From the NCBI GenBank assembly GCA_963663385.2, contig CAXXXD010000004.1, forward strand, positions 544,001 through 608,000: a stretch of DNA of 64,000 bases, read 5' to 3'. The notes beneath the pieces were generated by a model. The model was given only the letters and a program-made list of their open reading frames with translations. It did not search any database and had not been told where the DNA came from. Of this stretch, positions 1-64,000 are shown piece by piece. This stretch comes from Oceanispirochaeta sp. GTDB taxonomy: Bacteria > Spirochaetota > Spirochaetia > DSM-2461. The position numbers and the translations under genes are program-made. Every line of letters starts with the position of its first letter. Position 1 is the stretch's first letter.

Positions 1-1
1 C

Positions 2-1075
2 ATATTCTGTTATTCCAGTTTTGAGGAGTTTCAGGAAGCCCTGGCCGATGAGACAAAGAGCTACCTCTATACCAGAGGAAACAATCCGACAGTTAACCTG
101 CTGGAGGAGAAGATCGCCGCCCTTGAAAAAGGGGAGAAAGCCAAACTGGTGGGATCCGGGGTGGCTGCCATGTCACTGGCCGTATCGGCCTACCTGAAGA
201 CGGGTGATCATATTGTCGCCGTAGAAGACTGTTATTCCTGGACCCGCTACCTGGCGGATACCTACCTGAAGCGCTTCGGAATCGAATGCACCTATGTGGA
301 AGGTACCAGAATCAGTGATTTTGAACAGGCCATCAGGCCCAATACCAGAATGATTATCCTGGAGAGTCCTACTACTTTCACATTTAAACTGCAGAACCTT
401 AAGGACGTAGCGGATATGGCCAGATCCCGCGGCATAAAGACAGTTATTGATAATACATGGGCCACCCCTCTCTTTCAGAACCCCCTGGAGCTGGGGATTG
501 ATCTTGTTACCCACTCCGTTTCCAAATATCTGGGTGGAAATTCTGATGTTGTGGGCGGTGTCATTATCGGGAGCGATAAGGATATACGGCACATCTTTAA
601 TAATGAATTCCTTGTAAACGGTCCTGTCCCCGATCCCATGCTGGCCTGGCTTGTTATGAGGAGCATCCGAACCCTGCATGTCAGGATGCCTGTCCATTAT
701 GATAACGCCAAAACCCTGACGGAATATCTGAGCCGGCATGCGAAGGTGGAGAGCGTCCTCTATCCATTCCTCCCGGAGTATCCTCAATATGATCTGGCCT
801 GCCGCCAGATGAAAGGGGGCTCCGGTCTCTTCTCATTCCGGCTGAAAACCCGGGATATAGAAGATGTAAAGCGATTCACCAATTCCCTGAGGTACTTTAA
901 AAAAGCTGTCAGCTGGGGAGGCTATGAGAGCCTTGTATTCCCTGCTGCTGTCAAATGGACAGACCCTTCCCTTATCCCGGAAGACAGGCTCTCTCTTATC
1001 CGCTGTCATGCAGGACTTGAGGACAGTTCTCTTCTGCTGGAAGATCTGGAACAGGCTCTGGACAGGGTAAACTGA
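2..1075 (+). CDS. PLP-dependent Cys/Met metabolism enzyme (cystathionine gamma-synthase/beta-lyase/methionine gamma-lyase family), 5'-truncated by the window edge
   Basis: Frame is open from base 2 (..YLYTRGNNPTVNLLEEKIAALE..); LESPT, DNTWATP, PLP-lysine motif HSVSKYLGG, SWGGYESL. Confidence 0.9.
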   Translation: MFCYSSFEEFQEALADETKSYLYTRGNNPTVNLLEEKIAALEKGEKAKLVGSGVAAMSLAVSAYLKTGDHIVAVEDCYSWTRYLADTYLKRFGIECTYVEGTRISDFEQAIRPNTRMIILESPTTFTFKLQNLKDVADMARSRGIKTVIDNTWATPLFQNPLELGIDLVTHSVSKYLGGNSDVVGGVIIGSDKDIRHIFNNEFLVNGPVPDPMLAWLVMRSIRTLHVRMPVHYDNAKTLTEYLSRHAKVESVLYPFLPEYPQYDLACRQMKGGSGLFSFRLKTRDIEDVKRFTNSLRYFKKAVSWGGYESLVFPAAVKWTDPSLIPEDRLSLIRCHAGLEDSSLLLEDLEQALDRVN

Positions 1076-4000
1076 TGCTTTATAAGAAGACGGAAGCCAG
1101 GATCAGGCAGTATTTGACTTTTCTGGATAAAAAAAAATATTCGTCCTGTTCAGACCTCAATAGAGTTCCTGTTCCTCCGGTAAATTGCTCTTATGCCGTC
1201 TGCCGTGAGATACACCGCGTCCCTCCCTCCGGGGAGGATTTGGACTGGCAGCCTCTAGGCAGCTTCCCTTTTCCCTGGGGAGCAGACCATGAAAGCTGGT
1301 GGTTTAAGTTCTCCTTTACCCTGCCTGATGACCTGGCGGGCAGGGAGCTCTTTCTGGAAGCGGATACGCAGACAGATACGCTTGTATTCATAGATGGAAC
1401 GCCCGAAGGGGCGGTCAACCCCTTTCATGGAAAGCTACGCCTCCCTTCAGAGATAACAGAAAGGGGATCGTTTGAGGTCGCTCTGGAAGCCTGGGCCGGG
1501 CATACTTTCCCCGGTTATCATCCCGACGACGGTCCCCGTGTTCTGACAACGGTTGCTGTCAGGCAGGAATCCTACCCTCTGTTTTTCAGAGAACCCCGTA
1601 TTCTGGTCCGGGAAGAGGATATTAACGGTCTGTATTATGATGCTTCTGTCCTGTTTGAAACAGCTGTTCTTCAGGAAGAGGGGAGTCTTCTCCGGTCAAG
1701 GATCTGCCGGGACCTTCATCAGGCCCTGCTGAAAATCGATTTTACAGCGGAACACACTGTTCTTATGGAACAGTGCCGGACCGCACGGGCCCGGATCGCT
1801 CCTCTGGTGCAACTTGAAAACGGAAGCCTGGCTCCCCGGATCTACTCTGTCGGGAATGCCCATCTCGACCATGCCTGGCTCTGGCCCATAGCGGAAACAT
1901 CCCGGAAATGCGCCCGGACCTGTGCCAATATGGTCTCTTATCTGGAGGAATTCCCGGACTTTCGTTTTCTCTTTTCCCAGCCGGTTCAGATGGAGGATCT
2001 GAAGAAAAACTATCCGGATATTTTTAAAAGGGTCCTGTCCGCCTATGAGCGAGGCCAGTGGGAACCCAATGGCGGGATGTGGGTGGAGGCTGACTGCAAC
2101 CTTTCCGGAGGAGAATCCCTGATCAGGCAGTTCCTTGTCGGCCGTCAGGCAACCCGTGAGCTGTTCGGCTATACGGGGGATGTCCTCTGGCTGCCCGATG
2201 TTTTCGGTTATACCGCCGGTATGCCTCAGATTCTGAAGGGATGCGGGATCGAACGATTCGTTACGAGTAAAATCAGCTGGAACGATACAACCCGTTTCCC
2301 CTATGACCTGTTCCGATGGGAGGGGATAGACGGGACAACCATACCGACTCACTTTATAACAACCGCCTATGAGGGGCGCAACAATCCCGCAGAAGCCAGG
2401 GCCGCCTGGGATAAACTTCAGCATAAGGACTACCAGTCTTCTCTGCTCCGTTCCATCGGAGAAGGGGACGGCGGCGGCGGTACAATGCGGTCCGATCTGG
2501 AGTATATGGGCAGGATGGGAGACCTCCAGGGGTGCCCGCAGAACAGCTGGGCCGGTCTTTCCGAATCCCTTAAGGCTATCTGTCCCGATCCGGAGGAACT
2601 GCCCCTCTACAGAGGGGAGCTCTACCTGGAGCTGCACAGGGGAACCTATACGACACAGGGGCGTATCAAGAGATTCAACCGGAAGCTGGAATATCTGCTC
2701 CGGGAGGTGGAACTGAAAGAGGTTCGTCTCCTCCTGGGGGGAGCCGCCGGCTCACCGGAGCTTCTTGAGACGCATAGGGCGAAACTTCAGGAATTCTGGA
2801 AATCCCTTCTGACCCTGCAGTTTCATGATATCCTGCCCGGATCGTCTGTACAGCAGGTCAATGAAGAAGCTCTGGAACAGATGGAATCTCTGGAGCAGGG
2901 GATCCGGTCGCTGGGGCAGGATGCCGATCGCTTCAAAAATCCCGCAGGGGAGGAAGCCGGTTTGGTTATTGGCAACTCTCTTCCCTGGGAACGGACCACT
3001 GCCGTTCGGGTTCCGGAAACCCTGATAAAAAAGGGTGTTTCCTTTCCCTGCCAGAAATTTATCTTACGGGATGGAACGGAGGAGTCTCTGGGGCTGGCCT
3101 CTCTTAAGGGGCTTGCTCTTGTTTCTCCTGAAAATGCCCTTCAGGATCCCCGGGTGTTGCCGGGACAAATCCATAGGACTGAAGATAGAATTGAAACCCC
3201 TTTCTATTCCCTGAAGCTGAACGGGAAGGGTGGTATCTCCTCTCTGATCCTGAAGGATTCGGATAGGGAGATGGTACTGCCGGGAAGTTCCCTTAATACT
3301 TTCTATACGGTGGAGGACCTCCCCGCCGGCTGGGATGCCTGGGATATTGAAGATGATTACAAACTGAAAGAGACACAGCCGGGGAAACTTGAAAGCCTGG
3401 AAGTCCTCTCCGAAGGAGAACTGTTTATCCAGATCCGGCAGACCCTGGCTATTGGTAAAGCTTCCCTTCTGACTCAGGATATGGTGATTTACAGGCACAG
3501 CCCCCGTATCGATTTTCATACGGCTGTGGACTGGCAGGAGCGGCATACCCTGTTGAGAGTTGATTTCCCCACCACCCTCAAGGGGCGGGATGCACTTTTT
3601 GATATCCCCTTCGGGTATATCCGCAGGGATACCCATGAGAACTCCCCCCGTAACCGGGCGCAATTTGAAGTCTGTGCCCATAAATGGGCTGCTGTAGGAG
3701 ATGCCAGAAGGCAGGCAGCCCTGCTGTCGGATTGTAAATACGGGTATCAGGTACGGGAGGGGCAGCTCTCCCTTACCCTGCTCCGTTCGCCGGAAGCCCC
3801 CGATCCTTCGGGAGACAGAGGCTTTCATGAGTTTACCTACTCCTTCCTTCCTCTGGATGGTCCGGATATCCGCTCTGTTGTCAGAGAAGGCTGGGACTTG
3901 AATATCCCCGCAGAAATTCACCCAGGTTATGAACAGGCTCCTTTATTTGAGTTTTCATCAGAAGATGTGATGGTGGAGTCTCTGAAAATAGGGGAGGACG

Positions 4001-4203
4001 GATGTTCTGTCGTGCTCCGTATATGGGAGATGACAGGCGCGGATCTGAAGCTGAGCCTGAAGACAAATCCCTCCTGTGGTTTTACAGGTTGGGAAGAGAC
4101 GAATCTGCTGGAAGACAGTCCTGGTGAGAAATATCCTGCAGATAATGCTATTGCTCTGGATTTTCACGGGTTCGAAATTAAAACACTGAAATTCTACTTA
4201 TAA
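1075..4203 (+). CDS. Alpha-mannosidase, glycoside hydrolase family 38
   Basis: GNAHLDHAWLWP, WLPDVFGY, GEGDGGGG, GELYLELHRG, QFHDILPGSS motifs; TGATG overlap with the upstream gene. Confidence 0.93.
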   Translation: MLYKKTEARIRQYLTFLDKKKYSSCSDLNRVPVPPVNCSYAVCREIHRVPPSGEDLDWQPLGSFPFPWGADHESWWFKFSFTLPDDLAGRELFLEADTQTDTLVFIDGTPEGAVNPFHGKLRLPSEITERGSFEVALEAWAGHTFPGYHPDDGPRVLTTVAVRQESYPLFFREPRILVREEDINGLYYDASVLFETAVLQEEGSLLRSRICRDLHQALLKIDFTAEHTVLMEQCRTARARIAPLVQLENGSLAPRIYSVGNAHLDHAWLWPIAETSRKCARTCANMVSYLEEFPDFRFLFSQPVQMEDLKKNYPDIFKRVLSAYERGQWEPNGGMWVEADCNLSGGESLIRQFLVGRQATRELFGYTGDVLWLPDVFGYTAGMPQILKGCGIERFVTSKISWNDTTRFPYDLFRWEGIDGTTIPTHFITTAYEGRNNPAEARAAWDKLQHKDYQSSLLRSIGEGDGGGGTMRSDLEYMGRMGDLQGCPQNSWAGLSESLKAICPDPEELPLYRGELYLELHRGTYTTQGRIKRFNRKLEYLLREVELKEVRLLLGGAAGSPELLETHRAKLQEFWKSLLTLQFHDILPGSSVQQVNEEALEQMESLEQGIRSLGQDADRFKNPAGEEAGLVIGNSLPWERTTAVRVPETLIKKGVSFPCQKFILRDGTEESLGLASLKGLALVSPENALQDPRVLPGQIHRTEDRIETPFYSLKLNGKGGISSLILKDSDREMVLPGSSLNTFYTVEDLPAGWDAWDIEDDYKLKETQPGKLESLEVLSEGELFIQIRQTLAIGKASLLTQDMVIYRHSPRIDFHTAVDWQERHTLLRVDFPTTLKGRDALFDIPFGYIRRDTHENSPRNRAQFEVCAHKWAAVGDARRQAALLSDCKYGYQVREGQLSLTLLRSPEAPDPSGDRGFHEFTYSFLPLDGPDIRSVVREGWDLNIPAEIHPGYEQAPLFEFSSEDVMVESLKIGEDGCSVVLRIWEMTGADLKLSLKTNPSCGFTGWEETNLLEDSPGEKYPADNAIALDFHGFEIKTLKFYL

Positions 4204-4212
4204 GAATAACTT

Positions 4213-4249
4213 GTCCCGGCGGTCGGGTTGTTAATCCGCCCGCCGGGAC
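4213..4249. terminator. GC-rich hairpin between convergent genes, probable bidirectional terminator
   Basis: GTCCCGGCGG (4213-4222) and CCGCCGGGAC (4240-4249) form a perfect 10-bp inverted repeat. Confidence 0.6.
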
Positions 4250-4281
4250 CCTTTACGTAAATTTCTGTACTCTCCTGTAAA

Positions 4282-5208
4282 TCAATAGAACATATTGATC
4301 CCCATAATGGCCAGAACGGATACGACTGTGCTGAATGAGAGTGTATTGTTTACATAATTCAGATCATCCTTGTCATCCTGTTTCATGTAGATGGCCATCA
4401 CAAAGGGCGGAGGCAGGAGAAACATGGTTAGAAGGGCATATTCGTATATTTTCTCCAGGCCCATATACCTGCGGATAAAAAAGCGGCAGATGACAAGTCC
4501 CGATAAAAGGAGGAGTCCTTTTCTTATCAGTACGGTCTTAACCACAAGAGATATGCCCCCTTTATCAAAATGCATTTCATACCCGATCATAAGGGATATA
4601 AGGGGAACCGTTACTCCTCCCAGGAGGGACAGGAACTCTCCCAGGCTCTCCGTTAGGGGGGTGGCAGCTGTATAAGGTTTCAGCAGGCTGATGATCACTC
4701 CCGAAAATATAGCCAGGATAACAGGGGAAGTAAGAAATCCCTTTAACAGATCCAGTGGATGGCTGGCCCCTTCCTTCTCCTGAAGCAGGAGGGTCATCAG
4801 AACAAAAAAAACAAAAAGAATCTGGCCCAGATCCATTAAGGCAAATACGCCTATATGTTCCTGACCGTATAAGGATATAAAAAGGGCATAACCAAGCATC
4901 CCCATTTCAAATCCTCCCATCATAAAGGAAAAATAAGGGGTGGGAATTTTTAACAGTTTTGACGTTCCCCTGCCGAGTAGAATCATTGCTATACAGCAGA
5001 CAAATACCAGCAGGATAAGCTGAAGAAACCGGACTTCCAGTTCCAGAGAGGCAAAGGCCAGCAGCAGGAGAGCCGGAAGGGCCAGATTGGAAACCACTTT
5101 TTTAAAATCCCTGACAGATTCCTGTTTAAGAAAATGGATTCTTCTGAGAAAAAAACCGAGGATAAAAAAAAGGATGACAGGTAAAATGCTGAGAATTGTT
5201 GTATACAT
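4282..5208 (-). CDS. AEC (auxin efflux carrier) family permease
   Basis: 308 aa, about 10 hydrophobic segments, N-terminal ILPVILFFILGFFLRR..LALPALL pattern. Confidence 0.8.
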   Translation of the reverse strand: MYTTILSILPVILFFILGFFLRRIHFLKQESVRDFKKVVSNLALPALLLLAFASLELEVRFLQLILLVFVCCIAMILLGRGTSKLLKIPTPYFSFMMGGFEMGMLGYALFISLYGQEHIGVFALMDLGQILFVFFVLMTLLLQEKEGASHPLDLLKGFLTSPVILAIFSGVIISLLKPYTAATPLTESLGEFLSLLGGVTVPLISLMIGYEMHFDKGGISLVVKTVLIRKGLLLLSGLVICRFFIRRYMGLEKIYEYALLTMFLLPPPFVMAIYMKQDDKDDLNYVNNTLSFSTVVSVLAIMGINMFY

Positions 5209-5341
5209 AGGAAGCTCCTATAGATATTCTAAGAAATCCCTGTGAATTTACCATACCTTCCAACTTGAAATCCGGGTAAAAGGGCAGGATATAGTACAGT
5301 ATGAAGCGGGAAATAATGATTTTTGCGAGGATGGGATTACT

Positions 5342-5959
5342 TTGATCAGAAGATATTTTGTTCTACTTTTGATATGCACTGCCGGGGGGGGCATGCTGGC
5401 AGCCTCTTCTCCCGACCGTGTAAATGAACCGTTTCGAATCGGTCTTGTGGCCAACTACTATAACGAACCGGCTTTCAAACCCGGCGTTACTTTCGGGCTG
5501 GACTGGGAAATACCCCTATGGAATACCTGGGCTTTGGGACTGACTGCCCCGACAGCCGGGTATTTCTACTTTCCATACAATTACGAAGCCCTCTATTTCT
5601 ACCCGGAGTTTTCGCTGCGTCATACGGGAAAAAAGGGGTTCTACCTTGCATTGGGAGCCGGAGCCGGTCTGTCACTCAGTAGAAAAATTGTCCCTGTCTA
5701 CAATCTGGACGGCGAGGAGATCCAGGATGATTTCTCCGGTTCAGAGCAGCTGGTCCTTCTGGTTCAGGCCTATTTCGGTGTGGACTGTTCCCGGAGGGCA
5801 TCAGGGAGGCCCTACCGTTTATACGGTTCTCTTGGCTGGAAGGGGCTATATCCCTGCAATCTCGGTTTTCAGAACCAGCCGATGATACAGATCGGTGTAA
5901 ACTATAAGATAGGATCCCGGACTGACGGTTCCGGAGAGGAGAGCCCGAAGGATGAATAA
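5342..5959 (+). CDS. Exported hypothetical protein, possibly outer-membrane beta-barrel-like
   Basis: TTG start, N-terminal hydrophobic signal, Gly/aromatic alternating strands ending IQIGVNYKI; overlaps the next gene. Confidence 0.55.
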   Translation: MIRRYFVLLLICTAGGGMLAASSPDRVNEPFRIGLVANYYNEPAFKPGVTFGLDWEIPLWNTWALGLTAPTAGYFYFPYNYEALYFYPEFSLRHTGKKGFYLALGAGAGLSLSRKIVPVYNLDGEEIQDDFSGSEQLVLLVQAYFGVDCSRRASGRPYRLYGSLGWKGLYPCNLGFQNQPMIQIGVNYKIGSRTDGSGEESPKDE

Positions 5960-7040
5960 AAAACCGGGTATAACGGGATTAATAGCTCTTTTCCTCCTGA
6001 TCTCCTGCAGTGTAATCGGAGAGGATGAGGAGGTCTTCTATCTGAAAACGGATAACTCCTATCTGCCGGTCTATGTCCGGGGGAATCCGGATGCCCGGTC
6101 CTATATCATCTGGACCCATGGCGGGCCCGGTTCCTCGGGACTCTACTATGGAGATATTGAAGAGATCAGCGCACTGCATAAGGATTACAGGATTGTTTAC
6201 TGGGATCAGATGGGCTCCGGCGGTTCTACGGGAAATCCGGATAAAAGTGATTACACTGTGGAGGAATTCGCCCTGCATCAGGATGGCATAGTCAAGGCTG
6301 TTCTGAACCGGTATGATCCGGAGAACCTGTTTCTCCTCGGGCACTCCTGGGGCGGTTTTCTGGCCTCCTGGTATCTGATCGCCGAAGGAGATGAAGAACT
6401 GGCTTCAGAAAGGCAGGGGCGGTTTAACGGTGTGATCCTGCTGAATCCCGTGCTGGATATTTCCCGTTCCATCACAGATGGCATCAGTTATATCCGGGAT
6501 GATTATGCTCCTTCTCAGATAGAGACGGGACAAGATGTTGTAAAATGGGAAAGTGCTCTATTGTGGTACGAGAATCATGTCGACAATGGTCTTCTGATGG
6601 GCCGTGATGTTGCCACCCACTACCAGTATATCGAGGATGCCGGGGGGATGCTGGTTCAGAGAGACCGGAATGATGAACTTACGGCAGAACTGGCTCCCAA
6701 AATGCTTTTCTTTTCGGCTTTTCATTTTTACGATTACTACAATAATCAGAATACCATCCGGACCCATATGGATATTGCCGATAAGTCCCTGGCCCGGGAG
6801 GATGAACCGAATCTGTCATCCATTACTCTGCCCACTCTTTTTCTGGCCGGGCGGGATGATAAAATAGCCTTTGACTATATGAGTGAAGAGTGGTTTGACC
6901 TTTTGGGTTCCCACTCCGGAACTGCTGAGGAAAGGGCTGAATACTTTAAGATGTACGAGGACTGCGCTCATGCGGGATTTCTGGATGCGCCGGACCAGTT
7001 CCTGGAGGATGTCAGCGTTTTTATCGAGTCTCATCTCTAA
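5952..7040 (+). CDS. Lipoprotein alpha/beta hydrolase (proline iminopeptidase-like)
   Basis: Lipobox LISC; HGGPG; nucleophile GHSWGG; candidate Asp (GRDD) and His (CAHAG). Confidence 0.85.
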   Translation: MNKKPGITGLIALFLLISCSVIGEDEEVFYLKTDNSYLPVYVRGNPDARSYIIWTHGGPGSSGLYYGDIEEISALHKDYRIVYWDQMGSGGSTGNPDKSDYTVEEFALHQDGIVKAVLNRYDPENLFLLGHSWGGFLASWYLIAEGDEELASERQGRFNGVILLNPVLDISRSITDGISYIRDDYAPSQIETGQDVVKWESALLWYENHVDNGLLMGRDVATHYQYIEDAGGMLVQRDRNDELTAELAPKMLFFSAFHFYDYYNNQNTIRTHMDIADKSLAREDEPNLSSITLPTLFLAGRDDKIAFDYMSEEWFDLLGSHSGTAEERAEYFKMYEDCAHAGFLDAPDQFLEDVSVFIESHL

Positions 7041-7164
7041 AAGGTATTTTTTATAACAGAATCAATTGAATCTTCCTTATCTTTCCCGTCTGCCGTATGG
7101 ATCATATCTGTTGAATAGGGTAGTGTTTCCTGACTCCCGAAAAGGAGCTGAAGGAAGTAAACAT

Positions 7165-8994
7165 ATGCCGCACAGGAACTCATATAATAAAGAATTACGG
7201 AATATTGCCATTATCGCCCATGTAGACCATGGGAAAACCACCCTTGTTGACTCAATGTTTAAACAGAGCGGTGTTTTCCGGGAAGGTCAGGAAACGGAAG
7301 AACGCCTGATGGACAATATGGATCTGGAACGGGAACGGGGGATAACCATTGCCGCCAAGAACTGTTCCATCCTCTGGAAAGGGGTAAAGGTTAATATCCT
7401 GGATACTCCGGGGCATGCGGATTTCGGCGGTGAAGTGGAAAGGGCTCTCTCCATGGTCGATGGGGTCGTTCTGCTGGTGGATGCCTCGGAAGGTCCTCTT
7501 CCCCAGACCCGTTTTGTATTGTCCAAGGCCCTTCAGGCCGGTTTGTCGGTTATTGTGGTAATAAACAAGATAGACAGGAGCGATGCCCGGCCCGAGGCCG
7601 TTCTCAGTGAGGTATACGATCTTCTGATCGATCTGGATGCCCATGAGGATCAGCTGGAATGCCCTGTCCTGTTTGCGGACGGCCGTGCGGGGATTGCCAA
7701 AAAGAACCTGGAAGATGAAGTGGATAACCTTCATGTCCTTCTTGATACGATAATTGATGAAGTTCCGCCTCCCTCCTACCACGATGCGGAACCCTTTCAG
7801 ATGCTGGTTACAGACCTCTCCTATTCGGATTATCTGGGGCGTCTGGCCATTGGTAAAGTGGTTCACGGCAGTGTTAAATCCCGGGATGCCCTGGTTTGTC
7901 TGAAGGAAGAGGGGAAGCAGGTCCCTCTGAATGTTTCAAAACTGCAGGTATATGAGGGAGCCACGGTCGCAGAGACCGATGAGGTCCTTCCGGGGGATAT
8001 CGTCGTACTGGCCGGGATTGAAGATGTTCATATAGGGGATACAATCTGTACCAAGGAAAATCCCAAGGCGCTGAAGCGTATTGCCGTGGATGAACCTACG
8101 GTTTCCATGCGTTTCGGCCCCAATACCTCCCCGACGCTGGGTCAGGAGGGGAAGTTTGTCCAGTCCAGTAAAATACGGGAGCGTCTGGAAAAGGAAACCA
8201 TGCTGAATGTTTCCATTAAAGTGGAGGAGAATCCCGAACGGGAAGGCTTCCTGGTTAAGGGCCGGGGAGAATTCCAGATGGTTATTCTGATTGAAACCAT
8301 GAGGCGGGAGGGATTTGAGCTCTGCGTAGGCCGTCCGGAAGTAATCTATCACTATAAAGACGGTAAAAAAATGGAACCCATCGAACACCTTTATGTGGAT
8401 TGTGAAGAGACCTTTACCGGTGTTGTTACAGAAAAACTCTCCAGGAAAAAAGGCCGCATGATCAGCTATGTGAATCATGAGCATGGACGGGTCCGGCTGG
8501 AATTCTCCGTTCCCTCCAGGGCTCTGATCGGTTATCGGGATGAGTTCCTTACAGATACAAGAGGGACAGGGATTATGAACTCCCTGATCTCCGGGTATGA
8601 GGAGTATCGGGGAGATTTTCCGGACAGGTTTACGGGCGCTCTGGTTTCAGACCGGTCCGGTGAAGCTGTACCCTACGCTCTGAATAACCTGGAACCCCGG
8701 GGAATCCTTTTTATTACCCCCGGCGAAACAGTGTATGAGGGAATGATCGTGGGGGAACACAACAGGGACAACGATCTGAATGTTAACCCCTGCAAGATGA
8801 AGAAACTGTCCAATGTCAGAGCAGCGGGAAAGGATGATGCGGTAGTACTGACTCCTGTTATCCCCATGACTCTGGAGAGGGCCATTCAGTTTATTCAGGA
8901 AGATGAACTGGTGGAAGTAACACCCAGGTCCATCCGCCTCAGAAAGGCTGTGCTATCCGCTACGGGACGAAAAGTTCTGGGAAAGAAGGTGTAG
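7165..8994 (+). CDS. typA: Translational GTPase TypA/BipA
   Basis: [43 protein letters not shown]-terminal ELVEVTP.SIRLRK; ATG 7165 follows a purine-rich RBS. Confidence 0.97.
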
Positions 8995-9022
8995 GGATCC
9001 CTTATCCCCAGCCTTCTCCCTT

Positions 9023-9718
9023 TTATTTTCTTTCTCCATGAATATGGCGGGTATGGTGCATAAGGGCTATCACTTCATCAGCCTTATATGGTCCGCCGTG
9101 CCCGGTATAACAGGTTCCTGTTATCAGATGGAGCAGTTTCCCGTAGGATTCATCCAGATCTGACGTATTTTCCAGAAAATAGGGAGATCCGGCTCTTCCC
9201 TTTGGACCCGGCATCAGGGTATCTCCCAGGAGGGCTCTTCCGTCTTTCAGCAGAACAGAGAGGGAACAGGCTGTATGACCGGGTGTGGGGATGATCCTGC
9301 CGGAAATCCCATATGGATTCAAGTCGGTTTCGCTGCTGATAACAACTACCGGACGGCAGGGGGGTGTCTGCTGCTTTATAAATCCGGACAGGAAAACAAT
9401 ACTCCTGCCTATAGGGGATTCTGCGGTGACATCGTAACCCCGGCCGGATTCCAGAGCAGGAACGGCTGCTTCATGACAGAGAACGGGAGGATCACCGCAC
9501 AGCTCCAGAAAGGTATGAACCCCTCCGAAGTGATCAAAGTGCCCGTGTGTAACGACTATAAGGCGGACATCCCCGGGATTAAGGTCCCGGGAAGCGAATT
9601 CTTTCTTCAGTTTTCCGTCTTTCCACTTGAAACCGCAGTCCACAACGACCAGCCCGTTCTCCTCCAGAATATAACAGTTGGCGTATCCGTTTTTGAGATG
9701 GTGTACTTTTGTCTGCAT
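9023..9718 (-). CDS. MBL-fold metallo-hydrolase
   Basis: THGHFDHFG (HxHxDH), TPGHT, GD, GHG motifs. Confidence 0.88.
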   Translation of the reverse strand: MQTKVHHLKNGYANCYILEENGLVVVDCGFKWKDGKLKKEFASRDLNPGDVRLIVVTHGHFDHFGGVHTFLELCGDPPVLCHEAAVPALESGRGYDVTAESPIGRSIVFLSGFIKQQTPPCRPVVVISSETDLNPYGISGRIIPTPGHTACSLSVLLKDGRALLGDTLMPGPKGRAGSPYFLENTSDLDESYGKLLHLITGTCYTGHGGPYKADEVIALMHHTRHIHGERK

Positions 9719-9963
9719 GTAAATCTCCCTCTTTATTTCATTTTAAACGAAGCTGTGAAACGAAACCATGATAAAAATCCTGTTTATTGGGGATGGTTTG
9801 TTGGGTACGGAGAGCGAACAATTCCAGAAAGAATCCGGCTGCCGGTTATGTATCGGGGGAATTCCGTCCTCCCTCCCGTCCCCTTTATAACACTCCCGGA
9901 TTGAGAAACTCCCGATTTCTATGGTAGAGTAGGTTGTACACAACAATATGCGGGAGAACCCTA

Positions 9964-11142
9964 ATGGCAGTTTCAGAGAGAATATACGATATGCTGGCAT
10001 CCTCATCATTCATCAGAAAGATGTTTGAAACCGGATCAAGAATGAAAGCAGAATATGGAGCGGATAATGTTTACGATTATTCCATCGGTAATCCTGATGC
10101 TCTGCCGCCGGAGGAATTCAACCGCGTTCTGCTTGAAGAAGCCGCCAGGGAAGATATGCATGGCTATATGCCCAATGCAGGCTATCCCTCTGTACGGGAG
10201 AAAGTCGCGGCATACCTGAAAGAAGAGCAGGGTGTTGAATTTACGGCGGATAACATTATTATGACCAGCGGTGCCGGAGGGGCCTTGAATGTAGCCCTGA
10301 AGAGTATTCTAAACCCCGGAGACAGGGTTCTGGCAAGCCGTCCCTGTTTTATGGAATACAAATTCTACTGCGACAATCACGGGGGAACCCTGGAACTGGT
10401 GGATTGTGCTGATAACTTTGATTTGAATGTAGAGGGCTTTGAGAAGGCAATAGATAAAGCAACTGCTGCTGTGATCATCAACTCTCCCAATAATCCTTCC
10501 GGAAAAATCTATTCCTCTTCCACTCTGAAAAAAATGGCGGAAATGCTGGAGAGAAAAAGCCGTGAGATCGGCCGGAGAATCTATATTCTCTGCGATGAGC
10601 CTTACCGGAAAGTCGTCTACGGAGATGCCCGGGTCCCTTCGATCCCTGCTATATACAAACACACAATGGTCTGTACCTCCTATTCGAAAGACCTTTCCGT
10701 TCCGGGAGAACGGATTGGTTTCCTGGCTATCTCTCCGGAACTGGAAGATGGCGGGAATATTACAGCCGCCGCTGTTTTATGCAATAGAATCCTGGGATAC
10801 GTAAACGCTTCGGCTCTTATGCAGCGGGTAGTGGGACGTCTTCAGGGGCTTTCCTGTGATATCAGTCAGTATGAAAGGAAACGAAACCGATTGGGGGGGA
10901 TTCTGAAAGAGTGCGGGTTTGATCTGGAGCTGCCGGAAGGTACCTTTTATCTCTTTCCAAAAGCTCCAGGCGGAGATGATATGAAGGTGGTGGATGTTCT
11001 GAAGGATGAGAATATCCTGGCCGTTCCCGGCAGGGGGTTCGGTCTCCCCGGGTATTTCCGGCTCTCCTACTGTGTGGATGATGCCGTTATCGAGCGGTCT
11101 GAAGCGGCTTTCAAAAGAGCGGCAGCCAAACTGTTTTCCTGA
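9964..11142 (+). CDS. Class I PLP aminotransferase (aspartate aminotransferase-like)
   Basis: NSPNNPSG, DEPY, SYSKDLSVPGERIG, FRLSY. Confidence 0.92.
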   Translation: MAVSERIYDMLASSSFIRKMFETGSRMKAEYGADNVYDYSIGNPDALPPEEFNRVLLEEAAREDMHGYMPNAGYPSVREKVAAYLKEEQGVEFTADNIIMTSGAGGALNVALKSILNPGDRVLASRPCFMEYKFYCDNHGGTLELVDCADNFDLNVEGFEKAIDKATAAVIINSPNNPSGKIYSSSTLKKMAEMLERKSREIGRRIYILCDEPYRKVVYGDARVPSIPAIYKHTMVCTSYSKDLSVPGERIGFLAISPELEDGGNITAAAVLCNRILGYVNASALMQRVVGRLQGLSCDISQYERKRNRLGGILKECGFDLELPEGTFYLFPKAPGGDDMKVVDVLKDENILAVPGRGFGLPGYFRLSYCVDDAVIERSEAAFKRAAAKLFS

Positions 11143-11161
11143 TAGAGGATATAAGGCAGAT

Positions 11162-11515
11162 ATGAACGAAACGGAAGATCCGGGTATCAGCCACGATCCC
11201 GGCAGGATCGAAAGAGTAACGGAACGGCTCCTCCCCCGGGAGGATCTGGAGCATATGGTACAGACATTCAAGATTTTCGGAGACCCCTCCAGGCTCAGGA
11301 TCGTTAACGCTCTGATAGAGGAGGAGCTTTGCGTTCATGAAATAGCCGAGCTGATGAAAATGACTCAGCCGGCTGTGTCTCACCAGCTGAGGCAGTTGAA
11401 GCAGGCTCATGTGGTCCAGTCCAGACGGGAGGGAAAGCATATTTTTTACTCCCTCCTGGACGCTCATGTTATTGAAATCTTCAAAATCTGTTACGATCAT
11501 ATTAAAACCGGATAA
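11162..11515 (+). CDS. ArsR/SmtB family metal-sensing repressor
   Basis: FKIFGDPSRLRI, ELCVHEIA, QPAVSHQLRQL; alpha5-type D-x-H-x10-H; directly upstream of a P1B ATPase. Confidence 0.9.
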   Translation: MNETEDPGISHDPGRIERVTERLLPREDLEHMVQTFKIFGDPSRLRIVNALIEEELCVHEIAELMKMTQPAVSHQLRQLKQAHVVQSRREGKHIFYSLLDAHVIEIFKICYDHIKTG

Positions 11516-11540
11516 TCTCTTATTCCATAGGGTCGAAATC

Positions 11541-11600
11541 TTGACAGAAAGGGTGTTTGATTTTAACATATAAGCATGTATTCATATGATTATATGTTAA
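11541..11600 (+). promoter_or_regulatory. Sigma70 promoter overlapped by an ArsR/SmtB-type operator
   Basis: TTGACA (11541) + 17 bp + TAACAT (11564); perfect inverted repeat TTAACATATAA (11563-11573) / TTATATGTTAA (11590-11600), containing a 12-2-12 SmtB-like imperfect palindrome. Confidence 0.75.
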
Positions 11601-11612
11601 GGAGGACGGGCT

Positions 11613-13748
11613 ATGGAACAAACTACTCAAAAAAGCGAACTGGTACTTAAAGGACTGAGCTGTCCCAACTGTGCCGCAGCCATTGAAGATAAAATTAATA
11701 AACTCCCCTGGGTGGAAAACGCCCGTATCAATCTGGCTACTCAGATTCTTACTCTGAATACGGAAAAGGGTGAGGGAAAAGATAATATCCGGGAAGAGCT
11801 TCAGTTTATAATAGATCGAATTGAAGACGGAGTTGTCCTGCAGGACCGGGAAGAACGTTTTCAGGAGCAGGAAGAACCCACTGGTATGCGGTTCTCCTCC
11901 CTGATACGGAAAATTCCGCAGATCGCCGGGGCTTTTCTCTTCTTCATCCTTGTTTTTTTTAAATCTTCCATCCCTATGGCTCCCGGGACGGGAATCCTGT
12001 TGTTTGCTGTATCCTACCTGCTGATCGGTCATACGGTTCTGCTGGCCGCGCTGAGGAATATCCGTCACGGCAGGGTTCTGGATGAGAACTTCCTGATGGT
12101 GATAGCCACAATCGGAGCCTTTGTCATAAAGGAGTACCCGGAAGCAGTAGCGGTGATGCTTTTTTATCAGATCGGGGAATTTTTTCAGGATATGGCCGTG
12201 GATGGTTCCAGAAGATCGATCCGGAAACTGCTGGATGCCAAACCTGGTAAGGTCCGGGTGCGACATAAAAATGCTATACGGGAAACAGCCCCGGAGGAAG
12301 TCGCGCCCGGAGCGGAGATCCTTGTGCGCCCGGGGGAGCGGATTCCTCTGGACGGAGTCATCCTGAAGGGAAAGGCCTCAGTCGATACCAGTGCCCTGAC
12401 AGGCGAGTCCTATCCCCGGCAGGTTCAGGAGGGAACAGAAGTTTTGAGCGGATTCGTCTGTCTGGACAGCCCCCTGGAAATTGAGGTCTCCCGAATTCTG
12501 GAAGAGTCTGCCTACTCCAGGATTATACGGATGGTGGAAGAATCCAGCGGGCGGAAAGCCCGGTCTGAACAGTTTATAACCCGGTTTGCCCGGATCTATA
12601 CGCCGGCAGTAGTCACAGCTGCGGTCCTGCTGGCTTTTCTGCCCCCCCTGATACTGGGGGGGGCCGCTTTTACCCCATGGATCTACAGAGCTCTTGTTTT
12701 TCTGGTTGTATCCTGTCCCTGTGCTCTTGTCATTTCCGTGCCCCTCAGTTTTTTTGCAGGTATAGGGAAGGCTTCCCGTAAGGGTATTCTGGTAAAGGGG
12801 GGAAACTATCTGGAGGAACTGAACCGGATAAACACGGTTGTACTTGATAAAACAGGGACTCTTACAAAAGGCGTTTTCAGGGTAAGCGCCCTTTACCCCG
12901 AAGCTGTAACCAGCAAAGAGGAACTGCTTCATCTGGCTGCTTCAGCGGAAGCGCACTCCATTCACCCCATAGCCCAGTCCATCCGCCGGGCCTGGTTGGA
13001 GCAGTCTTCCGTGATGACCCTGCCAGAAGCTGATTCGGTCAGGGAAGTTGCCGGCAGGGGAATCATGGCGCAAATAGAGGGGGATCTTATTGCACTGGGT
13101 AAAAAATCCTGGCTGGAAGAGAGTTGTGGCCCCCTGCCTGATTCAGGAACAGGTACAGGGGTATATCTGTCGCGGAATGGTGAATTCCTCGGATACCTGG
13201 TTCTTTCTGATGAAATAAGGGATGATGCGTTTGAGACTGTAGCAGATCTCCGCAAAGGGGGAATCGACAGGATTGTTATGCTTACCGGTGACAGCGAGGA
13301 CACGGCCCGTCAGGTTGCCCGATTTCTGAATCTGGATGAATACAGGGCGAACCTTCTGCCGGAAGAGAAGGTCCGGGCACTGGAGGATCTGATAGGGGAG
13401 GGGTGTCGTACGGTTTTTGCGGGGGATGGAATTAATGATGCCCCTGTACTGGCCCGATCCGATGTGGGGATAGCCATGGGCGGTCTCGGTTCGGATGCGG
13501 CTATCGAAGCGGCGGATATTGTACTCATGTCCGATGAACCGCGGAAGATCGTAACAGCCCGCCGGATTGCCCGGAAAACCAGGCGGATTGTAATTCAGAA
13601 TATAGTTCTGGCGCTGGGGATAAAGGGGCTGGTTCTGGCTTTGGCTGCCTTTGGTTCAGCCGGTATGGGGCTGGCCGTTTTTGCTGATGTGGGAGTGGCT
13701 CTTCTGGCAGTTCTCAATGCTATGCGGATTTTGATGTTCCGTGAATAA
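11613..13748 (+). CDS. cadA: Heavy-metal translocating P1B-type ATPase (Zn/Cd/Pb, CadA/ZntA-like)
   Basis: HMA motif GLSCPNC, TGES, SCPC, DKTGTLT, HP, GDGINDAP, ADVG. Confidence 0.92.
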   Translation: MEQTTQKSELVLKGLSCPNCAAAIEDKINKLPWVENARINLATQILTLNTEKGEGKDNIREELQFIIDRIEDGVVLQDREERFQEQEEPTGMRFSSLIRKIPQIAGAFLFFILVFFKSSIPMAPGTGILLFAVSYLLIGHTVLLAALRNIRHGRVLDENFLMVIATIGAFVIKEYPEAVAVMLFYQIGEFFQDMAVDGSRRSIRKLLDAKPGKVRVRHKNAIRETAPEEVAPGAEILVRPGERIPLDGVILKGKASVDTSALTGESYPRQVQEGTEVLSGFVCLDSPLEIEVSRILEESAYSRIIRMVEESSGRKARSEQFITRFARIYTPAVVTAAVLLAFLPPLILGGAAFTPWIYRALVFLVVSCPCALVISVPLSFFAGIGKASRKGILVKGGNYLEELNRINTVVLDKTGTLTKGVFRVSALYPEAVTSKEELLHLAASAEAHSIHPIAQSIRRAWLEQSSVMTLPEADSVREVAGRGIMAQIEGDLIALGKKSWLEESCGPLPDSGTGTGVYLSRNGEFLGYLVLSDEIRDDAFETVADLRKGGIDRIVMLTGDSEDTARQVARFLNLDEYRANLLPEEKVRALEDLIGEGCRTVFAGDGINDAPVLARSDVGIAMGGLGSDAAIEAADIVLMSDEPRKIVTARRIARKTRRIVIQNIVLALGIKGLVLALAAFGSAGMGLAVFADVGVALLAVLNAMRILMFRE

Positions 13749-13759
13749 TGGTTCCGTAA

Positions 13760-15145
13760 CTATTCGGTTAAATTGTGAATCCATTTTCCCGTCAGCATCC
13801 GTCTGATACCCAGAATGTATTTTATGATTTCCTCTGACATGGCAACCGCGTAAACGGCAGGGGGAGGGAGCTGCAGAATCAAGCCGCAGAAAGCCACCAG
13901 AGGGATGCTCACGAGCCAGAGCGGCACCAGCTCGATGGCCGCACAGAACCGGGTATCTCCGCCGCTGCGCAGTACCCCCACGATCAGGTGCAGGTTCGAC
14001 GTCTTTACCAGGATAATTAATGCCATCAGGCGGAGAAATGTTGTTATCAGCTGAGTCACCTCGGCAGATACCTTAAAAAGGAGGGGAATACAGGGGGCGG
14101 CGAGAACGATAAGCAGAGAGAAAAATGCTGTAAACAGAGGGACCGCTGTCATGATTGTTCCGGCTATTCGGAAAGCATCGTTTTCCTTCCCTTTTCCTAT
14201 CAGATTCCCCAGTATGATAGCTGCCGCATTGGCGCTGCCGATAAAAATAACAAAACAGAGACGGGAAATGGTATCAGTTATATTATAGGCAGCCAGAACA
14301 AATGTTCCCATCCTGGCGTATACGAGGGTGAACATGGTAATTCCCATGGACCAGCCCACCTCGTTTAAAATGACAGGGGCTACTTTCCCGGCATAACGTT
14401 TCAGAAAATCCCTGCTCCAGTCAAAGAGTTTTTCAAAGCCCGCGGCAACCGGATATCTCAGTATGTAGGTTATGGATATGAGGACAGCCATCTCGAGTAC
14501 TCTGGCTCCTGTGGTAGCCAGCGCTGCTCCGGTAATTCCCAGTTCGGGCAATCCGAATTTACCAAAAATGAGAGCATAGTTAAAAAACGCATTGAGGCTG
14601 AGGGCGCTGACTGACAGGAAAAGAGGCAGACGGACTATTCCGATGCTCCTCATAACTCCTTCAAAAATTATGGTTCCTGCCGTAAAAAGGTAACTGGCTG
14701 ATGTTATTTTCAGGTAGGGTACGGCAGCCCGGATTACATCCTGATCTGCAGTGAAGATGCCGAGTATCTGTTCCGGGAGAAGCTGAGCTGTCAGAGTGAG
14801 AAGCACTGCTCCGGAAAATCCCAAAGTTAATGCTATACCCAGGGCTCTGTGAATTCCTTCCTTATCGCCTTTGCCCCAGAACTGGGCTGTAAAAACAGCC
14901 GTGCCGCTGCTGATGCCAAAGAGAAGAAGCATCAGAAGGAAGAAAATCTGATTTGACAGGGCTACGGCTGCTATGGCCGTTTCACCCAGCTGACCGATCA
15001 TCAGTGTATCAACCATGTTAAGGGAGGTGGCAACCAGGTTCTGTAAGGCTATCGGGAGGCCCAGTTTGAATAGTTTCCGGAATATGTCCCGGTCGGCCCT
15101 GATTTTTTCAGGCAGCCTGGTCAGGTTCTCAGCAAATGGTGTCAT
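13760..15145 (-). CDS. MATE family efflux transporter
   Basis: LPIALQN..NMVDTLMIGQLG, PELGITGAALAT, GVLRSGGDT; about 12 TM. Confidence 0.92.
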   Translation of the reverse strand: MTPFAENLTRLPEKIRADRDIFRKLFKLGLPIALQNLVATSLNMVDTLMIGQLGETAIAAVALSNQIFFLLMLLLFGISSGTAVFTAQFWGKGDKEGIHRALGIALTLGFSGAVLLTLTAQLLPEQILGIFTADQDVIRAAVPYLKITSASYLFTAGTIIFEGVMRSIGIVRLPLFLSVSALSLNAFFNYALIFGKFGLPELGITGAALATTGARVLEMAVLISITYILRYPVAAGFEKLFDWSRDFLKRYAGKVAPVILNEVGWSMGITMFTLVYARMGTFVLAAYNITDTISRLCFVIFIGSANAAAIILGNLIGKGKENDAFRIAGTIMTAVPLFTAFFSLLIVLAAPCIPLLFKVSAEVTQLITTFLRLMALIILVKTSNLHLIVGVLRSGGDTRFCAAIELVPLWLVSIPLVAFCGLILQLPPPAVYAVAMSEEIIKYILGIRRMLTGKWIHNLTE

Positions 15146-15257
15146 AGTTGGCTATCATACCCCTGCTTTCCGTTATAATCTATGGATTCTTTACAGGATA
15201 TCCGGATAATTTGACACTATAATTAAAGAAAATAAATAGGATAAATCAGGAGTAGTT

Positions 15258-15866
15258 ATGTCGGATCATACTGATTATAGCCCCATTGTGAGAAAGACCC
15301 GGCGATCCAATGGGTTCCTGCGGAGAATAACTGAACGTGCATTGGGATACCCCGGCCGGTTGACTCTGGAATTTCTGGAGCTTAAAGGGGCCGAGCTTAT
15401 TATCGATGCAGGAAGCGGAACCGGTTTTTATACCATGGAACTGGCCCAGTGGCTGACCCACGGGAAAATACTGGCATTGGACAGTTCTCCTGATATGCTG
15501 CGGGAATTGAGCCGGTATGTACTTAAAAAAAAATACAACCGCAGGGTGGAAGCGCTTGAGTGTTATCTTTGTGATATTCCCCTGGCAGATGATTCAGCCG
15601 ACGGTGTTGTATCACTTTTCGCCTGGAACCGGATTGATAATCTACCGGGTGCGTCAGAAGAACTCTTTCGTCTGGTCAAGGCCGGAGGGAAGGTATTTAT
15701 TTGTGATTTTCTTCAGGATGAGACCCATAAAATCAACGGGAACGGCAGGGCATCTTTAACTCCCCAGGATATGAAGTGCATTCTTGAAGAGGCCGGCTTT
15801 ACGGGAATCCGCTCTTTTATCCATAATAGGAATCTGGTAATCGGTACGGGGATAAAACCGGTTTAA
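15258..15866 (+). CDS. Class I SAM-dependent methyltransferase
   Basis: IIDAGSGTG motif I, ALDSS, IPLADDSAD, RLVKAGG. Confidence 0.85.
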   Translation: MSDHTDYSPIVRKTRRSNGFLRRITERALGYPGRLTLEFLELKGAELIIDAGSGTGFYTMELAQWLTHGKILALDSSPDMLRELSRYVLKKKYNRRVEALECYLCDIPLADDSADGVVSLFAWNRIDNLPGASEELFRLVKAGGKVFICDFLQDETHKINGNGRASLTPQDMKCILEEAGFTGIRSFIHNRNLVIGTGIKPV

Positions 15867-18178
15867 TCTGTTTTATTATAATCTCTGGCAAATTTCAGAA
15901 AATCCGCCGGGCTAATGGGTTTGCTGCAAAAGTAGCCCTGGTAGAAAGGACAGCCCATCTCTCTCAGCACATCAACCTGAGGGGCTTCTTCTACACCTTC
16001 GGTAATGACCTTCAGATCGAAATGGGAGGCAATACCCATAATGGTTTCAACCAGAGCATAATCATCCGGGTCCGAGAGCAGGTTCTCTGTAAAAATCCTG
16101 TCAATTTTCAGTTTGTCCAGGGGGAGTTTCTTCAGATAGGAAAGAGAAGAGTATCCGGTTCCGAAATCGTCCAGGGCAAAGTGTACACCGAATTCCCTCA
16201 GCAGTTTCATTTTTTTCACGGTATTATCAAAGTCGGTAATAAGGATACTTTCTGTAATTTCCAGCACGATCCTTTCCGGAGGAATGGCTGAGTCCCTTAT
16301 ACACTCTATTGTCTTTTCAACAAAATCAGGCTGCATCATCTGTTTTATGCTGATATTAATGGACAGATAATCCAGCAGGAATTCCCTGCTTTTTATCCAA
16401 CCGGCATAGATGGATAGGGATTTCTCCATAATCCATGAACCCAGGGGTACAATCTGTCCTGTATTCTCTGCTGTCAGAATAATTTTTTCCGGTGAGATAA
16501 ATCCTTTTTCCGGGTGGAACCAGCGCAGCAGAGCTTCGGCGCCGCTGATTCTGTTTTCATTAATATCGACGATCGGCTGCAGAAAAATCTCCAGTCCGTC
16601 CTCTTCAAGGGCCTTTTTCAAATCCGCTTCCAGGGAAACCTGCTCCCGCATAAGAGTATCCATCTCTTTGTGAAAGAAGCTGGTACGGTTCCGTCCTTCT
16701 TCTTTGGCATTGTACATGGCCGTATCCGCATATTTCAGAACTGTTTCGGGAGATTGTTCCTCTCCGTCGAAAATTATTACACCTATGCTGGCTGATGTAT
16801 GGTAGGACTGGTCTTTCAGGAGAAAGGGGCGGCCCAGTGTCGCATGAATCTTGTCTGCCACAGTTCTGGCAAATATGACAGATGAGTCCATATCCGTAAT
16901 GATTTCCGGAAGAAGAATTACGAATTCATCACCACCCATTCTGGACACAGTGTCTTCATCCCTCAGTTCAGAGAGTAATCTGGAGGCAACCTCCTTAAGC
17001 AGAATATCTCCTGTCTGATGACCCATGGAATCGTTTATCTGTTTGAATTTGTCCAAATCCAGATAGAGGAGAACCCCTTTGTGATTGTGCCGCTGGGCGC
17101 TTTTCAGAGCCTGGGACAGACGGTCTCTCATGAGTTGTCTGTTCGGCAGTCCTGTGAGGGCGTCATGATAAGCCTGGTGGTGAATCTCCTGCTGTATCCT
17201 TGTTTTTTCCGTGATATCTTCGACAATAGCGACTCCCCCAGTTACGGAACCGGCAGAATCCCTTATGGGCGAGGTGCGAAGGGTTATGTAGAGAGACAAT
17301 TCTGAAATGGTATTATACGGACCTTCATAGTATCCGTTTTCTCCCCCGATGGCTTTTTCAATGGCCGGGAGAACCCTTGTATCCGGGATCCCTTTCAGTT
17401 TTAATCCCCGTACTCTGTTCTTTGGTGAGTTGATTATTTTTGAAAAACCCTCATTGCATTCATGCAGTATTAAATCACTGTCATAATAGAATATACCGGT
17501 AGGAGCCTGATGAAAAATAGTTTCGAACCTCTGTTCGCTCAGGTTCAGTTCCTCTTCTGCCTGGGTAAAATTATATGCCAGGATAAGATTATTCCTGACC
17601 TGTCGGGATATTCTGTAAGAAGTGGTGCATATAAAGAAGTTATAGAACAGAATAAGAAGAATCACTTCTATCTGGATTTCCGAAGGATTGAGGAAATTCC
17701 TTAATATCAGGGGTATCAATACAATCTGGGTATAGCTTAATGCCAGGATGTATCTTTTGGAAAAGCTTACAATCGCTGCAGAGATAACACCTGCCAATAT
17801 CAGTGTCAGGAAGGCCTGCTGTATGGGGTATCCAACCGGGAAGAGGAGATAGGATGTGCTTCCCCAGGCCAGTGATGCCGTAAGAAATCCCGTAAGGAAT
17901 AAAGTCTCCCGAACCGATGTGCTGATTTTTTCCCCCCCCCTCCTGTTTATCAGAAAAATGGAACCTCTGAATACAGCCGAAAAAGCAATAGAACCTACTG
18001 CGATATAAAGGGGAAAGGGAGATATCACAGAACCGAAGATCAGAGGCAGGAGAAAGCAGATCATGAGATTAACAACCGAAGCAGCAGGGATACTGCTGTA
18101 AAGGAGTTTTAACTGCTCATTTTTTATATAAATCTCCCGGGATTTCAATGCCGGGGTTTTGGATCGTTTAAAAATCAT
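15863..18178 (-). CDS. Membrane-anchored PAS-GGDEF-EAL protein (diguanylate cyclase/phosphodiesterase)
   Basis: N-terminal TM region, PAS, HDALTGLPNR, RDED I-site five residues before GGDEF, EALLRW, DDFGTGYSS; start uncertain (18178 or 18277). Confidence 0.92.
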   Translation of the reverse strand: MIFKRSKTPALKSREIYIKNEQLKLLYSSIPAASVVNLMICFLLPLIFGSVISPFPLYIAVGSIAFSAVFRGSIFLINRRGGEKISTSVRETLFLTGFLTASLAWGSTSYLLFPVGYPIQQAFLTLILAGVISAAIVSFSKRYILALSYTQIVLIPLILRNFLNPSEIQIEVILLILFYNFFICTTSYRISRQVRNNLILAYNFTQAEEELNLSEQRFETIFHQAPTGIFYYDSDLILHECNEGFSKIINSPKNRVRGLKLKGIPDTRVLPAIEKAIGGENGYYEGPYNTISELSLYITLRTSPIRDSAGSVTGGVAIVEDITEKTRIQQEIHHQAYHDALTGLPNRQLMRDRLSQALKSAQRHNHKGVLLYLDLDKFKQINDSMGHQTGDILLKEVASRLLSELRDEDTVSRMGGDEFVILLPEIITDMDSSVIFARTVADKIHATLGRPFLLKDQSYHTSASIGVIIFDGEEQSPETVLKYADTAMYNAKEEGRNRTSFFHKEMDTLMREQVSLEADLKKALEEDGLEIFLQPIVDINENRISGAEALLRWFHPEKGFISPEKIILTAENTGQIVPLGSWIMEKSLSIYAGWIKSREFLLDYLSINISIKQMMQPDFVEKTIECIRDSAIPPERIVLEITESILITDFDNTVKKMKLLREFGVHFALDDFGTGYSSLSYLKKLPLDKLKIDRIFTENLLSDPDDYALVETIMGIASHFDLKVITEGVEEAPQVDVLREMGCPFYQGYFCSKPISPADFLKFARDYNKTD

Positions 18179-18308
18179 ATCATTCTCAAGTATAGTAAAT
18201 CCCCTGAGTAATCGAAAGAACTTTTTATTCCTGTACTTTTCATCCTGATCACCGGGATATTTTAAAAAATAGTACACTTTGATTTCAAAGGGTTATTATC
18301 CTTATCTG

Positions 18309-19928
18309 TCAGCTGTCCTTTCTGTATAATCTGGCATAGTAATCCTGGAGCATGCGCTTTACAGCAAACTCATCACAGGTTGTTTTAATACTCTCCCTCA
18401 TCATCTTTTCCCACTTCTCTTTGTCATCGTAATAGGTCGGCAGGACTTTATTCAGCATTACTTCGTACAGGGATTTTCTGTCGTGTTCATCCAGGATCTC
18501 ATCCGAATCCGATTCAAATCCGTCGCCTATCTGCCAGCCGTTCACTCCGTCCCTGCAGGCTTCGGGCCACCATCCGTCCAGGATGGAGCAGTTGAGGACT
18601 CCGTTCATGGAAGCCTTCATTCCGCTTGTTCCGCTGGCCTCCTGGGGGCGGCGGGGATTGTTCAGCCAGACATCCGATCCTCTGGTCAGCATCCGTCCGA
18701 TATTCATGTCATAGTTCTCAAGAAACACAACACCGCCGGGGAACTCTTTCATCATACTGACGATGTTTGAAACGATTTCCTTTCCCGTATCATCCTGGGG
18801 ATGGGCCTTCCCGGAGAAGACGATCTGCAGTTTACCGCTTTTCAGGTAAGGTTCGATTTTCTCCTTGTCGGAGAAAATAAGATCGCTCCTCTTGTACGGG
18901 GCGGCTCTCCTGCTGAAACCTATCAGAATCCGGTCTTCCTTCAGCTTAACTCCTGTTCTTTCTTTAATGAAATCAATCAGTTCCCTTTTGATGGCGTTAT
19001 GTACCGGCAGGAGAGGCTGCTTTGTTTTATAAGCCTTTATTATACGGGGATCTACCCATGTGGGTGTGTGGATACAGTTTGTAATTCCTACGATTTCACT
19101 TCGGCCGGAAACATGGGCCCACATTTTATTGGCCGTCCGGGCATGAAGCATGGCCACCGCATTGGATTTCCTTGAAAGGCGGAGGGCTGCTACGGTCATA
19201 TTGAAGGGATCTCCTCCAATGCGGGTCATCTGTTCCCGGGTCATCCCTCTGAAGGCTCCCATATATTCCATGGTTTTCAGATCATGGGATTCATTTCCCT
19301 GAACAATGGGAGTATGGGTTGTAAACACCACCCGTTTTCTTACCTTTCTCCAGGCTTCTTCAAAGCTGAACCCTCTGGATTTTTTCTCTTCTATCAGCTC
19401 CATGGCGGCCAGTACGGCATGGCCTTCGTTGAAATGGTATACGTCCGTCTCAATCCCCAGTGCCCGGAGGGCCCTGACTCCGCCGATACCCAGAACGATT
19501 TCCTGAGCCAGCCGCTCCTCTTTAAACCAGCCGTACAGCTGACCACAGATCCAGCGGTCCTCTCCGTTATTGGCTTCTATGTCCGTATCCAGAAGGTAGA
19601 GAGGGGAATTCCCGTAAGCTTCTGTTTTCCATACTTTTACCTGTACATCATGATCTCTGATGGTAACTGGAACAGTAACGCCTGTATCCTCAAGATCATA
19701 ATCGAAGTTTCTGTAACTGTCATAGGGGTTGCCGTCGGACCCGACAAACTGATCGGTATAACCCTGCTTCCACTTTATCCCCAGGCCTGTTATGGGAAGC
19801 CCTTCGTCTCTGGCTCCTTTAAGATAATCACCTGCCAGGATTCCCAGTCCCCCCGCGTAAATTTTCAGATCGTTATGCAGTCCGTACTCCATACAGAAAT
19901 AGGCGACTTTTAAATTTTTATCACTCAT
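18309..19928 (-). CDS. glgP: Alpha-glucan (glycogen/maltodextrin) phosphorylase, short type
   Basis: AYFCMEYG, YAGGLGILAGD, HFNEGH, FTTHTP, PLP motif EASGTSGMK. Confidence 0.93.
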   Translation of the reverse strand: MSDKNLKVAYFCMEYGLHNDLKIYAGGLGILAGDYLKGARDEGLPITGLGIKWKQGYTDQFVGSDGNPYDSYRNFDYDLEDTGVTVPVTIRDHDVQVKVWKTEAYGNSPLYLLDTDIEANNGEDRWICGQLYGWFKEERLAQEIVLGIGGVRALRALGIETDVYHFNEGHAVLAAMELIEEKKSRGFSFEEAWRKVRKRVVFTTHTPIVQGNESHDLKTMEYMGAFRGMTREQMTRIGGDPFNMTVAALRLSRKSNAVAMLHARTANKMWAHVSGRSEIVGITNCIHTPTWVDPRIIKAYKTKQPLLPVHNAIKRELIDFIKERTGVKLKEDRILIGFSRRAAPYKRSDLIFSDKEKIEPYLKSGKLQIVFSGKAHPQDDTGKEIVSNIVSMMKEFPGGVVFLENYDMNIGRMLTRGSDVWLNNPRRPQEASGTSGMKASMNGVLNCSILDGWWPEACRDGVNGWQIGDGFESDSDEILDEHDRKSLYEVMLNKVLPTYYDDKEKWEKMMRESIKTTCDEFAVKRMLQDYYARLYRKDS

Positions 19929-20092
19929 CCATTCTCTCCTGTTCCGGTGTAATCCCGTGAAACTGTATCTGATATTATTAGGAATGTCTTTATTAATTAC
20001 AGTATAGAATAAAGCCTGCAGGACTATGAAGAATTTTCATAAAAAATATTTCATTTACTATTTCCATTTGTGCTCCTATACTTATCAGACAA

Positions 20093-21334
20093 ATGAACGA
20101 AGTTATAAATGAACTCCATAATTTATGGGAATACCTTCATCTCCATCCGCTTTTTGCTGCCGGTGTCATTCTTGTGGCCGGTTATTATCTTGGACGTGTA
20201 GCCAGGGTACTCAAACTGCCCGAGATTACGGGGTATATCTTTGCCGGTCTACTGGTCGGAAAATCCTTCCTGCATATCGTACCGCATGAAGTGGAAGAGT
20301 CCCTCGGGATCTTCACCCAGATTGCCCTTGGGCTTATTGCGCTGACAATCGGAGGAGAATTCTCCTTCTCCAAGCTGAAGCGGCTGGGCAGGGATGTGGC
20401 TATTATTACGGTTGTACAGATTTTTTCAGCCTTTCTTATGGTTTCCCTTGCTTTATGGGTTCTGAAACTGCCTCTGCCGATTGCCCTTCTGGCCGGGGCT
20501 ATCGCCTCGGCTACAGCCCCGGCGGCCACTGTTCATATTGTGCAGACCCTGAAAGCCCACGGGACTTTTGTTGACATGCTCTACGGTGTGGTGGCTCTGG
20601 ATGATGCAGGCTGTGTTATTCTGTTCAGTGTTGTCTTTTCCCTTTCCGGTTCCATGCTGGGTATAAGCGGGGGAGACCACGGTGTTCTGTCCGCTATAGG
20701 GCATATCTTTCTGGAAATCGGACTGGGTGCCATCGGGGGATATTTCATTCACCTTGCCACCTGCCATATCCATAGCGAGAATGAAACGCAGATTATTACT
20801 CTGGGTTTCTTTTTTACCTATACGGTCCTTGTTATGGGGTTGGGGATGTCCCCGCTGCTGACCAATATGGCCGCCGGAACAATCCTGATTAATATGTCTC
20901 CCCGGAATCACAGGATTTTCAAAGCTCTCCAGCCCGTTACGCCTCCTCTGTATGCCATGTTTTTTGTTCTGGCCGGGATGGAGCTGGATCCCATGCAGTT
21001 TCTGAATCCGGTTATTCTGCTTATGGGTTCTGTCTATATTGTATTCCGGGGGGTGGGAAAATATGGCGGCGTCTATACCGGTTGTGCTCTGGTAAAGACA
21101 GATCCGCGTGTCCGAAAATACCTGGGATTCTGTATGCTGCCACAGGCCGGTGTCGCTATCGGTCTAATGGATATTGTCGCAGAAATGCATCTGGGACCGG
21201 ATGCTTCCCCCGAGGTTATCGCCTCTGTCGCCGCTTTAAACAGCATTATCCTGATGTCCGTTTTTGTAAATGAAATATTCGGACCTCCCATTTCCAAATA
21301 CGCCCTGATTCGCGGCAACAATATGGAGGAATAA
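20093..21334 (+). CDS. Cation:proton antiporter (CPA superfamily)
   Basis: Multi-TM; LPEITGY, ATAPAAT, VALDDA, LPQAGVAIGL. Confidence 0.88.
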   Translation: MNEVINELHNLWEYLHLHPLFAAGVILVAGYYLGRVARVLKLPEITGYIFAGLLVGKSFLHIVPHEVEESLGIFTQIALGLIALTIGGEFSFSKLKRLGRDVAIITVVQIFSAFLMVSLALWVLKLPLPIALLAGAIASATAPAATVHIVQTLKAHGTFVDMLYGVVALDDAGCVILFSVVFSLSGSMLGISGGDHGVLSAIGHIFLEIGLGAIGGYFIHLATCHIHSENETQIITLGFFFTYTVLVMGLGMSPLLTNMAAGTILINMSPRNHRIFKALQPVTPPLYAMFFVLAGMELDPMQFLNPVILLMGSVYIVFRGVGKYGGVYTGCALVKTDPRVRKYLGFCMLPQAGVAIGLMDIVAEMHLGPDASPEVIASVAALNSIILMSVFVNEIFGPPISKYALIRGNNMEE

Positions 21335-22165
21335 ATGGACCTTGCAACAATGATTCACCCCGACAGCTGCAAAGCGAATATCGCCGGGAATACAAAAAAG
21401 GAAATTCTTGAAAATCTTGCCGACCTGGCCATGAAACATCCCGCTGCTTCACAGGTTGACCGTGCGGAACTGATGAAGCGTATTTACGAGAGGGAAGAGA
21501 AAGGGTCAACCGGTATCGGCAGTCAGCTGGCTATTCCTCATTCGGAAGTTCCCGGGCTGGCCGAGTTTGTCGTTATTATAGCGACCAGTCAGAAAGGGGT
21601 CGACTTCGAAGCAATTGACAGCAAGAAAGCCCGTCTGTTCTTTATGATCCTGGCTCCTCCGGGGGAAGCCTCTGATCATCTGAAGATTCTGGCCATGATT
21701 TCCCGGACACTTTCTCTTCCCGGTGTGCGTCCTGCCATGTTGGCCGCCCCGACAGAAACAGCCCTGTTTGAAGCTTTTATGGCCAATGTCCGGCCCAGCG
21801 GAGCTGCTCCGAAAACCGAGAAAAAAGAGGACATGAGTCTACTGTCCCTGGTTCTGTTCGACCTGGATCTGATCTACGATATCCTTGAGATGTTTCTGCA
21901 GAAGGGAATCGAAGGGGCAAATATAACCGAATCCTACGGAATGGGTGAGTATATCTCCAATGTTCCTCTCTTTGCGGGATTTCTCGGGTTTATGAACGAC
22001 AGAACCAACCGCAGCAAGACGATTCAGGTTCTGATTCCCCAGTCCAGGGTCGGAGACCTGGTAGAGGGTATCGAATCCATTACGGGAGATCTGGACAAGA
22101 AACAGGGCGCGGCACTGTTTGTATCGCCTGTATCTTTATACAAAGGCACCATGAAGATGATGTAA
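21335..22165 (+). CDS. PTS EIIA (Fru/Ntr type) domain fused to a C-terminal P-II-like domain
   Basis: EREEKGSTGIG..LAIPH, FEAID, HLKILA; C-terminal GIEGANITES.GMG...GAALFVSPV resembles the P-II fold. Confidence 0.8.
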   Translation: MDLATMIHPDSCKANIAGNTKKEILENLADLAMKHPAASQVDRAELMKRIYEREEKGSTGIGSQLAIPHSEVPGLAEFVVIIATSQKGVDFEAIDSKKARLFFMILAPPGEASDHLKILAMISRTLSLPGVRPAMLAAPTETALFEAFMANVRPSGAAPKTEKKEDMSLLSLVLFDLDLIYDILEMFLQKGIEGANITESYGMGEYISNVPLFAGFLGFMNDRTNRSKTIQVLIPQSRVGDLVEGIESITGDLDKKQGAALFVSPVSLYKGTMKMM

Positions 22166-22174
22166 AATGGACCG

Positions 22175-22241
22175 GGGCTCGACTCCGCTCGCCCCTCTGT
22201 GGTTTGTACGTATAACTGGAAGGGTGAGCGAAGTCGAACCC
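22175..22241. repeat. Intergenic REP-like inverted repeat (TCGACTcCGCTC / GAGCGaAGTCGA)
   Basis: GGGCTCGACTCCGCTCGCCC (22175-22194) vs GGGTGAGCGAAGTCGAACCC (22222-22241): 17/20 complementary, between convergent genes. Confidence 0.65.
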
Positions 22242-22279
22242 TGCCTCGCCTGCGGAACAAATCCCAGCCTGTTTGCGAT

Positions 22280-23167
22280 TCAGGCGTTAGAGCGGGGTCG
22301 GGACCATCGGGCGGCGATTCCGTTCGTCAGGGCATTGCCGTTCCTTGACGGGATAATCAGGTCTTTTGTTTCAATTTTATCAGGATCTATACCATCCATA
22401 CGCCCCAACTGGTCGGCCAGCATTGCTTTGCTGACTTCCGGATCATGGCAGGATATCAGGAAGAAACGGGGATCCCCCCGGAATAACTCCCGGCTCAGAT
22501 CCATCAGGGTATGGAGGTCTCTCTTTAAAACCCAGGTTTTTTTACCCGGTGCCCGGCCGAAAGCGGGGGGATCCAGGATTATACCGTGATAGGATTTCCC
22601 CCTTTTTATCTCCCTCTCCATAAACCGGATGATATCTTCAACAATAAAGCGGATGGTCTGGTTCCCAAGGGATGATGCGGCGGCATTTGTTCTGGCCCAG
22701 TTTACAGCACTTCTGGAAGCATCCAGGTGGCAGACATCAGCCCCCTTCCCCAGTTTTCCCCCCAGGGCGCTGAACAGGGTCGATCCTCCCGTATAGGCAA
22801 AGCCGTTCAATACTCTCAGGGGAGCGGGAGAATGGATTAACTGTTTTTTGATCCAGAGCCAGTTGTCAAGCTGTTCAGGGTATATCCCTATCTGTCCGTT
22901 TGATGAGAACCTGAGCTCCATCCGGATTTCATCCTGTGTATAGAAGAACAGTGTCTCCTGACTGATGTCTCCTTTGCGCGAATAGAACTCCCAGCGGCTC
23001 TCTTTTTCGCCCCGGACGAACCGGGCATCGGCCCTATCCCAATCGGCTTTCGGGAGTTTCGGGGAGAAGTCTGCCTGCGGGGCAGGGCGGTCTACAATTA
23101 CATCGCCGAAGCGTTCCAGCCTCCGGCCCTTTCCGCTGTCCAGGAATTCATAATTGGTTTCAGACAT
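22280..23167 (-). CDS. Class I SAM-dependent methyltransferase (RlmI/RlmK-like)
   Basis: YEFLDSG.GRRLERFG, VLNGFAYTGG, HLDAS, IILDPPAFG. Confidence 0.85.
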   Translation of the reverse strand: MSETNYEFLDSGKGRRLERFGDVIVDRPAPQADFSPKLPKADWDRADARFVRGEKESRWEFYSRKGDISQETLFFYTQDEIRMELRFSSNGQIGIYPEQLDNWLWIKKQLIHSPAPLRVLNGFAYTGGSTLFSALGGKLGKGADVCHLDASRSAVNWARTNAAASSLGNQTIRFIVEDIIRFMEREIKRGKSYHGIILDPPAFGRAPGKKTWVLKRDLHTLMDLSRELFRGDPRFFLISCHDPEVSKAMLADQLGRMDGIDPDKIETKDLIIPSRNGNALTNGIAARWSRPRSNA

Positions 23168-23168
23168 A

Positions 23169-23639
23169 TCAGCAGCTTATCTCCTTGATGCCCATTTCTT
23201 TTCTTAAATGGGAGTTTATTTTGATTATCTGTTCAATCAGAGTAAAATACTCCGTCTGCTCTTTCCGGGATATGCTGGATAGGGTTTTGTCTATGTATTG
23301 CATATGTTCGGCTTTAAAATGATAAACAAGATCCTGTCCTTTCGGTGTCAAATTCAGTTCATATATCCGTTTGTCTTTTTCGCTCTGTTTTTTTTCAATA
23401 TAACCCTTCTCAATGAGTTTTTTGGCCACCGGTGTAAAAGAACCTTTTTCCAGCTGAAGAATATGGCTTATCTGCGACATGGAACTGGGGCCGTTATGAT
23501 CCAGATAGATCATTGTCTGAAGATGTGTGGGGTTGAGGCCTTCGGGGAAACTATAGAGACTGAAAAACGCTTTAAAAAACAGTCCGCTCATATCCCTTTT
23601 CAGCTGCAGTATTTTAAAAAAGTCACTCTGCCGGTCCAT
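23169..23639 (-). CDS. MarR family transcriptional regulator
   Basis: wHTH; KKLIEKGYIEK..SEKDKR..LTPKG. Confidence 0.88.
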   Translation of the reverse strand: MDRQSDFFKILQLKRDMSGLFFKAFFSLYSFPEGLNPTHLQTMIYLDHNGPSSMSQISHILQLEKGSFTPVAKKLIEKGYIEKKQSEKDKRIYELNLTPKGQDLVYHFKAEHMQYIDKTLSSISRKEQTEYFTLIEQIIKINSHLRKEMGIKEISC

Positions 23640-23661
23640 CAGACTACTCCTTTATTTTAAT

Positions 23662-25038
23662 TCAGACCTGATCCCATTTTAGCTTCATTTGCTGTTTGTG
23701 GGAATTCTCTCTTTTCCGGTAATCCGCAGCAAGGGCCAGGGCCGTTATCACAATAGCCAGGGCATCGGCTCCGGGAACGGCAGACCAGACACCGGTTAAT
23801 CCGAATCGGGGAGGGAGAACCACGAGCAGGGGTATAAGGCAGAGGAACTGTCTGAGAGTACTGAGGACAAGAGCTGTTCCGCCCTGGGCCGTTGCCTGAA
23901 AAAAGGCTATGCCCAGAATATTAACGCCTACGACGGGAAGCATCAGAAAATAGATTCCCAATCCCCGTAAAGCCATCTCCATTGTGGGTGATGCGGGAGA
24001 AATGAATAAGCCCAGAAGGAACTGTGGAAAAATCCTGAGGCAAAGGAATATAAATGTGGAAAATCCGACAGCCCAGAACATGGCCAGTTTCATGGTTTTA
24101 TTTACACGTTCATGCTGCTCCGCTCCGTGATTGAAACCGACTATTGGCTGCATCCCCTGCTGAAGGCCCATCAGCGGCATAAAGAAAAGAGTAAAAAGGC
24201 TGTTAATCGCCCCCATGGAAGTAATCGCCTGAGTTCCGCCGTACTGACTGAGTTTCTGATTCAGAAATCCCAGAGCCAGACTGTTCCCGACAGTCCCTGC
24301 AAAAGTGGCCAGGCCGGTTATGAGGATCTCTTTTATCAGGAGCGTTTTCGGGATAAAGTCCTGTTTAAACACCCGTATGGAACTCTTTCCTCTGAGGTAA
24401 AAGGAGATAAGCAGTAGAAACCCGGTAAACTGGCCGATTACAGTTGCTGCCGCCGCACCTTCTACACCCCAGTCAAAAACAATCACAAAAAGTGCATCCA
24501 GCAGAATATTCGAAAGGGCCGATAGAATCATGGCAAACATGGGAAGACGGGCCTGACCTTCCGTGCGGATCGTAAAATTGAAAACAAAGGCCAGCATATT
24601 GAACAGAAAGCCCCCCAGGATAATCCTCAGGTAGGATTTGGCCAGGATCAGGGTCTCTGCTTCTGCTCCGAACAGCTTCAGTACACTATCCATTCTCCAT
24701 TGGAGTATCAGGACCACGCAAATGTTCAACACGATTCCCAGGGTCAGGGCGTTTCCGAAAATATTTCCGGCTTTCCTGCTGTTCTTTCGTCCCAGTTCAA
24801 TAGACATCAGTGAAGCGGCTCCGCTGGCAATCAGTGTGGCCAGGGCAAAGATAATCATCATTACCGGAAAAGCTATTGTCAATCCGGCCAGTGCGTCTTC
24901 TCCGGCAAAGCGTCCTATAAATATGCGGTCTACTACGTTATATATGGCGTTCACTACCATCGCAATAATGGAAGGCAGGGAAAAAGACCAGAGAAGTCTG
25001 CCCACAGGCATATCCTGCAACTTTTTTTGTTTTTCCAT
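23662..25038 (-). CDS. MATE family efflux transporter (MepA-like)
   Basis: SLPSIIAMVVNAIYNVVDRIFIG, WGVEGAAAAT, QPIVGFNHGA, LRQFLCLIP. Confidence 0.92.
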   Translation of the reverse strand: MEKQKKLQDMPVGRLLWSFSLPSIIAMVVNAIYNVVDRIFIGRFAGEDALAGLTIAFPVMMIIFALATLIASGAASLMSIELGRKNSRKAGNIFGNALTLGIVLNICVVLILQWRMDSVLKLFGAEAETLILAKSYLRIILGGFLFNMLAFVFNFTIRTEGQARLPMFAMILSALSNILLDALFVIVFDWGVEGAAAATVIGQFTGFLLLISFYLRGKSSIRVFKQDFIPKTLLIKEILITGLATFAGTVGNSLALGFLNQKLSQYGGTQAITSMGAINSLFTLFFMPLMGLQQGMQPIVGFNHGAEQHERVNKTMKLAMFWAVGFSTFIFLCLRIFPQFLLGLFISPASPTMEMALRGLGIYFLMLPVVGVNILGIAFFQATAQGGTALVLSTLRQFLCLIPLLVVLPPRFGLTGVWSAVPGADALAIVITALALAADYRKRENSHKQQMKLKWDQV

Positions 25039-25058
25039 ATGGTATTATCCCCTATAAT

Positions 25059-25129
25059 GGTTAGATTTCTAACAATATAAAGAATGTAATAGTTTTATGC
25101 AGGATTGTCAATAGGTTAGATATCTAACC
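25059..25129. promoter_or_regulatory. Two MarR (MepR-like) operator palindromes upstream of the MATE-marR operon
   Basis: GGTTAGATATCTAACC perfect 16-bp palindrome (25114-25129) and near-copy GGTTAGATTTCTAACA (25059-25074). Confidence 0.8.
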
Positions 25130-25213
25130 AAATATGGATGTTAAATCAAAAAAAGAATATGTTGTTTATTGATAAGCCGAGAGAGTATACTTGTCAGATA
25201 GAAGGAGCTGAAT

Positions 25214-26140
25214 ATGGAAAACCGCAATATATATAAAATGGATGATTTTCTGATTATCCTGTCCTACCTGATGATTCTGCCGACCCTGTTTTTTGCCTGG
25301 CCCTGGTTGAGTACTCTGCCTGAAGCTGTAGAACCCGCGACGTTTCTGAAGTCTGCCCCTTTAATACTGGGCGCCCGGTTTAATACGGTCCTGCTGTATG
25401 CGGTCGGAGTCGTGTGTGTACAGTTTTTGGGGCGTATGATCCGGTTTAAGGAAAAACAGAGTCTGAAAATACTGGACGCCCTCGGATTTTCCGGTAAATC
25501 CAGTATCAGCCAGCTGTCCATGACCACCGGCTTATCCGAGTCAAAGGTCCGGTCTCTTGCCGGAAAACTCTCCCGCATTTCATCACTGGAAATCTCTGTT
25601 GAGGATGATAAGGTTTCAAGGGGCCGTAAGAAAAGTATTTATGAAAGACCGGAATATAAAGTTCAGGATCAGTATACGGTGAAGGAGGACCGATTACAGG
25701 ACGGGACCCCCATAAGGGACTCTTCCTTTCAGGAAGACAGGGGTGCCGCGATACCCGGTCCGTTTCCCATGAAGGAACGCGGGAAAGGGGCCGCTGATAA
25801 AGATATGCCTGAGGAACTCAAGTCGATTCTGAAAGATCCGACACTGTCGATGCTGCAGAAGCTGAAAACGATTCAGGAATTCTCAAAATCTCATCCTGAT
25901 ATGAATCCGGCCGATAGGAAAAAGGCAGCGGAGTTTCTTAAACCCTCCCCCGGGGTGGTGGCAGGCAGCGGCAATAGGGGATCGGGTGAACCACCGAGAC
26001 CCAAAACATATAAATTGGTGCTGTTCGGTCTTCTGATGATGTCTCCCCTCTGGCCTGTCGCGGTTATTATGGCAATCATTTATGTTATTAAAAACAAGGA
26101 AACCCTTCTGGGTATGAAGGATTCTGTTAAAAAGCAATAA
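25214..26140 (+). CDS. Hypothetical membrane protein with a central HTH-like segment
   Basis: RBS AAGGAG; two N-terminal TMs, SISQLSMTTGLSESKVRSL helix-turn-helix-like stretch, C-terminal TM. Confidence 0.65.
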   Translation: MENRNIYKMDDFLIILSYLMILPTLFFAWPWLSTLPEAVEPATFLKSAPLILGARFNTVLLYAVGVVCVQFLGRMIRFKEKQSLKILDALGFSGKSSISQLSMTTGLSESKVRSLAGKLSRISSLEISVEDDKVSRGRKKSIYERPEYKVQDQYTVKEDRLQDGTPIRDSSFQEDRGAAIPGPFPMKERGKGAADKDMPEELKSILKDPTLSMLQKLKTIQEFSKSHPDMNPADRKKAAEFLKPSPGVVAGSGNRGSGEPPRPKTYKLVLFGLLMMSPLWPVAVIMAIIYVIKNKETLLGMKDSVKKQ

Positions 26141-26183
26141 ACAGGTATATATTAAAGATAAAGGATTATTCGGGAGGCATCCA

Positions 26184-27056
26184 ATGAATCAGGAAATACC
26201 GCAGGAAATAGAAGCGCATTTGATAAGGATACTGGAAGCATCCGGAGAGGACTGGAGCAGGGAAGAGGGAGCTCTTGATAAACTGGAAGCCCTCTGGTTA
26301 AAAAAGGACTCCCTTTTTGACGAACAGATCGCCCTTCTGGGAATGGAAGGAGTCGACAGCCTGGAGAAAAACGATCCCCGGGGGAAGCTGCTTTTAACTT
26401 TTTCCGGTTCTCTGGTCAGTATGGGTTATGGTGAAGAGTGCTGGATGGAATATGCCAGTATCAAACTCCGCTCGGATGTTCCGGATATTGTCCGCTGTGA
26501 TAAAACAGCCCTGTCAGAAGATCTGCACCGGGGAAAATCTGCGCAGTTCGCGAAGGGGCCTCTGAAAAAAACTTCCGCCCTGTATAAAATTGTTGTCTGT
26601 AAAGCCCATGTGTCCCCTGTGGAACAGGATAAAAGGATTCGGGAAGCAACTGTATTTCTGACGAACTCCTTTGTTCATCTGAACAGGGATCTGACCATGC
26701 CTGCGGGAGGAGAGGACCTCGAGCAGTTTAACAGGAAAAACATTATTGCCTACCTGGCAAAAAAAAGTGATTTGAGTCAGGAAAAGGTTCGTATGATTAT
26801 GGATGATTACACCTACATGCTGGAAACGGGTATGCTCCTGGGTAAGACAGTTTCCATTGGAAGGATCGGCCGGCTTTCTCTCAAGGTAAAACCCCGCCGG
26901 AAAGCACGGCTGGGACGGAATCCCGCAACCGGGGAGGAAATTACCATTCCGGCCCGGGATGCCCATATGGGGCCGCAGTTCCGTTTTTCTTCCTCCCTGA
27001 AGGAAAGAGTCGGACGTCTCCCTGTTCCGGAGGATACTCAGAATGGGGAAGAGTAG
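26184..27056 (+). CDS. HU/IHF-family DNA-binding domain fused to an ~175-aa unknown N-terminal domain
   Basis: C-terminal VSIGRIGRL..RKARLGRNPATGEEITIPAR...FRFSSSLKERV; RBS GGAGG. Confidence 0.82.
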   Translation: MNQEIPQEIEAHLIRILEASGEDWSREEGALDKLEALWLKKDSLFDEQIALLGMEGVDSLEKNDPRGKLLLTFSGSLVSMGYGEECWMEYASIKLRSDVPDIVRCDKTALSEDLHRGKSAQFAKGPLKKTSALYKIVVCKAHVSPVEQDKRIREATVFLTNSFVHLNRDLTMPAGGEDLEQFNRKNIIAYLAKKSDLSQEKVRMIMDDYTYMLETGMLLGKTVSIGRIGRLSLKVKPRRKARLGRNPATGEEITIPARDAHMGPQFRFSSSLKERVGRLPVPEDTQNGEE

Positions 27057-27195
27057 GGTGTACCATTTGACCCGGTAAATATATATACCAGTCAGAGCTC
27101 TTCAATGCTGCCTGTAAATAAAAAAACTCCTTTTTTAAGGAGGAATTAATACTGAACATGGATAGTAAAACGATGCTGAATAATTTACGGTGGAT

Positions 27196-27924
27196 ATGAG
27201 TATAACTATATTGATTATTGAAGATCAGGATCACCTTCGGGAATATATGAAAAAGATTCTCGAACGGGAGCATTACCAGGTCTTGAGTTCTTCCAGTGGA
27301 CAGGAAGCGCTGGCTCTGCTCAGGAGTAATAATCCGGATATTATCCTTCTGGATCTGAATCTGGGAGATATGGATGGCAGAGAGATTATTACAATTCTGA
27401 GACGGCAGCATGATGAAGTCCCTATCATGATTGTTTCGAATTTTAATGAGGTCGATACCAAGGTCCACTCCTTTGATCTGGGCTGTGATGATTATCTGAC
27501 AAAGCCGTTCTATAAGGATGAACTGCTTGCCCGGATAAAACGGCTGCATACCCGGGTCAAATATGCTAAACTGACGGAAGAGCATACATTGAAGGAGAAG
27601 GAATCGTTCGGACCTTTTTCCGTTGATTACAAGACTGGTCAGATCCGGAAAAACGGACGGGGACTTGATCTCAGTCGCAAACTTTTTGACCTGATGGTTT
27701 TTTTTCTAAGGAACAGAAACCAGATAGTAAGTAAGGAACAGCTCTTAAACCGTTTCTGGTGGGATCAGGATAATCAATCCGACAATACTCTTATAGTCCA
27801 TATCCATATGCTGCGTTCTCTGATTGAGGAGACTCCCTCCAAGCCGCAATTCCTCAAGACAAAGAGAGGGATGGGGTACTTTTTCGAAATTGAAGAGGGA
27901 GAATATCCGATTCCTTCGGATTGA
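27196..27924 (+). CDS. OmpR/PhoB family response regulator
   Basis: ILIIED, ILLDLNL (Asp intact), DDYLTKPF, wHTH VHIHMLR..KTKRGMGY. Confidence 0.93.
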   Translation: MSITILIIEDQDHLREYMKKILEREHYQVLSSSSGQEALALLRSNNPDIILLDLNLGDMDGREIITILRRQHDEVPIMIVSNFNEVDTKVHSFDLGCDDYLTKPFYKDELLARIKRLHTRVKYAKLTEEHTLKEKESFGPFSVDYKTGQIRKNGRGLDLSRKLFDLMVFFLRNRNQIVSKEQLLNRFWWDQDNQSDNTLIVHIHMLRSLIEETPSKPQFLKTKRGMGYFFEIEEGEYPIPSD

Positions 27925-27957
27925 TGAAAATGCTGAATTTGTATATTTTCTTCTTCT

Positions 27958-28896
27958 ATGGACAAACCTGTCAAGTTTTTAATACTTTTCTGCTTTGCAG
28001 TATCAACTCTTTTTCTTCTGACTCTTTTTATGGTAAACCGCCATCTGATTAAATTTGTAGATAGAAACTATACACAGAACAAGGTCCTCCGGATTTCTGA
28101 TGAAATTCATGATCAGATAGAACTGGTTTTTCTGGGGGCTGATTATATCAGCCGTGATCAGTTTATTCAGAACTGGCTTGCCAGTGAATCCGATAGGGAT
28201 ATTCTCGATCGTTATCTGGAAGAATACATCTCAATTCTGGGATGCGATGCCATTGACGTGGCTTCCACCGGTTCCGGGCTGGTATATCAATCCGCTGGTA
28301 CGACGGTTCTTCTGGATAAGGAAAATGAAAGGGATGCATGGTTTTTTGATCTCCAGAGTTCGGAACAGCGCTGGGGAACCGAACTCTTTTACGATTCCCT
28401 GAAAGGGACCCTGTATATCTATTACAATGTCAAAATCCTGGATCAGCAGGGTGAAAATCTGGGGGTACTTGGATTCCTCTTATCCTATGACAATCTTTCC
28501 AGTATCCTCACCCAATTTGAGGATGATGGAATATCTGCTTATATAACGGATTCAAAGGGGGAAATCCTCGTTCATGGTGATCAGAGTCAAATAGGCAATA
28601 TTACGATATACGATTATTTTGGAAAACTTCAGGAATACAGCAGTCCTGAACTTTCGGGGAATAAAGAGCATGCGAGCGGAACCTCTTATGTCCGTTATAT
28701 CGGAAAAATGGATGCCTGTCTGATTGTGGAACAGGGCAGGTCTTTTGCGAGGTTCAGCCATATGAGTATTGTTCTCTTATCCTTTCTATTCTGGGGAATT
28801 TCATTTCTGCTGGGGTTTGTTCTGTATCGGAACTTTACAACTCACTGTCCTCAGGAACAGGGAAAAAAAGGGCGAATCCCGCGCCTCCTGAAATAG
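27958..28896 (+). CDS. Two-TM Cache-domain sensor protein without a cytoplasmic output domain (possibly truncated)
   Basis: TM - ERDAWFF / YYNVKILD..LGVLG / AYITDSKGEILVH - TM, then runs 62 bp into the convergent kinase gene. Confidence 0.7.
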   Translation: MDKPVKFLILFCFAVSTLFLLTLFMVNRHLIKFVDRNYTQNKVLRISDEIHDQIELVFLGADYISRDQFIQNWLASESDRDILDRYLEEYISILGCDAIDVASTGSGLVYQSAGTTVLLDKENERDAWFFDLQSSEQRWGTELFYDSLKGTLYIYYNVKILDQQGENLGVLGFLLSYDNLSSILTQFEDDGISAYITDSKGEILVHGDQSQIGNITIYDYFGKLQEYSSPELSGNKEHASGTSYVRYIGKMDACLIVEQGRSFARFSHMSIVLLSFLFWGISFLLGFVLYRNFTTHCPQEQGKKGRIPRLLK

Positions 28897-30616
28897 CTTC
28901 GGGCTCAAGTGTGATTTCCCCTCCAAATGACATCATAAGTCTTTTTACCAGATAGAGCCCCAGTCCTGTAGCGCTTTCTCCTGCCGTCGGTCTGGTAGAC
29001 AGGGTCCTGAATTTTTCATAGAGAAACGGCCTTTCCTTTTCCGGAATCCCCGGACCGCAGTCCCGGATCCTCCACACAATGTATTGACTCTCTTTCTGAC
29101 AGCTTATGCAAATCTCACCATGGGAAAAGGAGTACTTCAGGGCATTGTCAATCAGGTTTTCAATAACGGTTTTTACCAGGAAATAGTTACCAATCCACTC
29201 TCTTTCAATCGAGTGTATTTTTATTTCTATGGATTTTGCCTTTAAAAGGGGAGTATACATCTGGCAGATCTGCTCTGTAATGCTGTTTAAATCCAGTATT
29301 TCATTGCTGGAATGAAACTGGCCTTCATCCAGTTTCAGATAGACCATTGTATTTTCCATAAGGGATTTCATATTACCCGAAGCTGTAAATATCTGTTTGT
29401 ACTCGTCCCTGTTCTGATCTTCATCCAGCAGTTCCATGGCATTATTAATAAGAATCGTTATGGGTGTCGATGTATTATGGCTGATTATATGCAGCAGTGT
29501 GGTTCTCATTTTTACCAGATGCTTCATTTCACTGTTGTAAGCCTGTAACTGTGTGATATTGAGAGACAGAGTTTCCACCATTGTATTCAGGTGCTGATTC
29601 AGAGTCTGAAATTCATCTTTTCCTGTTACACAGTTCTGAATGGAATAGTTTCCCTGAGTGATCTGATTCATATATCTGTTCAGTTTCATAATATTGGAAA
29701 CAATTTTTCTGACAAAAAAATAACTGCCGCAATAAGCAAAGACATAGCATAATATGAGTATCAGTATAATACTCCGCATAATAGGAGCAATCTCGTCTTT
29801 GATCTTTCTGGACGGTATAAGAGACAGGAGATGAATTCCCAGCTTATTTACGGGGGATGAAAATGTATAGAATTGAGTGTCATTCAGATATATTTCCAGA
29901 CCCTGTTCCGGGAAATTGGTCAGGGTTTCCCGGTCAATGATGTTATTGTATTCGATAGGTTCGTTAATCTCCCTGTTGAAATTGATAACCCTCCTGTCTC
30001 CCAGCACGGCCAGGATTTTTTCATCCTGGCAACCGGTTTCTGTTTTAAAACTGCTGAAGAAAGCTTTCATGGGTATATCCAGGCCCAGAACACCGGTATG
30101 AACGCCCTTATCATCTGCTATTCCGATAACTGCAGATAGTACAATTTCTGAATTCTTTTCGGAAAGGTAAGGAGCTGTCCAGTTCAGTTCTTCCGAGACG
30201 GATCCGAGTTTAAACCACTGTGTATCTCTGTAACCGGAATAGTCTTTCCTGATTCCGCTGCTTGTAATCAGCTGCAGGTCCACCAGGGATCCGTAATAGA
30301 TTACCGAATTCCGGGGCAGAAGCTTTTCAAGGATTTTCCACTCATTCTGAACATCCCGGATATTTCCGGGATCATTGAGGATCCGGTGTTTCTGTTCATC
30401 CTGACTGTATAGGTTCAGAATATCCTCAATCCTCCAAATCTGTGTATCGATACTGTTACTTGTAATGGATTGGATGAGCAGGGACTGCTCCTTTTTTTTT
30501 AGGTTCAGGATTTTTTCCTGAAAGGGTTCCAGCAGCAATCCCCAGAAGGTTATTAAAGGAATAAAAAACAGCAGTATTATATAAATTCTGAATTGGTTTA
30601 TAATTGATATCCACAT
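28835..30616 (-). CDS. Membrane sensor histidine kinase (Cache-HAMP-HisKA-HATPase)
   Basis: WTAPY Cache motif, HAMP (KDEF), H-box IISHNTSTP, NLIDNALKY, DCGPG, TGLGL. Confidence 0.88.
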   Translation of the reverse strand: MWISIINQFRIYIILLFFIPLITFWGLLLEPFQEKILNLKKKEQSLLIQSITSNSIDTQIWRIEDILNLYSQDEQKHRILNDPGNIRDVQNEWKILEKLLPRNSVIYYGSLVDLQLITSSGIRKDYSGYRDTQWFKLGSVSEELNWTAPYLSEKNSEIVLSAVIGIADDKGVHTGVLGLDIPMKAFFSSFKTETGCQDEKILAVLGDRRVINFNREINEPIEYNNIIDRETLTNFPEQGLEIYLNDTQFYTFSSPVNKLGIHLLSLIPSRKIKDEIAPIMRSIILILILCYVFAYCGSYFFVRKIVSNIMKLNRYMNQITQGNYSIQNCVTGKDEFQTLNQHLNTMVETLSLNITQLQAYNSEMKHLVKMRTTLLHIISHNTSTPITILINNAMELLDEDQNRDEYKQIFTASGNMKSLMENTMVYLKLDEGQFHSSNEILDLNSITEQICQMYTPLLKAKSIEIKIHSIEREWIGNYFLVKTVIENLIDNALKYSFSHGEICISCQKESQYIVWRIRDCGPGIPEKERPFLYEKFRTLSTRPTAGESATGLGLYLVKRLMMSFGGEITLEPEAISGGAGFALFFPVPEDSEL

Positions 30617-30805
30617 ACAGGTCGGCTCCCTGCATAAAATATATTAATTGTCCAGGTTTTAAAAGGCGTTGAGAAGCTATTGTCCAACAGTGAACTATTC
30701 CGAGGCTATCCCGAGGCCTCACCTCGTGGTTCAGATTGAATCATGTTCCTGAAAATGTCCGCCCTGACAGAGCAGGAAATCTTCTTCCTTCCGGATAGGG
30801 ACTTT

Positions 30806-32359
30806 TTATTGCCGTTTCATCCATTTATGTATGACCCTGTTCACCTGCTCGGAATTAAAAGGTTTATGTATTGTGTCATCCATAGTGAAAAGTCCTCCGT
30901 TTTCTTCCCGGCTGCCTGTTATGGCAATTACGGGGATCTGATCGAACTCATGATTCGACCGTATCATCCTGAATGCTTCCGCCCCATTGATTTCAGGCAT
31001 ATTCATATTCATCAGAACCATACAGTAATTGTTGCTTTTCATCATTTCCATAGCCTGAAGGGCTGATCGGGAGGATCTTGACTTGTATCCCTGAACATCC
31101 AGGATATAGCGGATTATCTCACAATTCGCATCGTTGTCATCCACAACCAGTATGCTTCTGTCTTCCGGTCCTTCGCTTTCTGTGACACAGTAATCCACTT
31201 CTTCACTTATTTTTCCAACAGGCTCATAGGGAAGGATCAGGGTAAAACAGGTCCCCTTGTCTTCAGAGCTGACAAATGTTATGTCCCCGTTCAGGTATCT
31301 GTTGCTGATGAGTTTCATTCCATAGGTTCCCTGTCCCCGTCCTTTACCTTTTGTAGAAAAGGCTCTCTGGAATATCTGCTCTCTGATTTCAGGAAATATA
31401 TAGGCGGGATTACTGATGCTGATGCGTATGCTCTCGTTGGTCAATAGGGATTCCAGGGTGATCGTGTCATTTTCCTTTGATGCTTCCAGAGCGTTGAGCA
31501 TCATATTGTCCAGTATACGCCTGATCAGAATATGGTCGCTGATAAATGAGAAAGATTCGGATCTGTCCCGTATGTAAATAAGTTTCTTCTCTGCCAGATC
31601 ATGATTACGGTATTGGTGTACAACCTCCTCCAGCAGCCTTCTGCTGTGAATTTCATCGTGTAAAAATACCTTATCCTCATTCTTCTCTGCGGAGATCAAA
31701 TCTTTCTGCTCCCGGATCTGTTCCAGCATTTTTTGTATCATGTTCTGCAGGTTGTTTATTGTATCCTGGTATTCGGAAACTTTCTTTTCTTCAATACTGT
31801 CCTGCAGTTTCCGGCTGTATCCCAGGATTCCGCCGGCGGTATTCATTACGTCATGGAAAAAGATCCTTTCCATGGCTTCCCGTTTCTTCTTATTCTCTAT
31901 ATTGAAGAGTATCATTATCAGATAGGTCCTGGTATTTACAATAAAAGGTTTGGTCCATACATTCAGGTTCAAGGTCGTCATATCTTTCAGACGGATACGG
32001 CACTCCTGCAGGCACTCCTTTCCTCTGAGTCCCTTAACAATGGCATCAAGGGCGCCGCAGCTGTTGCAGGAGGGGCAGTTCCCGCAGCCATTCATGTTTT
32101 TATCCGCATTTATACAGCTCAGGATCTCTCCGGGACGCTGTCCCAGGAGTCTTTCATTCGCCATCCCCAGCATTTGAGACACAGCTCTGTTGCCGAATAT
32201 CACCTGATGCCTATCATTGATTATAAGAAAATTCTGAGGCATCTGATCAATGACAGTTTTGAAGATATCTGCGCTCAGCACTTCTGAATTCTGTTCACGG
32301 ATAAGTGTGCTGTCCGCTCTATCCGCTGGGGTGAGATTCGAATTTTCTGTACTGTTCAT
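30806..32359 (-). CDS. Cytoplasmic hybrid sensor kinase: Cys-rich PAS-like domain - HisKA/HATPase - receiver
   Basis: RPGEILSC..GCGNCPSCNSCG, FFHDVMN, NMMLNALEA, FSTKGKGRGQG, receiver ILVVDD..LMNMNMP..KPF; start uncertain (32359 or 32377). Confidence 0.85.
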   Translation of the reverse strand: MNSTENSNLTPADRADSTLIREQNSEVLSADIFKTVIDQMPQNFLIINDRHQVIFGNRAVSQMLGMANERLLGQRPGEILSCINADKNMNGCGNCPSCNSCGALDAIVKGLRGKECLQECRIRLKDMTTLNLNVWTKPFIVNTRTYLIMILFNIENKKKREAMERIFFHDVMNTAGGILGYSRKLQDSIEEKKVSEYQDTINNLQNMIQKMLEQIREQKDLISAEKNEDKVFLHDEIHSRRLLEEVVHQYRNHDLAEKKLIYIRDRSESFSFISDHILIRRILDNMMLNALEASKENDTITLESLLTNESIRISISNPAYIFPEIREQIFQRAFSTKGKGRGQGTYGMKLISNRYLNGDITFVSSEDKGTCFTLILPYEPVGKISEEVDYCVTESEGPEDRSILVVDDNDANCEIIRYILDVQGYKSRSSRSALQAMEMMKSNNYCMVLMNMNMPEINGAEAFRMIRSNHEFDQIPVIAITGSREENGGLFTMDDTIHKPFNSEQVNRVIHKWMKRQ

Positions 32360-32462
32360 ACTATTAATTGTAATCAACTATTCGTTATAAAAACAAATTT
32401 AATATTATTTCCTATGAGAATTGATTATTCTATGAATCCGCTGTTACTGAAAGATCGCTGGA

Positions 32463-32639
32463 TCAGCTAAGAGAATGAATATACTGCTGTAATTCTTTTC
32501 CATTAATCAGGTGTCTGTGGAGAGCTATTTGTCCAAACTTTCTGTGATCCCCGTGTTTCTGGAATTCCAGAACCTGTTGAACCCCCTTGTAGTCCATCAT
32601 TCCTTCAACCATGAACCATTGGCCTGCCTTCTCCTTCAT
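32463..32639 (-). CDS. Small stand-alone MshEN-like (putative c-di-GMP-binding) protein
   Basis: RBS GGAGG 7 nt before ATG 32639; two 24-residue units spaced like RLGxxLLxxGLLxxxxLxxxLxxQ. Confidence 0.6.
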   Translation of the reverse strand: MKEKAGQWFMVEGMMDYKGVQQVLEFQKHGDHRKFGQIALHRHLINGKELQQYIHSLS

Positions 32640-32867
32640 CTTCATACCTCCCGGATTATTGAGTACAGCATGCAGATTTTCCTACCTTTAATTATAATAC
32701 AATTATCCTGGTCTGGCGATATTCAAGCGGGTTTCAGGGAGAAATGAGCTATTTGCAAAGTTTTTTAACTTTCAGGCTTCTATTCTCCGGAATCTTCATT
32801 CTGCAGGTCTTGACGGGTATCCTGTTTTTCTGATTCTATGGTTCCACCTTTATATTAGAGAGTTGTA

Positions 32868-33368
32868 ATGAGCGATTTTGAAGACTTCTGGTCACTGTAT
32901 AATCAATCTTTTCCGGAAGACGAACGGCGGGATCTGGAACTGCAGAGGGAAAAAATGTCCCACCCCGCTTTTCAGATCCGCCATTACAAGGATGAAAAAT
33001 TCTATAATGGTTTCATAAATACTTTTCATTTCCCCGACTTCATATTTGTAGACCATATTGCGGTGAATCCCGAACAGCGGGGTGCCGGGATCGGTTCTTT
33101 CATTATGAGGGAGCTGATCGATTCCACCTCTAAACCGATTGTACTGGAAGTGGAACGCCCCGTCAGTCAGGATGCGGTCCGCCGGATTGATTTCTACGAA
33201 AGTCTGGGATTCCATCTGAATGTGTTTGATTATATTCAGCCTCCCATCGACGAAGGCCGGAAACCGGTCCCCCTCTTTCTGATGAGCTATCCCGAAAGAC
33301 TTGATGCCGCCGCCTACGAGAAAGTCCGTCAGATTATCCACAGGAATGTCTATAATCAGGCTGTCTGA
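32868..33368 (+). CDS. GNAT family N-acetyltransferase
   Basis: HIAVNPEQRGAGIGS, VLEVE, RRIDFYESLGF, YIQPP. Confidence 0.88.
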   Translation: MSDFEDFWSLYNQSFPEDERRDLELQREKMSHPAFQIRHYKDEKFYNGFINTFHFPDFIFVDHIAVNPEQRGAGIGSFIMRELIDSTSKPIVLEVERPVSQDAVRRIDFYESLGFHLNVFDYIQPPIDEGRKPVPLFLMSYPERLDAAAYEKVRQIIHRNVYNQAV

Positions 33369-33516
33369 GTCAACTTTCTCCTAATCTATAACAAAAAGCC
33401 TGAAAATTCGGGTTACTCTCAAACGGTACGCCGTGGTATAAATATACATAAAATTTAACAAATTCTCTATTTGCCGGTTTGGCAGACTGAAATAGGAAAA
33501 GATTATAGGAGCTAAA

Positions 33517-35121
33517 ATGTCTGATATTGTCGTCCTTGGTGATGAAGCTGTAGCTCTTGGGGCCATCCACGGAGGCGTTTCCTCCTGTTACGGATACCCC
33601 GGGACTCCTTCAACGGAAATTATGGAATATATTCTCGAATACACGGAAAAGAACAGCGGTCCCTTTGCCAGATGGTCCAGTAATGAAAAAACGGCTTTAG
33701 AAGAAGCTCTCGGAACTTCCTTTGCGGGGAAGCGTGCCATTGTTACTATGAAACATGTAGGACTGAACGTTGCTGCAGACGCATTCATGAATGGAGCTCT
33801 TCTGGATATCAAGGGCGGGCTGGTTCTGGTTGTCGCAGACGACCCGGGTATGCACTCTTCCCAGAACGAACAGGACACCCGTTACTATGCGGATTTTGCC
33901 AAAGTGATCTGTCTGGAACCGGTCAACCAGCAGCAGGCTTACGATATGACAAGAGAGGCTTTTGATCTATCCGAGAAATTCCATGTTCCGGTGATCCTTC
34001 GTCTGGTAACACGTCTCTCCCATTCAAGAGCATCCATTGTCACCAGGGCTCCCAAAGCGGAAAATGCCCTGGAAAAGGCTCAGAACAGAATGGACTGGAT
34101 GCTACTGCCCGCTAATGCAAGAAGACGCTGGGACAGCCTCCTTACCCGCCAGGATGAAATGCTGGCCTATTCGGAAAACACCGGTGTGAATTCCCTGGTT
34201 CTGAATGAGAAAAATACTGAACGGGCTGTTATTACAACGGGTCTCGGGTATAACTACTATAAGGAAAACGCAGAAGAACTGGAGGATAATCCCTCCCATC
34301 TGCATATTGGAGTCTATCCGATACCTGTCGGGAAAATCCGTAAGCTGGCGGAACATGTCAGAGAGATTATTATTCTGGAGGAAGGGTATCCTTTTGTAGA
34401 GCGTTTCCTTCGGGGTATCCTGCCGTTAAACCTTTCCCTTAAAGGGAAGATGGACGAAACAGTTCCCCGTCAGGGAGAGCTGAGCCCCGATAATGTCCGT
34501 CCGGCGTTGGGACTGCCTGCCAGAAGCGGCTCTGTCAGTTCCATGGAGCTGCCCGGACGTCCTCCCCAGCTTTGTAAAGGCTGTCCCCACGACGATACCT
34601 ATCGTGTTATCAAGGAAGTGCAGGCTGAGCTGGAGGAGAGTACGGTTACATCCGATATCGGTTGTTATGCCCTGGGTGCTCTGCCGCCCCTGAGTGTCCC
34701 GGAAACCATAATCTGCATGGGCGCCTCCATCACAGCCGCCAAGGGGGCTTCGGAAGCCGGACTGAATAATGTGATGGCTGTTATCGGAGACAGCACATTT
34801 TTACATTCCGGCCTGACGGGTCTGGTCGATTGTGTAGCCTGTGATACGGATGTTACCATTATCATCGTGGATAACGAAACGACTGCCATGACCGGCGGAC
34901 AGACCACAATTCTGCCTTCGTCCCGTCTGGAAGGTATTGTAAGGGGGATCGGTGTGGATGAAGCCCACCTTGTAACTATCCCGGCTCACAGAAAGTTTCA
35001 TGAAGAGAATAAGGAAAAACTGCGGAAGGAACTGGCCTATAAGGGGGTCTCAGTCATTATTGCCGTCCGCGAGTGTATTGAAACGGCCCGTAAGGCAAAG
35101 AAAAAGGAGAGCGCATCATGA
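33517..35121 (+). CDS. iorA: Indolepyruvate:ferredoxin oxidoreductase alpha subunit
   Basis: GYPGTPSTE, MKHVGLNVAAD, DDPGMHSSQNEQD, LCKGCPH, DIGCY, TPP motif GDSTFLHSG..DN. Confidence 0.93.
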   Translation: MSDIVVLGDEAVALGAIHGGVSSCYGYPGTPSTEIMEYILEYTEKNSGPFARWSSNEKTALEEALGTSFAGKRAIVTMKHVGLNVAADAFMNGALLDIKGGLVLVVADDPGMHSSQNEQDTRYYADFAKVICLEPVNQQQAYDMTREAFDLSEKFHVPVILRLVTRLSHSRASIVTRAPKAENALEKAQNRMDWMLLPANARRRWDSLLTRQDEMLAYSENTGVNSLVLNEKNTERAVITTGLGYNYYKENAEELEDNPSHLHIGVYPIPVGKIRKLAEHVREIIILEEGYPFVERFLRGILPLNLSLKGKMDETVPRQGELSPDNVRPALGLPARSGSVSSMELPGRPPQLCKGCPHDDTYRVIKEVQAELEESTVTSDIGCYALGALPPLSVPETIICMGASITAAKGASEAGLNNVMAVIGDSTFLHSGLTGLVDCVACDTDVTIIIVDNETTAMTGGQTTILPSSRLEGIVRGIGVDEAHLVTIPAHRKFHEENKEKLRKELAYKGVSVIIAVRECIETARKAKKKESAS

Positions 35122-35687
35122 AATATGACATCATTCTTTCCGGTGTAGGAGGGCAGGGGGTTCTCTCTCTGGCTGCTGTTGTTGCAACTGCAGCCGCCGA
35201 AGCGGGGTATAATGTCCGTCAGTCCGAAGTTCACGGAATGGCTCAGAGGGGTGGAGCCGTAATGGCTCATATGCGGATTTCCGATGGGGAAATCTATTCG
35301 GATCTGATTGCTCAGGGTACTGCCGATATGATTCTCAGTATGGAACCTCTGGAAAGTCTGCGTTATCTGTCCTGGCTGTCTCCTGACGGAATCCTTATCA
35401 CTTCTGACGGCCCTGTCGTGAATATCCCGAACTATCCCGAACTGGAAGAGGTATATAACACAGTAAAAGCCCAGCCTTCTGCCTATCTTGTTAATGATGG
35501 AGAACTGGCAAAGGAAGCAGGTTCTTCCAAAGCCGGGAATATGATTATTGTGGGCGCCGCCTCCCGCCATCTGCCCTTCGGCATGGAGGATTTAAAAAAA
35601 GCGGTCTCCCGGCTGTTCTCCCGTAAGGGTGATGAGATTGTTCAGATAAACTACAAAGCGCTGGAGCTGGGGAGTCAGGTATCATGA
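35118..35687 (+). CDS. iorB: Indolepyruvate oxidoreductase beta subunit
   Basis: GVGGQG, QSEVHGMAQRGGAV; ATGA overlap. Confidence 0.93.
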   Translation: MKYDIILSGVGGQGVLSLAAVVATAAAEAGYNVRQSEVHGMAQRGGAVMAHMRISDGEIYSDLIAQGTADMILSMEPLESLRYLSWLSPDGILITSDGPVVNIPNYPELEEVYNTVKAQPSAYLVNDGELAKEAGSSKAGNMIIVGAASRHLPFGMEDLKKAVSRLFSRKGDEIVQINYKALELGSQVS

Positions 35688-37000
35688 TCCATGATCTCTA
35701 TGAAGATAGGGAAGTGGAAAGACTGGACCGGGAAGCCTTAAAGGCGCTCCAGCTGCTGCGGCTGAAAAAAACAGTCGCAACGGCCCTTACCACTCCTTTT
35801 TACAAACACAGGCTGGGAGATGTCGGTATAAAATCGGCCGAAGATATCCGGACCCTGGATGATATACAGAGAATTCCCTATACCACCAAGGATGATCTGC
35901 GGGAAGCCTATCCCTATGGCCTTCTGTCGGTTGAGCTGGATGATGTGGTTCGCATGCACGCCTCCAGCGGTACAACCGGCACTCCTACCGTTATTTATCA
36001 TACACAGAACGATCTGGATAACTGGACCAATATGACCGTCCGTTCCCTCCGGGCCACCGGCTGTCACAAGGGCGACGTATTTCAGAATATGATGACATAC
36101 GGTCTTTTTACCGGCGGTATCGGCCTGCATTACGGCGCGGAAAAGCTGGGAATGCTGGTTATACCCGCTTCCAGCGGGAACACAAAGAGACAGTTCCAGC
36201 TGATGAAGGACTTTAAAACTACCACGGTTCATGCCACTCCCAGTTATATGCTCCATCTGTATACCCGGATGGAGGAGCTGGGGTACTCCCTGAAGGATTT
36301 TAATCTGAAAAGGGCTTTGATCGGTGCTGAGCCTCACTCCGAAGAGGTTCGTCAGAAAATTGAAGAGCTCTTTGGAATCGATGCCTATAACTCCTACGGC
36401 CTTTCTGAAATGAACGGTCCGAGCGTGGCCTTCGAGTGCACCGAAAAAAAGGGTATGCATATCTGGGAAGATGCCTATTATGTGGAAACCATTGACCGCA
36501 GCACCCTGGAACCTGTATCGGACGGGATTGAGGGGGAGCTGGTTCTGACCATTCTGATAAGAACGGGAACACCCATTCTGCGGTACAGAACCAAAGACCT
36601 TACAACGGTCATTCCCGAACCCTGTGCCTGCGGCAGAACAAGCCGGAGGATAACAAGGATCAAAGGCCGGACCGATGATATGCTGATAATCAACGGAGTC
36701 AATGTCTTCCCTTCCCAGATTGAAGAGGTGATCATGAAGATGCCGGGGATTGGAACCAACTACCTGATCAAGGTTAAGAAAGAGGGGACTCTGGACAAGT
36801 TGACGGTTCATACCGAAGTAGGGGCCGAGCTTTTTACAGACGATGCCAGAGACCTGTATGCCCTGAAATCCAGGATTAAAGAGGAAATGAAGGCTCTTAT
36901 AACCATAAATCCCGGAGTGGAACTGCATGAACCGGGATTCCTTCCGGTTCAGCAGGGAAAGGCAATACGGGTTGAAGATGAACGAGGAGGTGTATTTTGA
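35684..37000 (+). CDS. paaK: Phenylacetate-CoA ligase family protein (copy 1)
   Basis: [50 protein letters not shown]. Confidence 0.9.
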
Positions 37001-38298
37001 TTTGGAATCCAAAAGCGGAATGCGACAACCGGGAGGACCGGAAAATTCAGCAGTTGTACAGCCTGAAAAAACTTGTGCGCCACGTATATGAAACCATTCC
37101 CTTCTATAAAAGGAAATTCGACGAGGCGGGGGTGAAACCGGATGATATCCAGTCTATGGCGGATATCGCCAAACTGCCTTTTACCACAAAGGATGAACTG
37201 CGGGATACCTATCCTTACGGACTTCTGGCGGTAGATGAAAAGGAAATTGTGGAAATCCATACATCCTCCGGGACAACGGGAACCCCCGTTCTGGCCGCCT
37301 ATACGAAAAACGATATGGAAATGTGGTCGGAAGTAATGGCCCGCTGTCTCTGCATGGCCGGAGGAACTCCCGACGATGTTGTGCAGAACGGTTATGGATA
37401 CGGTATGTTCACCGGCGGTCTGGGGGTTCATTACGGTTCTCACAAACTGGGCTGTCATACCATCCCCGTTTCTTCGGGCAATACAAAGCGTCAGCTTATG
37501 ATGATGCGGGATTTCAAATCCACTATTCTAACCTGTACGCCCTCCTACTCCCTCTTTATGGCTGAAACAGCCAGGGAAATGGGAATTGATTTCAAGGATC
37601 TGTCCCTGAAAGCGGGAATTTTCGGAGCCGAACCCTGGAGTGATAATATGCGGAAGGAGATTGAGGATAAACTGAATCTTCAGGCTTATGATATCTACGG
37701 ACTTACCGAAATAGTCGGCCCGGGAGTTTCCAGCGAGTGTGAAGCCCACAATGGTCTGCACGTAAATGAGGATCACTTTTATCCCGAAATAATCAATCCT
37801 GAAACAGGAGAAGTCCTGCCGGAGGGTGAGAAAGGCGAGCTGGTTTTTACAACTATAACACGGGAGGGCACTCCCATTATCCGGTATAGAACCCGGGATA
37901 TCACCTGGCTCTGGCATGATGACTGCCCCTGCGGCAGAACAACCGTTAAGATGCACCGTCTCCTCGGTCGAACCGATGATATGATGATTCTCCGTGGCGT
38001 CAATGTTTTTCCCAGTCAGATTGAAAATGTTCTGATGCGGATTGAAGAAACGGAGCCCCACTATCAAATCGTTATAGACCGCGGCGAATCCCATCTGGAT
38101 GAAGTGGAACTGCAGGTGGAGGTGGAGCCCAGTTTCTTCGGGGATGAAACAAAATCACTGGAACGGATCAAAAACAAGATCAGTTCGGAGATTAAGCAGG
38201 AGCTGGGAATCAGTATGAAGATCAAGCTGGTAGAACCCAAATCCATTGCCCGGTCGGAAGGTAAAGCCAAGCGGGTTATTGACAAACGGAAACTTTAA
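36997..38298 (+). CDS. paaK: Phenylacetate-CoA ligase family protein (copy 2)
   Basis: TTG start after [55 protein letters not shown]. Confidence 0.9.
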
Positions 38299-38313
38299 AA
38301 ATCGGAGACAATC

Positions 38314-38730
38314 ATGAAAGTAAAACAGATTTCAGTCTTTCTGGAAAATAAAAACGGACGTCTGGCAGAGGTCACCCGCATCCTGTCTGAGGGAAATATC
38401 AGTCTGCGGGCCATGACCATTGCAGATACAGCGGATTTTGGAATCCTCAGGATTATTTCAGAACAGCCCGACAGGACTCTGCAGCTCCTGCAGGAGAATA
38501 ACCTCACTGCACGGGTTACGGAAGTGATCGGGGTTCGTCTGGGTGATAAACCGGGCGCTCTTCATGAGGTGATGGAAATTTTTGAAAAGAACCAGGTCAA
38601 TATCGAGTACCTCTACTCTACATTGATGGTTCAGGATGATCAGGTTGTTATCATGTTCAAGGTTGAGGATATCGACCATGGACTGGAGATCATAAAAAAC
38701 AACGGGATGGAGGCTATCACCGCGTTTTGA
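38314..38730 (+). CDS. Tandem ACT-domain protein
   Basis: KQISVFLENKNGRL, ADTADFGILR, DKPGAL, NIEYLY. Confidence 0.9.
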   Translation: MKVKQISVFLENKNGRLAEVTRILSEGNISLRAMTIADTADFGILRIISEQPDRTLQLLQENNLTARVTEVIGVRLGDKPGALHEVMEIFEKNQVNIEYLYSTLMVQDDQVVIMFKVEDIDHGLEIIKNNGMEAITAF

Positions 38731-39173
38731 ATACCTACACATCTGTCCGCTCGGAGCACCTGAACCATCACGGTTACCTTTTCGGAGGGCAGATGCTCTT
38801 CTGGGTGGATGAATTCGCCTGGCTGACTGCTTCCCGGGATTTTCCGGGGTACAGGCTGGTCACCAGGGGAATGGATAGAATCAGTTTCGAGCAGTCCGTT
38901 GTCAACGGGTCCATCCTCCGCTTTCACATCCTGCCTGTTAAAAAGGGTTCCAGCAGTGTGCGCTATCAGGTGGATGTTTATGCGGATGAGCCGGGGGCTG
39001 TAAAAGAAAAGCTTGTCTTCTCAACGGTTGTCACTTTTGTCAGTATTGCCTGCAAAGGGGAGAAAACGCTTCTCCCCTCCCGGGATGTCCTTCGCTCCCA
39101 GATTGAGGACTTTGACCAGACACCCTATCCGGGGGAGGGCGGCGGTCCGGCCGGAGTACGGAAAGATTCCTGA
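38727..39173 (+). CDS. Hotdog-fold acyl-CoA thioesterase
   Basis: HLNHHGYLFGGQMLFWVDE motif; TTG start overlapping the previous stop. Confidence 0.85.
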   Translation: MNTYTSVRSEHLNHHGYLFGGQMLFWVDEFAWLTASRDFPGYRLVTRGMDRISFEQSVVNGSILRFHILPVKKGSSSVRYQVDVYADEPGAVKEKLVFSTVVTFVSIACKGEKTLLPSRDVLRSQIEDFDQTPYPGEGGGPAGVRKDS

Positions 39174-39268
39174 TTTTTCCCCCGGAAAGTACAAAAACTC
39201 TAAAAATAGTCTTATCTTTATATATTGAAATGAGAATATAATTCCTATTACCAGCACAGGAGATAAGC

Positions 39269-39586
39269 ATGACAAAGACAGTTATTGATGCAGGGATCTG
39301 CGGTTTTAAAACGGCTGTTAAAGCTGTAAGTGAAGACGGACAGAATGTTACATTGGAGATCGAATCTGATTGCCCCGATATCCGGAGAATGAGTGAATCC
39401 CTGGAGCAGATAGATGCCTATTCCGCCGTGTTCGGGAAAATGACTGAATCCCCCGTATACAAACTGGGTGCAGAGTACTGTTCCCATGCGGCCTGTCCCG
39501 TTCCCATGGGAATCATCAAGACACTGGAAGCGGCCTGTTCCCTTGCTTTGCCCAGGGATGTCAGTGTCAGTATTGAAAACGATTGA
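39269..39586 (+). CDS. Small Cys-rich conserved protein (DUF6951-like)
   Basis: RBS AGGAG; AGICGF, IESDCP, HAACPVP..IIK..E....LALP pattern. Confidence 0.7.
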   Translation: MTKTVIDAGICGFKTAVKAVSEDGQNVTLEIESDCPDIRRMSESLEQIDAYSAVFGKMTESPVYKLGAEYCSHAACPVPMGIIKTLEAACSLALPRDVSVSIEND

Positions 39587-39632
39587 TGCTCTTCGAATTG
39601 CCAGACCACTATTCATAGGCTATACTCCCGGT

Positions 39633-40595
39633 ATGAACCGATACCGGATTGTAATTACTGATAACCTCTTTGATGAGTGCGCTGTGGAGGAGGAAATCTT
39701 TTCCGAAGACCGTTTTATCCTGGAGTCCTACAGGCATCTTACTCAGGAAGAGCTTAAGGATGTTGCCCGGGAGGCGGATGCCCTCCTTGTTAATATGGCT
39801 AAAATAGACAGGCCTCTGATCGAATCTCTGGAAAAGTGCCGGATTATCTCCCGCTACGGGATCGGCTATGACAATGTGGATGTGAAAGCCGCGGCAGAGA
39901 AGGGAATCCCTGTGGGGATTGTTCCGGATTACTGCCATACCGAAGTGGCGGAACATGCCGCCGCCCTCCTGCTCAGCGCCGCCCGCCGTGTTCCGCAGAG
40001 GCATGGACTTGTACGCAAAGGTCATTGGCGGGATTCTCCGGGACATACCATTCATCGGATAAAGGGATCAACTCTGGGGATTTTCGGATACGGCCATACA
40101 GGAAAGGCTTTCCACAAGCAGGTTTCGGGGTTTGGATTTGACCGGGTATTAATCTGTTCACGGAATCTGACGCCCGGAACAGCACTGGAAAATGGCGCTC
40201 AGGCCGTCTCTCTGGAAACACTCTTATGTGAATCGGATTACCTCTCCCTTCATATTCCCCTGAATGATAATACCAGGCAGATCCTGAATGAGAAAAAACT
40301 CATGTCCATGAAATCCGGCAGTGTTCTGATTAATACGGCCCGCGGGGGAGTCCTCTGTGAAAAAGGGCTTTACAACGCTTTGACCAGGGGACCTCTCCGG
40401 GCGGCGGCTCTGGATGTCTTTGACAGGGAACCGCCGGATCCGGACAACCCCCTTCTGACCCTGGATAATGTGGTTCTAACCGATCACGAGGCCTATTTCA
40501 GCGAACAGTCGGTTCTGGATTTGAAGCGTAAAACCGCAATGAATGCCTATTCGATGCTGACGACAGGAAAGGCGGTTTATTCAGTTCCTGTCTGA
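39633..40595 (+). CDS. D-isomer-specific 2-hydroxyacid dehydrogenase (CtBP-like)
   Basis: RYGIGYDNVD, VPDYC..EVAEH, GIFGYG, LHIPL, INTARG, LDVF..EP. Confidence 0.88.
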   Translation: MNRYRIVITDNLFDECAVEEEIFSEDRFILESYRHLTQEELKDVAREADALLVNMAKIDRPLIESLEKCRIISRYGIGYDNVDVKAAAEKGIPVGIVPDYCHTEVAEHAAALLLSAARRVPQRHGLVRKGHWRDSPGHTIHRIKGSTLGIFGYGHTGKAFHKQVSGFGFDRVLICSRNLTPGTALENGAQAVSLETLLCESDYLSLHIPLNDNTRQILNEKKLMSMKSGSVLINTARGGVLCEKGLYNALTRGPLRAAALDVFDREPPDPDNPLLTLDNVVLTDHEAYFSEQSVLDLKRKTAMNAYSMLTTGKAVYSVPV

Positions 40596-40597
40596 AA

Positions 40598-41290
40598 TCA
40601 ACCCGGAATATAGAGGATGGATACATCCTCTCCCGAGGCGGTCCGGGTCTTCTGAAAGTTAAGCGGGTCAGTCAGCGGTTCTCCGTCTATCAGAAAATAA
40701 TAGCCGTAGCGGCCCGGTTTGATAGGAAGTGTTACAGAATAAATCCCCGGTTGTTCTTCTTTCAGGCTTGTCATATAGGGATCCCATCGATTGAAATCAC
40801 CGGCCAGGTAAACCTGTTTACCCGGGGTGGAACGGATATGGAATTTTACTCTTGAATTGTCCATAAAAATGGGACTCAGTTTCCCGGATCGATCCGGAGC
40901 GTCAATCTCCAATTGAGACAGACGCAGCCCGTTCCGGTCCATTACTACCAGAGGGTTATTGGGATCCACCTCCCAGATCCCGTCCACAACCAATCTGTAG
41001 TTCATGATCTCTTGTGTTGGAACAGGTAGTATCAGAAAGTATATTCCGTGGTTATTTACCATGAATGTATGGATCTGCTGGTAGTCCTCGATGGACAGGG
41101 CCGCTCCGACATATCGGACCGGTTTATCCGGTTTATAGGTAAGGATAAGGTAATCCCGCCAGAACTCCGGAGCGGAGGCTTTTTCCAGGCCTGTTATTTT
41201 CAGGTGAAGTTGAACATCGTTTACTTCAAATGCCGCTAAAGTCAGTGAGGATAATAGTATGACTGATAGAATGAGAACGTTTTTTTTCAT
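40598..41290 (-). CDS. Exported protein with two glycogen-binding (CBM48/AMPK-beta-like) domains
   Basis: Signal peptide; YRLVVDGIWEVDPNN and VYLAGDFNRWD..GRYGYYFLIDG...DPLN. Confidence 0.78.
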   Translation of the reverse strand: MKKNVLILSVILLSSLTLAAFEVNDVQLHLKITGLEKASAPEFWRDYLILTYKPDKPVRYVGAALSIEDYQQIHTFMVNNHGIYFLILPVPTQEIMNYRLVVDGIWEVDPNNPLVVMDRNGLRLSQLEIDAPDRSGKLSPIFMDNSRVKFHIRSTPGKQVYLAGDFNRWDPYMTSLKEEQPGIYSVTLPIKPGRYGYYFLIDGEPLTDPLNFQKTRTASGEDVSILYIPG

Positions 41291-41404
41291 ATTATGTTCC
41301 TGTATTCCTATTTTCGGAATTCCCGGGGGGTAAGTTGATAGGCGAGGGAAAAAACTTTTGCTATCTTGTATTTCTGCCGAAAATTAGATGAAGATGAGAG
41401 AAAT

Positions 41405-44400
41405 ATGCCGACCCGAGAAGATATAGAGAGCTTTAAAAGTATTATTAACCAATGGGGGGATGAACCTGCGGTCCTTGCCGAAATGGGCGAGGAGATTGAG
41501 GATGTCACCCCTCCCGAACAATCTCTTGAAGAGTCCCTGGGAATGGACCAGTACGAAGGGGCAGATCTTTCTCTGGATGAGTTGCTGGGGCAATCCGGCT
41601 TTGAAGACGAGACACCCGAAAATGCAGAACCTCCCTCTGTTCCAGATGAGACAGAAGCTTCGTTCGATATGGATATGATGGCCGGTCTGGATGAGCTGTC
41701 AGATCTTGGCGGTGATAAAGAAAGCGTTTTTTCCGATGATCTTGGAGGCCTGGATGATCTTGGAGGCCCGGATGATCTTGGAGGTCCGGACCTGAGTGAG
41801 GCATCGGAAATCGGAGCCGGAGAAGAAGAAAGCCTTCTGGATGAGCTGGGGGAATTGGGCGGCCTGGATGATTTCGGTATATCAGAAGACAGGGAAGAAA
41901 CGGCTGATTCCGGTAATGAAGATGAAAGCAGTCTTCTTGATGATCTTGGGGATCTGGATGCTCTTGCATCTGCTGATGATCTGGAGGATTTTGGCGGACT
42001 GGGCGATCTGACTGCCACAGATGATCTTGGGGATCTTGGCGGGCCGGATGATCAGGGCAGCATCGAAGAACCGGAAAGCCTGGAAGACTTCGGGACAGAC
42101 GAGGATTTCGGCAGTCTGGATGAACTGGAAGATCTTGATAATCTGGACGAGTTGTCCGGTCCCGAGGATCTGGAAGGTTTCGGAGATCTTGAGATTTCCG
42201 GTTATGCGGAAGAACCGGAAGAAATCGAGGAGCTGACAGATCTGGACTCCGGTTCCGAAGAGATTGAAGAGCCCGAAGAGATAGATCTGAGCGATCTGGA
42301 GAGTCCCGCCGAAGGTATAGAACCGGGAGAGGAGATAGATCTGACGTCTCCCGAAGAAGAGATTCCCGAACTGGATGAACTGGATGAACTGTCCCTGGAC
42401 GGAGACAGTGAAGATGGGGGAATGCAGTTTTCTCTGGGAGATTTCGGCGAAGAATTCAACTTTCAGGAAGGCATCAATTTTGATGACGATATGGAAGCGT
42501 CCCTGGATAGTCTGGATACCCTGGATGACACCTTCCTTATGGAAGACCAGGAAGATCTGGAAACAGAAGAGGAAGAAGTCTTTCAGATATCCGAAGATGA
42601 TATGGAATCCGTTCAGGACACCCTCCGGATTCTTCCCCTTAATCTTAAACTGGCCATTCAGGATGCCCTGTCACAGGCTGACCTTACAAGCGAACGCTAT
42701 CAGAAACTGATTGAACTGCTCATCAGCGGAGGTTCTCCCCGCCAGATATCAGCTGAGTTCTTTAATATAAGCGGTAAGAAAATAGAGCTCCCCAAGGGAT
42801 ATCAGCGTCAGAGCGGAAGGGACTTCGAAGAGAAGAAAACCGGTTTCGTTTACCAGTTTCAGGAAAAAGGATGGCCCCTGGTCCGTCTTGTATCCCTTAT
42901 TCTGATTGCTCTTGGTTTTACAGTTTTTCTGACTTTTCAATTCCTTTACAGGCCTCTTCAGGCAATGGTCTATTATAATCAGGGTCTGGAGAAAATAGAG
43001 GAATTCGAGTTTGATGAAGCGGAAGATCTGTTTCGGAAGGCCTATTTCGGCTGGTCTATCGGAAAGCTTCTGGATATTGAGGGGTGGCCCTTAAAAAAGC
43101 GTTTTATTGATTATGCCGAAGCCTATGAAGAACAGAGGGAGTATGATCATGCCCAGGCCATGTATGAAGGTCTGATAGGGGAGTATGGCGAATACCTCAA
43201 GGGGTATCTGGCTTATGGTCGGTTTCTGACCGATGTCCTTGGAAACTATGAAAAGTCCTCGGAGATCCTTTCCATGGGATTGGATCAGGATATGTTCAAT
43301 TATGATCTCATGCTGGCTTCGGGTGATAACTACATGCGCTGGGCAGAAGAGGATCCTGCCAGACTGGAAGACGCCCGTTATCAGTATGCCAGCGTTATGG
43401 CCCGTTACAGGAACAGAGATGATGTTGTCCTGAGGATGCTGCGATACTTTATCGTACGCAGGGATGAACAGAATATCCGCATGCTGGGGAATATCTTCAG
43501 TACAAAGTCCTCCATCAAGGCCGATCCCTATTTTTCTTCGGAAACAATGGCCATGCTGGGCGGGTATTTTATCGATACGGGTGATGTTTCAGAGGCCAAG
43601 GATTTTCTCTTTCAGGCGGAAAAAATCAATAAAACAGTTCCGGAAGTACATTATCAGTTATCCCGTTATTTCAATAGAACCTATAATATGAATCAGGAAA
43701 AATCGGCGCTTCAGAAAGCAATGTACTATATGGATCAGAAGACTCTCCTTACGGGTTCGCAGATTTTTATGAAGATTGGAATTCACAGGAGACGGGGGGA
43801 AATCCATTTTCTTGAAGGTGATTATGATCTGGCGGAAAATGAATACACCGCAGGGATTCAGCTGCTGGAAAACGGTCAGGTCCGCGGCCTGATCGGGACC
43901 CGTTCCGAGGTTGGAGAGCTGTATGCGGATATGGGGAACCTTCATTATGATATACATGATGATCTGGGCGGTGCGCTGGAGTATTTTAAGAAGGCGGAAA
44001 AAAATCAGTTCTCAAGCGGCGACATCTCCTATAAAAAAGGGTATATCTATTATGATCAGAAAGCCTATGATTACGCTGTTCCGGAGTTTGAAAAATCCAT
44101 TGAAACAATGGTGGAGAAGAGGAATTCCCGTTATGCCCTGGCAAACACCATGGTAAAGCGGCAGAATCTCTTCGGGGCGCGGAATCTCTATAATGAACTG
44201 CTCCGTGAATTGAAACTGGAAGAGAGCAATTTACCCTATCTGGTTCCCGAAGAGATAATTGAACATCGGTCTCTGGTAAACTATTTTATTCTTGTCTATA
44301 ACAATCTGGGTTATGTGGAGTACCAGCTCTCGCAGAGAAGCCGGGATCCGGGCAGGCAGAGCCAGGCCCTGGTCTATCTGGCCAAAGCGGCGGATTACGC

Positions 44401-44563
44401 GGACCGTCTGGACCGGAATCCGGAAACGGGGATCCGTTCCCGTCCGGAAGACAGCCAGGTATTCCTCAATACCATGGCTCTGCTCAAACCACAGCCTCAG
44501 ACCGACGTATATATGCTGGATGATATCCCCCGGACGGCGGATAAGCTGATGGTGACCTGGTAG
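41405..44563 (+). CDS. flcA: Periplasmic-flagellum collar protein FlcA-like (acidic N-terminus, one TM, TPR C-terminus)
   Basis: MPTREDIESFK..WGDEP N-terminus, long D/E-rich tract, LPLNLKLAI, single TM near residue 500, TPR-like repeats. Confidence 0.72.
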   Translation: MPTREDIESFKSIINQWGDEPAVLAEMGEEIEDVTPPEQSLEESLGMDQYEGADLSLDELLGQSGFEDETPENAEPPSVPDETEASFDMDMMAGLDELSDLGGDKESVFSDDLGGLDDLGGPDDLGGPDLSEASEIGAGEEESLLDELGELGGLDDFGISEDREETADSGNEDESSLLDDLGDLDALASADDLEDFGGLGDLTATDDLGDLGGPDDQGSIEEPESLEDFGTDEDFGSLDELEDLDNLDELSGPEDLEGFGDLEISGYAEEPEEIEELTDLDSGSEEIEEPEEIDLSDLESPAEGIEPGEEIDLTSPEEEIPELDELDELSLDGDSEDGGMQFSLGDFGEEFNFQEGINFDDDMEASLDSLDTLDDTFLMEDQEDLETEEEEVFQISEDDMESVQDTLRILPLNLKLAIQDALSQADLTSERYQKLIELLISGGSPRQISAEFFNISGKKIELPKGYQRQSGRDFEEKKTGFVYQFQEKGWPLVRLVSLILIALGFTVFLTFQFLYRPLQAMVYYNQGLEKIEEFEFDEAEDLFRKAYFGWSIGKLLDIEGWPLKKRFIDYAEAYEEQREYDHAQAMYEGLIGEYGEYLKGYLAYGRFLTDVLGNYEKSSEILSMGLDQDMFNYDLMLASGDNYMRWAEEDPARLEDARYQYASVMARYRNRDDVVLRMLRYFIVRRDEQNIRMLGNIFSTKSSIKADPYFSSETMAMLGGYFIDTGDVSEAKDFLFQAEKINKTVPEVHYQLSRYFNRTYNMNQEKSALQKAMYYMDQKTLLTGSQIFMKIGIHRRRGEIHFLEGDYDLAENEYTAGIQLLENGQVRGLIGTRSEVGELYADMGNLHYDIHDDLGGALEYFKKAEKNQFSSGDISYKKGYIYYDQKAYDYAVPEFEKSIETMVEKRNSRYALANTMVKRQNLFGARNLYNELLRELKLEESNLPYLVPEEIIEHRSLVNYFILVYNNLGYVEYQLSQRSRDPGRQSQALVYLAKAADYADRLDRNPETGIRSRPEDSQVFLNTMALLKPQPQTDVYMLDDIPRTADKLMVTW
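41735..41788 (+). repeat. In-frame 18-bp tandem repeat x3 (DDLGG[L/P])
   Basis: gatgatcttggaggcctg / gatgatcttggaggcccg / gatgatcttggaggtccg. Confidence 0.8.
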
Positions 44564-44578
44564 GGGTCCGGAAATCCT

Positions 44579-44606
44579 GAAAAAAGGGGCGGTTTAAAAC
44601 CACCCC
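44579..44606 (-). terminator. Rho-independent terminator downstream of ilvE (possibly bidirectional)
   Basis: Minus strand GGGGTGGTTT..AAACCGCCCC followed by a T run. Confidence 0.7.
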
Positions 44607-44647
44607 CTGTAATCGTCAGAATAAAACAGTATTATTACGGACAATTT

Positions 44648-45733
44648 CTAGGCTTTGACGGGAACCATCCAGTTGTAACGGTCTTCCAGAACGCCGTACT
44701 GAATTCCCTTCAGCTCATGGAGAAGGTTTAAGGTAAGTTCCCGGGGTGTGCCGTCTCCGAATTCCCTTCTTTTACCCTGATGGGTCAGGGAGGTAATCGG
44801 TGTAATGCCTGCTGCTGTCCCGGTTACAAAGCATTCTCCGCCGTTATCCAGAACTTCCTGAATGGACAGTTTTCTCTCTTCCACTTTAACGCCCTTGTCA
44901 CGGGCAAGCTGAATCACGCTTTTCCGGGTAATCCCGGGGAGAATGGTATCACCCAGGTCGGGGGTGACCAGTGTGCCGTCTTTGAGCTGGCAGAAGAAGT
45001 TGCAGGAAGATCCCTCTTCGATATACCTGCTCTCTTTTGCATCGAGAAAAATAGCTTCCATGTAACCTTCATCCCCGGCTTTCTTCTTTGCCAGAGCGGG
45101 GATAACGTAGTTGGCATCACATTTGATCCAGCCTGTTCCATTGGGCGTTGCGCGAATCATATCGGTTGTTACCGCATCAAAGTTTTCCGCCGAGAAATAG
45201 GCTGATACGGGGGTTGTCACAACAATAAGCCAGGGATTCCGGGAAAGGCCGACCCCGATACCGGGTTCGGACCAGGTAAAGGGCCGGATATAGACTGCCC
45301 CGGCTGAAAGAAAGTTCTCCTTTTCCCATTCAGGGTCGTAATTGATGGTAAAACCCAGTTCCGCATTCCGGGCGGGAACCCCCAGGATGGCGTCGATACA
45401 CAGCTTTTCATCCACGCCGGGCATATGGAGCCCCTCCATGGACCTTGCCATCCTTTTGGCATTTTCATCCGGACGGAAAACCTTCAGGCCTCCGTTTTTC
45501 TGGGGAAAGGCTTTTACTCCTTCGAAGCAGCCCATCCCGTATTGACTTGTATAGTTTACCAGAGGAAGATCGGGGAAAGAATTTCTCCTGTTCATCAGCG
45601 CAGTGTGTTCTTCTTCGCTCAGTCTGTTCTCTTCTTCAGGAGTCAGATGCTCCTGCTCAATAAAATCGCCTGTCCAGGATGATTCGTATTTCCCTACGTA
45701 GACCCATGGAAAGATAGACAGCTTGAAAGCCAT
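44648..45733 (-). CDS. ilvE: Branched-chain amino acid aminotransferase (class IV)
   Basis: QYGMGCFEGVKAF, FRPDEN, YIRPF, KCDANY, EEGSSCN, ILPGITR, GTAAGITP. Confidence 0.92.
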   Translation of the reverse strand: MAFKLSIFPWVYVGKYESSWTGDFIEQEHLTPEEENRLSEEEHTALMNRRNSFPDLPLVNYTSQYGMGCFEGVKAFPQKNGGLKVFRPDENAKRMARSMEGLHMPGVDEKLCIDAILGVPARNAELGFTINYDPEWEKENFLSAGAVYIRPFTWSEPGIGVGLSRNPWLIVVTTPVSAYFSAENFDAVTTDMIRATPNGTGWIKCDANYVIPALAKKKAGDEGYMEAIFLDAKESRYIEEGSSCNFFCQLKDGTLVTPDLGDTILPGITRKSVIQLARDKGVKVEERKLSIQEVLDNGGECFVTGTAAGITPITSLTHQGKRREFGDGTPRELTLNLLHELKGIQYGVLEDRYNWMVPVKA

Positions 45734-45847
45734 AATCGTCTCCTCTGTACAAATATTCAATAATTAACCATATTATAATAGAAACCAGTATTAATCGACC
45801 ATTACCGGGGAAATAGTCCGGTTACAATAGGCAAAAAAGGGGAGTTT

Positions 45848-46912
45848 ATGGTAGATCATGTTGTTATTATGGCCGGAGGAGCAGGGAAGCGTTTATGGCC
45901 GGCCTCTCACGAGAGAAGACCGAAACAGTTTATGACTGTCCAGGGGAAATATTCCCTCTTCTGTTCTACCGTAAACAGGGCCGCCGCTTTGAATATCTCA
46001 GGTAAAATTGTTGTTGTCACCCATAAGGACCATATTGCGGCGGCAGTGGAAGATGCTGCCCGGCTGCCGGAGGGCATCCGGGAAAAACTGGTACTCCTGG
46101 CTGAACCGGAAGCCCGGAATACGGCCCCGGCTCTGGCCTTCGCCGCCTCCTGGCTTAAAGAACAGGGGGCTCGTTCCGATTCTTCAGTGCTGGTTCTGGC
46201 GGCGGATCATCTTATTCAGGATATAAAAGGATTTACAGCAGATGTGGAATCCGCTTCGCAGCTGGCAGCCAGGGGCTTTCTGGTTGTATACGGGATTCAA
46301 CCGGACTCCCCTTCTACTGGATATGGATATATTGAGGCGGGAGCGGAAGAGGCTCCCGGATACAGGGTCCTTTCTTTTAAGGAGAAACCGGATCTGAAAC
46401 GGGCGGAAGAGTTCCTTTCCGCAGGAAACTACTTCTGGAACTCCGGTATGTTTACCTACCGGCTGGATGTATTTGCCGGGGAGCTGAAGAAGGGGACTCC
46501 CGCCATGATCACTCCTTTTGAATCCGGTTTCCATTCACCGGTTGTCCGCGAAGATAATAAGATCTCTATTGTGGAGCCTGATAAGGATTTGAGTCTCCTG
46601 TATGCCACCCTTCCCAAAGATTCCATCGATTATGCCCTGATGGAAAAAAGCGGTAAAATCGCCATGGTTAAAGCCGGGTTCGACTGGAATGATGTGGGCA
46701 GCTGGGATGTTATTGCCGATCTGGCTCCTGAACCGGGAAAGGCTGTATTTGAAACAGGCGGCTGCGGGAACTTCGTCTACGGGGATATCCCCGTTGCCTT
46801 CTGCGGCGTGGATGATCTGATTGTTGTAATGGAGAAGGGGAAGCTTCTAATCTGTAAAAAAGGCGAATCCCAGCTGGTCCGGGAAGCCGCCGAGTTTTTT
46901 ACAAAGAAGTGA
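45848..46912 (+). CDS. manC: Mannose-1-phosphate guanylyltransferase (no C-terminal isomerase domain)
   Basis: IMAGGAGKRLWPAS..PKQF, EPEARNTAPA, FKEKP, WNSGMF, SIDYALMEK, WNDVGSW. Confidence 0.9.
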   Translation: MVDHVVIMAGGAGKRLWPASHERRPKQFMTVQGKYSLFCSTVNRAAALNISGKIVVVTHKDHIAAAVEDAARLPEGIREKLVLLAEPEARNTAPALAFAASWLKEQGARSDSSVLVLAADHLIQDIKGFTADVESASQLAARGFLVVYGIQPDSPSTGYGYIEAGAEEAPGYRVLSFKEKPDLKRAEEFLSAGNYFWNSGMFTYRLDVFAGELKKGTPAMITPFESGFHSPVVREDNKISIVEPDKDLSLLYATLPKDSIDYALMEKSGKIAMVKAGFDWNDVGSWDVIADLAPEPGKAVFETGGCGNFVYGDIPVAFCGVDDLIVVMEKGKLLICKKGESQLVREAAEFFTKK

Positions 46913-46922
46913 AAAGGCCGAT

Positions 46923-48803
46923 TTAACTCCTCCGGCGTTTTGTCAGAAGAACCACCGACCGCATCTCTTCCGGGGTGCGGGCTTTCATCCACTGATCATG
47001 GAACTCGGGATCCTGAAGGATCTGGGCAATGGACATAAGGGCTTTCAGATGGAAATTCCTCTCATCCTTCGTTCCCACCAGGCAGAAAGCCGTATAGACA
47101 ATATCGCCTGCTTCATTCCAGACAATACCGTGCTTATTCCGTACAAGAACAATATCGAAGGTATGTTCCCCTTCCAGAATAATATGGGGTATGGCATGGG
47201 GAACGGCTACGCCCGGATAGATAAGGGTTGAGGCCTGTTCCTCCCGGAGCTGCAGTTTCTCTTCCACTTTTTTCACATCTATGTTCCATCGACTGCCGAT
47301 GACGGTGGCTGCTTCGTGAAAAAACTCTTCCCGGCTGACTTTCCGGTCCATATCCATTATGGGGGACCGGCTTATAATGGTGTCGAACCGGTCCTCCTTT
47401 ATCTGGTCCCGCTCCCGGAGAATTGTAATCAGCTCCGCTTCCAGTCTGGCTTCATCCTCCACGATTTCCTTGTTTGTCAGGTCTTCCATCATATGGATAA
47501 AAGCAGATTTCTGGGAGTTTTCGGACCGGACATAGATGAAGTACCAGACAACAGACAGCAGAAAGAAAGCGCCTGTGAGAATCAGGGAAAGACGGCCCAT
47601 CTTCAGGATCAGGATGATATAAACAATTGCTCCTGCTATCTGCAGATAAGGGTAGAAGGGGGATTTAAAAGACGGACGGTATGAGACAATTTTACTTTGT
47701 CTCATAAGGATAACGGATATATTGACCATGGTAAACATAATAAGTTTCATGGTGGATGCCACTTTCACAAGGTCCTCAATCTCCAGAAAAGTGATACAGC
47801 TGATCATAAAGGCAGATGTCAGGAGAATGGACAGTACCGGAGTCTGATATTTTTTACTTACCTTCCCGATAAACGGAGGCAGAAGATTGTCCCTGGCCAT
47901 GGCCATGGGGCTTCTTGATGCGGCCATCAGACCGGCATTGGCTGTTGTGATAAAGGCCATCATGGCCGCCAGGGAGAGTATCACATAACCCGGACGGCCC
48001 AGAAATGTTTCCGCGGCGCTGGAGAGGGGAGTCAGGGTATCCTGCATTGCTTTCGACTGGAGTACTCCGATTGTCACAAAAATCGAAAGGAAGTAGAGAA
48101 GGGATACGACAAAGTAGGCAGAGAACATACCAACCGGGATGGCCCTTTTGGGGTTCTTGATCTCCTCCGCCATAGAGGCCACTTTGGTCAGTCCACCATA
48201 GGATATGAATATCATACCGGTTACCAGAATAATGCTGTGCATATTGCCTTTGGCAAAGGGCTGGAAATGGTGGACATCCACATGGGGGATTCCCAGTATG
48301 ACGAATCCTCCCAGTATGGTCAGAAGGATGGCAACCATGAAAAACTGAACCCTGCCGCTCTCCTTGACACTCACCAGATTCATAACTGTAAATACAAGAG
48401 TGCATCCTATCGCTATGATTTTAACCATATCGGGAGAATAAAACGGTATCAGCGGTTCCAGAAATACACCGATTCCCACCAGAGCAAAAGCACTCTTCAG
48501 AGAGAGGGAAAACCAGGAGGCGAAACCTGTAAATGTTCCGAACAGGGCGCCCAGACTGCGATTGATATAGAAATAGATCCCACCCGATTTGGGCATGGCC
48601 GTGGCCAGTTCCGCTTTGGAAAACATGGACGGAATAATGAAAAGAGATGCCAGAAAATAGGCTATAAGGATGGCCGGTCCGGCCTTTAAAAAAACAACGG
48701 CAGGCAGGACGAAAAGTCCCGAGCTGATCATGGCTCCCGATGCAATAGCGAACACTTCTTTCGTTCCCAGGGACCGGTGTAATCCGTTTTCGGCTGAACA
48801 CAT
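46923..48803 (-). CDS. APC-family amino acid permease fused to a C-terminal PTS EIIA domain
   Basis: GAMISSGLF, AELATAMPKSGG, EEIKNPKR; C-terminal REEQAST..GVAVPHAIPH..HLKALMSIAQ. Confidence 0.87.
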   Translation of the reverse strand: MCSAENGLHRSLGTKEVFAIASGAMISSGLFVLPAVVFLKAGPAILIAYFLASLFIIPSMFSKAELATAMPKSGGIYFYINRSLGALFGTFTGFASWFSLSLKSAFALVGIGVFLEPLIPFYSPDMVKIIAIGCTLVFTVMNLVSVKESGRVQFFMVAILLTILGGFVILGIPHVDVHHFQPFAKGNMHSIILVTGMIFISYGGLTKVASMAEEIKNPKRAIPVGMFSAYFVVSLLYFLSIFVTIGVLQSKAMQDTLTPLSSAAETFLGRPGYVILSLAAMMAFITTANAGLMAASRSPMAMARDNLLPPFIGKVSKKYQTPVLSILLTSAFMISCITFLEIEDLVKVASTMKLIMFTMVNISVILMRQSKIVSYRPSFKSPFYPYLQIAGAIVYIILILKMGRLSLILTGAFFLLSVVWYFIYVRSENSQKSAFIHMMEDLTNKEIVEDEARLEAELITILRERDQIKEDRFDTIISRSPIMDMDRKVSREEFFHEAATVIGSRWNIDVKKVEEKLQLREEQASTLIYPGVAVPHAIPHIILEGEHTFDIVLVRNKHGIVWNEAGDIVYTAFCLVGTKDERNFHLKALMSIAQILQDPEFHDQWMKARTPEEMRSVVLLTKRRRS

Positions 48804-48869
48804 AGGCTGAAACTCCTTTTCTCTCGGATACACCAATAATTATATACGATTTGGGGATTTTTCCTATTA

Positions 48870-50408
48870 TTACTTTCTGCCTGATCTGTTTTTAAATTCC
48901 GAAGGAGAACTCCCTGTGTATTTTTTAAAAAGCCGGGAAAAATAGTGCTGGCTGTTGCAGCCGACTTTATAGGATATCTCTTTTATGCTCAGCTGATCCT
49001 CTTCAATAAGTCTTATAGCTTCGTTGATCCGGTAGCGGGTCAGAATCTCCGGAAAACTGTGACCGGTTGATTTTTTGATTACCTTGCTCACATGAAACGT
49101 GGATAGCTTCAGGTACTCCGCCAGGTCTTCCAGACTGATGCTCTGGTGGTAGTTTTCCCTGATGAAATCTATGGCTTTCTGTACAACCGAATTCTGCCTT
49201 GATTCACCGGTACGGGATATAATAACTTTCATTTCCTCCAGATAATTCAGAAAAAGGTTTTTCCGGAGGGTGCGGTTATCCTTGTGATGAACGAAATCAT
49301 CCGGAGATATCACCGTTTCTTTCAATGTGAGGTAGGGGAGGCGATCCAGCAGCTTCTGCCGGATCTGTATCAGAATCTGAAAGGGAATCAGTTCCTTCTT
49401 CTGCTGTGTATCGTCTTCTATAAAGTACAGTTCCGAAAAAAGATGATCTGCCAGATCCCTGAAATCACTGTTCTGTTCAAGGAGTTTCTCCAGAAACAGA
49501 TCGGCAAAGGAATCTGTGGATATCCTGACAGGCTGGCGCCTTGTTCTGCTGTGAAAACAGATCCTCCGGTTTTTCCGGATGGCTTCGTTTAAAGCCGTCT
49601 GGGCCTCCAGGTAGCAGGTGTTCAATTCTTCAATCCTGCTGACCGGTGTTCCGGCTCCAATAATACAGGAACAGGACATACTTTCCATCAGATAGCTATG
49701 TACTGTTTTAACCAGATCCCTGTAATCCCGATCTTCCTTTTTTGCCAGAATGACAATTACGATTAGTCCGTGGACCAGATCCGACAGGTATTCAAGCTTC
49801 AGGTCCCGGAGTTTCAGGCGTATCCTGTTCAGGATGACCGGGCTGTCTCCTTCGCATTTGATAATCAGGATAAAGGATTCCTCCGGAGATAATCCAAGGG
49901 AGGAAAACCGGGCTTCCAGCCCTTTTTTATCAGCGCTGCCGGCAATCAGCTGAACAAGATCTCCCTTCAGAATCGGCTGCAGGTCTGTCAGCTGTTCCTT
50001 CAGCCGGCGTGCGGAGTCTACAGAATCCGATTCCCTGTCAATCTTGTCCATTACTTTTTCAATGGTTTGTCGGATTGTCGGTATATCGGAGGGCTTTATC
50101 AGAAAATCCTCCACCCCCAGGCGGATAGCCTGCTGGGCGTATTCAAACCGGTTATAGGAGGTAATAATTATGAATTTTGCCCGGACCCCCTGTTCCTGCA
50201 TCCTTTTGATAGTTTCCAGCCCGTCGATACCGGGCATGTTAATATCCATCAGGATAATATCCGGTATAAAATCCCTGAGTGATTCCAGTGCCTGAAATCC
50301 GTTTTCGGCGGTTCTTATATTATTCAACCGGGGTATATGCTTTCTCACAAGCAATGTTACAGCATCCCTTTCCAGAGGTTCATCTTCTACAATCAGGAGC
50401 CTGTACAT
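48870..50408 (-). CDS. YesN-type response regulator (receiver + AraC HTH)
   Basis: LIVEDE, LMDINMPGIDG, FEYAQQAI, YFSRLFKKYTGSSPSEF. Confidence 0.92.
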   Translation of the reverse strand: MYRLLIVEDEPLERDAVTLLVRKHIPRLNNIRTAENGFQALESLRDFIPDIILMDINMPGIDGLETIKRMQEQGVRAKFIIITSYNRFEYAQQAIRLGVEDFLIKPSDIPTIRQTIEKVMDKIDRESDSVDSARRLKEQLTDLQPILKGDLVQLIAGSADKKGLEARFSSLGLSPEESFILIIKCEGDSPVILNRIRLKLRDLKLEYLSDLVHGLIVIVILAKKEDRDYRDLVKTVHSYLMESMSCSCIIGAGTPVSRIEELNTCYLEAQTALNEAIRKNRRICFHSRTRRQPVRISTDSFADLFLEKLLEQNSDFRDLADHLFSELYFIEDDTQQKKELIPFQILIQIRQKLLDRLPYLTLKETVISPDDFVHHKDNRTLRKNLFLNYLEEMKVIISRTGESRQNSVVQKAIDFIRENYHQSISLEDLAEYLKLSTFHVSKVIKKSTGHSFPEILTRYRINEAIRLIEEDQLSIKEISYKVGCNSQHYFSRLFKKYTGSSPSEFKNRSGRK

Positions 50409-50409
50409 A

Positions 50410-51867
50410 TCAGTTTAAACCCTTTTGATCCCGGGGGAGCTGAAGGGTTATGCGGGTCCCGTCTCCGACTGTGCTTTCCATATGCAGTGTATAGGTATTC
50501 TTGAAATAGAGCTGCAGCCGTTCCCTTACATTGCTGATTCCTATACTGTCGGAGGGGAACTCATCTCCCCTGTTTATACGAATCAGCTGTTCTTCTTCTA
50601 TCCCTCTGCCATTATCTTCAATAATAATATCGAGGGTCTTTTGAGATTCTCTAACGGTAAGACTGATGACCGCATCCTCAATCTTATCCTTTATCCCATG
50701 GACAAAGCAGTTCTCCAGAAGGGGCTGCAGGATCATCCCCGGGAGCTTTATTTCGGGGATAGTCTCAGGGATATCCAGGGAGAGTCTGACCCTTTTGCCA
50801 ATCCGCCGCTGCTGAATTTCAAAATAGTAGCGTATGCACTGAAGTTCCTGTTCGAGGGTTGCTGTTCTTGTACTCATATCAAGACTGTAGCGCAAGAGTT
50901 CCGCCGTGCTGACCATCAGGCCGCTGGTCCGTTCCGCTCCCTCCAGGTAGGCCTGTTTGGATATCATGCTGAGTGTATTAAACAGAAAGTGGGGATTCAT
51001 CTGTCCCTGAAGGGCATTGAGGCGGGTTTCCGTCAGGAGTTTTGTTATTTTCAGATTTTCGTTTTCCTGTTCGATAAGCTGCTTTTCGATGATGGACTTT
51101 TCCTGAATCATTTCGATCTGATTCCGGATTTTATGTGCCATCTCATCAAAGGCATTCAACAGAATCCTGATTTCCATACTGTCGCTTTCTATGCTCTTAA
51201 TCTGAAATGTTCCTCCCTTGATTCTGTTTATATTGCTTATCAGTTTGTCTATAGGGCGGGTAATTCCTCTGATGGAGGCTATCGAGAAGGCGAGGGCAAA
51301 GAGAAAAAGGAATATAAAAATAAATACCGTAAGGGACATCCTGGTTTTCCAGGACTTCAGAATAAGGTCTTTTTCCCTGTTCATTTCGGATGTTATCAGT
51401 TTGGCGTAGGCCGGATAGGTTTCGTCTATGAGGAACCTGAGACGGTCAAAAGAGTCGTACTCCTTCTGGGCATTGTAGGCGGGATACTGTTCCAGAAGAA
51501 GCTGCATTTTTTCATGATATGTTTCCAGCATATTGCCAAGCAGGCCGAACCGAAAAGACAGGTCTCCCCTCCCCAGGGCTTTCAACTCCCGGATAGTCTC
51601 TCCCGCCTTCCCGTAGTACTCCAGAGACGCATCCCACTCTTCCCGGTTTTCCGTATAGATAAAATTTTTCAGATGGACATTCATAATCTCCACCTGATCA
51701 TAATAACGGGAAAGGTTGTCATAGAGGGTGAAGGTTTTTTTATACCTGCGCCAGGTGTCATAACTCTGCAGATTGCTGAAAAGAACAACACTGAACAGCA
51801 GGATGAATATGAGAGTAATAAAACGGATAAACCGTGCTTTTATGGTTCCGCCAGGCTTTAACTGCAT
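50410..51867 (-). CDS. YesM/LytS-type sensor histidine kinase
   Basis: LQGQMNPHFLFNTL, LQPLLEN, EDNGRG, IGISNVRERL. Confidence 0.92.
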   Translation of the reverse strand: MQLKPGGTIKARFIRFITLIFILLFSVVLFSNLQSYDTWRRYKKTFTLYDNLSRYYDQVEIMNVHLKNFIYTENREEWDASLEYYGKAGETIRELKALGRGDLSFRFGLLGNMLETYHEKMQLLLEQYPAYNAQKEYDSFDRLRFLIDETYPAYAKLITSEMNREKDLILKSWKTRMSLTVFIFIFLFLFALAFSIASIRGITRPIDKLISNINRIKGGTFQIKSIESDSMEIRILLNAFDEMAHKIRNQIEMIQEKSIIEKQLIEQENENLKITKLLTETRLNALQGQMNPHFLFNTLSMISKQAYLEGAERTSGLMVSTAELLRYSLDMSTRTATLEQELQCIRYYFEIQQRRIGKRVRLSLDIPETIPEIKLPGMILQPLLENCFVHGIKDKIEDAVISLTVRESQKTLDIIIEDNGRGIEEEQLIRINRGDEFPSDSIGISNVRERLQLYFKNTYTLHMESTVGDGTRITLQLPRDQKGLN

Positions 51868-51875
51868 AAAACTTA

Positions 51876-52916
51876 TTATAGTCCGGCAGCAGGATAGGTC
51901 CGCACTGTTTCTACAAAAGTTTCAATATTTTTCCGGGGAACACCCGCCGGAAGGGCACATCCCGCGCCGATAACCAGACCTTCCCCTTTAAACAGTTCCA
52001 GAACTTCACCGGTTTCTTTCCGCATTCTCTCGGGTGTACCGAAATAAAATGTTCCCGAGGGATCAATCGGACCGAACATAATAACTGACTTTCCTCTGAG
52101 TATCTCTGCCGCTCTGGGTATATCCGTTTTATAATCCACTTCGATAGCAGGGAACCCGGCATCCGCCACGTCTTCCAGTATCATGTCCAGGTTACCGCAG
52201 ATATGACAGATACTCTGGATGGATTCCGCTTTCAATGTCGCCGCCATCTTCCTGTGCCAGGGAAGGGAAAACTCCCTGTACATATCGGGACCTATCAGAT
52301 CCGGACCGCAGGAACTGTCTCCGAAACTGGTTATATCCGCTCCCGCTTCCATTATCATCCTGTGAAAGGCAAGGTGGACCTCCATGGCCCTGTCGATCAG
52401 AAGCTTTGTTTTTTCCACGGTTGAATCATCCAGCAGGCTCATCATAAAGTCGCCGATACCGACGGCCAGCATGGCCAGGGAAAAGGGCCCCTGGTCGGCA
52501 TTCCCGCGGATAAGCAGATCCCCTTTCACTTCCCGGCTGATCCGGTGAATCCCCTCAAGCATGATCTTTATGCGGTCATATTTTTTCAGGCAGTCCGGAT
52601 CCATGGCATCCAGACAGGCATCCAGCCCACCCTCCATACCGTGGGTTACCCGGGCCGGTTCATTTTCGGGAAGATCCACGTATACGCCGATGGCACCCGC
52701 TTCCATACAGGTATCAATGTCGATTAATACTCCATCCATGCCGTACTTCCGGGCAAAGTCCACATGGGTCCGGCAGATCTTTTCCGGATCACGCCGGTAC
52801 TCACCCTGTGTGTAACCCTTCTCCTCCGCTGCGGACATAAAGTTGTGCAGCATTATGGGAACCGGAGAAACTGTTTCTCCTTTCAGGGTCTTCATTATTC
52901 TATCGTATCCGGTCAT
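51876..52916 (-). CDS. Uroporphyrinogen decarboxylase superfamily protein (MtaA/CmuA-like corrinoid methyltransferase type)
   Basis: EAGAIG, QGPFSLA, YREFSLP, Zn-site HICG and GAGCALP. Confidence 0.8.
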   Translation of the reverse strand: MTGYDRIMKTLKGETVSPVPIMLHNFMSAAEEKGYTQGEYRRDPEKICRTHVDFARKYGMDGVLIDIDTCMEAGAIGVYVDLPENEPARVTHGMEGGLDACLDAMDPDCLKKYDRIKIMLEGIHRISREVKGDLLIRGNADQGPFSLAMLAVGIGDFMMSLLDDSTVEKTKLLIDRAMEVHLAFHRMIMEAGADITSFGDSSCGPDLIGPDMYREFSLPWHRKMAATLKAESIQSICHICGNLDMILEDVADAGFPAIEVDYKTDIPRAAEILRGKSVIMFGPIDPSGTFYFGTPERMRKETGEVLELFKGEGLVIGAGCALPAGVPRKNIETFVETVRTYPAAGL

Positions 52917-52949
52917 TCAATCTCCTTGTCTGATTATCAAGTACAGTTA

Positions 52950-53066
52950 CCCCTCTCCCGAGGAGAGGGGATTAAGGGGTGAGGTCGGGTCTTTAAACCC
53001 TCTCCCAGAGGGAGAGGAGATTATTAAGGCCCTCTCCTGTATCCTCTCCCAGAGGGAGAGGAGATT
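52950..53066. repeat. Cluster of three CCTCTCCC-N3-GGGAGAGG-type hairpins (boxC-like intergenic repeats)
   Basis: Hairpins at 52950-52970, 52999-53017 and 53043-53061; 24-mer CCTCTCCCAGAGGGAGAGGAGATT is identical at 52999 and 53043. Confidence 0.8.
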
Positions 53067-53070
53067 CATA

Positions 53071-54039
53071 TTAAAGGTCTTTTTTTACTTTGAGCTGTGC
53101 TCCGTAGGAATCAACATTCTCTTTGTTGATCATTATGGTTCCGGCATCATTGTTGATTCTGGCAGGTTTTTTTCCCTCCGTAACATTCTGATAGAGCCAG
53201 TAGGTGGCCTGGTATCCGTAATTGAAAAACGAGGTGGCAACCGTACCATCCAGTTCCCCGCTTCTGACCAGGTCCAGAGTCTCTTCGATATCATCCACAC
53301 CATAGATCAGCAGGCTGTCCTTATTTCCCATATCCCGGGCGACAGAGGCACAGGCAGGTCCTGCCTCGGCGGCCAGGTTGATGGCAACGTTTATTTCCGG
53401 ATAGGCTTTCAGGGTGTTCTCCCACTCGGTTGTTGCTTTCATCCGGTCTGATTTGGATTCGGATATATTTACGACCTGGAAATTCCCGCCGTAGTTGCCG
53501 AATACATTCCTGATCGCTTCGATCTGGTCTACGGCGATCTGATAATTCAGTGCCGCCACCTGGATGGAAACATTCAGATCCGAGTTGTTTCCATAGTGGG
53601 CTACCACGTCGTCGTAAATGGCTTTGGCCTGTACATTCACATCTTTTCCAAAGTAGGCAAGCTGTCCCTGAAGGTCAATGGGAGAATCCACGACCAGTAC
53701 GGGAATCCCCGCGTCAATCGCCGCCTGAACAGGCGCTGCGGGAACAAGTCCCTGTGTAATAATGGCATCCACTTTCTGGGCAATGGCTGTTTCAACCAGT
53801 TTGGCCATCTCTTCGGGGGATACGCCCTGAGGTCCTACCCAGTCGCCCTTGATTCCCAGCTCGGAAACAGCCTGATCAAATCCGTCTTTGGCAATCAGCC
53901 ATACGGGATGGGCCAGAAGGGGAGACACGTAGACGAAGTGAAGCTGGTCGTCATCCGCAGAAGTGTCCTGCTGTCCCGCCGCGCTCAGGCCGGACAGGGT
54001 CAGGGTAACCAACAATAGAAGCATTAACAGTTTTTTCAT
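53071..54039 (-). CDS. Sugar ABC transporter substrate-binding protein (RbsB-like)
   Basis: Signal peptide MKKLLMLLLL..AAGQQD; HPVW, AIAQKVDAII, GIPVLVVDS, YGVDD. Confidence 0.9.
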   Translation of the reverse strand: MKKLLMLLLLVTLTLSGLSAAGQQDTSADDDQLHFVYVSPLLAHPVWLIAKDGFDQAVSELGIKGDWVGPQGVSPEEMAKLVETAIAQKVDAIITQGLVPAAPVQAAIDAGIPVLVVDSPIDLQGQLAYFGKDVNVQAKAIYDDVVAHYGNNSDLNVSIQVAALNYQIAVDQIEAIRNVFGNYGGNFQVVNISESKSDRMKATTEWENTLKAYPEINVAINLAAEAGPACASVARDMGNKDSLLIYGVDDIEETLDLVRSGELDGTVATSFFNYGYQATYWLYQNVTEGKKPARINNDAGTIMINKENVDSYGAQLKVKKDL

Positions 54040-54107
54040 AAGAAAACCTCTCTTTATATTTAGCATGCTTCCGGTAAATCCGGAAGATTCATGCCGGTTT
54101 ACAGTAT

Positions 54108-55631
54108 TTATGTATTGGAAGATGAGCGGAGTATGGCTACTTCGGAGGCATCTTCCCTGCTCAGCTCCGTCTGGACTTTTCCATGCCCCAGGACCACAAA
54201 CCGGTCGCATATGGCCAGGAGTTCGGATATTTCCGAGGAGATCACGATGATCGAAACCCCGCTTCTGGCCAGATCATTGATAATTCTGTAAATCTCCGAT
54301 TTGGATCCCACATCTATTCCCCTGGTAGGCTCGTCCAGCATCAGGATTTTCAGATCTGTCAGGAGCCACTTGGAAAGGATGACCTTCTGCTGGTTACCAC
54401 CGGAAAGGTTGGAAATCAGCGTATCCAGGTTCGGGGCTTTTACGCTCAGTTCCTTAAAAAAGCGGTTTGCTTTTTCCTCCTCTTTCTTTCTGTCGATCAG
54501 GAAAATCCTTTTTATCTTTTCCAGAATGGTCAGGGTCATATTGTGGCGGATGCTCATGGTTCCGATAAAACCGTTCTTCTTCCGGTCTTCCGTAAGAAGG
54601 CCGATCCCGTTCTTCATGGCGTCCTTCGTACTGTCAATGGAAACTTCCTTTCCGTCGATCAGGATCTTTCCGCCTGTTTTGGGGATGCTGCCGAAAATAG
54701 CATTGATGGTTTCAGACCGCCCGGAGCCGACCAGACCGCAGAGTCCCAGGATTTCCCCTCTGTGCAGATTGAAGCTTACGTCTTCTATAATGTTTTTTCC
54801 GTAGGCCGAGGTGTGGGGAACTTTAAGGTTCTCGACGCGCAGGATCTCCCCGCCGATGCTCTTTTCCACGGTCGGGTACATGACATCCAGTTTCCGGCCT
54901 ATCATGTCCTCAATGACCTGATGGCTCTGATAGCCGTTCTCTTTTCTGTACTGGCTGATATAGCAGCCGTCCCGGAGTATAACCAGACGGTCGCAGATCT
55001 TATACACTTCATCCAGTTTATGGGAGATATAGATACAGGCGATCCCCTGATTTTTCAGGTTGCGAATAATCTCCATCAGGTTGTCTGTTTCCGAGGCTGT
55101 CAGAACCGATGTGGGTTCATCCAGGATCAGGATGGAGGGATTTCGAACCAGAGCCCGGGCAATACAGATCAGCTGCTGAAGGGAGGGACTCAGGTTTCTG
55201 ACAGAGGCTTTCATATCCAGAGTCATATTCAGTCTGCCCAGGGCTTCGGAAGCCGTCTGTTCCGCTGCTTTCCAGTCTATAAGACCTGTCTTTTTAAGAG
55301 GGAGCCGTCCCAGGCAGATGTTTTCTGTTACCGACAGATCCAGTTCCAGGTTCAGCTCCTGGTAGATCATGGCGATGCCCTTGTTCTCGGAGTCCACGGG
55401 GGAGTCGAAACGGACTTCCTCTCCGTACAGATAGATGGCACCTTCTGTTTCCGATGAGGGGTAGAGTCCGGACAGGATTTTCATGAGAGTGGATTTTCCG
55501 GCCCCGTTCTCTCCCATAATCCCCAGGACTTCCCCTTCGCAGAGCTTCAGGGAAACCTTTTTCAAAGCGGTTGTTCCCAGAAAGCGTTTGGTTATATTTT
55601 CAACTGTCAGTACACTCTGTTCAGCTGTCAT
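54108..55631 (-). CDS. Sugar ABC transporter ATP-binding protein (RbsA/XylG-like, two domains)
   Basis: GENGAGKST, LDEPT, GLVGSGRSE, LSGGNQQK, LDEPTRGIDVG. Confidence 0.93.
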   Translation of the reverse strand: MTAEQSVLTVENITKRFLGTTALKKVSLKLCEGEVLGIMGENGAGKSTLMKILSGLYPSSETEGAIYLYGEEVRFDSPVDSENKGIAMIYQELNLELDLSVTENICLGRLPLKKTGLIDWKAAEQTASEALGRLNMTLDMKASVRNLSPSLQQLICIARALVRNPSILILDEPTSVLTASETDNLMEIIRNLKNQGIACIYISHKLDEVYKICDRLVILRDGCYISQYRKENGYQSHQVIEDMIGRKLDVMYPTVEKSIGGEILRVENLKVPHTSAYGKNIIEDVSFNLHRGEILGLCGLVGSGRSETINAIFGSIPKTGGKILIDGKEVSIDSTKDAMKNGIGLLTEDRKKNGFIGTMSIRHNMTLTILEKIKRIFLIDRKKEEEKANRFFKELSVKAPNLDTLISNLSGGNQQKVILSKWLLTDLKILMLDEPTRGIDVGSKSEIYRIINDLARSGVSIIVISSEISELLAICDRFVVLGHGKVQTELSREDASEVAILRSSSNT

Positions 55632-56679
55632 AAGCGACCTTCCCGGATCCGGTTTCATCGATGGGTTCTGACTGGCGGGAGCTCCCCCTGATGGAACGCT
55701 TCAGCATCATATTCCTTTTGTACTGGTCCAGCATAACCGCCAGGATCAGGATGGTTCCGACCACAAGCTGCTGCCAGTAGACGGAAATGCGCATCAGGGT
55801 GAGGGAGTTGGTGAGGACTTCCATAAAAAGCCCCCCCAGTATGGCTCCCAGAATGGTTCCCGTTCCGCCCAGAACGGATGTTCCGCCGATAATGGAACCG
55901 CATATGACGGTCAGCTCATAACCTGTTCCGGCCGCCGCTTCTCCCGATCCCAGACGGGCCGCCATGAATACTCCCGCAAGGCCTGCCAGGGAAGATGTAA
56001 TCAGGTAAACATGGAACTTGGTCCTGTGGGTATTGATCCCCGATATCCGGGCCGCTTCCTCATTCCCCCCCAGGGCGTAAACGGAACGGCCGAAAGGGGT
56101 ATGGGTCAGGACAATATGGAAAACGAAGGCGATGGACAGGGCTACCACAACGACTGTCGGGACAACTCCGAAAAGCTTTACCTGTTCAATGGCTGTAAAA
56201 GACTTGGGCAGGGGGTATACGGGAACCCCTTTTGTAATGACCGATACAAGTCCTCTGGCCGCATACTGCATCCCCAGTGTTACAATCAGGGGAGGGATGC
56301 CAAGGCGAACGATTATAAGACCATTGATGCTTCCTATCAGGCTTCCTACCAGAACCCCGGACAGAATGGCCAGGGGAACGGGCAGGCCCGCCTGGGCGAC
56401 CATGCCGGAAACCACACCGCCCAGAGCAAGCACAGAGCCGACGGAAAGATCCAGTCCTGCGGTTATCAGAATCAGGGTCATCCCTGTGATACTGATAAGG
56501 GCAAAGCCGGATGAACGGAAGATGTTAAAGATGTTTCCGCTGGAAATAAAGGTGCTGTTTATGAATGAAACAAACAGAATGTAAACCGCCAGGGCCAGGA
56601 TGATACTGCTCTCCTGTCTGTGCATGAAATTGCTGATTGTGTGGGTCGATAACAATCTGGGTTTGTTGTTACTGTTCAA
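55621..56679 (-). CDS. Sugar ABC transporter permease (RbsC-like)
   Basis: TTG start after AGGAGG; GLDLSVGS, PPLIVTLG, YALGGNEEAARISGI, IGGTS..GG.G. Confidence 0.92.
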   Translation of the reverse strand: MNSNNKPRLLSTHTISNFMHRQESSIILALAVYILFVSFINSTFISSGNIFNIFRSSGFALISITGMTLILITAGLDLSVGSVLALGGVVSGMVAQAGLPVPLAILSGVLVGSLIGSINGLIIVRLGIPPLIVTLGMQYAARGLVSVITKGVPVYPLPKSFTAIEQVKLFGVVPTVVVVALSIAFVFHIVLTHTPFGRSVYALGGNEEAARISGINTHRTKFHVYLITSSLAGLAGVFMAARLGSGEAAAGTGYELTVICGSIIGGTSVLGGTGTILGAILGGLFMEVLTNSLTLMRISVYWQQLVVGTILILAVMLDQYKRNMMLKRSIRGSSRQSEPIDETGSGKVAYDS

Positions 56680-56830
56680 CTGTTTTCCTCCTGAACTTTT
56701 TGTCATGAGGAAATGGTAGACCCGTTTTTTTAATTATTGGGGCGGGTTCTTGTCTAATAAATTGTCATTTTTTGTACTCTTTTGCTGTTTTTGCGAAAAC
56801 TGTCTGTGAAAAGCGATTAATGGCAGGGGG

Positions 56831-57538
56831 TCAGGTAGACTTTTTAAACCATGGTTCGTCTTTATATAGTTTGTATTTGCATGCTTCGCACAAGCTATGA
56901 GAGAATTCCGCCTCCGAATGGGTTTCAATATACTGTTCTATTTCAACCCATTCTTCATTTTCATCTCTGATTTTTTTGCAGTTGGCGCAAATCCGTAAAA
57001 GACCTTTCAGTTGCTTATATTCTTTTATAAAGTCGACAAGTCTTTTGTTCTCTTCACCAAGGGCCTGGTCCATATACAGTATTTTCAGGTCATTTTCGAT
57101 AAGCTCCCTGAAGTTGTACATAATCTTGATAAAAAGGTCGGAGTAGTGGTTCTCTGTATTATCCAGCACACAAATGGTTCCGAATGGTGTTTCATCGGGG
57201 TTTAATATGGGCAATCCGAGGTAGGAAACCATGTGTAATTTTACATCGGGATTGTTTTTCCAGTGTTTATCTGTCAAGGCATTTGGAATATGAAGTTTCC
57301 TATTTGTTTTTATTACTGTTTCACAATAGAGTCCCGAGTTTGCAAATACTTCCCGGTCTCCTTTTTTATAGGGATTCCCGTCTGTTCTGCTGGAGACAAA
57401 GACCTCAATATTCTCATTCACAAGCCTCATAATCAATCCGGCCGGTACGTTGATTAATTGCGCCACCGTATCGACAATACCCTGCCACTTTTCAACAAAG
57501 GAAGCAGGTATTATCAAATCCATTTTTTCTTCTGCCAT
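56831..57538 (-). CDS. GAF-domain protein with a C-terminal Cys-rich (CxxC...CxxC) domain
   Basis: LYCETVI, NPD, SYLGLPI..PD..PFGTICVLD; ICANCKKIRD...FSHSLCEAC. Confidence 0.82.
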   Translation of the reverse strand: MAEEKMDLIIPASFVEKWQGIVDTVAQLINVPAGLIMRLVNENIEVFVSSRTDGNPYKKGDREVFANSGLYCETVIKTNRKLHIPNALTDKHWKNNPDVKLHMVSYLGLPILNPDETPFGTICVLDNTENHYSDLFIKIMYNFRELIENDLKILYMDQALGEENKRLVDFIKEYKQLKGLLRICANCKKIRDENEEWVEIEQYIETHSEAEFSHSLCEACKYKLYKDEPWFKKST

Positions 57539-57633
57539 AACTCCTCCGGTTCTATGGGGTATTATAAACTATAATACAGAATCGGAGGCTTTTTCTCAGT
57601 GAAAGGCTGCTGCCGGGATTAACTTCGGGATTA

Positions 57634-59274
57634 TCACATTGATAAGTCCCCTTTCTTCCCGAGATAGTACTCATAATCCCCTTCAAAGGTCTTCATGGCC
57701 CCATGATCAATTTCGAAGACCCGGTTGGCCAGGTGCTTCAGAAAGTACCGGTCATGGCTGACGATGATGACGGTTCCTTCAAACTCCTGCAGGGCTTCCA
57801 GCAGAACTTCCCGGCTGGCGATATCCAGGTGGTTGGTCGGTTCGTCCAGCATCAGGAAGTTGAGGGGCCGGGCCAGGAGGGACGCCAGCATCACCCGGCT
57901 CTTCTCTCCCCCCGAGAGAACGCTTATTTTTTTGTCCGTATCGTCTCCGGAAAACTGGAAGGCCCCCAGCAGGTTCTTGATGGTTCCCATGGATTCACCC
58001 GGCAGGATGGCCGCCAGCTCTTCGTAGATGGTATTCTGCGGATTCAGGGTATCCCCGGAATACTGGCTGAAATACCCGGCGCTCACACTGGCCCCCAGAG
58101 TGCTTTCCCCCTCAGTCGGTTCTGTCTGTTCATTCAGAACCTTCAGCAGGGTGGATTTCCCCGCACCGTTGATTCCTGTCAGGGCTATCTTGTCGCCCCG
58201 TTCCACCACGCCGGTGATCCCGCTGAATACAGGGTGATCCGTTCCATCCTCCTGAGGCCAGGTTTTGGCCAGGTTTTCCATCCTGACGACCACATCGCCG
58301 CTGCGGGGGCAGGGGGGGAATTTAAACTTCATTACTTTGGGGTCCGGCGGAACGACGATCCGTTCCATCTTCTCTATCATCTTGACCCGGGACTGTACCT
58401 GGGCGGCATGGGAGGCCCGGGCGGCAAAGCGGGCAATGAATTCCTCCTCCTTGGCCAGCATGGCCTGCTGCCTTTTCTGAGCGGCGATCAGCTGTTCCCG
58501 GCGGATCTCCCGTTCCCGGAGATAAAAATCATAATCGCCGCTGTAGGTGTTAACAGTCTCTCCGGCGGCCTCTATGGTGCGGCTGCAGATCCGGGTCATA
58601 AACTCCCTGTCATGACTGGTCATCATCAGGGCGCCCTTGAAGGATTTCAGCCACTCTTCCAGCCAGATAATGGATTCCATATCCAGGTGGTTGGTAGGTT
58701 CGTCCATTAAAAGGACATCCGGGTTCAGCAGCAGGATACCCGCCAGGGCAATCCTCATTTTCCAGCCGCCGCTGAAGCTTTCCACGCTGTTTGACTGGCG
58801 GGCTTCGGGGATTCCCAGACCTTCCAGTATGGCTCTGGCGCTGGATTCCAGCTCGTACCCGCCCCGGTTCTGGAATTCGGTCTGGGCTTCGCCGTAACGG
58901 TTCATCATTCTGTCCATGGCTTCGTCGCTCATCCCGGCCATGGCATCCATGTCGGCCATTTTATGTTCTATCTCAGACAGCTCTTCGCCCAGTTCAAAGA
59001 CCTTCCCCGCGCAGGAGAGAACTTCTTCAAGGACTGTGCGGCCGGACATTTCTCCCGTATCCTGGGAGAAGTAGCCTATTACAACCCCCGGATCGATATT
59101 GACTGTTCCCTCGTCGGGGTGTTCTTCTCCTGTAATCAGACGGAACAGGGTTGTCTTGCCCGATCCGTTCGGTCCTACCAGGCCGATCTTGTCCTGGGGC
59201 CTGATCAGAAAGGAGGATTTGCTGAAGAGTATGCGGTCGCCGTAGGCAACGCGGATATCGGACAGATTGACCAT
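57634..59274 (-). CDS. ABC-F family ATP-binding protein
   Basis: Two NBDs (GPNGSGKT, FSGGW, DEPTNHLD; GINGAGKS, LSGGE, DEPTNHLD), no TM. Confidence 0.93.
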   Translation of the reverse strand: MVNLSDIRVAYGDRILFSKSSFLIRPQDKIGLVGPNGSGKTTLFRLITGEEHPDEGTVNIDPGVVIGYFSQDTGEMSGRTVLEEVLSCAGKVFELGEELSEIEHKMADMDAMAGMSDEAMDRMMNRYGEAQTEFQNRGGYELESSARAILEGLGIPEARQSNSVESFSGGWKMRIALAGILLLNPDVLLMDEPTNHLDMESIIWLEEWLKSFKGALMMTSHDREFMTRICSRTIEAAGETVNTYSGDYDFYLREREIRREQLIAAQKRQQAMLAKEEEFIARFAARASHAAQVQSRVKMIEKMERIVVPPDPKVMKFKFPPCPRSGDVVVRMENLAKTWPQEDGTDHPVFSGITGVVERGDKIALTGINGAGKSTLLKVLNEQTEPTEGESTLGASVSAGYFSQYSGDTLNPQNTIYEELAAILPGESMGTIKNLLGAFQFSGDDTDKKISVLSGGEKSRVMLASLLARPLNFLMLDEPTNHLDIASREVLLEALQEFEGTVIIVSHDRYFLKHLANRVFEIDHGAMKTFEGDYEYYLGKKGDLSM

Positions 59275-59399
59275 GGTTTGAAGACTCCTGAATAATGAGA
59301 TGGTTCTGCGGAAGCGGAACCGGGAGGATTTTACTTTAATCTTTATGGTGTGTCAATTTAGGGTTATACCTGTAACAGGTCTCTTTTCCCTGCTGTACA

Positions 59400-59512
59400 G
59401 GGGACGGAGGGATATGGGGGACGGAGGGATATGGGGGACGGAGGGATATGGGGGACGGAGGGATATGGGGGACGGAGGGATATGGGGGACGGAGGGATAT
59501 GGGGGACGGAGG
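59400..59512 (+). repeat. 17-bp tandem repeat (GGGGGACGGAGGGATAT), about 6.6 units
   Basis: Units start at 59400 (16 nt), 59416, 59433, 59450, 59467, 59484; partial unit 59501-59512. Confidence 0.97.
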
Positions 59513-59765
59513 TCGCGAAATTCCGATTTAACCCCTTTCGAACCCGCAAAACTACTAAAAACCGTTATACAAACAGTTTTTTCAGCTGCAGAAAATCATC
59601 CAGGCAGTAAAGAAGGTCATTTATTCAGCATTAATACCCGGAAAAGACTGTTTTTTAAGTGAAATATATGAGTTTTTATCTGATTTCAGAACAGTTCTTA
59701 CCTGTAAAACGATTCTATGTAGAGTTTTCATTAGTTATTAAATAGCAGATTAAAGCTTTTTTGAT

Positions 59766-60257
59766 TTATAATATCAGTTTCAACCACTCATCTGGCGGGT
59801 CCATTACCCTCAGGAACTTTCGTCTCAGCTCATATAGACCGCTATAGATGTAATTCCCGGCATTTTTACACATCCCGGCCTTCACCGGATTATCTGAAAT
59901 ATAGTGAAATGTATTCACAAACTGATCAAAACTGCGAATAATGATGCTTTTAAAACGGTCATACCAGACATGCCCTGTCTTGCCATATATTGAGTTGAAC
60001 CTTCTGGCAAAGCCGCTTAAAATTAGCTGCATGATTCTTGAGAGGTCTGAATCAGGACCAGGCTCCAGGATTAGATGCACATGATTACTCATTATACAAA
60101 AATGAATTAACTTGAAATCATACTTCTTTTTCGCCAGCATCAGTTCTGCAATAAACAGATCTTTCATGGCATCAGAATACAGCATGAATTCCCCTCGATT
60201 TGTTTTGGCCATTACATGGTACCGGGCGCCCGGTATTTTAATTCTTGGTTTACGCAT
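59766..60257 (-). CDS. REP-associated tyrosine transposase (RAYT; Y1_Tnp/IS200-like HUH)
   Basis: MRKPR...GARYHV, MSNHVHL (HUH), GHVWYDRF, catalytic Tyr in YISDNPVKAG. Confidence 0.9.
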   Translation of the reverse strand: MRKPRIKIPGARYHVMAKTNRGEFMLYSDAMKDLFIAELMLAKKKYDFKLIHFCIMSNHVHLILEPGPDSDLSRIMQLILSGFARRFNSIYGKTGHVWYDRFKSIIIRSFDQFVNTFHYISDNPVKAGMCKNAGNYIYSGLYELRRKFLRVMDPPDEWLKLIL

Positions 60258-60300
60258 GTAATTCTCTACAGGGAGAACTTACTTTCTGATTCAAATATCT

Positions 60301-60402
60301 TAATTTTTTTGATAACCTCCGTCCCCTTCTCCCTAATTTTTTTGATAACCTCCGTCCCCTACTCCATGTTCCGTCCCCTTCTCCATGTCCCCTTCTCCAT
60401 GT
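60301..60402 (-). repeat. Nested direct repeats carrying CCTCCGTCCCC (inverse of the left array motif)
   Basis: 27-mer TAATTTTTTTGATAACCTCCGTCCCCT at 60301 and 60334, then shorter TCCGTCCCC (60370) and GTCCCC (60387) copies; the three outer copies are followed by CTCCATGT. Confidence 0.9.
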
Positions 60403-60445
60403 ATTCGGGCCGATATTCCATTTCGAGTCAGTATTGATTATAAAT

Positions 60446-60475
60446 AAAAAAAGTCCGACTTTCGTCGAACTTTTT
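60446..60475 (-). terminator. Rho-independent terminator after tRNA-Cys
   Basis: Minus strand AAAAAGTTCGAC-GAAA-GTCGGACTTTTTTT. Confidence 0.8.
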
Positions 60476-60482
60476 AAGCATT

Positions 60483-60555
60483 AGGCGCCGAGCGGACTCG
60501 AACCGCTGAATGATGGATTTGCAATCCACTCCCTTAGCCGCTTGGGTACGGCGCC
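60483..60555 (-). tRNA. tRNA-Cys (GCA)
   Basis: Reverse complement GGCGCCGTACCCAAGCGGCTAAGGGAGTGGATTGCAAATCCATCATTCAGCGGTTCGAGTCCGCTCGGCGCCT: acceptor stem, GCA anticodon loop, GGTTCGAGTCC T-arm; CCA not encoded. Confidence 0.96.
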
Positions 60556-60677
60556 AATGTGTGAAGAAATATACCAAATGCGGTAATCTTTGTCTAGACC
60601 GGTTCAAAAACATTTTTTTGATGCGGATCAAAGGCATCCCGTTGTCGGATATCCGGGGATATTTTATATTAGGGATT

Positions 60678-62534
60678 ATGACGGAAACAGAACTGATTCA
60701 GATACTGACGGAAGCCAAAGAGGCTTATTATAATACGGATGCTCCCCTGTTGAGCGATGGGGAATTTGACAGGCTGGAAGAGCAGCTCAGGGAACTGAAT
60801 CCCGAAAGCTTCTATTTCTCAATAGTCGGGACGGATACCTCCCAGGGTGGTAAAATCCGTCATGAAGTGCCCATGCTTTCCATGGGGAAAGCCAAGAATA
60901 TGGCCGATGTCCGCAAATGGATCGACAAAGTGAAAATGCCCGAGGATACCAGGTGGACCATTCAGCCTAAAATCGACGGACTGTCGGCCGCCTGTTATTA
61001 CTCCGGAGGAAAGCTGCAGTATGTAGCCACCCGGGGGGACGGCGAGGTCGGGCAGGATGTCACCTCCATTGCCGATTATATTGAAGATATCCCGAAGACC
61101 ATCGCATCCACTGCTGAAGATATAGAAATCAGGGGCGAGCTGTACCTTCCGAAAAACACGGAATACGACACAAAAGGAAAACCTCTCCGTAATAACTGTG
61201 TCGGTCTGATCAATAGAAAGGAAAACCGGGAAGATCTGAAATATGTCCGCTTTGTCTGTTATCAGACCGCCCGTATGAATCCTTCGGACAGTGAAGCAGG
61301 CATTATTGACTGGCTTTCCGGAAGCGGATTCCATACGGTTGAGTATTTTTCTGTCAGTTCGGACGAACAGATCGAAGCTGTCTACAGGGAGTATCTTGAA
61401 AGGAAACGGGATGAATGGCTTTACGAAACCGACGGGCTGATCCTGGCTGTTGATGACAACCGCCTTCATGAAGAGATAGACAGCCGCTGGGTGGTGGACC
61501 ATCACCATCACTATGCCATCGCCATTAAACCGCCCGCAGCCTCCCGGAAAACCCGCCTGAAGGGTGTCGAATGGCAGGTCAGCCGTCAGGGCGCTCTTGT
61601 GCCTGTTGCCGTATTTGAACCGATTCAGCTGGGGGGCGCCACCCTTAACCGGGCTTCATTGCATAACTATGCTTTTGTTCAGTCCATGGGGCTGCAGCTG
61701 GGGGATGAGCTGCTGATAGAACGGGCGAACGATGTTATCCCTTATGTCCGGGAGAACCTTTCCGCCGGAGACCGGGAGGGGGAGCTGTTCTTCTCCGATG
61801 TGTCTCCTGATTTCTGTCCGGTATGCAAGAGTGCGGTAATGGAGGACGGGGTTCATCTCAAGTGTACCAATCCGGTTTGCCCGGAAAAAGAAATTCAGAC
61901 AATTATCTACTGGGTCAAAGAGTCGGGGATGGAACAGGTGGCGGAAGCTACCATCCGGACCCTGTATGAGAAGGGGATTGCCCGGAGTGTAGGAGAATTC
62001 TACAGGGTTTCCCGTGAAAATCTGATGGGTCTGGAAGGTTTCGGCGATAAGAAGATAAATAATTTTCTGGATCAGCTGGAAAAGGTCCGGACGTTAACAG
62101 CTCCGGAAATGATCAGCCGCCTGGGAATCCCTCTGGTTCAGCAGAAGGCTCTGAAAAAACTGGGTATCCAGAGTATGGAGGACTTCCGGAATTTCGATGA
62201 TGAAACCTATGTGATAGGGCAGAACATCATTGCCTGGAAGAAAAAAGAGGAGAACCAGGCGCTTTTGAAGGAGCTGCTGGATGCCGTAGTCTTGCGGGAG
62301 AGCGGCTCCGTCGAGGTCAAAGGGCAGGTCTGTATGACCGGTAAGGGGCCTCTCGGACGGAAAGAACTGCAGAGAATCATTGAAGAGAGGGGGTACGAGT
62401 TCTCCTCTTCCGTAACAAAGACAACGGACATCCTTTTATGTGAAGACCCGGAAGGAACCAGTTCCAAACTGCAGAAGGCACGCAAAAACGGAACGAAGCT
62501 GATGTCTTATCAGGATTTTCTTAATCAGGAATAG
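60678..62534 (+). CDS. ligA: NAD-dependent DNA ligase
   Basis: AYY..SDGEFD, PMLS, KIDG adenylation motif, TRGDG.VG.DVT, EIRGE, DG, RANDVIP, CPVC..C..C zinc finger, BRCT C-terminus. Confidence 0.9.
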   Translation: MTETELIQILTEAKEAYYNTDAPLLSDGEFDRLEEQLRELNPESFYFSIVGTDTSQGGKIRHEVPMLSMGKAKNMADVRKWIDKVKMPEDTRWTIQPKIDGLSAACYYSGGKLQYVATRGDGEVGQDVTSIADYIEDIPKTIASTAEDIEIRGELYLPKNTEYDTKGKPLRNNCVGLINRKENREDLKYVRFVCYQTARMNPSDSEAGIIDWLSGSGFHTVEYFSVSSDEQIEAVYREYLERKRDEWLYETDGLILAVDDNRLHEEIDSRWVVDHHHHYAIAIKPPAASRKTRLKGVEWQVSRQGALVPVAVFEPIQLGGATLNRASLHNYAFVQSMGLQLGDELLIERANDVIPYVRENLSAGDREGELFFSDVSPDFCPVCKSAVMEDGVHLKCTNPVCPEKEIQTIIYWVKESGMEQVAEATIRTLYEKGIARSVGEFYRVSRENLMGLEGFGDKKINNFLDQLEKVRTLTAPEMISRLGIPLVQQKALKKLGIQSMEDFRNFDDETYVIGQNIIAWKKKEENQALLKELLDAVVLRESGSVEVKGQVCMTGKGPLGRKELQRIIEERGYEFSSSVTKTTDILLCEDPEGTSSKLQKARKNGTKLMSYQDFLNQE

Positions 62535-62568
62535 ATTGCTGGCAAATATGTAATCTATAAGGCATTTA

Positions 62569-63807
62569 TCAGATATAATGAGCAGGTATTTGAAGTATCT
62601 TTTCATTCAAAGGCTGGATTTCATCAGCATTATTTATAACTAAACCAAGGGGTAAATTGTTTTCTTCCAGAAATCTGTTTAAAGAAGTCAGTTGCTTGAG
62701 TTTGGTAGTGCTGCCGAATTTTATTTCTATTGGTAGGGTTCCGAATCCTCCCTCCAATATCAGATCTATTTCTGCTCCGTTTCTTGTTCTGTAGTAATAG
62801 TATTCCCATCTTCCCAAATCCAGAGTATTCATCCCCTTTAAAATTTCTTCAGTGATAAATGCTTCAAAACTGAATCCTACCTGTCTGTAACGGAGTAGAT
62901 CCTCCCTGTCTTTTACACCGGCCAGGTAGTGTGCTAAACCACTGTCTCTGAATACTCCCTTGGGCATTTTCACAATAGATTTAGATCTGGATTTTTCATA
63001 GGATGGTATTTTCCTCCAGATAAAAGTAGAATCGGCTATATCAAGATAATCCTTGACCGACGGCTCCGAAATATCCAAAGCCCTGCTGAGAGATGCTTTA
63101 TTAATTATGGTTCCGGAAAGCTGGGAAAGTATATCAATAAATCGCCTGTATTTAAGAGAATCCAGTCTGGGGAACAATTTTCTTATATCTCTTTCTATGT
63201 ATGACTGGAAATAGTTCTCCATCCAGAGCCGATGGAAGACTGGATCATCAGCTAATACTGGTTCGGGGTAACCGCCTGAAAAAAAAGATTTTAGAGTATC
63301 TGATTTATAATTATAAACATGTTTTTTTAAGGAAAGGAATCTGTCTTTTGATATTTCATCATGAAAGAGAGAATAGAATTCCGGTAAAGGTTTTTCTTCT
63401 CTTTCATTTACTTTAAGTGTTGATACCTGGACTATTGCAATACGACCTGCCAGGGAATCTGCTGCTTCTCTCAGAAGGGAGGGGGAACTGGATCCTGTTA
63501 AAATAAAACGATTCTTTCTTGACCGGTCTTTATCGATTACTCCTCTGAGTTCCTTAAAGAGTTGAGGTAATTCCTGAGCTTCATCTAAAATGACGGAATC
63601 ATAAAATTGTGAGAAAAAAAACTGGAAATCTCTGGAAATAAAATCGAAATCCCTATTGTTCTGCAGATCAAAGTATTTCCAGTCAGGACGGCACATTTGG
63701 GCTAAGGTTGTTTTCCCTGTCTGCCTGGCGCCAATAATTAATACAACTGGGAAATAACCCAGGTTTTTATTGATCATCTCTTCAGAATTTCGTTTTATAC
63801 CATGCAT
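62569..63807 (-). CDS. AAA+ ATPase with a C-terminal DUF4143-like (PD-(D/E)XK-like) domain
   Basis: GARQTGKTT, ILDEAQ, LTGSS, SLAGR, GGYPE, YYRT..GAEIDL...PIEIK; visibly AT-rich. Confidence 0.87.
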   Translation of the reverse strand: MHGIKRNSEEMINKNLGYFPVVLIIGARQTGKTTLAQMCRPDWKYFDLQNNRDFDFISRDFQFFFSQFYDSVILDEAQELPQLFKELRGVIDKDRSRKNRFILTGSSSPSLLREAADSLAGRIAIVQVSTLKVNEREEKPLPEFYSLFHDEISKDRFLSLKKHVYNYKSDTLKSFFSGGYPEPVLADDPVFHRLWMENYFQSYIERDIRKLFPRLDSLKYRRFIDILSQLSGTIINKASLSRALDISEPSVKDYLDIADSTFIWRKIPSYEKSRSKSIVKMPKGVFRDSGLAHYLAGVKDREDLLRYRQVGFSFEAFITEEILKGMNTLDLGRWEYYYYRTRNGAEIDLILEGGFGTLPIEIKFGSTTKLKQLTSLNRFLEENNLPLGLVINNADEIQPLNEKILQIPAHYI

Positions 63808-64000
63808 ATCTTAATTATACTCTTAGAATTTACTGGTGTAAAGACTGTTGCTTTGAATTGATGTCTAATCTTATCAGCCAAAGAAATACGAGATATTACT
63901 GAGAGACCCTCTTAGGATCTACTGATGCAGAGATGGCTATTTATGGTTGGAAGTGCTCAAAATGTTTATAAATCGTGCTGGATGATCCCTGCGATCCTTT

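Follow-up and report, generated by a model that had tools for sequence, protein, structure and literature searches.

A 64,000-nucleotide stretch of an Oceanispirochaeta genome, here called the window, contains a small nuclease gene lying between two inverted arrays of a short motif. The locus raises the questions of what kind of element this is and how the repeats at its ends arose. A reading made from the letters alone (the sequence-only reading) had proposed an undescribed system; the kind had already been described as the TIRtron, with its transposase TIRYT, in PMC3733652. The window element is almost certainly a TIRtron of 0.8 kb, in which inverted RGGGACGGAGGW motifs enclose a single Y1 HUH nuclease gene (Table 1). 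As such it belongs to a kind that is already known, and little studied.

Table 1. Features of the window element and its immediate flanks, in window coordinates
Feature	Position	Strand	Description
Host ABC-F ATPase gene	57634..59274	-	Flank, outside the element
Outer tip of downstream end	59393..59400	+	8 nt between the last base common to a close relative and the outermost GGGAC core; one observation
Downstream end	59400..59513	+	Seven motif copies with a perfect 17-nt period; the innermost copy is the terminal inverted repeat
AT-rich inner spacer	59514..59765	.	221-321 nt, unrelated sequence in 15 close homologues
TIRYT / RAYT-like Y1 HUH nuclease gene	59766..60257	-	Intact ORF, 163 aa, without a C-terminal HTH
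Inferred leaderless promoter	60258..60294	-	Putative; TTGAA[GT]CA ~37 nt before the ATG in most of 29 close homologues
Upstream end	60315..60402	-	Terminal inverted repeat and three outer partial copies (33, 19 and 14 nt)
Host tRNA-Cys gene	60483..60555	-	Flank, outside the element

The earlier description of an intact 163-aa Y1/HUH gene within an AT-rich segment of about 0.8 kb is borne out. The open reading frame is complete, and the inner 0.8 kb has 37% GC vs 48% for the window. The protein contains NHVH and YISDNP and scores 89.7 bits with the NCBIfam model REP_Tyr_transpos (cut-off 80); with the IS200 model it scores 25.3, below the cut-off of 55. Folded together with 57 homologues, it has a predicted HUH fold (pLDDT 93) whose best structural match is E. 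coli TnpA-REP, 4ER8 (TM 0.74); the single-sequence fold was poor (pLDDT 46) and was left out of use. All 57 homologues have the Y1_Tnp domain and invariant H59-H61 and Y119, and a domain search found an HTH family in none of them. Homologues have a median length of 171 aa, with 5 of 171 exceeding 200 aa, and HVWYD, in which the W motif is WYD, is present in 116 of 168. No Rfam family matched the inner spacer, and a search of 15 spacers for a hidden ORF or RNA gave one weak DNA match and no translated match.

TIRtrons consist of a tyrosine transposase gene between terminal inverted repeats of the GGGGWSAS type, and TIR families are moderately repeated, in dimers or clusters (Di Nocera, De Gregorio, Rocco 2013, PMC3733652). 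They have been equated with TnpA-Y1 subclass 2.1 (Quentin et al. 2018, PMC6006769), which is the Group 1 RAYT of Bertels et al. (2017, PMC5581495). This is the largest RAYT group, with 493 members in ~15% of strains (PMC6006769), and its genes are treated as domesticated, with modestly repeated flanks (Bertels 2017, PMC5581495; 2022 preprint). The window element resembles the TIRtron in its RAYT-like tyrosine transposase with HUH and catalytic Y, and in the inverted repeats that flank the gene at roughly fixed distances and carry a GGGG-led motif, not REP hairpins. Its motif, GGGGACGG, matches GGGGWSAS at seven of eight positions; the full fit, with the GGGACAG form upstream, is seen in 32 of 141 homologues on the same protein tree. 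With subclass 2.1 it shares NHVH (NHVH or NH[YF]H there), the class 2 Y---NP and the absence of a REP hairpin, and the roughly two divergent copies per genome reported for that subclass, with 49% mean identity, can be likened to the divergent copies found here. Subclass 2.1 proteins have a median of 238 aa, an HTH tail and a W[EQ] or FQ motif (PMC6006769). The window clade differs in its median of 171 aa, its lack of an HTH and its WYD. The window element is thus a short spirochaete form of the TIRtron without the usual HTH tail. The terms Spirochaeta, Sphaerochaeta and Treponema are absent from the two supplements searched for the subclass 2.1 and Group 1 RAYT papers.

Two better-known relatives were considered and set aside. 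E. coli TnpA-REP, the enzyme of the REPtron (PDB 4ER8), has the closest solved fold, and its gene-linked repeat also occurs elsewhere in the genome. It uses HUH chemistry with a 5'-phosphotyrosine and strand transfer to a 3'-OH, and REPs are GTAG hairpins cut between C and T (PMC8266576). In contrast, a REPtron of group 2/3 RAYT type was rejected here, there being no GTAG palindromic REPs, no hairpin and 32 exact 11-mers genome-wide; nor is there a conserved base at the inferred cut. The TnpA of IS200/IS605 shares the Y1_Tnp core and single-strand chemistry. That family was rejected on a score below the IS200 cut-off, Y---NP instead of Y---Q, inverted ends, and the lack of subterminal hairpins and of near-identical copies.

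The motif belongs to the protein, as had been supposed. There are five divergent full copies in this genome including the window element, the other four genes being 61-67% identical, as well as one fragment; no near-identical copies of the gene were found in it. In all five, the inverted motif precedes the start by ~60-75 nt and follows the stop at a distance of ~235-280 nt. Among 175 distinct homologous loci from the class, titled Spirochaetota and closest in Oceanispirochaeta or Spirochaetaceae, the core GGGAC[AG]G lies upstream in the right orientation at 146 of 167 loci vs 25 in the wrong one, and downstream in inverted orientation at 81 of 166 (wrong orientation, 56). Both ends were seen at 18 of 23 loci of at least 55% identity, and at 68 of 158 overall. 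The same motif variant occupies both ends in 41 of 45 elements, and the variants track the protein tree, built with FastTree (10 and 14 changes vs 29 and 31 when shuffled; 0 of 500 shuffles).

Arrays are an optional feature of the element. They had been taken to define the system, which fails already in this genome, where 5 of the 10 ends of the five copies have a single motif. Among 225 homologous ends, 72 have at least two cores within 130 nt, 13 have at least four, and 153 have no second core within that distance. The predicted co-variation with the homologues is seen for the motif variants; the state of the array tracks the tree weakly (29 changes vs 34 shuffled). A search of 10 same-genus genomes found the gene in 4, mostly at different sites, and the element has therefore moved. 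L020 and L022, elements of two different species, both precede one host gene; either some insertions are old or sites have been used more than once. Viral contigs yielded 20 distant loci, 22-37% identical, and nothing close. In an AT-rich lineage (L235-L241) the motif is paired with an inverted copy across a 3-nt loop, forming a REP-like hairpin at both ends; six copies there are 80-85% alike over gene and spacer. Decayed forms are also found. L243 (G007:C2:2036.5-2036.8 kb) has an upstream end, tip included, that resembles the right end of the window element (82% over 49 nt), and a TIRYT fragment at G000:C2:561087-561973 has a 13-nt tip duplication at its surviving end. A solo motif at C3:550037-550098 of G000 has, on the inner side, a 16-nt triple repeat.

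In the window, the innermost inverted 12-mers lie at 59502-59513 and 60315-60326, and the motif is reiterated in tandem outside each, as first described, with seven copies on the left and two exact and two truncated ones on the right. Exact GGGGACGGAGG occurs seven times on the plus strand (59400-59512, 17-nt period) and twice on the minus strand (60316 and 60349), and the two truncated cores of the right array lie farther out, beyond these exact copies. Shuffled controls gave 2.1 matches to GGGGACGGAGG at one mismatch or fewer, and at least 10 matches in 0 of 100 shuffles. Of the spacers thought to distinguish the arrays, the left period of 17 nt is real; the right array has no fixed spacer and instead consists of units of 14, 19 and 33 nt that, with the element end as a fourth, are nested and have a nearly common start. 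Its partial copies begin 9-11 nt outside GGGAC and stop at differing points. The motif is indeed non-palindromic here: no significant hairpin was found at the element ends, the four stretches folded all giving z between -1.5 and +1.5 against shuffles. Both arrays have G-quadruplex propensity (G4Hunter 2.1 and 1.6). Outside the arrays the exact 11-mer occurs nowhere else in the window, including the 59 kb to the left of the element. Contigs from a sequencing run, which may itself be the source of the assembly, are identical to the window over 57820-59419 and 59483-60556 and break inside the left array, so that its copy number of seven is without independent confirmation. Since the flank of the outermost core differs in the left array, this array is best explained by slippage between two motif copies that were already present.

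The edges of the element can be placed by comparison with relatives. A relative's contig, ~92% alike, matches the window to 59392 and continues with 1,238 other letters, which may be a diverged TIRtron; similarity to a same-genus genome resumes at 60404. Similarity to relatives thus ends at -9 on the left and at about -12 on the right of the cores. At the paralogue L005, for which two relatives have the empty site, the 8 and 10 nt just outside its cores are foreign to the target; at L027 ~9-13 nt of tip are absent from it, and at L007 the 38 nt separating host from core, made up entirely of copies of one 8-nt tip, are absent as well. The tips are not target DNA. No excess of target-site duplication was found in 20 elements; L005 has a 4-nt AAGG on both sides, indistinguishable from chance. 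L003 and L004 gave no two-sided empty-site match, and L021 was uninformative. For the window element itself, comparison of the interval between the ABC-F and tRNA-Cys genes revealed no empty site in same-genus genomes: in those matching both, the ABC-F gene is far from tRNA-Cys/ligA or lies on another contig, and a metagenome scan with a 22-nt flank pattern gave 0 matches. Relative to these genomes, the interval 59274-60483, in which the element sits, is a break in gene order. Next to it, 60404-60482 is a worn copy of a repeat whose family sits behind tRNA 3' ends in same-genus genomes; it holds an inverted piece of the tRNA T-arm and is tandem in L054. An ATPase gene with AAA_14 and DUF4143 (62569-63807, minus strand) faces ligA.

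Tandem duplications are concentrated at the motif. Exact duplications touch it at 19 of 158 ends vs 16 of 3000 random anchors; away from it they were seen at 0 of 158 positions 60 nt outside and at 8 of 159 positions 40 nt inside. Some have a common start. Among 23 ends with recent core-containing duplicates, whose inner extent varies from 1 to 40 nt, 12 have 7-11 nt of outer flank in common (5.5 expected, P ~0.002) and one shares at least 12 nt (9.6 expected), the expectations being those of a uniform start after removal of pairs with N or inside perfect arrays, and the 7-11 nt window having been picked after the data were seen. Of three new gene ends among 128 new loci, one agreed with a prediction of the fixed start set beforehand. 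Held-out doublets away from genes fell in the 7-11 nt window in 10 of 30 cases (7.2 expected, P 0.15), and held-out units of at least 25 nt in 4 of 19 (3.1 expected); long shared flanks were again scarce (7 vs 12.7 expected, P 0.011). Adjacent cores have less than 5 nt of flank in common in 72 of 90 pairs, a second class of duplication, to which the outermost pair of the left array in the window belongs, starts at -1 to -3, and no conserved base was found at the supposed nick. Since the start window was chosen post hoc and the held-out test agreed only in part, the fixed start is a tendency at gene ends and not an established law. The growth of the ends by nicking and rejoining, proposed in the sequence-only reading, gains from the clustering at the motif and the fitting geometry. 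The longest duplication, at L008, is a tandem repeat of 1,072 nt, 97.9% identical, which begins 9 nt outside the core and spans the whole element into the far flank, with a junction without homology.

Rolling-circle HUH elements (IS91/ISCR, Helitrons) start from a fixed origin, end at variable points and can read through into the flank; their proteins are larger, of the Y2 or Rep-helicase type, and their ends are unlike. A fixed origin with read-through would give a duplication of the L008 type, and a nick at a fixed point, with strand displacement and rejoining, would give its order. The chance is somewhat better than even that the arrays are seeded by the TIRYT enzyme through nicking, copying and rejoining. 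By analogy with rolling-circle HUH enzymes and with TnpA-REP, the enzyme would bind the G-rich strand of the motif, nick single-stranded DNA ~8-10 nt outside it and form a 5'-phosphotyrosine linkage at the nick. Host polymerase would then copy a variable length inward with strand displacement, and rejoining would leave incomplete copies of the tip of the element lined up head to tail. For the left array, with its perfect 17-nt period, the most likely origin is one such doublet, multiplied later by ordinary slippage between direct motif copies.

The alternative that survives best keeps the TIRtron and dispenses with the nick: replication slippage alone would have made the arrays, helped by G runs, by G-quadruplexes or by a stall of the fork where the protein binds. 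The left array, a perfect repeat bounded by direct motif copies, is what slippage would produce, and the G4Hunter scores of both arrays speak for it; many short duplications end in a G run, which by itself gives starts of -6 to -11, and the held-out test of the fixed start was not significant. However, the nested units of the right array have one start and different ends, and the L008 duplication begins at -9 and has no homology at its junction. Only 2 of 74 solo motif sites in this genome have a duplication, and slippage cannot write the motif over unrelated host sequence. We regard slippage alone as an unlikely explanation.

The last of these points concerns the dispersal of the motif. Five same-genus genomes with the gene have 55, 31, 65, 78 and 24 copies of the 10-mer, and six without it have 13, 18, 5, 3, 12 and 8, all below the control count; counts exceed control or Markov expectation in 5 of 5 with the gene and 0 of 6 without. 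Motif doublets were seen in 41 of 79 gene-bearing genomes vs 9 of 322 that lack the gene, a comparison, like that of the 10-mer, among related genomes that are not independent samples. In this genome, where the Markov expectation of the 10-mer is 13-15, the exact 11-mer is found 32 times. The outer flanks of 116 loci contain 183 motifs in 281 kb vs 1-4 for five control words.

The copies form a halo around the gene. In the relative G008, density per 100 kb falls with distance from its two genes from 50 (1-5 kb) to 32 (5-15 kb), 20 (15-30 kb), 5.6 (30-60 kb), 1.1 (60-200 kb) and 0.7 (>200 kb). Around these two TIRYT genes (G008:C2:1.13-1.34 Mb, L457-L462) are 44 of 78 motif copies in 4% of the chromosome, many of them inside conserved genes. 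Six 20-kb stretches (120 kb) contain 41 copies vs 0.7 for shuffled words, always preceded by a purine and mostly followed by A or T, with one-mismatch neighbours not raised (0-3). Motif copies lie mostly inside long ORFs, with all six frames used. Elsewhere, 14 copies lie in 20 kb around one TIRYT gene (G007:C1:1349-1362 kb, L463), including a five-copy run 2 kb from the gene. The halo in this genome is weak, at 3.0 per 100 kb within 1-15 kb vs 0.4 far away.

At most of the alignable solo sites the motif stands where relatives have host sequence. Among 37 solo sites in G008, 13 are colinear with orthologues, 6 have an indel nearby and 18 lack an alignable orthologue; thus 13 of 19 alignable sites show replacement without change of length, and none of 64 orthologous sequences carries the motif. 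Orthologues were found for three of four solo sites tested in this genome; all 14 comparisons were colinear and none showed the motif, and no spanning orthologue was found for the fourth. Chance alone should account for some 3 of about 15 solo 11-mers in this genome, and these would be indistinguishable from the rest. The motif is thus enriched with the gene, forms a halo and replaces host sequence, and the system disperses its repeat, rather than merely growing it in telomere-like fashion. The claim that it stands apart from REPIN-type dispersal finds no support, given the solo copies and doublets and the hairpin form of one lineage.

The same cis-acting enzyme likely pastes 12-nt motif patches into nearby host DNA, with selection keeping those that leave genes readable. 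A one-step writing of the halo by this enzyme, along with a cut set by distance, is possible, though we hold it only tentatively. Combined with the events at the tips, this gives a reading that must be thought somewhat doubtful as a whole: a 163-aa HUH enzyme that would read a 12-nt non-palindromic motif, cut at a set distance regardless of sequence, and act in cis, re-copying its own tips by abortive rolling-circle synthesis and overwriting 12-nt patches of host genes with no insertion scar.

A halo might instead be selected, not written, if the protein were a domesticated DNA-binding factor and nearby genes gained sites for it by point mutation. Orthologues match 6.0 of the 10 motif letters on average, many of the changes look synonymous, and the gene copies, being 61-67% identical, include none that is recent, all in keeping with such a history. 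Against it, the intermediates with one mismatch are not enriched, and some sites differ at most letters (L653, and L461+15363, where 2.7 of 10 are matched). The halo also follows the current, lineage-specific address of the gene, and 0 motif copies lie in the orthologous region of this genome (contig C1); moreover, only 4 of 10 same-genus genomes were found to have the gene, mostly at different sites. Selection is a quite improbable source of the halo.

The proposal of the sequence-only reading, a dedicated HUH repeat-expansion system with telomere-like arrays, separate from REP/REPIN-type dispersal, is very improbable and as a separate kind largely refuted, for although the motif is non-palindromic here and a few ends (13 of 225) have four or more cores, most ends (153) have no second one, array state follows the tree weakly, the motif disperses and takes a hairpin form in L235-L241, and TIR dimers and clusters were described in 2013 (PMC3733652).

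Two features look new. One is the tendency of re-copied units to begin 7-11 nt outside the motif while ending anywhere, with the element edges placed by empty sites falling there too; the other is that the motif is enriched only in gene-bearing genomes, in a halo around the gene, with length-neutral replacement of host sequence. No published description of the tip rule or the halo was found in a search that covered few subscription papers and in which just two relevant papers mentioned TIRYT or TIRtron, and the available parts of the TIRtron paper (PMC3733652) are silent on a fixed duplication start, on tips and on length-neutral motif replacement near the gene. For TIRYT and group 1 RAYTs, no substrate or activity is given in the accessible portions of PMC6006769, PMC5581495 and PMC3733652. 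This clade lends itself to a direct test of TIRYT activity: its protein is small, its putative substrate is 12 nt long with a cut predicted 8-10 nt from it, and there are two footprints in the genome. If the halo is written by the enzyme, a mobile element recodes host genes within ~50 kb of itself without indels, which bears on the origin of short bacterial repeats. Re-copying of tips in cis and overwriting of patches would, if true, be an undescribed, element-driven and local mutagenic process, and a plausible route to the birth of REP-like repeats.
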